From positions 1 to 32,804 of the IMG/VR virus record IMGVR_UViG_3300030117_002054: 32,804 nucleotides of DNA, one strand, 5' to 3'. The first letter of the stretch is position 1. Each line of letters opens with the position of its first letter. The translations under genes and the position numbers were made by a program. Positions 1 to 32,804 of the stretch are shown here, in pieces. The notes under the pieces are model-generated. The model saw only the letters and a list, made by a program, of their open reading frames with translations. It did no database searches and had not been told where the DNA came from. Source of the DNA: a virus (taxonomy: Duplodnaviria; Caudoviricetes).

Positions 1-113
1 TGGCAATGGGAAGACCTACCTTCTTCTAATCTCGTTGTTCGAGATAGAGAAGGTAGAGTCCTGATACGCAAAAACATGGCAAGGCCATGTCAATCCCTTG
101 GATTGATGAGTGA
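1..113. repeat. Direct terminal repeat, left copy (113 bp)
   Basis: 1-113 equals 32692-32804 except position 66 (A) versus 32757 (T). Confidence 0.95.
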
Positions 114-155
114 CGCCACGTCACAACCAGAGTGACGCCACGTTCGGTATTGACA
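110..155 (+). promoter_or_regulatory. Tandem GTGACG-N3-CGTCAC sites followed by a TTGACA -35 box upstream of terS
   Basis: GTGACGCCACGTCAC 110-124, GTGACGCCACGTTCG 132-146, TTGACA 150-155. Confidence 0.5.
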
Positions 156-217
156 AGACCTTTTGTTTTGGTGCTTTCTGGGGGGGAACTATATGGGGGG
201 GCTTACAAGGTAGTACA

Positions 218-595
218 ATGAATGATATTCTAAATAGAAAATTGACACCAAAACAAGAGGCTCTTGTGGATACACTTGTAGCCTCTGGTTGTAGCGTCAC
301 TCAAGCCGCAAAGGATGCTGGCTATGCAAGCGGTGACTCTGGAAGAGTCAGTGCTTTCAAAGCCTTACGCCAACCGCATGTACAGCAATACATGATGAGA
401 AGGGTGAGTGAACAGTTAGGTATGAATGCTACAGTTGCGGCTGCAAGGGTTATGCGGTTAGCTACAGGCGCGAAGAGCGAGTATGTGCAGCTCGAGGCGA
501 GCAAGGACATACTCGATCGAGCAGGCTATAAGCCCATAGATAGATCTCAGGTACAGATCGCTGGTGACATCAAGGTGTCCATTGATTTAGGCTAA
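218..595 (+). CDS. terS: Terminase small subunit
   Basis: LTPKQEALVD...SVTQAAKDAGY HTH start and EASKDILDRAG C-terminal motif are typical of TerS. ATG 218 preferred over the track's start at 110. Confidence 0.8.
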   Translation: MNDILNRKLTPKQEALVDTLVASGCSVTQAAKDAGYASGDSGRVSAFKALRQPHVQQYMMRRVSEQLGMNATVAAARVMRLATGAKSEYVQLEASKDILDRAGYKPIDRSQVQIAGDIKVSIDLG

Positions 596-725
596 AGCCT
601 GATCAATGACCACCTAATACCCAGTTTCTTATGACGCTCCTTGTTTATAATGCATACGCCCCCAAAAACTGTTGTTACTTTCTTGCTAGGGGTCGTTCAC
701 TCTCATTTTTTTCCCACAGGGTATT

Positions 726-736
726 TTGTGCGTTTG
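726..736 (+). promoter_or_regulatory. TTGTGCGTT(T)G late-module motif, copy 1
   Basis: The same motif recurs at 5097, 8388 and 19311, always on + and upstream of a structural module. Confidence 0.55.
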
Positions 737-795
737 AAATAATATTTTTTTCATGTAAGGGTCGATTATGTTTAGATGGATAAAGAGGTTATGGA

Positions 796-1113
796 ATGCG
801 GACTCCAGCTTGGCAAAGAAAAGAGGGACAGAGTCCATCGGGGGGACTGAACGAGGAGGGTCGCAGGTCGTACAAAAGGCAAACAGGGGGAACACTAAAG
901 CCGCCAGTAAAGAAGGGCGACAACCCTCGAAGGGCAAGCTTCCTAGCAAGGATGGGGGCAGCAAAGGGGCCAGAAAAAGACGAGAAGGGAAAACCAACCC
1001 GTCTTCTTCTCAGCTTAAGAGCGTGGGGAGCCTCAAGCAAAGCGGACGCAAAAGCAAAGGCCAGAGCGATAAGCCGAAGAAATAAAGCTAAGAAACAGAG
1101 GAGTACAGCATAA
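796..1113 (+). CDS. Small basic phage protein (DUF6321-like)
   Basis: PAWQRKEG...GGLNEEGR...NPRRASFLARMG motif recalled from a widespread phage family. GAGG SD. Confidence 0.7.
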   Translation: MRTPAWQRKEGQSPSGGLNEEGRRSYKRQTGGTLKPPVKKGDNPRRASFLARMGAAKGPEKDEKGKPTRLLLSLRAWGASSKADAKAKARAISRRNKAKKQRSTA

Positions 1114-1247
1114 TGCCTATGGGTAAGGGAACGTATGGATCACAAGTTGGTAGGCCAGCTAAGAAGAAGAAGCCTATGTTAAAAGGTAAACAGAACTCAT
1201 TACCGCCAGCTTTGAAGAGAAAGATACTTAAAGCGAAGGCTAAGTAA
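1113..1247 (+). CDS. 44-aa Lys-rich protein MPMGKGTYGSQVGRPAKKKK...
   Basis: Hand-translated and below the track cutoff. TAATG coupling at both ends, GAGGAG SD. Confidence 0.75.
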   Translation: MPMGKGTYGSQVGRPAKKKKPMLKGKQNSLPPALKRKILKAKAK

Positions 1248-1675
1248 TGGATCGGTTATCAATAAGAGAAAAGTATCTTTTAGGCTATCAATCAGCTGAA
1301 GATAAAAAACAACTAAAAAGTTATTTAAGAAATGTTATTTCTCAAACACAAAAAACAATCAAAACTCTTTTGAAGAACCCTAAGAAAGAAACAGTTTCTT
1401 TTAGTAGTGCAGACAATCCAGAGCCAATTACAAATAAACAATTAGCTAAAGAACATAAGTCAGTACAAAAAGATGCTGTAAAAGATTTGAATCAACTTAA
1501 TAAACAAGCAGATATCGAAAAGAATTTTGATAAAAAGATGACTAGAGATAAAGATACTTTTGAATTTAAACGCAAAAGAATCTTTACTAGAAAGATGAAA
1601 GGTCGTGGTGGCGGTGGTAGTATGAAAATGCCACAAGAATACACTAAAAGATCTTTATTACAAAAGCCGTTATAA
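1247..1675 (+). CDS. Basic hypothetical protein with C-terminal GRGGGGSMKMPQEY tag
   Basis: 142-aa ORF coupled to its neighbours. Tail shared with 2495-2902. Confidence 0.8.
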   Translation: MDRLSIREKYLLGYQSAEDKKQLKSYLRNVISQTQKTIKTLLKNPKKETVSFSSADNPEPITNKQLAKEHKSVQKDAVKDLNQLNKQADIEKNFDKKMTRDKDTFEFKRKRIFTRKMKGRGGGGSMKMPQEYTKRSLLQKPL

Positions 1676-1993
1676 ATGAAAAAGCCAAAGAAATCCTTAC
1701 TGCGTCCAAAGACTAGAGAAGATAGTCTTGCAGAAATACAAGCTAGGATTAAAGTCCTTCAGGATGAACTAGGTACATTCGATGACTTTAGAGCTAGTAG
1801 TAAAAGAGACAATCTAAAGATACTGCGTCAATACATTGGACGCGGTTTTAGTTTTAAGGAGGGTGGATCTCCTGAAGAGAATGCAAAGATAAGAGAAAGA
1901 CAAAAGCTTCGAAGACAGAAAGAGAAGGAGCTAGATATTCTCTTAGAAAAAATTAATAAGTTTCCAGATCCAGATGCAGGGAAGTTTCCATAA
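1676..1993 (+). CDS. Basic hypothetical protein (N-terminal KKSLL)
   Basis: 105-aa ORF, TAAATG/TAATG coupling. Confidence 0.75.
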   Translation: MKKPKKSLLRPKTREDSLAEIQARIKVLQDELGTFDDFRASSKRDNLKILRQYIGRGFSFKEGGSPEENAKIRERQKLRRQKEKELDILLEKINKFPDPDAGKFP

Positions 1994-2328
1994 TGGCTGA
2001 AAAAGAAAAAATATCCGCTATACGAAGAAAACTTAATACTTTGAGTATTCAATTTGCTAAAGGATATGGTGTGTATTCTTTAGATCCTGATATCAAAGGT
2101 CAGTACGGTAAATTTTTAAAAGATAATAATCTTACGGTTACTAAGTCAGCAGGTCAAAAAGTTTTTTCTTTGCAAGATTATTTTAAAAAAAATAACAATC
2201 CTGAATCTTCAAAAATAAAAGAAGCAGAAAATACTTTATCAAAATGGCTAACACCTCTTAAAAAGATTGATGCTATGTCAGGTCAACAAAAGTTAAAAGC
2301 TAAACGTACATTATTAGGATCTAAGTAA
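1993..2328 (+). CDS. Basic hypothetical protein (C-terminal KRTLLG)
   Basis: 111-aa ORF, TAATG coupling at both ends. Confidence 0.75.
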   Translation: MAEKEKISAIRRKLNTLSIQFAKGYGVYSLDPDIKGQYGKFLKDNNLTVTKSAGQKVFSLQDYFKKNNNPESSKIKEAENTLSKWLTPLKKIDAMSGQQKLKAKRTLLGSK

Positions 2329-2498
2329 TGGCAGTTAATGCAGCAGGTAATTATACAAAGCCCAACATGAGGAAGACTTTGTTTAAGCGTATTAAAGCAA
2401 GGGCTGTGCAAGGTACGGCTGCTGGTCAGTGGTCTGCTCGAAAGGCGCAGTTACTTGCAAAACAATATAAGGCAAAGGGTGGAGGATATAGGTCATGA
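2328..2498 (+). CDS. 56-aa basic protein (GQWSARKAQLL...GGGY; DUF5872-like)
   Basis: Hand-translated as MAVNAAGNYTKPNMRK...GQWSARKAQLLAKQYKAKGGGYRS. Fills the gap with TAATG/ATGA coupling. Confidence 0.8.
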   Translation: MAVNAAGNYTKPNMRKTLFKRIKARAVQGTAAGQWSARKAQLLAKQYKAKGGGYRS

Positions 2499-2902
2499 AA
2501 GAAAGTATTAAAAACTTTTCTGCTAAATCTGATTTTCCTAAAAGTATTTTTCAAGGTGAAAATGTAAGAGCTATCCTTGCTAATATGGAAAGACACACTC
2601 GACAAGTTTTGAGTTCAGCATATTCAAAGTTTACACCTGAACAAATAAGAGAGGGTCATCCAGATTTTGAAAAAAGAATAAATAAAGCAGCAGCTATGGA
2701 ATATGAAACAAATCGTTTTAAAGCTCAGTTTATGAGAGGCTCTTCAGATAAAAACAAAGAAAAGAAAAAATCTTTACTTAAAGAAGCTAAAAATAAAGCG
2801 AAGTTAAAAAAATTATCTCTTCGAGGTAGAGGTGGTGGTGGAAGTATGAAGATGCCGCAAGAATATAGTACAAGATCACTATTAAAGAAACCTATGTCAT
2901 AG
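2495..2902 (+). CDS. Basic hypothetical protein with C-terminal GRGGGGSMKMPQEY tag
   Basis: 135-aa ORF. Tail shared with 1247-1675. Confidence 0.8.
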   Translation: MKESIKNFSAKSDFPKSIFQGENVRAILANMERHTRQVLSSAYSKFTPEQIREGHPDFEKRINKAAAMEYETNRFKAQFMRGSSDKNKEKKKSLLKEAKNKAKLKKLSLRGRGGGGSMKMPQEYSTRSLLKKPMS

Positions 2903-2903
2903 T

Positions 2904-3140
2904 ATGAAGAAATCACAGAAGTCATTACTAAACTGGGGAAAGCAGAAGTGGCGCACTAAGTCAGGAAAAAAGTCTAGTGAGACAGGTGAACGGTACTTAC
3001 CTAGCAAGGCTATTGCTGCTCTTAGTGATGCTGAATATGCAGCTACAACCAGAGCTAAACGAAAGGGTAAGGCTAAGGGTAAGCAATTTGTGGCTCAACC
3101 GAAAGCGATTGCTAGGAAAGTAAAACAATATAGGAGTTAA
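2904..3140 (+). CDS. Small basic protein (DUF5872-like)
   Basis: SQKSLLNWGKQKWRTKSG...TGERYLP motif. Confidence 0.7.
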   Translation: MKKSQKSLLNWGKQKWRTKSGKKSSETGERYLPSKAIAALSDAEYAATTRAKRKGKAKGKQFVAQPKAIARKVKQYRS

Positions 3141-3142
3141 TT

Positions 3143-3376
3143 ATGGGCTGGATAATAGCAAACACTGGTGAGGTTTATGATGGGGAAACACATCAACTTG
3201 CTGGTACTACTTTCTCAGGTAAAACAAGAACCTCTGAATCTAAAAGACTAGAATGGGTTGAACTTATTGTTAAGCCTAAAGCACCTGCTAAAAAGAAACG
3301 TGCTAGGGATCATAAAGGTAGATTAAAAGCAGATGACCCTTCAACACCAGATATTAATGAGGCTTATGAACAGTGA
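3143..3376 (+). CDS. Hypothetical protein ending in RARDHKGRLKADDPSTPDINEAY
   Basis: 77-aa ORF with AGGAG SD. Confidence 0.75.
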   Translation: MGWIIANTGEVYDGETHQLAGTTFSGKTRTSESKRLEWVELIVKPKAPAKKKRARDHKGRLKADDPSTPDINEAYEQ

Positions 3377-3573
3377 GCTTTGTAAATACTTTGAAGACAG
3401 AAGAGCTTACTATGCTTCGAAGGATTGTGAAGAAGGTACACTTTCAACACTTTGATCGCAAACATGGTAAGTCTTTTGTTACTAATAAGATGGTAGACAA
3501 TGTTATAGAAAACATTGGTCCAGAGGTCGTTGAGAAGATGATTAAGTCTGGAGTTGACAAGGGGCTGCGCTAG
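3373..3573 (+). CDS. Hypothetical protein upstream of terL
   Basis: 66-aa ORF, GTGA overlap with the previous gene, abuts terL. Confidence 0.65.
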   Translation: MSFVNTLKTEELTMLRRIVKKVHFQHFDRKHGKSFVTNKMVDNVIENIGPEVVEKMIKSGVDKGLR

Positions 3574-5096
3574 TGGTCAATTTTAAATATAAACCAGACG
3601 GTTCTGTTCTCAAAAGCTTTATGAAGAATGATACTTTCTTTCGTGGCATTCGAGGTCCAGTAGGGTCTGGTAAATCAGTAGGATGTTGTGTTGAAGTATT
3701 TAGACGAGCTTTGGAACAAGAGAAAGCCCCAGACGGAAAGCGAAAATCCCGATGGGCTATTATACGAAACACAAACCCACAGTTACGAACTACAACTATT
3801 AAAACATGGCTTGACTGGTTTCCAGAAAACGACTGGGGAAAATTTACTTGGTCAGTCCCCTACACCCACAACATCAAAAAAGGTGAAATTGAGCTAGAGG
3901 TTATCTTCTTAGCATTAGATAGACCAGAGGATGTAAAGAAGCTTCTATCTTTGGAACTAACAGGGGTATGGATTAATGAAGCAAGAGAAATACCAAAGTC
4001 TATTATTGATGCTTGTACTATGCGTGTTGGTCGTTATCCTTCAATGCGTGATGGTGGTCCTTCTTGGACAGGTGTGATTGCAGATACTAATGCGCCAGAA
4101 GAAGATCACTGGTGGCCTATAATGTCAGGTGAAGTTCCGATACCTGATCACATTCCAAGAGAACAAGCTAAGATGTTAGTAAAGCCAGATAACTGGCAGT
4201 TCTTTACTCAACCTTGTGCAATGCTCGAAGTAAAGAATGAAGACGGTGAAGTAGATAACTACAAGCCAAATAAAGATGCTGAAAACAAAAAGCATATGTT
4301 AAACAACTATTATACAAATTTAGTAAGGGGTAAAACAAAAAGCTGGATTGATGTCTATGTTATGAATAGGCTAGGATCTATCCAAGATGGTAAGCCGATA
4401 TATCCAATGTTCGCAGCAGAAGTACACATAGCCAAAGAAGAAATAGCAGTAGCCGCAGGTCTACCGCTATACATTGGCTTAGACTTTGGATTAACGCCAG
4501 CCGCAACTCTTGGACAAAAAATCAGAGGTCGCTGGCTTGTCCAGTCCGAGATAGTGGCTTTTGATATGGGGATTGTTAGATTTGCTGAAGTGTTGCGCGA
4601 GGAAATTTCCTCCCGATTTTCCCAAGCATCTGATGTATATATCTATGGCGATCCTGCTGGGGACTTTAGAGCGCAAACAGATGAATCAACTCCCTTTCAT
4701 ATTTTGCGCGGTGCTGGCTTGAGGGCATTCCCAGCCCCTTCGAACTCTGTAGATCTTCGATTGGAAGCTGTCTCTTCCCAGCTTACAAAGATGGTTGAGG
4801 GGAAGCCAGCATTTCTAATTGATCGAAGATGCCAGCAACTTATCAAAGGGTTTGATGGTGGTTATCAATATAAACGTATGGAAGTATCTGGTGAGCGTTA
4901 TGCAGATAAACCTGATAAAAATATGTATTCTCATATTCACGATGCGTTACAATATATGATGTTAGGTGCAGGTGAGGGTAGAGCTTTACTTAATAATCAG
5001 AAGCAATCTAAACCTGTGGTAGCTTCAAGAGACTTTAATGTATTTAACAAAAAACCTACAAAGGGTAGAAGGCAAGGGCTTTGGGCTAGATTATAA
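3573..5096 (+). CDS. terL: Terminase large subunit
   Basis: Walker A GPVGSGKS, Walker B variant GVWINEARE, DTN coupling motif, RNase H-like YIGLDFG, and SHIHDALQY. Confidence 0.95.
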   Translation: MVNFKYKPDGSVLKSFMKNDTFFRGIRGPVGSGKSVGCCVEVFRRALEQEKAPDGKRKSRWAIIRNTNPQLRTTTIKTWLDWFPENDWGKFTWSVPYTHNIKKGEIELEVIFLALDRPEDVKKLLSLELTGVWINEAREIPKSIIDACTMRVGRYPSMRDGGPSWTGVIADTNAPEEDHWWPIMSGEVPIPDHIPREQAKMLVKPDNWQFFTQPCAMLEVKNEDGEVDNYKPNKDAENKKHMLNNYYTNLVRGKTKSWIDVYVMNRLGSIQDGKPIYPMFAAEVHIAKEEIAVAAGLPLYIGLDFGLTPAATLGQKIRGRWLVQSEIVAFDMGIVRFAEVLREEISSRFSQASDVYIYGDPAGDFRAQTDESTPFHILRGAGLRAFPAPSNSVDLRLEAVSSQLTKMVEGKPAFLIDRRCQQLIKGFDGGYQYKRMEVSGERYADKPDKNMYSHIHDALQYMMLGAGEGRALLNNQKQSKPVVASRDFNVFNKKPTKGRRQGLWARL

Positions 5097-5106
5097 TTGT
5101 GCGTTG
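5097..5106 (+). promoter_or_regulatory. TTGTGCGTTG late-module motif, copy 2
   Basis: Immediately after the terL stop and upstream of the pre-portal gene. Confidence 0.6.
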
Positions 5107-5156
5107 CAAATTATTATTTTCTCTGATCTGGAGAAAAATAACAAAGGAGATTCTTT

Positions 5157-5420
5157 ATGTGTGGCAGAAAAAAAAGAGATCCTCGTATTGATGAGGAGCA
5201 AGCAAAAGCTAGGGCAGATGCAGAAGCTATTAGACTTCAAGCTTTAACAGCAAAAGAAGAAGAGCGCAAAAAGCTTTTAGCAATGGAAAAAGAACAGGCT
5301 ATGACTGAAGATGATAGATTAGCTTTGTTGCTCAAAGGTGGTAGAAGAGGTGGAGTAAGAGGAAGAAGTTTGCTTCAAACCACTAAAGGCGGTGCAGGGT
5401 TTTATAGCAGGTTTTCATAA
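5157..5420 (+). CDS. Small pre-portal virion protein (positional analogue of T7 gp7.3)
   Basis: MCG start, AAGGAG SD, RRGG..GRSLL..GGAGF tail, directly before the portal gene. Confidence 0.65.
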   Translation: MCGRKKRDPRIDEEQAKARADAEAIRLQALTAKEEERKKLLAMEKEQAMTEDDRLALLLKGGRRGGVRGRSLLQTTKGGAGFYSRFS

Positions 5421-6955
5421 TGATTGATCCGATTGCAAAGCAATACTTGCAACGCTACGACAAAGCAAAAGCTAAACGCACAAACTTTGTTGACGTATTC
5501 GAAGAATGTTATGAATATGCATTGCCACAAAGAGAATCTTTTTACTATGAAGTATCTGGTCAAAGACGTGATGATAAGATCTTTGACGAAACTGCTGTAG
5601 TAGGTGTTCAAGAGTTTGCGTCAAGATTGCAGTCTGGACTTGTTCCTAACTTTGCTCGATGGGCAGATTTTGTAGCAGGGTCAGAAACTCCTAAACAAGA
5701 TAGAGATAATGTTAATAACAATCTTGAAGAAGTAACTGAGTATGTGTTTGAGATATTACAAAACTCTAACTTTGCTCAAGAAGTGCATGAGTCCTTTATG
5801 GACTTGGCAGTTGGTACTGGTGTCTTAGTATGTGAAGAAGGTGATTCAATAAATCCAATACGTTTTTCAGCTATTCCATTGCCTCATGTCATACTAGACA
5901 CTGGTCCAGATGATCAAATAGATCATGTATTTAGAGAACGAAAATTTATAAGATATGATCAAATAAGCTTACTTTATCCAAAGGGTGAGTTTAATAGTCA
6001 GTTACAATCATTAATGCAAAATCAATCTGATCAAACTACAACTATATTAGAAATTGTTTGTAAGGATTATTCTAAGCCAAACCAAGAAGCATTTCTTCAT
6101 TATGCAATTTGCATGACAACAAAGTCACTATTGATGAAAAGAAAAATGCAAGGTGTCGGTTCAAACCCATTTATTTGTTATCGTTGGTCAAAATGTGCTG
6201 GTGAGGTATATGGTCGAGGTCCATTGTTTAATGCTTTGAGCGCAATTAAAACAGCAAACTTAACTGTAGAGTTAGTTCTTGAAAATGCACAGATGGCTAT
6301 CTCTGGTATATATCAAATGGAAGACGATGGTATAATAAATCCAGATACAATAAATCTTGTGCCAGGGACTATAATTCCTAAAGCTATGGGATCAGCAGGT
6401 TTACAACCGATACCTAGTGCAAGTCGTTTTGATGTTGCACAACTTAATTTAGATCGAGCGCAGAATAATATTAAACGTGCATTATACAATGATATGCTTG
6501 GAGATCCTAATAAAACTCCAGCATCTGCTACTGAAGTTGCAGAACGTATGGCAGATCTATCAAGACGTATTGGATCTGCATTTGGTAGATTGCAGGTAGA
6601 ATTAGTACAACCAGTATTACAACGTGTAGTTTATATTTTAAAGAAACAAGGGCGTATTGAAATACCAACAATTAATGGAAGAGAAGTAAAAGTAAGATCT
6701 ATTTCTCCATTAGCACAAGCTCAAGCTAATCAAGATATTGGATCTGTATCTCGTTTCTTAGAATTAGCTAATGGTGCATTTGGTCCAGAGGCTGTAAATA
6801 TATTAATTAACAGTGAAGAAACTGCTGTATATCTTGCTAAAAAGTTTGGCGTTCCTGATAATTTAGTTCGAGATAGAGCGCAACGTGAAAAAATGATTGC
6901 ATTAATGCAGCAAATGCAGCAGAGTCAGCCTCAAGCACCACAACCAATGGAGTAA
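5420..6955 (+). CDS. Portal (head-tail connector), T7 gp8/BPP-1 type
   Basis: IFDETAV, RW...GEVYGRGP and SATEV motifs. 511 aa. Confidence 0.93.
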   Translation: MIDPIAKQYLQRYDKAKAKRTNFVDVFEECYEYALPQRESFYYEVSGQRRDDKIFDETAVVGVQEFASRLQSGLVPNFARWADFVAGSETPKQDRDNVNNNLEEVTEYVFEILQNSNFAQEVHESFMDLAVGTGVLVCEEGDSINPIRFSAIPLPHVILDTGPDDQIDHVFRERKFIRYDQISLLYPKGEFNSQLQSLMQNQSDQTTTILEIVCKDYSKPNQEAFLHYAICMTTKSLLMKRKMQGVGSNPFICYRWSKCAGEVYGRGPLFNALSAIKTANLTVELVLENAQMAISGIYQMEDDGIINPDTINLVPGTIIPKAMGSAGLQPIPSASRFDVAQLNLDRAQNNIKRALYNDMLGDPNKTPASATEVAERMADLSRRIGSAFGRLQVELVQPVLQRVVYILKKQGRIEIPTINGREVKVRSISPLAQAQANQDIGSVSRFLELANGAFGPEAVNILINSEETAVYLAKKFGVPDNLVRDRAQREKMIALMQQMQQSQPQAPQPME

Positions 6956-6959
6956 AGGC

Positions 6960-7235
6960 TTGAGTAAAAAACCGTATGTAGGCATTGATGGTATTCAACG
7001 ACCTCAAGATGTTGATGAAAGAATTAGTTTAGATGTTGCTGCAATGTTAGCAACACCAACAGGTCAGTCTGTAATGCAATATCTAAAGTCTATTACAATT
7101 GATATTGCTAATGGTCCGAACATTTCTAATGACGAGTTAAGACATTTAGAAGGGCAAAGATTTGTTGTCGGATTATTATCTTCCAGAGCTAATCATGGAT
7201 CTTTAATTAAATCTAAGGGGGGCAAAGATGAGTGA
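6960..7235 (+). CDS. Head assembly protein (Bbp19-like)
   Basis: TPTGQSVMQYL...EGQRFVV motif, between portal and scaffold. Confidence 0.65.
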   Translation: MSKKPYVGIDGIQRPQDVDERISLDVAAMLATPTGQSVMQYLKSITIDIANGPNISNDELRHLEGQRFVVGLLSSRANHGSLIKSKGGKDE

Positions 7236-7941
7236 AGAAGCTGTAACTGAAGAAGCTGCAACTGAAGAGGCTTCACAACAGGAAGAACAAAGCTCTGAAA
7301 GACCTGAGTGGCTTCCAGAAAAGTTTAATACTCCAGAAGATATGGCAAAGTCATATACATCTTTGTCAACAAAGCTTGGAGAAAAGGAAGAGGAAGTAAG
7401 AGAACGCTTAATGAACGAACTTTCTGAGCAAGCATCAGAAGGTGTACCAGCAAGTGTTGGCGATTATGAACTTCCTGATTATCTTAATGAAGAAGAAGCT
7501 ATTGAAAGCGATACATTAAAAGCTTGGGCTGATCATTGCTTTGAAAATGGATATACTCATGAAGAGTTTAAAAAAGGCATTGATATGTATATGAGTGCTT
7601 TTCCTAATGATGCAGATCTTGAAGCTGAATCTGAAAGACTTGGTGATAACTCAGAATCAAGAATAGAAGCTGCATCTTTGTTTGCTAATAAATTTTTTCC
7701 AGAAGAAACTATACCAGCAATAGAACGAATGTTCGAAACTGCTGAAGGTGTTGTTGCAATGGAAGCAATAATGGAAGCTTTAAAAGATTCATCTGTATCT
7801 GATCAAACTAATATTGCTTCCAACTTTAATGAAATAGAACTTCAGGAAATGCAAAAAGATGAAAGATATTGGAATCCAGCTAAAAGAGATAATAACTTTG
7901 TAAACCAAGTAAATGATGGTTATAAAAAGTTATATGGATGA
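7228..7941 (+). CDS. Capsid scaffolding protein
   Basis: Acidic. RPEWLPEKF...MAKSY..L..KLG and DERYW motifs. Position fits. Confidence 0.85.
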   Translation: MSEEAVTEEAATEEASQQEEQSSERPEWLPEKFNTPEDMAKSYTSLSTKLGEKEEEVRERLMNELSEQASEGVPASVGDYELPDYLNEEEAIESDTLKAWADHCFENGYTHEEFKKGIDMYMSAFPNDADLEAESERLGDNSESRIEAASLFANKFFPEETIPAIERMFETAEGVVAMEAIMEALKDSSVSDQTNIASNFNEIELQEMQKDERYWNPAKRDNNFVNQVNDGYKKLYG

Positions 7942-8452
7942 AGTGAAAATATTACAAAGTGGGTCGTACTATATGACCCCTTTTCACTCAAATCATATAC
8001 TAGAAATGTTACCTATTCTTCATAAAGAAACAGAAAAAGAACTAATAAACCTTGGCTATTCTTCTACTTTGGAAGCTTTACTTGATCTTCAAAAAGATTC
8101 TGAAGTCTATACTGTAAGAAATAAAAGCTGGGATATAATGATGGTAAGCGGAATCTTTTATTCTGAAGAACCGCCACAACTCTTTGCTTTATTTACAAAA
8201 CATATAACAAAAAACTTTAAAGGTCTTGCTCGAGGATCAAAGCTTCTAATATCTTTTTTAGATCAGTCATATGATGAATTATCTATGCAAATAAGGGACG
8301 AATACATATCAATGTTAAACTGGGCAGTATGGCTTGGCTTTCACCCAATAGGTTTTACTAAAGAAAAAAATATACGATATGTTCATTTTGTGCGTTGCAA
8401 TCCTAAAAAAAATTATGTTTCAGATAAAACATCAATGCCTGCAATACACTGA
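7934..8452 (+). CDS. T7 gp13-like / GNAT-fold protein
   Basis: C-terminal MLNWAVWLGF resembles the gp13/DUF2833 'W..WLGF' motif. ATG 7934 preferred. Confidence 0.5.
   Translation: MDEVKILQSGSYYMTPFHSNHILEMLPILHKETEKELINLGYSSTLEALLDLQKDSEVYTVRNKSWDIMMVSGIFYSEEPPQLFALFTKHITKNFKGLARGSKLLISFLDQSYDELSMQIRDEYISMLNWAVWLGFHPIGFTKEKNIRYVHFVRCNPKKNYVSDKTSMPAIH
8388..8397 (+). promoter_or_regulatory. TTGTGCGTTG late-module motif, copy 3
   Basis: Within the 3' end of the preceding gene, ~140 nt upstream of the capsid gene. Confidence 0.55.
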
Positions 8453-8532
8453 GAAGCCCATTAGGATAACTTCATTGAGGATGTAGAGCAGATACCAAAG
8501 ATGCAAACTTAACTTAACTTAGGAACTGTAAA

Positions 8533-9342
8533 ATGGCTAATACAATTGACCAAGCCTTTATTAAACAGTTTGAAACCGATGTGCATCTTGCATACCAGCG
8601 CATGGGTTCTAAGCTGCGTAATACCATTCGTTCTACGAATGTGACGGGCAATACAGCAAGATTCCAGAAAATAGGAACTGGAACTGCTTCAACTAAATCA
8701 CGCAACGGTAATGTTACACCAATGGAACTTGCACATACTAATGTGGAAGTAACAATGTCTGACTTTTATGCTGCTGAGTACATTGATAAACTTGACGAGT
8801 TGAAAACAAATATCAACGAGCGTCAAGCTATTGCTGAAAGTGCTGCTGCTGCATTGGGTCGTAAAACTGATGAGCTAATTACAACAGCTATGGATGCTGG
8901 TGCTAACTCAACTCAGTTACACGATACATCATCTGCCGTTGAAAAAGCAGACTTACTATCAGCTTTTGAAACATTTGGAACAGCAAGTATTCCAGAAGAT
9001 GGGCAACGCTATATTGCTATGTCCCCTGCTGGTTTTGCAGATCTGTTTAATATTACAGAATTTGCTTCCAGTGATTTTGTTGGACCACAAAACCTACCGT
9101 TTGCTGGCGGTATGACAATGAAAGAGTTCTTGGGCTTCAAGATCTTTTCAACATCGGCTGTAGCTGGTGGTAAAAACTTTGTTTACCACATGAGAGCAGT
9201 TGGAATTGGTGTGAACTCTGATGTTCAGACTGAAGTAAACTATGTAGCAGAAAAAGTATCGCACCTAGCGACATCAATGATGTCAATGGGTTCTGTTGTC
9301 ATTGATGACAATGGTATATACGAACTGCTAGATAATAACTAG
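8533..9342 (+). CDS. Major capsid protein
   Basis: AFIKQFETDVHLAYQRMGSKLR...IDKLDELK...AALGRKTDELI is a podovirus MCP pattern. Position fits. Confidence 0.9.
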   Translation: MANTIDQAFIKQFETDVHLAYQRMGSKLRNTIRSTNVTGNTARFQKIGTGTASTKSRNGNVTPMELAHTNVEVTMSDFYAAEYIDKLDELKTNINERQAIAESAAAALGRKTDELITTAMDAGANSTQLHDTSSAVEKADLLSAFETFGTASIPEDGQRYIAMSPAGFADLFNITEFASSDFVGPQNLPFAGGMTMKEFLGFKIFSTSAVAGGKNFVYHMRAVGIGVNSDVQTEVNYVAEKVSHLATSMMSMGSVVIDDNGIYELLDNN

Positions 9343-9354
9343 GAGGGTTAGAAA

Positions 9355-9624
9355 ATGGCTTATAGTGCAAGTGGACTAACTCGTTTGGCTGGTGGTTCTG
9401 GTGTCAATCTTTGGCACTACACTACAACAGATGCAATTGGTGATGTTAATACTGCTAATTACTTTAATGATGCGATTGGCATGATTCGTTCTTTAGACGT
9501 TATTATTGCTGTTACATCAACAGGTGGTACACCAGCAGTTAGTCTTGTTTACGCAAAGGATGTTTCGGCAACCGCAATTGACGTAACTGATGGCTTAACT
9601 GTTACAGCTACTGATAGTGACTAA
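9355..9624 (+). CDS. Probable capsid decoration/cement protein
   Basis: 89-aa beta-rich ORF right after the MCP, AGGAGG SD, followed by a hairpin. Confidence 0.55.
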   Translation: MAYSASGLTRLAGGSGVNLWHYTTTDAIGDVNTANYFNDAIGMIRSLDVIIAVTSTGGTPAVSLVYAKDVSATAIDVTDGLTVTATDSD

Positions 9625-9628
9625 TAGG

Positions 9629-9646
9629 TTGGGGCTTCGGCCCCAA
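9629..9646 (+). terminator. Hairpin after the capsid module (probable leaky terminator)
   Basis: TTGGGGC-TTCG-GCCCCAA with a C(UUCG)G loop. U-tract is weak. Confidence 0.6.
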
Positions 9647-9706
9647 TCTTCCCCCTATTTTAGGACTCGCACTGTTATAGGGGGATATAAATTTTGAGGA
9701 TTTTAT

Positions 9707-10300
9707 ATGGCGGTTTCAAGTACGGCGGCAAGTTCACCAGTAGATGTATGTAGCCGCGCTCTTATTCTAATAGGCGCAGATCCTATTTCTTCTTTTGATG
9801 ATGGTAATAATGAAGCATTAGTTTCTTCTAATATGTATGAAGATGTTGCTAGAGCTTCATTGGTTAATACACGTTGGAGATTTGCAACAAATCAAGTTGT
9901 GTTAAATAGATTAACTGACGCACCAACAGGTCGCTTCGATGCAGCATATCAACTGCCTAGCGGATGGTTAATGACTCATGTTGTTACTGTAAATGATTTT
10001 CCAGTAGAGTATCAAACATACGGTGATAAACTTTTTTGCAATGAGGACGCTTCTGCAAGTTTAGTTCTTGATTTTACTTATCGTGCTAATGAAGAAGATT
10101 GGCCTTCATATTTTACATTAGCTGTGGAATATGAGCTTGCTTCTGTTTTTGCTTTATCTTTAGCACGAGATCAATCTCTTGCTACTCTTATGTCTCAACA
10201 AGCAGCAACTACTATGATGAAAGCTAGAAATTTAGATTCACAACAACAAACAACAAGGAAGCTTACAACAAGTAGATTTATTGTTAATAGGCGAACATAA
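9707..10300 (+). CDS. Tail tubular protein A (adaptor, T7 gp11-like)
   Basis: DVCSRALILIGADPISS...WRFAT...YQLP motifs. Confidence 0.85.
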   Translation: MAVSSTAASSPVDVCSRALILIGADPISSFDDGNNEALVSSNMYEDVARASLVNTRWRFATNQVVLNRLTDAPTGRFDAAYQLPSGWLMTHVVTVNDFPVEYQTYGDKLFCNEDASASLVLDFTYRANEEDWPSYFTLAVEYELASVFALSLARDQSLATLMSQQAATTMMKARNLDSQQQTTRKLTTSRFIVNRRT

Positions 10301-12546
10301 TGCAAAAAGTAAGAGTACCAATAACTAACTTTTCGTTTGGAGAGGTAAGCCCATCTTTAACATCAAGAACAGATTCGCCAATCTATAATCAATCTGCACA
10401 ACGTGTTAAAAATTTTTTTTTAAGATCTGAAGGTGGTGTAATTAAAAGATCTGGCTTAGAGTTTATTCACAAATTTACAGATATAACTGTAGACACAAGT
10501 AAAAAACAACAAAGTAGATTGTTACCATTTATATTTTCTGATGATGAGCAATATATTATTTCATTGCAGCATCAAAGTTTAAGAATATTTCAGATTAATG
10601 CTTCTACTGGTGCTGTATCTTCTATTCAAACTTTAACTCAAGATATTAATTCTGCTACATTATTATTTGATCACGACTATTTACACGAATATACTTATGC
10701 TCAAGCAGGTGATGTTATGTTTATTGCTCATAACACATTTATGCCTCAAGCAATTGTAAGAACTGGGCTTACAACATTTCATGTTGAGCCGTTTGTTTTT
10801 GATGCAAGATCAGATGATAAGGTTGTTTTTCAACCATATTATCCATTTCAAACTGCTGGTATGACTTTAGATCCTTCTGCAACAAGTGGTAATGGAATAA
10901 CTCTTACAACAAGTTCTGCTTATTGGAATACTGATTCACCATCAAAACATATAGGTACAACTATTAGATATAATGGAAATGAAATTGTTATTACTGGTGT
11001 AACAAATAGCACAGTTGCAACAGGTAATGTTCAAGATACTTTGAAAAAAAGATTAAGCCCAGACTCATTAAGAACAAACAATGGATCAGCAACTGTAGAG
11101 GTAACACTTGCTAATCATGGTATGTCTGTAAATGATTCAATTGATTTTGCAGATGCTAATGCTGTTGGTGGAATAACTAATTCTAATATTAATGGAACAA
11201 GAACTGTAACAGGTATTATAAGTAGTGATGTGTTTACTTTTACTGCTGGTGGAACTTCAAATGCTTCTGAACTTGGGGGCGGGACACCAACAGTAACAAC
11301 ACACGCACCAACGACAAGCTGGGATGAGCAATCATATTCTGCTCTTCGAGGTTTTCCTGCTGCTGTTACATTTCATGAAAATCGTTTGGCTTTTGGTGGA
11401 ACATTAGGACAACCAGATTCTATATGGCTAAGTAAGATTGCTCGTTATTATAATTTTGATGTAGCTGATGCAAAAGATAATGAAGCTATACATTTGACTG
11501 CGGCTGTTGGCGAAGTGCAACAAATACGTCATTTAGTCTCTAATAGAGATCTTCAAGTGTTTTCTGCATCTGCTGAGTTTTTTGTACCTGCTTTTCAAAA
11601 TCAACCTTTAACACCAACAAATGCACAAATAAAATTGCAAACGCCTTTTGGTTCTGGATTTGAAAGACCCCAACCTATTGACGGTGCAACTTTGTTTGTT
11701 CAGAAAGGTGGTCAAATTGTAAGAGAATATTTATTCAGTGATACTGAAGCTGCTTATATATCTACAGCTATATCAACTATTTCATCGCATTTAATTAAAA
11801 CACCTATAGAAATGAATACATTATATGGAGCATTGTCTCGATCAGAAAGCTATGTATTCATATTAAATAATGATGGAACTCTTTCAGTATTTAATTCTAA
11901 TAGAATTGAAAAACGTGCTGGTTGGGTTGAGTTTGTAACTGATGGAGTTTTTCATTCTACTGTTACAATTGATGATAGAGTTTTTGCTAATGTGGAATAT
12001 GATGATGGGGCTGGCACAAAAAGAATTACTCTTTGTGAGTTTAACTCAACATTTAACTTAGATAATGCAAAAAACTTTTCTGGCTCTTCTGGTGTTTTTG
12101 ATGTATCATCTGTGTTTGCTAATGGTGCTACAGTTAAAGTTGTAAGTGGTAATAATTATATAGGTGAGTTTACTGTTGCTAGTGGAAATGTAGATGTTTC
12201 TGCTGTTGATTCTAATTTAATATCAGCTCAAATTGGATATAGTTTTGATGTTGAATTAACTACAAATCCTATAGATGCTTCTGTTACAACTGGGCCAGTA
12301 ACAGGAACACCAAGAGGTATTGGAAGTGTATATCTTGATTTGAATAATACTTTGTCATGTAAAGTTAATAATACATCTATGATAATAAGAAATGTTACTG
12401 ATGACTTATCAACAGAATTAACAGCATTTACTGGTAAAAAAGAATTTAGATTGTTAGGTTATGATAGAGATCCAAAAGTAACTATATCACAGGATTCACC
12501 ATTAGATTTACAAGTAAATGGATTAGTAGCGGAGTTAATATTTTAA
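10300..12546 (+). CDS. Tail tubular protein B (nozzle, T7 gp12/P22 gp10-like)
   Basis: NFSFGEVSP, GGVIKRSG, RLLPFIFS and GFPAAVTFHENRL motifs. Confidence 0.88.
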   Translation: MQKVRVPITNFSFGEVSPSLTSRTDSPIYNQSAQRVKNFFLRSEGGVIKRSGLEFIHKFTDITVDTSKKQQSRLLPFIFSDDEQYIISLQHQSLRIFQINASTGAVSSIQTLTQDINSATLLFDHDYLHEYTYAQAGDVMFIAHNTFMPQAIVRTGLTTFHVEPFVFDARSDDKVVFQPYYPFQTAGMTLDPSATSGNGITLTTSSAYWNTDSPSKHIGTTIRYNGNEIVITGVTNSTVATGNVQDTLKKRLSPDSLRTNNGSATVEVTLANHGMSVNDSIDFADANAVGGITNSNINGTRTVTGIISSDVFTFTAGGTSNASELGGGTPTVTTHAPTTSWDEQSYSALRGFPAAVTFHENRLAFGGTLGQPDSIWLSKIARYYNFDVADAKDNEAIHLTAAVGEVQQIRHLVSNRDLQVFSASAEFFVPAFQNQPLTPTNAQIKLQTPFGSGFERPQPIDGATLFVQKGGQIVREYLFSDTEAAYISTAISTISSHLIKTPIEMNTLYGALSRSESYVFILNNDGTLSVFNSNRIEKRAGWVEFVTDGVFHSTVTIDDRVFANVEYDDGAGTKRITLCEFNSTFNLDNAKNFSGSSGVFDVSSVFANGATVKVVSGNNYIGEFTVASGNVDVSAVDSNLISAQIGYSFDVELTTNPIDASVTTGPVTGTPRGIGSVYLDLNNTLSCKVNNTSMIIRNVTDDLSTELTAFTGKKEFRLLGYDRDPKVTISQDSPLDLQVNGLVAELIF

Positions 12547-12983
12547 TGTCAGTATTTCAGGTTATAGGTATAGGCATGAAGTTTATGGGTGCGATGCAAC
12601 AAGCTCGTGCTGAAGAACAAGCAAGTAAAGACACTGCTGAGAATATGATTACTGATCGTATTAGAGGTGAGGCTGCTGCTGCTCAAGCACAAACTCAACG
12701 ATATGCTCAGATGTTTGATGATATAGCATACAATGAAGGTGCTTTACTTAAGAATAGAGATTTTGATCAAAGCGTTACTGCGTTTATGGATTCTCAAAAA
12801 GATATAACATTTGATGATCTTCGTATAATGGCAAGTCAAGCAAATATGGAAAAATCAAAAGCAACTCTTCAAAGCTTACTCGAAGTTGAAAGAGGCAAAA
12901 ATAAAGCAAGTGCTATTAGAATTAGTGCAGCTTCTGATTTTATGTCAGGAATTCATAGTATGCAAGGTACATCGACAGCATGA
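12546..12983 (+). CDS. Internal virion protein (gp14-like)
   Basis: Hydrophobic Gly-rich N-terminus, Ala/Gln-rich helical body. Position fits. Confidence 0.6.
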   Translation: MSVFQVIGIGMKFMGAMQQARAEEQASKDTAENMITDRIRGEAAAAQAQTQRYAQMFDDIAYNEGALLKNRDFDQSVTAFMDSQKDITFDDLRIMASQANMEKSKATLQSLLEVERGKNKASAIRISAASDFMSGIHSMQGTSTA

Positions 12984-12990
12984 GGTTTAA

Positions 12991-15900
12991 ATGGCACAAG
13001 TAATTAGGAGAAAAGGTACAGCTACTAATCAGCGAATAGGTGTTGTTAGTTTTGATACTGATGCTGGTGCAATAGGTCGTTCATTACAAAATGCAGGTGA
13101 AACATTACGACAAGCTGCATATAAGATAGATGCAGAAGATGCTGAAAAAGCAGGAGCAGATGCAGCCGCTGCATTAGACGCTTCTAAGTTTAGATCTTTT
13201 GATGAAGATGGTAATCCTGTGGCTTTGCAAGTTCCAGAAGGCTATGGAAGAATTGCAAGATTAAAGTTTCAAGAAGTAGTTGAAAGAAGATTCATTGAAA
13301 CAATGGATAATGATATTCGAATTGAGGCTCAGAATCTTAGAGTAAAACATGCTAGAAACCCTCTTGGCTTTCAAAATGAAATGGAATCTTATCTTAGTGG
13401 TTTATCAAAAGGTTCTGATGGTCGATTTAAACAATATATAGAAACAGTTGGAAGTGCTGTTCAAGAAGCAACCTATATAGGTCTTCTTGAAAAACAAAGG
13501 GAAAGATCTCGGCAAGATAATGCTGATTTTATTTCTTCACAAAATAGTGAAGCAAAAATTTCAATTGCGATGTTATCAGCTCAAGGTGACAAAGGTTTAT
13601 CTGATGCTGTAGCTTTTGCTTATGAAAGAGCAACAGCAACTAAAGAAGGAGAAGATGCTCAACTATTTAGAAAAGGAGCAAGTCAATCATATTTCAATGA
13701 AGCAGCAGGTATTGCGGCTGCATCATATATAACAACGGAAGCCTCAAATTTTACTGCTTTAGAAAGAGCTTTGCTTGAACAGTCAATATCTACTGGTCAA
13801 ATTTCAAACAATAAAAAAGTACAAAATCTTTTAAATAAAACAATTGAATACAAAGCAGGTGATAAAACTAAAACTATTTTATTAAGAGATTTAATTAATG
13901 CTAATAATCAAGTTGAAGTTCAAAGAAAAATAGCCACTGTTTTCCAAGACATAACAAGTGTTGAAATAATTGAAAGGCAAGAAGCTGAGCGTAAAAGAAT
14001 TGAACAAACTAGAGATTTTCAATTAAGCGAAGATGAATTTAAAACTGGTGCAACTGAAGCAGTAGATGATTTAGTTATTGGATCTATTAAAAATGCTCAA
14101 GAAGCTTTTTTAGACAATGGTAATATTGATAAAAGTGTGTCTGCTTCATTTAGTGAATATGAAACTTTAGTTAAACAAATAGATAATGAAGTAAGATTTA
14201 ATCCAGAGTTTACGGCTGCTGAAGGAGAAGCAATAAAAAACAATGCTATGATTCAAACAGCTATGCCATTTATTAAAAGAGCATCAGCTTCAGGAGGAAA
14301 GCCAGATAATTTTATAGCTGCTCTTTCTACAATGGATGTAAACAGTGAAGCTTTTGCTGCCTCAACTCCACAACAACAAGAAGTTATTCTTGCTTTAAGT
14401 AAATATGGTTTTGATGAAAATCTAACAGGAGAGTTTTCTGCAACTATTAATCAAGCAGCAAGTGCTACAGTTGCATCACTAAAACAAGAAGAAATAACTT
14501 TTGATTTAGTAAATGAGTTTCAAGATATTCTTGTTGGTGTCAGAAGAGGTCAGCTTGATAATAAAGATGTTGATAAGTTTTTTGATAAGTTTGATAAACA
14601 AACTAAAGGCTTTGAAGGAATACTAACTCAAAGATTTAAACTTACAACAGCAGTAGATAAAGAAAACGCTCGAAAAGATTTGTTATCTTTTTTATATTCT
14701 TCTCCATCACATGATGCTGCGTTTATAAAAGAAGTTCAGTATTACATGTTAACAGGTGATGCAGGATTTTTAAAACAATCAACTCGAGAAAAAGTTGATA
14801 CAATTTTAGAAGGCTTACCAGTTTCTAGTCGGAAAGAACTAACATCTTTGGTAGAAAAGATGGCAGTTGATAGAAGTCAAATAGAATTAAAAAAAGAAAA
14901 AGACCTTGAAAAATATAACAACGTCAAAGCTTTTGAAAATCAAAGTTTATCTAATAGCAAAGGTAGTGAAATATCTCAATTAATATTAAACAAAACAGGA
15001 TTTGATATTAGTGACGATAAAACTTGGACACAACAAAACATGCAAATTGCTGCAAAGTATATGCCAGAAGACATTGTTAACCAGTTAAAAAGTTTTGCAA
15101 GAATGGATACAGCTAAAAATCCTGATAATTTGCTTATGTTCTTTGGAAGATTGTATCAATACACATATCCTGATGGAACAATACATAATGTTACAGATGG
15201 ATTCTTAGACGATGAAACAGAATTAAAATTAAGATACGCTTTAGCAAGTAGACGTATGGGAAGAACATCAAATGCTGCTCAAGCTATGACAGAAGTAAAT
15301 AAACTTTTTGACGAGCCTAGTGCTTCAAATATCCAAGCTAGAAAAGAAATACTTTACGGAACAAGAAATCAAGGAAGACAAGTAAAAACTCAAAAAGAAT
15401 TTTTAAGAGGTCTTCTTGGCAATGATTATGATGCTATGGCTTCAGTTGAGCTTGGTATGTATACAGATATATTGCTTGCTTCAAATTTATCTGATGATCA
15501 AATTAAAGCAGAGATTAAACAAAAGTTTGAAACAAAATATAAAGAAGCTCAATATGTATTGGATTCATCAAGACCTGTTGGCGCAAAAAATAAAACACGC
15601 CATGCTTTGAGCGCGTATCTTCGTCCACCAGAAAAAGAATTTTTTGTAACAAGTGTTGAAAGACAGCTTAATAAATTTGGTTACACTTTGTATGATCATG
15701 TAAATGAAAAGGGTATTGGTAAAATATTTGACCCTTCAAGTTCTGAAAAAGGTTTTATTCCTACGGTTTTAGTTCCAATGTTCCCAGAGTTAGTAAGACC
15801 AGAAGATCAAACATTTATGCCAATGAAGCTGGTTTATGTGAGTGAGATAGGTGATTATGAGTTGCAGCCTATTATTATTAATGAGGGTACAGACAAAGAG

Positions 15901-16059
15901 TTGACGGCTGCTTTTCAAATAAAAGATGAGTTCAAAGATTACTTAGGTTCAGCAGGTTCTGTAACCGATGCTATAGGTTTAGAAGGTTTACAAAGATTGT
16001 TTGACGACGCAACATGGCTTTTGGGTGGTGACAGATCTAAACCTGTTCCTGTTTATTAG
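12991..16059 (+). CDS. Large internal virion/ejection protein (gp15-like)
   Basis: 1022-aa helical protein after the gp14-like gene. Assigned by position. Confidence 0.55.
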   Translation: MAQVIRRKGTATNQRIGVVSFDTDAGAIGRSLQNAGETLRQAAYKIDAEDAEKAGADAAAALDASKFRSFDEDGNPVALQVPEGYGRIARLKFQEVVERRFIETMDNDIRIEAQNLRVKHARNPLGFQNEMESYLSGLSKGSDGRFKQYIETVGSAVQEATYIGLLEKQRERSRQDNADFISSQNSEAKISIAMLSAQGDKGLSDAVAFAYERATATKEGEDAQLFRKGASQSYFNEAAGIAAASYITTEASNFTALERALLEQSISTGQISNNKKVQNLLNKTIEYKAGDKTKTILLRDLINANNQVEVQRKIATVFQDITSVEIIERQEAERKRIEQTRDFQLSEDEFKTGATEAVDDLVIGSIKNAQEAFLDNGNIDKSVSASFSEYETLVKQIDNEVRFNPEFTAAEGEAIKNNAMIQTAMPFIKRASASGGKPDNFIAALSTMDVNSEAFAASTPQQQEVILALSKYGFDENLTGEFSATINQAASATVASLKQEEITFDLVNEFQDILVGVRRGQLDNKDVDKFFDKFDKQTKGFEGILTQRFKLTTAVDKENARKDLLSFLYSSPSHDAAFIKEVQYYMLTGDAGFLKQSTREKVDTILEGLPVSSRKELTSLVEKMAVDRSQIELKKEKDLEKYNNVKAFENQSLSNSKGSEISQLILNKTGFDISDDKTWTQQNMQIAAKYMPEDIVNQLKSFARMDTAKNPDNLLMFFGRLYQYTYPDGTIHNVTDGFLDDETELKLRYALASRRMGRTSNAAQAMTEVNKLFDEPSASNIQARKEILYGTRNQGRQVKTQKEFLRGLLGNDYDAMASVELGMYTDILLASNLSDDQIKAEIKQKFETKYKEAQYVLDSSRPVGAKNKTRHALSAYLRPPEKEFFVTSVERQLNKFGYTLYDHVNEKGIGKIFDPSSSEKGFIPTVLVPMFPELVRPEDQTFMPMKLVYVSEIGDYELQPIIINEGTDKELTAAFQIKDEFKDYLGSAGSVTDAIGLEGLQRLFDDATWLLGGDRSKPVPVY

Positions 16060-16066
16060 GTGATTT

Positions 16067-19000
16067 ATGATTGATGCTTATTCAGTTACGCCATTCTTAG
16101 CAACAGACAAAGAACCTTTAGCCAGAGATAACAAAGCTACTTTGTGGGAAACCACAGGTGCTTTAATTGGTGAGTGGTCGCCTTTTGTTGAAAACTTTAC
16201 AATGATGGGTGATGACATGTTAGATTATGATCCTGATTTTGATGTTGTAGATGCTGTTGGAAACTTAGATGCATCATATTCTAAGTATGCTTTTAACCTT
16301 ATGTTTGCTCGAAGCGAAGATCACTTTAATTATTTAGTTGATAGATTAGATAGATCTAAAGCAAGACAAGATGTTTTAGCTAATTCTTCTATAGGCAATA
16401 TAATTATTGCATCATTTTTTGATCCTATTAATTTAATATCATTGCCGCTTGGTGTAGGTAAAACAGCTTTGCAAACAGGTATGAATGTAGCAAAGTTTAA
16501 TGTTGCTTTATCTACTGCTGAAGAGGTTATTAAGTCTGCATCAGATCCTGTTCGAAGAGATCCTACAATGTCTGCTTTGAATATTGGTACATCTGGTATT
16601 GCAGGATTTACTCTTGGTAGTTTAGCAGGATTAATTAAAAATCGTTCTGCCCCACAGGTTGTTAAAACAACAACAAAAGAAACAGATGAGCTTATTAATA
16701 AAATGAGCGACTCTCCAGCAGATCCTTCATTGGTAAAAAATTGGTACACTGACAGTTGGTTTTTTAAATTTGCAACAAGCCCATTTAAAAGAACAATGCT
16801 TAATGATGAAGTTCCAACAGAGGTTAAGCAGTTTCAGTATGATTTAGATGGAGACTTAGGACAGTTACATAATGCTCATGTAAATGGTCAAACACTTGGA
16901 AGATCTGTTCATATGGATCAAGCAAAGTACAAAGCAGAGTTTGCTGTTTTGTATAGCAAAATGTTAAGTGCTTTTGGTCGCGCTCAATCTGAAGGTGTAA
17001 TTAAATTTTTAGATTATCCTTTGGGTAAACAAAGAAAGTTTGATGAGTTTATAACAAGAATTAATGAAAAACGAATTGATGGGCTAAAGGGCGATAATGC
17101 TATAGAAGAAGAGCTAATTAATTCTTTAAATATTTTTGCTAAAAAATGGGAAAACAGATTAAGAGACACAGGACTTATTGGGACACTTGATCATTTTAAA
17201 AAACAAAAAACTTTTTGGGCAGGAGTTATTAAAAGAAACGAAAATATAATAAAACGCTTAGAAGACAAAGCTAAATCTGGTCGAAAGCTAGGTTTATCTA
17301 AAAGTGATTCTAAATATTTAAAAAGAGTCCAAGAACGGCTTTCTATGTACAAAGCGCACTATGAAGGCATACTAGCTACCATAGATGATGTTGAATTATC
17401 CCAACAAACAGCAGGTATTAAACCACCTAACGAAACTATTTTTCATCCAAGGTATTGGAAGAAAGATTACATTAAAAAGAATAGACAAGATTTTTATAGG
17501 ATTCTTTATGATTGGTTTAAAGAAAATCCAGAGGTTATTAAATGGTCGCCTGACAATCCAGTAGAAAGGATTAGAGCAAGCACTAGACCTGAAGATATAA
17601 AAGAAAGAGTTAACAAAACAATAGATACCATTCTTGGAATGAGTGATGAAACAAGTTTTGAAAATGCTTTTTTTGGTTACGGCAAATCAAAACACTTTAT
17701 GCATAGACAGTTAGATATACCTAACTATCTTGTAAAAGATTTTATCGAAACAAATCCTATGACAACATTTATGGCGTACACTATGAAGGTTGCGCCTCGT
17801 TATTCTTTTGCTGCTAAATTTGGAAGCAGAACTTTTGATGATGTAGCTGAGGATCGTTTTGATGATTTGATTGCATCTGGTATGAGCTACGATAAAGCTA
17901 ATAAAGTAATGGCTGATATTCGTACATCTTACGATAGAGTTATGAATACACCAGTAAGAGAACCGCATTCATGGTCAGCAAAAACTGCAAGAGTAATTAA
18001 AGATCTTGCAACTCTTAACTATATGGGTCGTGTTGGATTTTCATCTATATCAGAGCTTGGTCGAATAATGGCAGAACATGGTGTTGGTCGTACTCTTAGA
18101 ACTATTTTATCTAGGAATGATTTAAAAATTAAGCTTGCAGCCGATGAAGCTGCTAAAGCTGGTGAAGCATTAGAAGGTGCATTACAAAGTACAAGCATGC
18201 GATTTAGCGATGAAATGTTTGCTAACCCATTATACCATAGCGTATGGGAAAGAGGCAAAGATGCTTTTTATGTTTTAAATTTACTTACACCAATTACCAA
18301 AGCTTTAAAAAGATTAGATGGCACAATAAGACAGGATAGTCTTATTTCTATGGCTATCAAAGAACATAACCCTAAACTAGCTAAGGAGTTTGGCTTACCT
18401 AAAATAAAAAAATGGGAACTAGAATATTTACGAAGAAACAATATTTCTAGTGAAGACTCAAAAAAATTAGCGTTTCAAGAGGGAACTAAATGGGAACGTG
18501 GAGACTCAGGTCTTATTTATGCAAACACAGATGAGTGGACTGATTTAGAGCTACAAGCAACATTTAGGGAATCTTTGTCATCTGGTATTTTAAATACTAT
18601 TATGATGGGTACTTCTGCTGATCGACCTCGTATTGCTGATGGTGTTGCTTTGATACCTATAAGAGTGGCAAGACAGTTTGGTATGAAGGAAGACCCAAAG
18701 TATAAAGGTTATGCAAGAGTTGAGAATGCAATACTAAGTATGCCGTTTCAGTTTTATAGCTATACATTAGCAAATATAAATAAAACTATTGCAGCTTATA
18801 CAACTGGTCAAATGAAGTCACCAATCTTTGGTACTATGTGGATGGTTGGTTTAGCGTATCTAAGCTTAGAACTAAAATCACAAACATCAAAAGGCAGCGA
18901 AAGAGCTTGGGATAGTTTATCTTACACAGATCAATTTATAAGAGCTTTTGATTATTCTGGTGCGGCTGCTATTTACACAGATTTCTTTTATCAAAGCATT

Positions 19001-19309
19001 GCTACATCAATGGCACTTACTGGTGGAAACTATTTAGAAGGTTTGGTAAAAGAAAAGTTTCCAGAAGAGCAAGGCATTGGTAATGCTTTAACAGGGGTAG
19101 GAGGCGCAGGTCCATCAATACTAAAAGATTATTATGATGGTTTTGTTGAAATGACCACAGGAGATTTTGGACAAGGTGCTAAAGAAACTATTAGAGCATT
19201 ACCATACATGCGGCTTTGGTTTATTCACGGTTTAGTAAACAACATGACTTCAGCTTTAGACGATGCAATAGATGAAGATGGTGGTTTTGTTGGATTTGGT
19301 AGATACTAA
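16067..19309 (+). CDS. Large internal virion/ejection protein (gp16-like)
   Basis: 1080 aa, DPINLI motif, PFQFYSY near the C-terminus. Position fits. Confidence 0.65.
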   Translation: MIDAYSVTPFLATDKEPLARDNKATLWETTGALIGEWSPFVENFTMMGDDMLDYDPDFDVVDAVGNLDASYSKYAFNLMFARSEDHFNYLVDRLDRSKARQDVLANSSIGNIIIASFFDPINLISLPLGVGKTALQTGMNVAKFNVALSTAEEVIKSASDPVRRDPTMSALNIGTSGIAGFTLGSLAGLIKNRSAPQVVKTTTKETDELINKMSDSPADPSLVKNWYTDSWFFKFATSPFKRTMLNDEVPTEVKQFQYDLDGDLGQLHNAHVNGQTLGRSVHMDQAKYKAEFAVLYSKMLSAFGRAQSEGVIKFLDYPLGKQRKFDEFITRINEKRIDGLKGDNAIEEELINSLNIFAKKWENRLRDTGLIGTLDHFKKQKTFWAGVIKRNENIIKRLEDKAKSGRKLGLSKSDSKYLKRVQERLSMYKAHYEGILATIDDVELSQQTAGIKPPNETIFHPRYWKKDYIKKNRQDFYRILYDWFKENPEVIKWSPDNPVERIRASTRPEDIKERVNKTIDTILGMSDETSFENAFFGYGKSKHFMHRQLDIPNYLVKDFIETNPMTTFMAYTMKVAPRYSFAAKFGSRTFDDVAEDRFDDLIASGMSYDKANKVMADIRTSYDRVMNTPVREPHSWSAKTARVIKDLATLNYMGRVGFSSISELGRIMAEHGVGRTLRTILSRNDLKIKLAADEAAKAGEALEGALQSTSMRFSDEMFANPLYHSVWERGKDAFYVLNLLTPITKALKRLDGTIRQDSLISMAIKEHNPKLAKEFGLPKIKKWELEYLRRNNISSEDSKKLAFQEGTKWERGDSGLIYANTDEWTDLELQATFRESLSSGILNTIMMGTSADRPRIADGVALIPIRVARQFGMKEDPKYKGYARVENAILSMPFQFYSYTLANINKTIAAYTTGQMKSPIFGTMWMVGLAYLSLELKSQTSKGSERAWDSLSYTDQFIRAFDYSGAAAIYTDFFYQSIATSMALTGGNYLEGLVKEKFPEEQGIGNALTGVGGAGPSILKDYYDGFVEMTTGDFGQGAKETIRALPYMRLWFIHGLVNNMTSALDDAIDEDGGFVGFGRY

Positions 19310-19310
19310 T

Positions 19311-19320
19311 TTGTGCGTTG
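19311..19320 (+). promoter_or_regulatory. TTGTGCGTTG late-module motif, copy 4
   Basis: Immediately after the gp16-like stop and upstream of the tail fibre gene. Confidence 0.6.
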
Positions 19321-19364
19321 TCACTTTATTTGTTCACTGCTATTTCACACAAAAGAGGTGAACT

Positions 19365-20315
19365 ATGACAATTAGCTTAAGTGATAACGATCCAAGAATT
19401 TCTTATACAGTTGCTCAAGGTGCAACTCAAACTTCTTTTACTGTACCATTTGAATTTTTTGCTAATTCAGATTTGAATGTTTATGTTGATGGAACATTAA
19501 AAACATTAACTACACATTATTCAGTAACAGGTGGTGATGGGTCTACTGGAACAGTTACAATATCTGTTACTGGTGCAACTGGTGGATCTACAGTTATAAT
19601 TACAAGATCTATTGGTTTAGATCGAACAACAGATTTTCCTTCTTCTGGGCCATTTAACATAGCTTCATTGAATACAGAGTTAGATAGACTAATTGCTATT
19701 GCTGCTGATTTAAAAGATCAAAGCGATAGATCTTTAAAACTTATTGATTATGATTCAGAAGTAGATACACAAGTACCATTACTTGCTTCTCGAAAAGGTA
19801 AAGTTTTAGGTTTTAATCTTACAACGGGAGCGGCTGAAGCTGGTCCACAAATTTCAGATGTTCAAACATTAGCAGATATATCTACCGATATTGCATCACT
19901 TGCAGATATTGAAGATGGAACAACAGCAACTGATGCTATATCTGGCTTAGCGGCAATAAAAGCAAATGTTACAACTGTTGCTGGAATATCATCAAATGTT
20001 ACTACAGTTGCTGGGATATCATCAAATGTAACTTCGGTTGCTGCTGATGCTTCAGACATTGGAGTGGTGGCTGGAGCAATTTCAAATGTAAATACGGTTG
20101 CTGGAATCTCAACTAATATAATAGCTTTGGGTGGTATAAGTTCTGATATTACTGCCGTTGCTAATGATGCAACAGATATAGGCAACGTTGCTGGAAGTAT
20201 AGCAAATATTAATTTGGTAGCTTCTAATATTAACTCAGGAGCATTAACTGCTATTAATGATTATGGCAGTGTTGCTAATGCAACCACCTCAACAAATGAT
20301 TATGGGAGTGTATAA
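19365..20315 (+). CDS. Tail fibre/adaptor with T7 gp17-like N-terminal anchor
   Basis: FTVPFEFF..SDLNVYVDG...LNTELDRL anchor, then 10-aa repeats. GAGGTG SD. Confidence 0.85.
   Translation: MTISLSDNDPRISYTVAQGATQTSFTVPFEFFANSDLNVYVDGTLKTLTTHYSVTGGDGSTGTVTISVTGATGGSTVIITRSIGLDRTTDFPSSGPFNIASLNTELDRLIAIAADLKDQSDRSLKLIDYDSEVDTQVPLLASRKGKVLGFNLTTGAAEAGPQISDVQTLADISTDIASLADIEDGTTATDAISGLAAIKANVTTVAGISSNVTTVAGISSNVTSVAADASDIGVVAGAISNVNTVAGISTNIIALGGISSDITAVANDATDIGNVAGSIANINLVASNINSGALTAINDYGSVANATTSTNDYGSV
19965..20230 (+). repeat. Coding 30-bp / 10-aa tandem repeats (NVTTVAGISS-like)
   Basis: NVTTVAGISS twice, then degenerate copies (NVTSVAADAS, DIGVVAGAIS, NVNTVAGIST...). Confidence 0.8.
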
Positions 20316-22499
20316 ATGGCTATACAAGTACAACTAAGGCGAGGCACAGCAGCGCAAAACAATGCGTTTACTGGTGCAATAGGTGAACTTAGTTTTGACA
20401 CAACAGCTAATCAAGTTCGTATCCACGATGGATCAACGGCTGGTGGTTTTAAAATTGGTGTAGGAAACTTTCCAACTGGAACAAATAACGTTGCTTTAGG
20501 AAATACACCACTTGATTCTCTTGATGGAAGCAGTCCAGGCGGTAATAACACAGCAGTTGGTCATGATGCTTTAACTGCAACTACAACTGGTGATGATTTA
20601 GTAGCGATTGGTAAAGATGCTCTAAAAGCAAATACAACAGCAAATAGTAATGTAGCTGTTGGTAGTGGTGCATTATCAACATCTACTACAGCAACAGATA
20701 ATACTGCGGTTGGTTTTCAAGCTTTAAAGGCTAATGATTCTGGCGCAGATAATGTAGCTGTTGGTGATGAAGCTGGACATGATATTACATCAGGCAGCAG
20801 AAATACTATCTTAGGCTCTAAAGCTGGAGATGCCGCAACAACAACAGATGATACAACATTGGTCGGTTATGGTGCTGGCGGTGGTGCTGTTATGACAGGC
20901 CATGATAATGTTGCTGTTGGTGCAAATGCTTTTAGTGCAGCAACATCAGCACATAGCAATGTTATAGTGGGTAAAGATGCTGGGGTTGCATTAAGCTCTG
21001 GAAGCAAAAATGTTGCTATTGGTTATGAAGCATTAAAAACAGAAGATGGTGACGGTAATAATGTTGCTGTTGGTTATCAAGCTTTAAAAAGTCTTAATGC
21101 TGGAGCAGATGGTAATAATACAGCTATTGGTTATGCAACAGGCAATACAATTTCAACAGGCACAGCAAATACCTTAATGGGTGCTTTTGCTGGAGATGCT
21201 CTTACGACAGGCTCTAACAATATAGCAATAGGTTATGAAGCATTATCAACTGAAGATGCAAACGGAAAAAATCTTGCTATTGGATATCAAGCACTTAAAA
21301 CACTTAATGCTGGGGCAGACGGCTTTAATACTGTTATTGGCTATCAAGCTGGTACTTCAATGAACACTGGCACCGTCAATACACTAATTGGTCATCAAGC
21401 TGGAGATGCACTAACTACTGGTAATAATAATATAGCTATTGGGCATGAAGCTTTAGGATCAGAAGTACAAGGTGACATGAATACTGCTATTGGTGTGGGG
21501 GCTTTACAAAATCAAGCTAATTCTTCAGATGCAGATGTTATAAATACTGCTATTGGGTATAACGCAGGATTATCAGTTACCACAGGCGCAGAAAATACTA
21601 TGATGGGTGGCGAGGCTGGCGATGCTTTAACTGTAGGTAATGCAAATGTTGCTATTGGAGTTCAGGCACTAAGTGCTGATACAAACGGTAGTCGTTCTGT
21701 GGCTATTGGTGCAACTGCCTTAAAAGTAACAGAAGCAGATGGAAGCACCTCTAATAATGTTTATAATGTTGCTGTTGGATATGCTGCTGGGTTGGCGGTC
21801 ACATCAGGATATTATAATACTATACTAGGTGGCCTTGCTGGGAATGAGCTAACAACTGGTAATGGAAATATTTTAGTAGGTTATGATGCTGGCAATGATT
21901 TAACTAGCGGCTCTGATAATAATGTTTGTATTGGTCGTAATTCTGGTGATGGTTTAACAGCTAATGCTGATGACAATGTTATGATAGGTGTTAATTCAAC
22001 AACGCACTCTAGCGATTCTGGTAGGCAAATTACGATAGGGTCAAGTATAGATAGTATTGGCGGTGGTTATATTACTCTTGGCAATAATAGTGATGGCAGA
22101 ATATATAATTATCCTTCTTCAAACGCTACTTGGACACGGACATCAGACGAACGCATAAAGAAAGATATTCAAACAAATACTGATTGCGGCTTAGCTTTTA
22201 TTAATGATTTAAGAACTGTTACTTATAAGTGGAAAGCCCCGTCTGAACATCCAGAAAACTTTTTAAGTTATGATGCAGAAAAAACTGAAGCAACACATAC
22301 TGATAAAATGTATGGGCTTATTGCTCAAGAAGTAAAAACGGCAATGGAAACTCATAACATTACAGATTTTGCTGGCTGGCATACTGCACAAGGTCATGGT
22401 GATCAACAGGGGGTTTCTTATGAAATGTTTGTTATGCCTTTGATTAAAGCAGTTCAAGAGTTAAGCGCAAAGGTAGCAGCATTAGAAGCGGCTGAATAG
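20316..22499 (+). CDS. Receptor-binding tail fibre: Mtd-N-like N-terminus, N(T/V)A(V/I)G beta-repeats, C-terminal peptidase S74 chaperone
   Basis: QVQLRRGT...FTGAIGEL..DT...HDGSTAGG at the start, many NxAVG..AL repeats, SDERIKKDI autocleavage motif. Confidence 0.88.
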   Translation: MAIQVQLRRGTAAQNNAFTGAIGELSFDTTANQVRIHDGSTAGGFKIGVGNFPTGTNNVALGNTPLDSLDGSSPGGNNTAVGHDALTATTTGDDLVAIGKDALKANTTANSNVAVGSGALSTSTTATDNTAVGFQALKANDSGADNVAVGDEAGHDITSGSRNTILGSKAGDAATTTDDTTLVGYGAGGGAVMTGHDNVAVGANAFSAATSAHSNVIVGKDAGVALSSGSKNVAIGYEALKTEDGDGNNVAVGYQALKSLNAGADGNNTAIGYATGNTISTGTANTLMGAFAGDALTTGSNNIAIGYEALSTEDANGKNLAIGYQALKTLNAGADGFNTVIGYQAGTSMNTGTVNTLIGHQAGDALTTGNNNIAIGHEALGSEVQGDMNTAIGVGALQNQANSSDADVINTAIGYNAGLSVTTGAENTMMGGEAGDALTVGNANVAIGVQALSADTNGSRSVAIGATALKVTEADGSTSNNVYNVAVGYAAGLAVTSGYYNTILGGLAGNELTTGNGNILVGYDAGNDLTSGSDNNVCIGRNSGDGLTANADDNVMIGVNSTTHSSDSGRQITIGSSIDSIGGGYITLGNNSDGRIYNYPSSNATWTRTSDERIKKDIQTNTDCGLAFINDLRTVTYKWKAPSEHPENFLSYDAEKTEATHTDKMYGLIAQEVKTAMETHNITDFAGWHTAQGHGDQQGVSYEMFVMPLIKAVQELSAKVAALEAAE

Positions 22500-22507
22500 G
22501 TGTTTAT

Positions 22508-22867
22508 GTGGATGGTCTACCAAAAGTAAGCATTGGAATAATTGGAGTAGTTATACTTCAAATTGGTGGATTTATTTGGTGGACTGCACAACAAGCATCA
22601 ACAATATCTAATTTAGAATCTACTGTTTCTCAGCTTTCTGCACAATCAGAAGTGCAAGATAAAGTTAATATGCAGAGGGATATATTAGCTAACAGTGAAA
22701 AATTAGATGATATTGAAAAAGATCTTAATGATCTTTGGGAAGAAACAGAAATGATTTGGGAAGATCTTGGTGGCATGGCAGATCATATGATGCAGATTAT
22801 TAAGCTACAATCTAGGATAGCTATACTAGAAAAAACTGTGGAGTTTTCTAGAAAAGATGCGATGTAG
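22508..22867 (+). CDS. Membrane-anchored coiled-coil protein (lysis region)
   Basis: N-terminal hydrophobic IGIIGVVILQIGGFIWW, then heptad-rich sequence. Confidence 0.6.
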   Translation: MDGLPKVSIGIIGVVILQIGGFIWWTAQQASTISNLESTVSQLSAQSEVQDKVNMQRDILANSEKLDDIEKDLNDLWEETEMIWEDLGGMADHMMQIIKLQSRIAILEKTVEFSRKDAM

Positions 22868-22869
22868 TT

Positions 22870-23325
22870 ATGGACCCAATTACAATTCTTGCTGGTATCA
22901 AAACAGGATTAGCTGCTGGTAAATCAGTAGCTGGTTTGTCTAAACAGATTGGACAATTCTTTGACGCAACTGACCACGCTAAGAAAACGCTACAGAAAAA
23001 AGGTGTATCAAGCAAAAGTGCAAATGCTACGGCTTTGGATCGTTGGGCGAAACTTAGACAGGCTGCGGAAGCTGAAGAAGAACTCAAAGAATGGATTACT
23101 CAAACCTACGGAAGATCAAAATACCTAGAGTTATTAAAGATTCGTAGGGAAGTTTTGGCTGAGAAACGTGAAGCAGAGGCTCAGGCGAGGCGTGAGGCAC
23201 AGCAAAGGGCTGAGTTAGGTCTTACTGTAGCTTCAATAGTTTTGCTTCTCACTGCGGCTGTCATTGGCTCTACAGCTTATTTGCATTATATGGGTTGGTT
23301 AGATGTTTGGGATTATTTACCCTGA
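22870..23325 (+). CDS. Hypothetical protein with C-terminal TM helix
   Basis: MDPITILAG start, hydrophobic LGLTVASIVLLLTAAVIG. Confidence 0.7.
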   Translation: MDPITILAGIKTGLAAGKSVAGLSKQIGQFFDATDHAKKTLQKKGVSSKSANATALDRWAKLRQAAEAEEELKEWITQTYGRSKYLELLKIRREVLAEKREAEAQARREAQQRAELGLTVASIVLLLTAAVIGSTAYLHYMGWLDVWDYLP

Positions 23326-23424
23326 GATTAGTAGAAATTAAATACAATAGGTTTGTTGTATATACAGATAACAACAAATTAGTTATACAAACAAGTGAAA
23401 GAAAAATAGCAAAGAGATTTTGTG

Positions 23425-23649
23425 ATGGTAAAATTAACAGCAAGCGCAATAGATCAGCTAAAAATACTACCTAGACTAGCTTTTCTTTGCCAAATAGTTT
23501 TAACTTGGAAAGTTTGTCTTTGGTTTATGACGCTCGAAGACCCAACAACTCAGCAAAGCGCGTTTGTATCTTTGGTTACTGCAATGCTTAGTGCATCTTT
23601 TGCACTTTGGTTAGGCAAAGAAGCTAAGACAGATAGGATAAACGAATGA
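23425..23649 (+). CDS. Two-TM membrane protein (holin-like)
   Basis: ILPRL...WFM.L..PT.QQSAFVS with two hydrophobic segments. Confidence 0.6.
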   Translation: MVKLTASAIDQLKILPRLAFLCQIVLTWKVCLWFMTLEDPTTQQSAFVSLVTAMLSASFALWLGKEAKTDRINE

Positions 23650-23987
23650 TTGGTATACTTTCAAGTGTAGCAAACTTAGCTACAACATTTATTGACAGCA
23701 AAGCAAAGGTTAAAGCTGCTGAAGCTGAAACTAAAATGAAGATTGCGACTGGTGAAATCAGTTGGGAGCAAGCTGCTATTGAGGCTAGTGCTGATAGCTG
23801 GAAAGACGAGGCTTGGACTCTTTGCTTCATAGCTATTGTTTTAGGTTCATTTGTTCCTTGGCTTCAGCCTTACATGAAACAAGGTTTTGAAAATTTACAA
23901 GCTGCTCCGCAGTGGTTTAGTTGGGCTATGTATGCTTCAATAGCTGCAAGTTTTGGTATCCGTACAATGAAAGGATTTAAGAAATGA
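23646..23987 (+). CDS. Holin (3TM / GTA-holin-like)
   Basis: SWKDEAWT...IAASFGIR motif, directly before the endolysin. Confidence 0.7.
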   Translation: MIGILSSVANLATTFIDSKAKVKAAEAETKMKIATGEISWEQAAIEASADSWKDEAWTLCFIAIVLGSFVPWLQPYMKQGFENLQAAPQWFSWAMYASIAASFGIRTMKGFKK

Positions 23988-24442
23988 GTTTTAAATTAGG
24001 TAAAGGAAGTTTAGCAAAACTTGAAGGTGTTGATGAGCGCATGGTTGCAATAGTTAAGTATGCTATTGGTGTTAGCAAACAGGACTTTTCTTGTATATGT
24101 GGTTTAAGAACTATTGAAGAACAAAGAGCATTGGTTGCTAAAGGTGCTTCTAAAACTATGAAGTCTAAGCATTTAGATGGTCATGCTGTAGATCTTATGG
24201 CTTATATTAAAGGTGTTGGTGATCGTTGGGAACTGAAGCTTTATGATGAGATTGCTGATGCAATGAAGTTAGCGGCTAAAGATATTGGTGTTCCTGTTAG
24301 GTGGGGAGCCGCTTGGCACATCAATAATATTGCTGAGTATGATGGCACAATGGAGCAAGCTTTGAATGAATACTGTGATCTTCGAAGATCGCAAGGTAAG
24401 CGTCCGTTTATTGATGCGCCTCATTTTGAGTTAAGACTTTAA
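23984..24442 (+). CDS. Endolysin, M15-family (L-Ala-D-Glu-type) peptidase
   Basis: GLRTIEEQ, SKHLDGHAVD (SxHxxGxAxD) and DAPHFEL motifs. Confidence 0.9.
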   Translation: MSFKLGKGSLAKLEGVDERMVAIVKYAIGVSKQDFSCICGLRTIEEQRALVAKGASKTMKSKHLDGHAVDLMAYIKGVGDRWELKLYDEIADAMKLAAKDIGVPVRWGAAWHINNIAEYDGTMEQALNEYCDLRRSQGKRPFIDAPHFELRL

Positions 24443-24607
24443 AATATCTTGTAATACTTGTTTTGCTGAATCCATAGCTTTTAATTTACTTGGAGAATAT
24501 CCAGATCCTTCTCCGCTATCACTATTAGCATATGTACCAAGTTCCCATTCACCTATTGCATCAAGTAACATTAACATTTCTTGTTTAGTAAGCTTTACTG
24601 TTTTCAT
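24431..24607 (-). CDS. 58-aa hypothetical protein MKTVKLTKQEMLML...
   Basis: Hand-translated. Converges on and overlaps the endolysin 3' end by 12 nt. Confidence 0.55.
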   Translation of the reverse strand: MKTVKLTKQEMLMLLDAIGEWELGTYANSDSGEGSGYSPSKLKAMDSAKQVLQDILKS

Positions 24608-24619
24608 TGTCTTAGCCTT

Positions 24620-24799
24620 TTATTTTATTGTGAATTCAATGTGTCCGCTGCAGTATGCAGGGTCAGAATTTTCACTGTCAAAATCAAGTATTGTTTCTAA
24701 TTCTTTTGGCTCTAAATCATTATCATTTAAATTATAAAAAATAATTTGTTTATTAGAATCAAGATTGCAAAGCCTTTCTATTAAATCCTTAACTTTCAT
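24620..24799 (-). CDS. 59-aa hypothetical protein MKVKDLIERL...
   Basis: Hand-translated. ATGA overlap with the upstream gene, GGAG SD. Confidence 0.65.
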   Translation of the reverse strand: MKVKDLIERLCNLDSNKQIIFYNLNDNDLEPKELETILDFDSENSDPAYCSGHIEFTIK

Positions 24800-25002
24800 T
24801 GTGGTCTCCGTTTTGGTTTGATAATTCGTGACGCTACGTCACTTTCAACGCAATACATTTCTGTACCGTTAACTAAATTATAAAGTTTATCTGTTGCATA
24901 CTGTGCTTCGTAACAAGATTCGTAATCATTGAACCAAATCATTGTTGCTGTTTCTTCAGATTTAATATGATAAACTAAAACTAATGCCGTAAAGAAATCC
25001 AT
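24796..25002 (-). CDS. Hypothetical protein
   Basis: 68 aa, hydrophobic N-terminus, TAATG coupling. Confidence 0.65.
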   Translation of the reverse strand: MDFFTALVLVYHIKSEETATMIWFNDYESCYEAQYATDKLYNLVNGTEMYCVESDVASRIIKPKRRPQ

Positions 25003-25277
25003 TACGACATTTGCTTTTTAATATTGTGGACAGAAGTTTTACTTACTCCACAGATAATAGCTGTTGAACCAATACACCAACCTCTTTCTAAGAAGTATAC
25101 TATGTCTTTGATTTCATTGGCTTTTAGCTTGTCGTTGCGCCAACCGTCACCTCTCGTCAGTCTTTTCTTGGTTATCTTTTTTTTCTTTTTGATTGGCGTT
25201 CCAAATTTTCTGTTTTGTCTGGCGGCTACTTCTTGCGCGTCAGCAAGCATTGCTTTTGCTAATTCATCTTCGGTCAT
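25002..25277 (-). CDS. Protein with C-terminal HTH (candidate transcription regulator)
   Basis: GWCIGSTAIICGVSKTSVHNIKK HTH pattern. ATG 25277 with GGAG SD. Confidence 0.6.
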   Translation of the reverse strand: MTEDELAKAMLADAQEVAARQNRKFGTPIKKKKKITKKRLTRGDGWRNDKLKANEIKDIVYFLERGWCIGSTAIICGVSKTSVHNIKKQMS

Positions 25278-25287
25278 TGTGTACTCC

Positions 25288-25319
25288 AAAAAAAAGGCCA
25301 GCCCCGATTAGAGGCTGGC
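25288..25319 (-). terminator. Rho-independent terminator after the SSB-like gene
   Basis: Minus strand GCCAGCCTC-TAATC-GGGGCTGGC-C-T8. Confidence 0.8.
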
Positions 25320-25382
25320 AAGGTATACGCATGGAGTTGTTTGACAAAACAGGCAGTGTCCATGCGGAGAACTATGTTGCTA

Positions 25383-25784
25383 TTAAAACGGAATCTTTTC
25401 ATCTTTCAAGTCCGAATTTGTTTTTTGTTGTGGATCAGAGATCTCTATACTCATGTATGGCTTTTCATCGCCAGTCATTCGTATCCAAGATGCAATACGT
25501 TTTAAGATTGGTGGTGTAGTCCAAGGCATACGTTTATCATTGGGATTGTACATAGTTCCAGTATAAGCAGGTGCGCCTTCTTTTTCATTGTCATTGGGAA
25601 ACATTACTCCGACTTTCTCAAAGACTTCTACTAATTCTTTTTGATCTCGTGTCATTCTTCGAACAAATGCGTAGCGAGAGTCACGACCTGCAACATTTAT
25701 ATTACCTTGTAGTATTAATTCCATGTCTGCGAATGGTGGAAACAATGCACCATCATTTGTTTTATCATATTCTTTTTCTGCCAT
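25383..25784 (-). CDS. Single-stranded DNA-binding protein (DUF736-like)
   Basis: GALF...APAYTG...ASW...YMSIEIS and an acidic tail ending IPF. Follows erf. Confidence 0.7.
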   Translation of the reverse strand: MAEKEYDKTNDGALFPPFADMELILQGNINVAGRDSRYAFVRRMTRDQKELVEVFEKVGVMFPNDNEKEGAPAYTGTMYNPNDKRMPWTTPPILKRIASWIRMTGDEKPYMSIEISDPQQKTNSDLKDEKIPF

Positions 25785-25807
25785 GCTTTTGGCTCCTTTT
25801 GCTTAGT

Positions 25808-25881
25808 TGTGGTGAGGGGTTCTTGGGGAACCTCCCCCTCGATAAGGCCACATAGGTGCTGTAGCTACCTCTCCCCAAGAA
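25808..25881 (-). ncRNA. Putative cis-regulatory pseudoknot in the SSB 5' leader
   Basis: A 10-bp stem 25820-25829/25872-25881 crosses stems 25814-25819/25835-25840 and 25808-25812/25848-25852. Confidence 0.5.
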
Positions 25882-26337
25882 TTAGCTAGGCCATTTAGTT
25901 ACAACATTCTTTGTTGCTTTGCTTACTTCGGTGCTTCGCCCTGACTGCGGCACCGAAGTTCGCGCAACAGCAAGCTCACCATCATCATCTTCTGTAGGCA
26001 AGTTCAGTAGCGATAGTATACCGTAACGTCTGGCATAAGTGATCGCACTGCCTAAGCCTTGCATATCATTTTTACCAAGTACCAAAGGTATGTCTGTTGA
26101 TATTCTTTCACCATCAACATGTAAAAGTTCTGTGGTAATACACATACCATGCTCATTGTTAATGCCTCGATGCAAAAGTAAGAAGCCATTATTTTCTAAT
26201 GGTTCTGTAACAGCAGTTATTACATTCTCCAATGTAGCATATTTGTTGCCAAAGTGTGGGTTTTTCCCATCACGTTTGATAGGCTCTATTTCTTTCCGAG
26301 CCTTCATTAGTTGTGAAGTAAAGTTAGATTGTGTCAT
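25882..26337 (-). CDS. erf: ERF-family ssDNA annealing protein
   Basis: NPHFGNKYATLE, QGLGSAITYARRY and EDDDG motifs. Confidence 0.92.
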   Translation of the reverse strand: MTQSNFTSQLMKARKEIEPIKRDGKNPHFGNKYATLENVITAVTEPLENNGFLLLHRGINNEHGMCITTELLHVDGERISTDIPLVLGKNDMQGLGSAITYARRYGILSLLNLPTEDDDGELAVARTSVPQSGRSTEVSKATKNVVTKWPS

Positions 26338-27115
26338 TGTGTGCAGTTCTCCTTGTTATGCGGATTGCTCCGCGTTTATCACGTTTTAGTCTGACGGTAT
26401 CACAGAATACTTCTCGTTCGTTATGACCGACCATATTCTTGAGATTCTTTTTCGCTCTGTCATTGACTTGAGCGGCATTGAGTGTGCTGATAAAGGCATG
26501 CGCTTCTGAGACAAACTCGTTGTCTCTTGATGCATCACGCACCACCATCTGATCCAGCACGATATTTTCTGTGGAGATAGTTTCGATCTCACGATCAACT
26601 GGCCTTTTCTTGTCTTGAACATGAGTCCAGAATTGTGTGACCAACTCCCACATCTTATTAAGATAGTCTTGGTTGTAAGCAATGTGCAAACACTCCCATT
26701 TACTGTTACCAAAAATAACAGACAGGTATGCCCCATCTGCTTTTGCAATGTGACAATATAATTGTATTTGTGGCATGTACTTGGTTAGAACTTTGTCCAT
26801 ATTATAAAAATTATTTGTATGCTTTGCTTCGATAATATTATTTTCACCTTGGATTGCACCATCTATTGTACCTTTGACTGGTATATTATTGATTGATGCT
26901 ATGTATTCTTTTTGATGTGCAACAACAGCTTTGGCTTCATGCATTGCAAACCATTTGAGATTAAAGTTTTCAGTATGTATGCCAAGCTGCACAGGAAGAT
27001 TGCGAAGTAAAGACTCTGGTTCTTTGAGGCCAGTCTTTATTTCCCATAGTTCTTCCCATTCACCTTCCATGATTTTGACGCAATCACTGCCGCCAATAAA
27101 ACCTTTACGTTCCAT
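26324..27115 (-). CDS. YqaJ/lambda-exonuclease-like nuclease
   Basis: RKGFIGGSD, GTIDG, IIEAKHT and YMPQIQLY motifs. Confidence 0.9.
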   Translation of the reverse strand: MERKGFIGGSDCVKIMEGEWEELWEIKTGLKEPESLLRNLPVQLGIHTENFNLKWFAMHEAKAVVAHQKEYIASINNIPVKGTIDGAIQGENNIIEAKHTNNFYNMDKVLTKYMPQIQLYCHIAKADGAYLSVIFGNSKWECLHIAYNQDYLNKMWELVTQFWTHVQDKKRPVDREIETISTENIVLDQMVVRDASRDNEFVSEAHAFISTLNAAQVNDRAKKNLKNMVGHNEREVFCDTVRLKRDKRGAIRITRRTAHNDTI

Positions 27116-27136
27116 ATAGTTCTCCGTTTTTGTTTT

Positions 27137-27165
27137 ACACTACTGCACTTATGCAGTAGATGCAA
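27137..27165 (-). promoter_or_regulatory. Leftward promoter with a palindromic operator in the spacer
   Basis: Minus strand TTGCAT-17 nt-TAGTGT. Palindrome TACTGCA-CTTA-TGCAGTA at 27141-27158. Confidence 0.65.
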
Positions 27166-27523
27166 GTTCTTTAAAATGTTTTTCTCCATAAGCTTGTGCT
27201 TCTTCGAGCATTTTTATTTTTTTCTCAGCAGCTTCTTTTGTAAACGCGTCATAGTATCTGCCTTTTAGTTCTGTTCGATACGGCTCTAGCTCTGCTTTGG
27301 TTACATAACCATAGTGAACTAAAGCTGCGGCTTCTTGCCCATATATAAAATGTTCGCCAACTTTTTCATTTTGTTTTATTCGATTAGCTATTACTCGATA
27401 GGTATCTACCTTCCAGTTCTTTGCGCGATCAAAGTCTGGTTGATAAATTTCTTTTGCTGGTCTGCTTAGACTAGCGTTCCACATTTGTTTGGTCACTACT
27501 TGTGTCAATGATTTAGATTTCAT
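27149..27523 (-). CDS. Hypothetical protein
   Basis: ATG 27523 with GGAGGA SD, preferred over the track's start at 27688, which overlaps the upstream gene heavily. Confidence 0.65.
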   Translation of the reverse strand: MKSKSLTQVVTKQMWNASLSRPAKEIYQPDFDRAKNWKVDTYRVIANRIKQNEKVGEHFIYGQEAAALVHYGYVTKAELEPYRTELKGRYYDAFTKEAAEKKIKMLEEAQAYGEKHFKELASTA

Positions 27524-27866
27524 AGAAGTCCTCCGTTTTTGTGTACTCACCTTTATTGTTTGCGAGTTGGGTTGCGCTTTTTCTTGGGCGTGTTCGAAAG
27601 AAACCTGCATGTTCTGGATAGGTTTCCATAAACTTTCTTGCATACCATGCTCTATGATTGTTGCTAAGTTTGAATGTAGATTTGCCATCTACATCAGGCG
27701 TGTCTGTTTCCCAACGAATGCGTTCAAAGATAGCATTCACTGAGTAATTTTTATAACCTCTGTCAATAATTTCTTTGGCAAATCTTACAAAAAGTATTGA
27801 CACTCTGGGGTATTGTTTATGAAAAGCTTCAGCTTGTTCATTCATTTCCTCTTCTCGAGTCTTCAT
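27513..27866 (-). CDS. Conserved phage hypothetical protein
   Basis: FH..YP...ERIRWE...FKLSNNH.AWYAR.F...FF.TR pattern. GGAG SD. Confidence 0.75.
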   Translation of the reverse strand: MKTREEEMNEQAEAFHKQYPRVSILFVRFAKEIIDRGYKNYSVNAIFERIRWETDTPDVDGKSTFKLSNNHRAWYARKFMETYPEHAGFFRTRPRKSATQLANNKGEYTKTEDFYEI

Positions 27867-28188
27867 TTAAGTTCTCCATTATTGTTTGAAATTGTTCGCC
27901 ACTCATTATGACTAGCGTTTGCGGAGTTCCTCTCCGTCTTTTGTAGAAGGCAATATCTCTGCCTTCGAGGACACTGAAAGGATTAGGAAACCCAGACTTA
28001 TCTCTATACTTTACTTCTCCCACCAGTTCTTGGTTTTTGATTGTGAGCTTGATGTCGCCTGAATACTCTCCTCCCAAGCTGCCCGAGAGGGGTTGGCGTT
28101 TCGCTTTGATTTGCGCTTTGATTTCGTTGAGCCATTTGACAAACCACTTTTCGTGGTAAGTTCCTTTTGACTTGTTATTGTTTGCCAT
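27838..28188 (-). CDS. PD-(D/E)xK nuclease, archaeal-type Holliday junction resolvase-like
   Basis: KSKGTYHE, RQPLSG, GDI and EVKYR motifs. Confidence 0.75.
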   Translation of the reverse strand: MANNNKSKGTYHEKWFVKWLNEIKAQIKAKRQPLSGSLGGEYSGDIKLTIKNQELVGEVKYRDKSGFPNPFSVLEGRDIAFYKRRRGTPQTLVIMSGEQFQTIMENLNEDSRRGNE

Positions 28189-28337
28189 CTGTCTTCCTCA
28201 TAACAACGTAAGCATACATACCAATGCTTTTCGTTTGTTCTTCGATGATTGTTTTTAAGTATTGCTACAAAGTATTCCGACAATTTTTCGCAAGCAATAC
28301 AATGAGCTTTACCCTTCTTTCCTTTTTGTGATTTCAA
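28011..28337 (-). CDS. CxxC...CxxC zinc-finger protein
   Basis: CIAC and CLRC. The C-terminal half overlaps the resolvase gene. Confidence 0.5.
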   Translation of the reverse strand: MKSQKGKKGKAHCIACEKLSEYFVAILKNNHRRTNEKHWYVCLRCYEEDRWQTITSQKELTTKSGLSNGSTKSKRKSKRNANPSRAAWEESIQATSSSQSKTKNWWEK

Positions 28338-28539
28338 TATCGTAACCTAACGCATCAAGCCAACACATAAGAAAGAAACCAGATGGTACTCGCTTGTGTT
28401 GCTCCCATTTATGAACCAAAGATTCAGTGCAGCCTATAATACCTGCTAATTTATCTTGGCTAAGTTTCTTTTCGTGCCTCGCTTCGATAAGCATTGTTAT
28501 CATTTGATTGTAGTTGTGAGGCAATCTTGTGTTGATCAT
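28309..28539 (-). CDS. XRE/Cro-C1 HTH transcriptional regulator
   Basis: LIEARHEKKLSQDKLAGIIGCTESLVHKWE...PS motif. Confidence 0.85.
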   Translation of the reverse strand: MINTRLPHNYNQMITMLIEARHEKKLSQDKLAGIIGCTESLVHKWEQHKRVPSGFFLMCWLDALGYDIEITKRKEG

Positions 28540-28705
28540 GAAGAGATTCCAGAACTTTACAAGCGGTTGTATATCTTAAGTCAGTTTTATTATTTATTGT
28601 TCTATAATATGTTGATGTGGGTACTCCAGCTTTTTTAAAAGCAAAGAGTAAATCAACATCTAATGTGTGTGCAGTGGTTTGCAGATGTTTTAAATATGAG
28701 TCCAT
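28460..28705 (-). CDS. Cro-like HTH protein
   Basis: AFKKAGVPTSTYYRTINNKTDLRYTTACKV is HTH-like. Sits directly under a promoter/operator. Confidence 0.65.
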   Translation of the reverse strand: MDSYLKHLQTTAHTLDVDLLFAFKKAGVPTSTYYRTINNKTDLRYTTACKVLESLHDQHKIASQLQSNDNNAYRSEARKET

Positions 28706-28741
28706 GCTCCACTTATGCAGTAAGAATATTTAGTTTGTCAA
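28705..28741 (-). promoter_or_regulatory. Leftward promoter (TTGACA) with operator overlapping the -10 and start codon
   Basis: TTGACA on minus at 28736-28741. TGCTCCACTTATGCAGTA at 28705-28722 is 16/18 identical to the 27141 site. Confidence 0.65.
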
Positions 28742-28911
28742 ATTATTTCACCTAACCCACCACATTCATCACATTCTTCTGTGACTTCTTCTAAAGATGG
28801 TGGGCTATCTCTACATATCCACGGCTCTGGCTTGTCGTATGTTATTGTGCCAGAGCCATCGCATTTTTGGCATTCTTTAGTTAACGTCGAAAATTTCGAA
28901 TCCGCTTTCAT
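28738..28911 (-). CDS. Small DnaJ-type zinc-finger protein
   Basis: CQKCDGSG and CDECGGLG (CxxCxGxG twice). ATG 28911 with GAGG SD. Confidence 0.7.
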   Translation of the reverse strand: MKADSKFSTLTKECQKCDGSGTITYDKPEPWICRDSPPSLEEVTEECDECGGLGEII

Positions 28912-29089
28912 AATAATACCTCGGTAAGTTTGTTTCTTCCCAAGCTTTGATAGCTCGAGCAACCCATTTGTCTCGATCAAACTCTGGGTTCATGTCTTTG
29001 AGGTCATCACCCATTCGTTCAATGATTGTTGGTGAGCTAGTTAGTGGCGCAAGTACCTGCGCCACATAGTCTTCTTCTTTCTCAGTCAT
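28877..29089 (-). CDS. Hypothetical protein
   Basis: 70 aa, NPEFDRDKW motif, GGAG SD. Confidence 0.65.
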   Translation of the reverse strand: MTEKEEDYVAQVLAPLTSSPTIIERMGDDLKDMNPEFDRDKWVARAIKAWEETNLPRYYYESGFEIFDVN

Positions 29090-29273
29090 TTATATCTCCC
29101 AATTCTAAACCAATATGTTGTTCTTCATTGAAACAACTTAATTCTATTGATGTTTGATTTGTAAAATAGAAAACAAACTCGGTAATAAATCTACCGCCAG
29201 TGCTTTTTCTTCTATTAATTTTTACAGACTCAACATTGAATGAATCCATACTCAACAAGTTATTTATGATCAT
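29082..29273 (-). CDS. Hypothetical protein
   Basis: 63 aa, ATGA overlap with the upstream gene. Confidence 0.55.
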   Translation of the reverse strand: MIINNLLSMDSFNVESVKINRRKSTGGRFITEFVFYFTNQTSIELSCFNEEQHIGLELGDIND

Positions 29274-30142
29274 GCGTATTCTCCGTAGTATGAATCAAGT
29301 GATGCCCACTCTTTGGAATTGATAGCTCGACCAACATCACCTTCTCTGTTAAAGCTGGCAATGTGTGGTGTTCGAGCATCTTGTGTGTGAGTAGACCAGT
29401 AGGTTAGACAATTGTACAAAGCCCATTTGTTGCTACCCAACTGGTTCTTTTCTTTGCCCCACAAACCAAGCAATATCTCTAGTTGCTTTTCGTTTGTCTT
29501 GCTTACACCTGATTGGCGTGTGTGAGTTTTACAAACTGTTTCTTTGAGAAAGTTTTCAACATTCCAATCTTCAATGCTAGTTTCAGTCCATCTTTCCCAT
29601 TTGCTTTTGTTGTTTAAGAATGTTTCAAGACCGATTTGTATCTTACCTGCACTGCCTTCTATGTTAATAGATGTTGTATGTTTGAACTTTGACATAGCTA
29701 TGGCAAGACCAGACACCATACCGTTCTTGCAAGCAAGACGGTGGCCTTCTGCTTTTTGTAAGAAGCTCCAAGAACCATCGTAGCTATTCAAGAAATCTAC
29801 TTTGTAGTTTACTATGTCACCAACTTCTGCAGACTTTGTGTTCTCAACATACAAGTCTCGAAAGTGGACAGTGCCTTTGAGTTTGGCTCCGTTTTCAAAA
29901 GTACGAGTTTCAATATAATAATCTTTGGATACTTGTGACTCAAGCACAGCATCTTCGATTGAGTTTACTACATCACTATGAAGCACAGGTTTGTAGGCAC
30001 TTTTGTGTACACCAAGCACTTCATTGGTATCTGTTCGAACAATCTGCTTACTGTTGGTAAGCGGTTCGCCAGTGATTGCATTGGGTGTTGGGTGTACTTC
30101 GATTGGGAAATCCCATTCTTCAGTATTAATTGCGTCAAACAT
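29270..30142 (-). CDS. DUF932/DUF945-family phage protein
   Basis: VRTDTNEVLGV...Y, NSYDGS, RLACKNGM and WALYNCLTYWSTH motifs. ATG 30142 with GGAG SD. Confidence 0.85.
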   Translation of the reverse strand: MFDAINTEEWDFPIEVHPTPNAITGEPLTNSKQIVRTDTNEVLGVHKSAYKPVLHSDVVNSIEDAVLESQVSKDYYIETRTFENGAKLKGTVHFRDLYVENTKSAEVGDIVNYKVDFLNSYDGSWSFLQKAEGHRLACKNGMVSGLAIAMSKFKHTTSINIEGSAGKIQIGLETFLNNKSKWERWTETSIEDWNVENFLKETVCKTHTRQSGVSKTNEKQLEILLGLWGKEKNQLGSNKWALYNCLTYWSTHTQDARTPHIASFNREGDVGRAINSKEWASLDSYYGEYA

Positions 30143-30365
30143 TTTGTTCTCCTTTTGCATGACAGATTGCGTAACAGCCATCGTATTTTCCATTAGCTTG
30201 CCAGACATGAAGATTCTCTATCCTCTTGCCGTCAAGATCTTTCCAAGCGTCTAGTATGGCTGCTTTTTTTGTTTTGTGCTTGGTTGAGATTACTATGATC
30301 GATGACGGTACTTCTTTTCTGTACCACCAGCTACTTTTCTTTTTGAATACTTTACCTATTTTCAT
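30135..30365 (-). CDS. Hypothetical protein
   Basis: 76 aa, first gene after the promoter at 30420-30425. Confidence 0.65.
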   Translation of the reverse strand: MKIGKVFKKKSSWWYRKEVPSSIIVISTKHKTKKAAILDAWKDLDGKRIENLHVWQANGKYDGCYAICHAKGEQNV

Positions 30366-30390
30366 TTATAGCTCTCTTTCTTTTTTATAG

Positions 30391-30425
30391 AACTGCATAT
30401 TTGCAGTTACAATAGATATTGTCAA
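30391..30425 (-). promoter_or_regulatory. Leftward promoter (TTGACA) with a palindromic operator over the -10
   Basis: TTGACA on minus at 30420-30425. AACTGCA-TATT-TGCAGTT at 30391-30408. Confidence 0.65.
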
Positions 30426-30685
30426 TCTTTATTATTTAAATAACTTACCATATCTTTTATGGCATTGGCTAAACCTATTGCGGTTGGACGATACTGAATT
30501 ATTTTCATGTCATCGCCTTCTGATACACACGCTATTTCATGTGTGCATATTGGTTCGCCATGATCATCTTTCATCAATGGCGATACATGTTGTGCAATGG
30601 AAAGCTTATGCTTTCCATGCAACAATACGATGTTGTTAAGTCCGCTTTGGCGAAACTTAACACCATCAATTACAAGCTCACTCAT
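30422..30685 (-). CDS. Hypothetical protein
   Basis: 87 aa, ATGA overlap. Confidence 0.65.
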   Translation of the reverse strand: MSELVIDGVKFRQSGLNNIVLLHGKHKLSIAQHVSPLMKDDHGEPICTHEIACVSEGDDMKIIQYRPTAIGLANAIKDMVSYLNNKD

Positions 30686-30939
30686 TTCATTTTCCCTTCG
30701 AGGATCTCAATGTGTTGATCGAGAAGATTAACTTTTTCTATCAGCAAACTTATCAACGAGCTTGCTTGATCTTTTGTAATTGGCAAAGAAATATTTGTGT
30801 ACAAAGATTCTGATTTACTTTGTACATCGCCATGCTCAATTACTTCTTTGCGAATTGTTTTATTCCAAACATCATTTGCCAATGAGTTTAGTTTCCATAA
30901 CTGCTTATTTGATGCAGGTTGTGTTTCAAAATTAACCAT
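30682..30939 (-). CDS. Hypothetical protein
   Basis: 85 aa, AGGAG SD, PASNKQL...ITKDQASSLI motif. Confidence 0.7.
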   Translation of the reverse strand: MVNFETQPASNKQLWKLNSLANDVWNKTIRKEVIEHGDVQSKSESLYTNISLPITKDQASSLISLLIEKVNLLDQHIEILEGKMK

Positions 30940-30960
30940 TTTTTACTCCTGTTTTAAAAA

Positions 30961-31045
30961 GCGGTGGTAGGATTCGAACCTACAAACCTTAGCCATGACA
31001 AATTTCCAACGATATCATTTCTGATAAAACAAATGTCGGCACCGC
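30961..31045 (-). ncRNA. tRNA-like element (acceptor stem and T-arm, non-canonical core)
   Basis: Minus strand GCGGTG...GTAGG-TTCGAAT-CCTAC-CACCGC. No recognisable D-arm or 7-nt anticodon loop. Confidence 0.55.
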
Positions 31046-31148
31046 AAAAAAAAATTTAAAAATTTCAAACTTATTAATAAGAATCTTTGTTCCAGATACT
31101 ATTATAAGTTCGATCCCCACCCTTGGGGGTGGCCATTGAACCTTACAT

Positions 31149-31173
31149 AAAAAAAGGGGGCTTTCGCCCCCTT
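31149..31173 (-). terminator. Rho-independent terminator
   Basis: Minus strand AAGGGGGC-GAAA-GCCCCC-T7, right after the stop at 31177. Confidence 0.85.
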
Positions 31174-31176
31174 CTC

Positions 31177-31869
31177 TTACGCTGCGTTCTTCTGTCTCTT
31201 CTTCCTCTTCTGCTCCGCAGCTTCGTCTTTGTCATTGGTTGTACCACTGACATTCGTGCTGTCGCCGACTCCGTCGGTCGACGGCACATAACCCTCTTCT
31301 CCGAGGGTTATTCCACGAGCCGCTAGCTTCGCAATCAACTCGTCCTTCTTGACGTCTGTTTCAGACTCTGAACCAGAGTCAAGAGTCCAAGGCTCAAGCG
31401 GCTTGTGGGTGATACCAGTAGCTACCTCCATCATTGCCGCGATAGTATGATACATCTCATCTTGAACCGCATACTGCGTTTCCAGCCGCTCGACCCAGCC
31501 TTCGGCTCTGTCGACGGCTTGCAAGGCTATCTCAGTCCCATCGCATGACTTAGACACGATCTTCAGCTGCGCTGTCGCTCGGTCTAGCTTATGCTTTGTA
31601 CCTTTGATATAGCCTTGCTTGTTGACACGTGTATCATACATCTGCGCCCATATATTGTTGGCAAGGGCACTGATCATTGCCATTTGTGAATAATACAGAT
31701 CATTGACCTCTTTGTATGTCCCTGACTCACGATCATATCGTAACCTTGAGTCATAGAACTCAGCACAAATGCGTGCTAACGCTTGCGTTAGCGTGATCTG
31801 TGCCTCGCCAGTATATGCTGCTTGTAAGTCTGTATTGATCATTTCGTTTAGTTCTACTTGAGTATTCAT
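31177..31869 (-). CDS. Early hypothetical protein (230 aa)
   Basis: ATG 31869 with AAGGA SD. Own terminator. No recognised motif. Confidence 0.8.
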   Translation of the reverse strand: MNTQVELNEMINTDLQAAYTGEAQITLTQALARICAEFYDSRLRYDRESGTYKEVNDLYYSQMAMISALANNIWAQMYDTRVNKQGYIKGTKHKLDRATAQLKIVSKSCDGTEIALQAVDRAEGWVERLETQYAVQDEMYHTIAAMMEVATGITHKPLEPWTLDSGSESETDVKKDELIAKLAARGITLGEEGYVPSTDGVGDSTNVSGTTNDKDEAAEQKRKKRQKNAA

Positions 31870-31916
31870 TATTCTCTTCCTTATGTTAAATGAATTATAT
31901 GTCATTATTGACACCC

Positions 31917-31990
31917 ACCGCCCAACCAATCACTAAAAGGCGGAAGTCAAGTCCTCCGCGACTTGACTTTTGCCTGTGATTGGTAGCGGT
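31917..31990. other. Long bulged intergenic hairpin
   Basis: Stems 31917-21/31986-90, 31925-33/31976-84 and 31938-53/31960-75. Confidence 0.75.
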
Positions 31991-32236
31991 TTATCCTTTT
32001 ACTTTACTGAACAGGTCGTATTGTAGGTATAAGAAAGCCTTTTCGGCTTCCATTATTGAATCTACAATACTACTGTTCACCTTCGTGTAACCTCGACAGA
32101 ACATAAACTGAGATACTTCTTTCAATCTTTCGATTTCAATCCGTAACTCGTTCAGTTTAGTTCTGTCTTCTTCTGAAAGTTGATAGCTTAGTATTGTCTT
32201 CCAACTTACTGGTGTAATGATTTGTTCTAATTCCAT
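31991..32236 (-). CDS. First early hypothetical protein
   Basis: 81 aa, AAGGAG SD. Confidence 0.75.
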   Translation of the reverse strand: MELEQIITPVSWKTILSYQLSEEDRTKLNELRIEIERLKEVSQFMFCRGYTKVNSSIVDSIMEAEKAFLYLQYDLFSKVKG

Positions 32237-32280
32237 AATATTCTCCTTATGATTTATTGAACACCTTCAGTTCATCGTTA

Positions 32281-32804
32281 GGAAACTCATATGTCATCGA
32301 CTTGGTGACGTTTCGTCATCCACGTATGACGTTACGTCACCAACCCGACTGGGACAGACAGTCAGAGTCATTAGTCGCACGGAACACTATAACTCGTCAC
32401 GCACTTGCGTGACACGTTACCGTTAGCGACTAATCCGAATGACTGTCGTGGTCTTTGACATATGACACTTGTTTCCGCTGATATGCTTACGCGCAGTTGA
32501 CTGGGGTAAATTGCCTCGACCACTCCTCGCCAGTAATCTCTGAAGAGATTACGAATCAGGCGAGTCGACTGTCGGCAATTTAGGCTGCCAAAAGTGGGAA
32601 CGGCAGCCGACCCCTTGCCCCTCTGGGGCAAATGGTCATTACCCATTCACTACACGCAACCCCCGTGTTGCTTTGCGAATCTGCCATTGCATGGCAATGG
32701 GAAGACCTACCTTCTTCTAATCTCGTTGTTCGAGATAGAGAAGGTAGAGTCCTGATTCGCAAAAACATGGCAAGGCCATGTCAATCCCTTGGATTGATGA
32801 GTGA
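32281..32804. other. Large non-coding, highly self-complementary element (ncRNA or structured DNA)
   Basis: More than a dozen nested perfect stems of 6-10 bp (listed in findings). No ORF with a convincing SD. Confidence 0.7.
32692..32804. repeat. Direct terminal repeat, right copy (113 bp)
   Basis: Matches 1-113 with one mismatch. Confidence 0.95.

Follow-up and report, generated by a model that had tools for sequence, protein, structure and literature searches.

A folded element in front of the early arm in Hodr-like marine podoviruses is predicted to act as an Frpo-like single-strand DNA promoter

Results

The phage genome and its two gene arms

The window, that is, the whole stretch of DNA analysed here, is the 32,804-nt virus record IMGVR_UViG_3300030117_002054, a circular contig whose record is given as 100% complete. 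A preliminary description of this DNA had placed the element studied here across the genome junction; the contig is indeed circular, but the junction itself is a 113-nt assembly overlap, in which positions 1-113 duplicate 32692-32804. The two copies of the overlap differ once, at A66/T32757. This site is paired in 10 of 18 relatives and A·A in 8, and the mismatch is a natural polymorphism.

The late arm lies on the + strand and is of podovirus type, with terS, terL, portal, capsid and tail genes and the genes of two large internal virion proteins; it opens with the terminase small subunit gene terS (218-595, +). The early arm lies on the - strand and encodes a DUF932 protein (29270-30208, -; Pfam E 3e-15), a Holliday-junction resolvase, a YqaJ exonuclease and Erf. 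Its first ORF (31991-32236, -) encodes a variable protein of 81 aa without a family, and a helical 230-aa early protein (31177-31869, -) accompanies the element type of the window. Structure and sequence searches with the 230-aa protein (pLDDT 70) returned uncharacterised phage proteins and generic helical hairpins only. A terminator-like hairpin was observed 3' of the 230-aa gene (31156-31176), and a tRNA-like remnant that ARAGORN does not call lies at 30960-31040.

Among the 36 proteins scanned, a set that leaves several small late ORFs outside, we found no DNA or RNA polymerase, primase, helicase, integrase, relaxase or HUH protein; the same 36 proteins include no conjugation genes, and the gene set is that of a tailed phage. 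Of the two large virion proteins, the 1,022-aa one gave no structural match at E up to 0.001, and the 1,080-aa one, the longest ORF, had no solved relative and 1,090 unnamed ones, so that these searches identified no ejected nuclease or helicase. Beside Erf and YqaJ, a 133-aa protein (25383-25784, -) has an acidic tail ending in IPF and no family match, and is probably an SSB.

By terL, the closest cultured phage is Pelagibacter phage EXVC031P Hodr (OQ414635; 66% identical), a relative grown on Pelagibacter HTCC1062; we found no paper naming Hodr in the open-access literature. A terS search of prokaryotic genomes did not identify a host: the phage-like contigs that it returned had been assigned to bins of unrelated taxa.

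A three-domain fold lies between the two arms

The sequence between the early arm and terS folds into three domains. Domain 1 (32281-32476, +) is a long branched hairpin of exact stems, the base of which forms the predicted single-strand promoter described below. Domain 2 (32498-32649, +) is a four-way junction with a conserved loop at 32590-32601, and domain 3 (32672-32763, +) is a branched hairpin. All 16 stems that the preliminary description had given with sequence were exact and in place with zero offset, and the hairpin that it had reported at 32302-32343 is present as a 10-bp and a 6-bp stem. The element is also GC-rich, as had been claimed (50% GC versus 37% for the genome). When 32270-32804 was folded on both strands with RNA and DNA parameters, it folded far better than dinucleotide shuffles: the z score was -12.3 (+) and -14.5 (-) with RNA parameters and -15.8 and -15.7 for the two strands with DNA parameters, and none of 100 shuffles was as good on either strand with either set.

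Two small hairpins with 3-nt loops (32766-32797, +) follow domain 3 and overlap a conserved TGTCAA box (32779-32784). Short loops had been offered as one argument for a DNA structure; these two hairpins are not conserved among relatives.

In agreement with the earlier statement that no known RNA family is recognisable, Rfam 15 at the gathering threshold gave no matches in the window or in 20 related loci (6S, GOLLD, ROOL, OLE, HEARO and group I/II introns included), and the matches below threshold were chance hairpins only (E 0.4-9). ARAGORN found no tRNA or tmRNA, blastn of the element against phage and plasmid collections returned nothing, and the domain 2 pattern had no matches in prokaryotic genomes. 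A likeness to group I introns was ruled out by the helix order and by Rfam.

The structure is conserved among relatives and favours the + strand

In the viral collection, terS matches occur in about 1,600 stored stretches; from the terS search, 80 loci were kept out of 571 confirmed, and pattern scans added further copies, both close and distant. In an alignment of 20 close copies (19 distinct), 99.4% of cells were paired. Compensatory changes were present: 15 of 114 pairs were changed on both sides, with ten pairs of this kind in helices 2, 5 and 6 of domain 1, counts that do not represent independent events, as the copies are related and recombining. None of 500 shuffles reached the observed level, and slid controls gave 0-1 pairs, a comparison that favours the aligned structure over its slid versions in that it was derived from the window itself.

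The copies gain or lose whole hairpins; for example, 5 of the 20 aligned copies have an insertion, a hairpin of 61 nt, at the site where domain 1 has its 5-nt bulge (32466-32470). Distant copies (L006, L007, L013, L014 and others) retain all three domains with their stems exchanged: in L006, L013 and L014, the stems of domain 2 are fully exchanged and its loop is retained, as is the closing stem of domain 3. Most other relatives carry unrelated sequence in the same slot, yet this sequence is folded too: of 39 non-redundant lineages, 35 had z below -3. These lineages stand for 60 regions, from which 40 representatives were drawn and L001 was then dropped as a member of the window's own family. 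The slot of Hodr holds a long hairpin, and HTVC010P has no such hairpin at its arm junction (z -1.1). The element is swapped freely among phages with 70-85% terS identity, the conserved part being the block that adjoins terS.

It had been argued that the stems need no G-U pairs and that both strands therefore fold. This did not hold in the relatives, where, among the helices that are Watson-Crick in the window, G·T intermediates on the + strand were seen at 5 of 114 pairs and A·C intermediates at none, and the scoring of G-U versus A-C that the preliminary description had proposed for choosing the strand selected the + strand. Clade-wide, 1x1 mismatches were G·T in 29 cases and A·C in 13 (p 0.02; 7 versus 5 in shuffled sequence). 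The + strand, which is the template of the early genes, folded better than the - strand in 30 of the 39 lineages. Read from the alignments, the G·T bias settles the strand and leaves DNA versus RNA undivided.

A separate conserved block precedes terS

The block before terS (110-201, +) comprises a palindrome at 110-124 (GTGACG-N3-CGTCAC), TTGACA at 150-155 and G7-N8-G7 at 180-201. The hairpin at 110-124, which had been taken as the continuation of the folded element, does exist, but it is part of this block and not of the element. Of the 60 loci with at least 700 nt of upstream sequence, 59 had the pair of G-runs. Inverted TTGACA boxes, in the window including the copy at 32779-32784, lie 54-55 bp apart in 24 of 37 loci; G6-7/spacer/G6-7 follows the rightward box by about 24 nt clade-wide, and a TA is often found at spacer 18-19 of that box. 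No conserved -10 was found for the leftward box across 37 loci. A regulated late promoter, a terminase site and an R-loop primer signal are possible roles of the block, and its G-run might resemble the primers of the ColE1 RNA II or mitochondrial CSB II kind. Eight contigs (L002, L012, L020, L024, L028, L031, L068 and L072) end 26-74 nt from terS, at or near the G-run, which could reflect a genome end or an assembly break.

Folding of the + strand rebuilds a predicted promoter at the hairpin base

The base of domain 1 brings together predicted promoter boxes. The predicted -35 box (TTGACA, 32455-32460, +) lies on the right, non-template arm and pairs with 32292-32297, where the duplex reads ATGACA. 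The predicted extended -10 (32479-32487, +) consists of TG at 32479-32480 and TATGCT at 32482-32487 and is unpaired from -11; the duplex reads TGAACT. The template arm (32263-32297, +) comprises 11 nt (-11 to -1), A32274 at -12, a 17-nt spacer (32275-32291) and the complement of the -35 box. A32274 pairs with the first T of TATGCT, and the box is preceded by TG-A. This geometry would set +1 at 32262, 26 nt before the first early ATG, giving a predicted A-rich leader (32234-32262, -) with a ribosome-binding site at 32242-32248 and the start codon at 32236. The leader was invariant in 20 of 20 close copies.

We then compared 31 distinct elements from two phage groups, obtained as 32 pattern matches in 197 loci after the chance match L033 was dropped. 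The 11-nt length of the template arm was retained in all 31 despite sequence change, with the length, like the T at -12, fixed by the search pattern, and it was also found in 23 of 24 elements selected by profile. An A at -11 was present in 24 of the 31 folded forms and in none of the 31 duplex forms, and a T at -7 in 25 and 18, respectively; the exceptions were 7 copies without A at -11 in this register and 6 without T at -7. Because side hairpins come and go, the linear spacing of the boxes on the arm that bears them varies (21, 52, about 74 or 82 nt), while the spacing along the template is constant at 16-17. With a linear spacing of 21-82 nt, there is no linear promoter on either strand. 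Distant copies without TG have TTGACA (L013 and L014), and copies with a poor -35 retain TG (L006, L132 and L135). The same promoter base, with the same three -10 variants, was observed in L145, L147, L161, L167, L172 and L173, which belong to a different phage group.

Across the 39 lineages, a promoter scan gave a score of 6.83 for the folded form versus 5.82 for the duplex (p 0.0014) and 4.23 for a complement control (p 0.005), with the window scoring highest at 10.5. The scan is weakly calibrated, since the plasmid F's own Frpo scored 6.5-7.5 and its class 3 site gave no score, and the complement control reached at least 7 in 15 of the 39 lineages. Promoter matches in the duplex were at chance level (5 versus 3.6), and none that could serve the early arm was conserved; Hodr may also have a weak promoter in its duplex form. 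In Hodr (L095:6590-6800), L193, L198 and L179, the basal hairpin spans the ribosome-binding site of the first early gene, and an inverted copy lies on the other arm.

A second hairpin (31917-31997, +; z -9.2) precedes the 230-aa gene and carries promoter-like TTGCCT-16-TATCCT on its right arm. Its boxes were identical in L003, L087, L092 and L094 and weak or unclear in 8 more distant loci.

The fold, its bias to the + strand, the boxes, the 17-nt template spacing and the lack of a duplex -10 at this place are seen directly in the sequence and the alignments.

Sister phages share a 75-nt module with conjugative plasmids

The element of the window lacks a module that a sister phage (L005) carries in the same slot, which ends in it (75 nt, L005:3798-3871). 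A search of plasmids with the L005 module returned 3,861 records at E up to 1, of which 2,966 were conjugative (best E 4e-7). In F and in the two plasmid records examined, the module lies on the strand opposite the leading genes ssb, psiB and antirestriction. F carries it just 3' of both Frpo1 and Frpo2 (78% identity over 67 nt; profile E 5e-18), at a distance of about 470 nt from the starts of ssb and ygeA and outside the published Frpo/ssiD extent, as judged visually from Supplementary Table 2 of PMC11541004.

The exact module pattern occurred in 51 viral contigs, and in four contigs the window's element type and the module stand back to back. The first loop, readable in 48 of 53 copies, was GNA in 33, GNYA in 12 and GNRA in 2, the G being set by the search pattern. 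Among 48 distinct phage copies, 23 lay on the early-template strand and 5 on the other, and 20 had no terminase gene in view. Further copies were noted at L123:8110-8173 and 13501-13561. The polarity is reversed, on the late-gene template strand, in L045/L159, L141, L158, L182 and L183, and in L159 the module lies between terS and the next gene. In the second phage group, the promoter base common to both groups lies about 720 nt away from the module, and this common base points to an exchange of promoter parts between phages. The module had no match in cultured phages. Its profile gave a best E of 2 for ColE1 and no match for phiX174, and known PriA sites share so little sequence that the module may still have this function. 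A pas identity of the module found no support.

Loop types and the distinction between DNA and RNA

The loop count used a broad list of tetraloop classes that are stable as DNA. These regions, 17,137 nt in all, held 16 cGNAg loops on the + strand and 8 on the - strand versus 4.1 in shuffled sequence, an excess of + over - that is not significant (p 0.15); GNRA loops numbered 5 versus 9.8 in shuffled sequence, and cUNCGg 0. Nine T-strand pieces of plasmids gave cGNAg 10 versus 1 and cGNYAg 10 versus 0. Mini-hairpins with GNA/GNNA loops are described in PMC13037366 as far more stable in DNA than in RNA and as present at ssDNA origins. The boxes rebuilt in the + strand fold and the DNA-type loops support the DNA-level structure, with the option of a hairpin promoter, that the preliminary description had put forward.

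We consider it unlikely that the element is instead a large non-coding RNA transcribed from the + strand, such as a 6S-like RNA polymerase decoy or an antisense regulator of the early leader. The G·T bias and covariation would fit a + strand RNA equally well; internal loops that are conserved and a GGGA loop whose closing pair covaries also speak for RNA. The loop with the strongest strand bias, gCTTGc (9 on + versus 0), is ambiguous since it is also stable in RNA. However, GNRA and UNCG loops are not enriched, neither the window nor the 20 related loci match Rfam, and there is no + strand promoter to the left of the element and no terminator on its right. An RNA decoy would also leave unexplained both the fixed template-arm spacing into the early ribosome-binding site and the module common to plasmid Frpo sites.

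Discussion

Frpo is reportedly the subject of work by Masai and Arai (1997), to go by the papers that cite it. Frpo-type sites have -35 and -10 boxes that are reconstituted by folding (PMC9849209, PMC11541004 and PMC12672017), and the transcript primes the second strand, which turns the promoter off (PMC9849209, PMC12672017 and bioRxiv 10.64898/2026.01.09.698686). Like Frpo1 and Frpo2 of F, ssi1-3 of ColIb-P9/pESBL (class 1) and the class 2/3 promoters of pESBL and F, the element of the window is a large template-strand stem-loop before the first-expressed genes, and its predicted boxes, like those of Frpo, are present in the fold and absent from the duplex. A DUF932 gene lies downstream here and, in F, downstream of Frpo1; the DNA-type loops are those of the plasmid sites; and the sister phages, though not the window, have the 75-nt module at the 3' flank with the same polarity and at a similar distance. 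Unlike those sites, the element shows no sequence similarity to Frpo or any plasmid (32240-32804 searched), and intergenic pieces of the F leading region match only module-bearing sister loci, not the window. Furthermore, it belongs to a tailed phage without conjugation genes and heads the core early arm adjoining terS, and it has three domains over about 500 nt, including a four-way junction, with an activity that is here predicted from sequence. The element is thus Frpo-like in its predicted working and not a member of Frpo by homology or location.

Another precedent is N4, whose early promoters have a 5-bp stem and a 3-nt loop and are used by its own virion polymerase. As in N4, a template-strand hairpin would stand at the early transcription start of a dsDNA podovirus. 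Unlike in N4, the predicted boxes are of the sigma-70 type and lie on a long hairpin, no RNA polymerase family was matched, a conserved short stem with a GNA loop at the start site is absent, and the short terminal hairpins are not conserved. The genome resembles those of Hodr and of HTVC010P-type pelagiphages in its divergent early and late arms and in having no DNA or RNA polymerase; HTVC010P-type phages are described as lacking both in the available text of Du et al. (PMC8477408), in which the words 'non-coding' and 'termini' do not occur.

We think it likely that the element is an Frpo-like single-strand DNA promoter that heads the early arm of Hodr-like marine podoviruses. A reading that we regard as quite improbable, and that overlaps this explanation rather than excluding it, is that the element serves mainly as an ssi or origin, at which, as replication proceeds by strand displacement or rolling circle, RNA polymerase, primase or PriA would prime the + strand, with the early genes under another promoter. 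The proteins scanned include no polymerase, primase or helicase, Frpo transcripts do prime DNA synthesis, and the module occurs in both polarities around terS. At the fourfold sites of both arms, T also exceeds A on the + strand (0.56 and 0.54; coding-strand difference p 3e-5), which would be expected if one strand were exposed genome-wide and may be a weak sign that + is that strand. Like ssi and pas signals (the G4 origin, RSF1010 ssiA, and the phiX174 and ColE1 pas), the element is folded DNA with GNA/GNNA mini-hairpin loops; unlike them, it combines predicted promoter boxes with a translated leader. The module profile, compared with ColE1 and phiX174 only, had no match to either, the predicted start leads directly into an invariant leader with a ribosome-binding site, and a search for a conserved duplex promoter of the early arm found none.

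It is very unlikely that the hairpin is extruded from supercoiled duplex with the help of SSB in the manner of N4, which would need no long single-stranded stage. N4 hairpin promoters are a phage precedent, and the protein at 25383-25784 has an SSB-like acidic tail. However, N4 extrudes 5-bp stems, whereas the arms here are 160-220 nt apart and the stems are imperfect and branched; N4 hairpins are read by a virion polymerase, whereas no RNA polymerase gene was found here; and in a cruciform the - strand half would be weakened by A·C mismatches. Least probable of all, to the point that we give it hardly any weight, is a packaging or ejection signal, which the preliminary description had also listed, or the 5' leader of a - strand transcript: the element adjoins terS and its - strand also folds well, but the strand bias opposes the - strand, we found no evidence for a packaging signal, and the element is freely exchanged while the block on the terS side is conserved.

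For the Frpo-like promoter, the following sequence of events may be envisaged. The host sigma-70 RNA polymerase would bind the folded + strand, the promoter being active only while that strand is single, and would use the left arm as template, starting near 32262 and making the early mRNA. This mRNA could prime synthesis of the complementary strand and thereby switch the promoter off, as for Frpo. Domains 2 and 3 would probably be priming, SSB-exclusion or roadblock structures on the same strand, which is a guess. The step with the least support is the origin of the single strand, which might arise at or just after entry, at the genome end adjoining terS. In P22 and SPP1, packaging is said to start near terS and to run into the late arm. 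If it does so here, the element would lie near the end that enters first, with the 3' end of the + strand there, so that end resection would expose the element. The simplest source would be 5'-to-3' end resection by the host, after which a 3' tail of + strand would be left; alternatively, the strand might be displaced during replication or the DNA might enter as a single strand.

A broader idea, which we hold only tentatively and think doubtful, is that the early arm of Hodr-like marine podoviruses enters infection single-stranded because its other strand is removed or peeled away while the DNA is ejected or immediately afterwards. These phages would then follow a conjugation-like programme, in which the early genes are switched on from ssDNA promoters, their transcript primes the second strand and the duplex shuts the promoters off, with promoter parts exchanged with conjugative plasmids.

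Promoters that the host polymerase uses only on ssDNA are established for conjugative plasmids. In the open-access literature, we found no host-polymerase ssDNA promoter described for tailed dsDNA phages; the only phage case listed was N4, which brings its own polymerase. What is particular here is that such a predicted promoter stands first in the core early arm, clade-wide, in a widespread marine group. The prediction is directly testable, because the start site and boxes are defined to the base and a cultured relative, Hodr, exists. If it is true, these phages would pass through a single-stranded state early in infection, which would bear on the entry, expression and replication of phages without polymerase or replisome genes.
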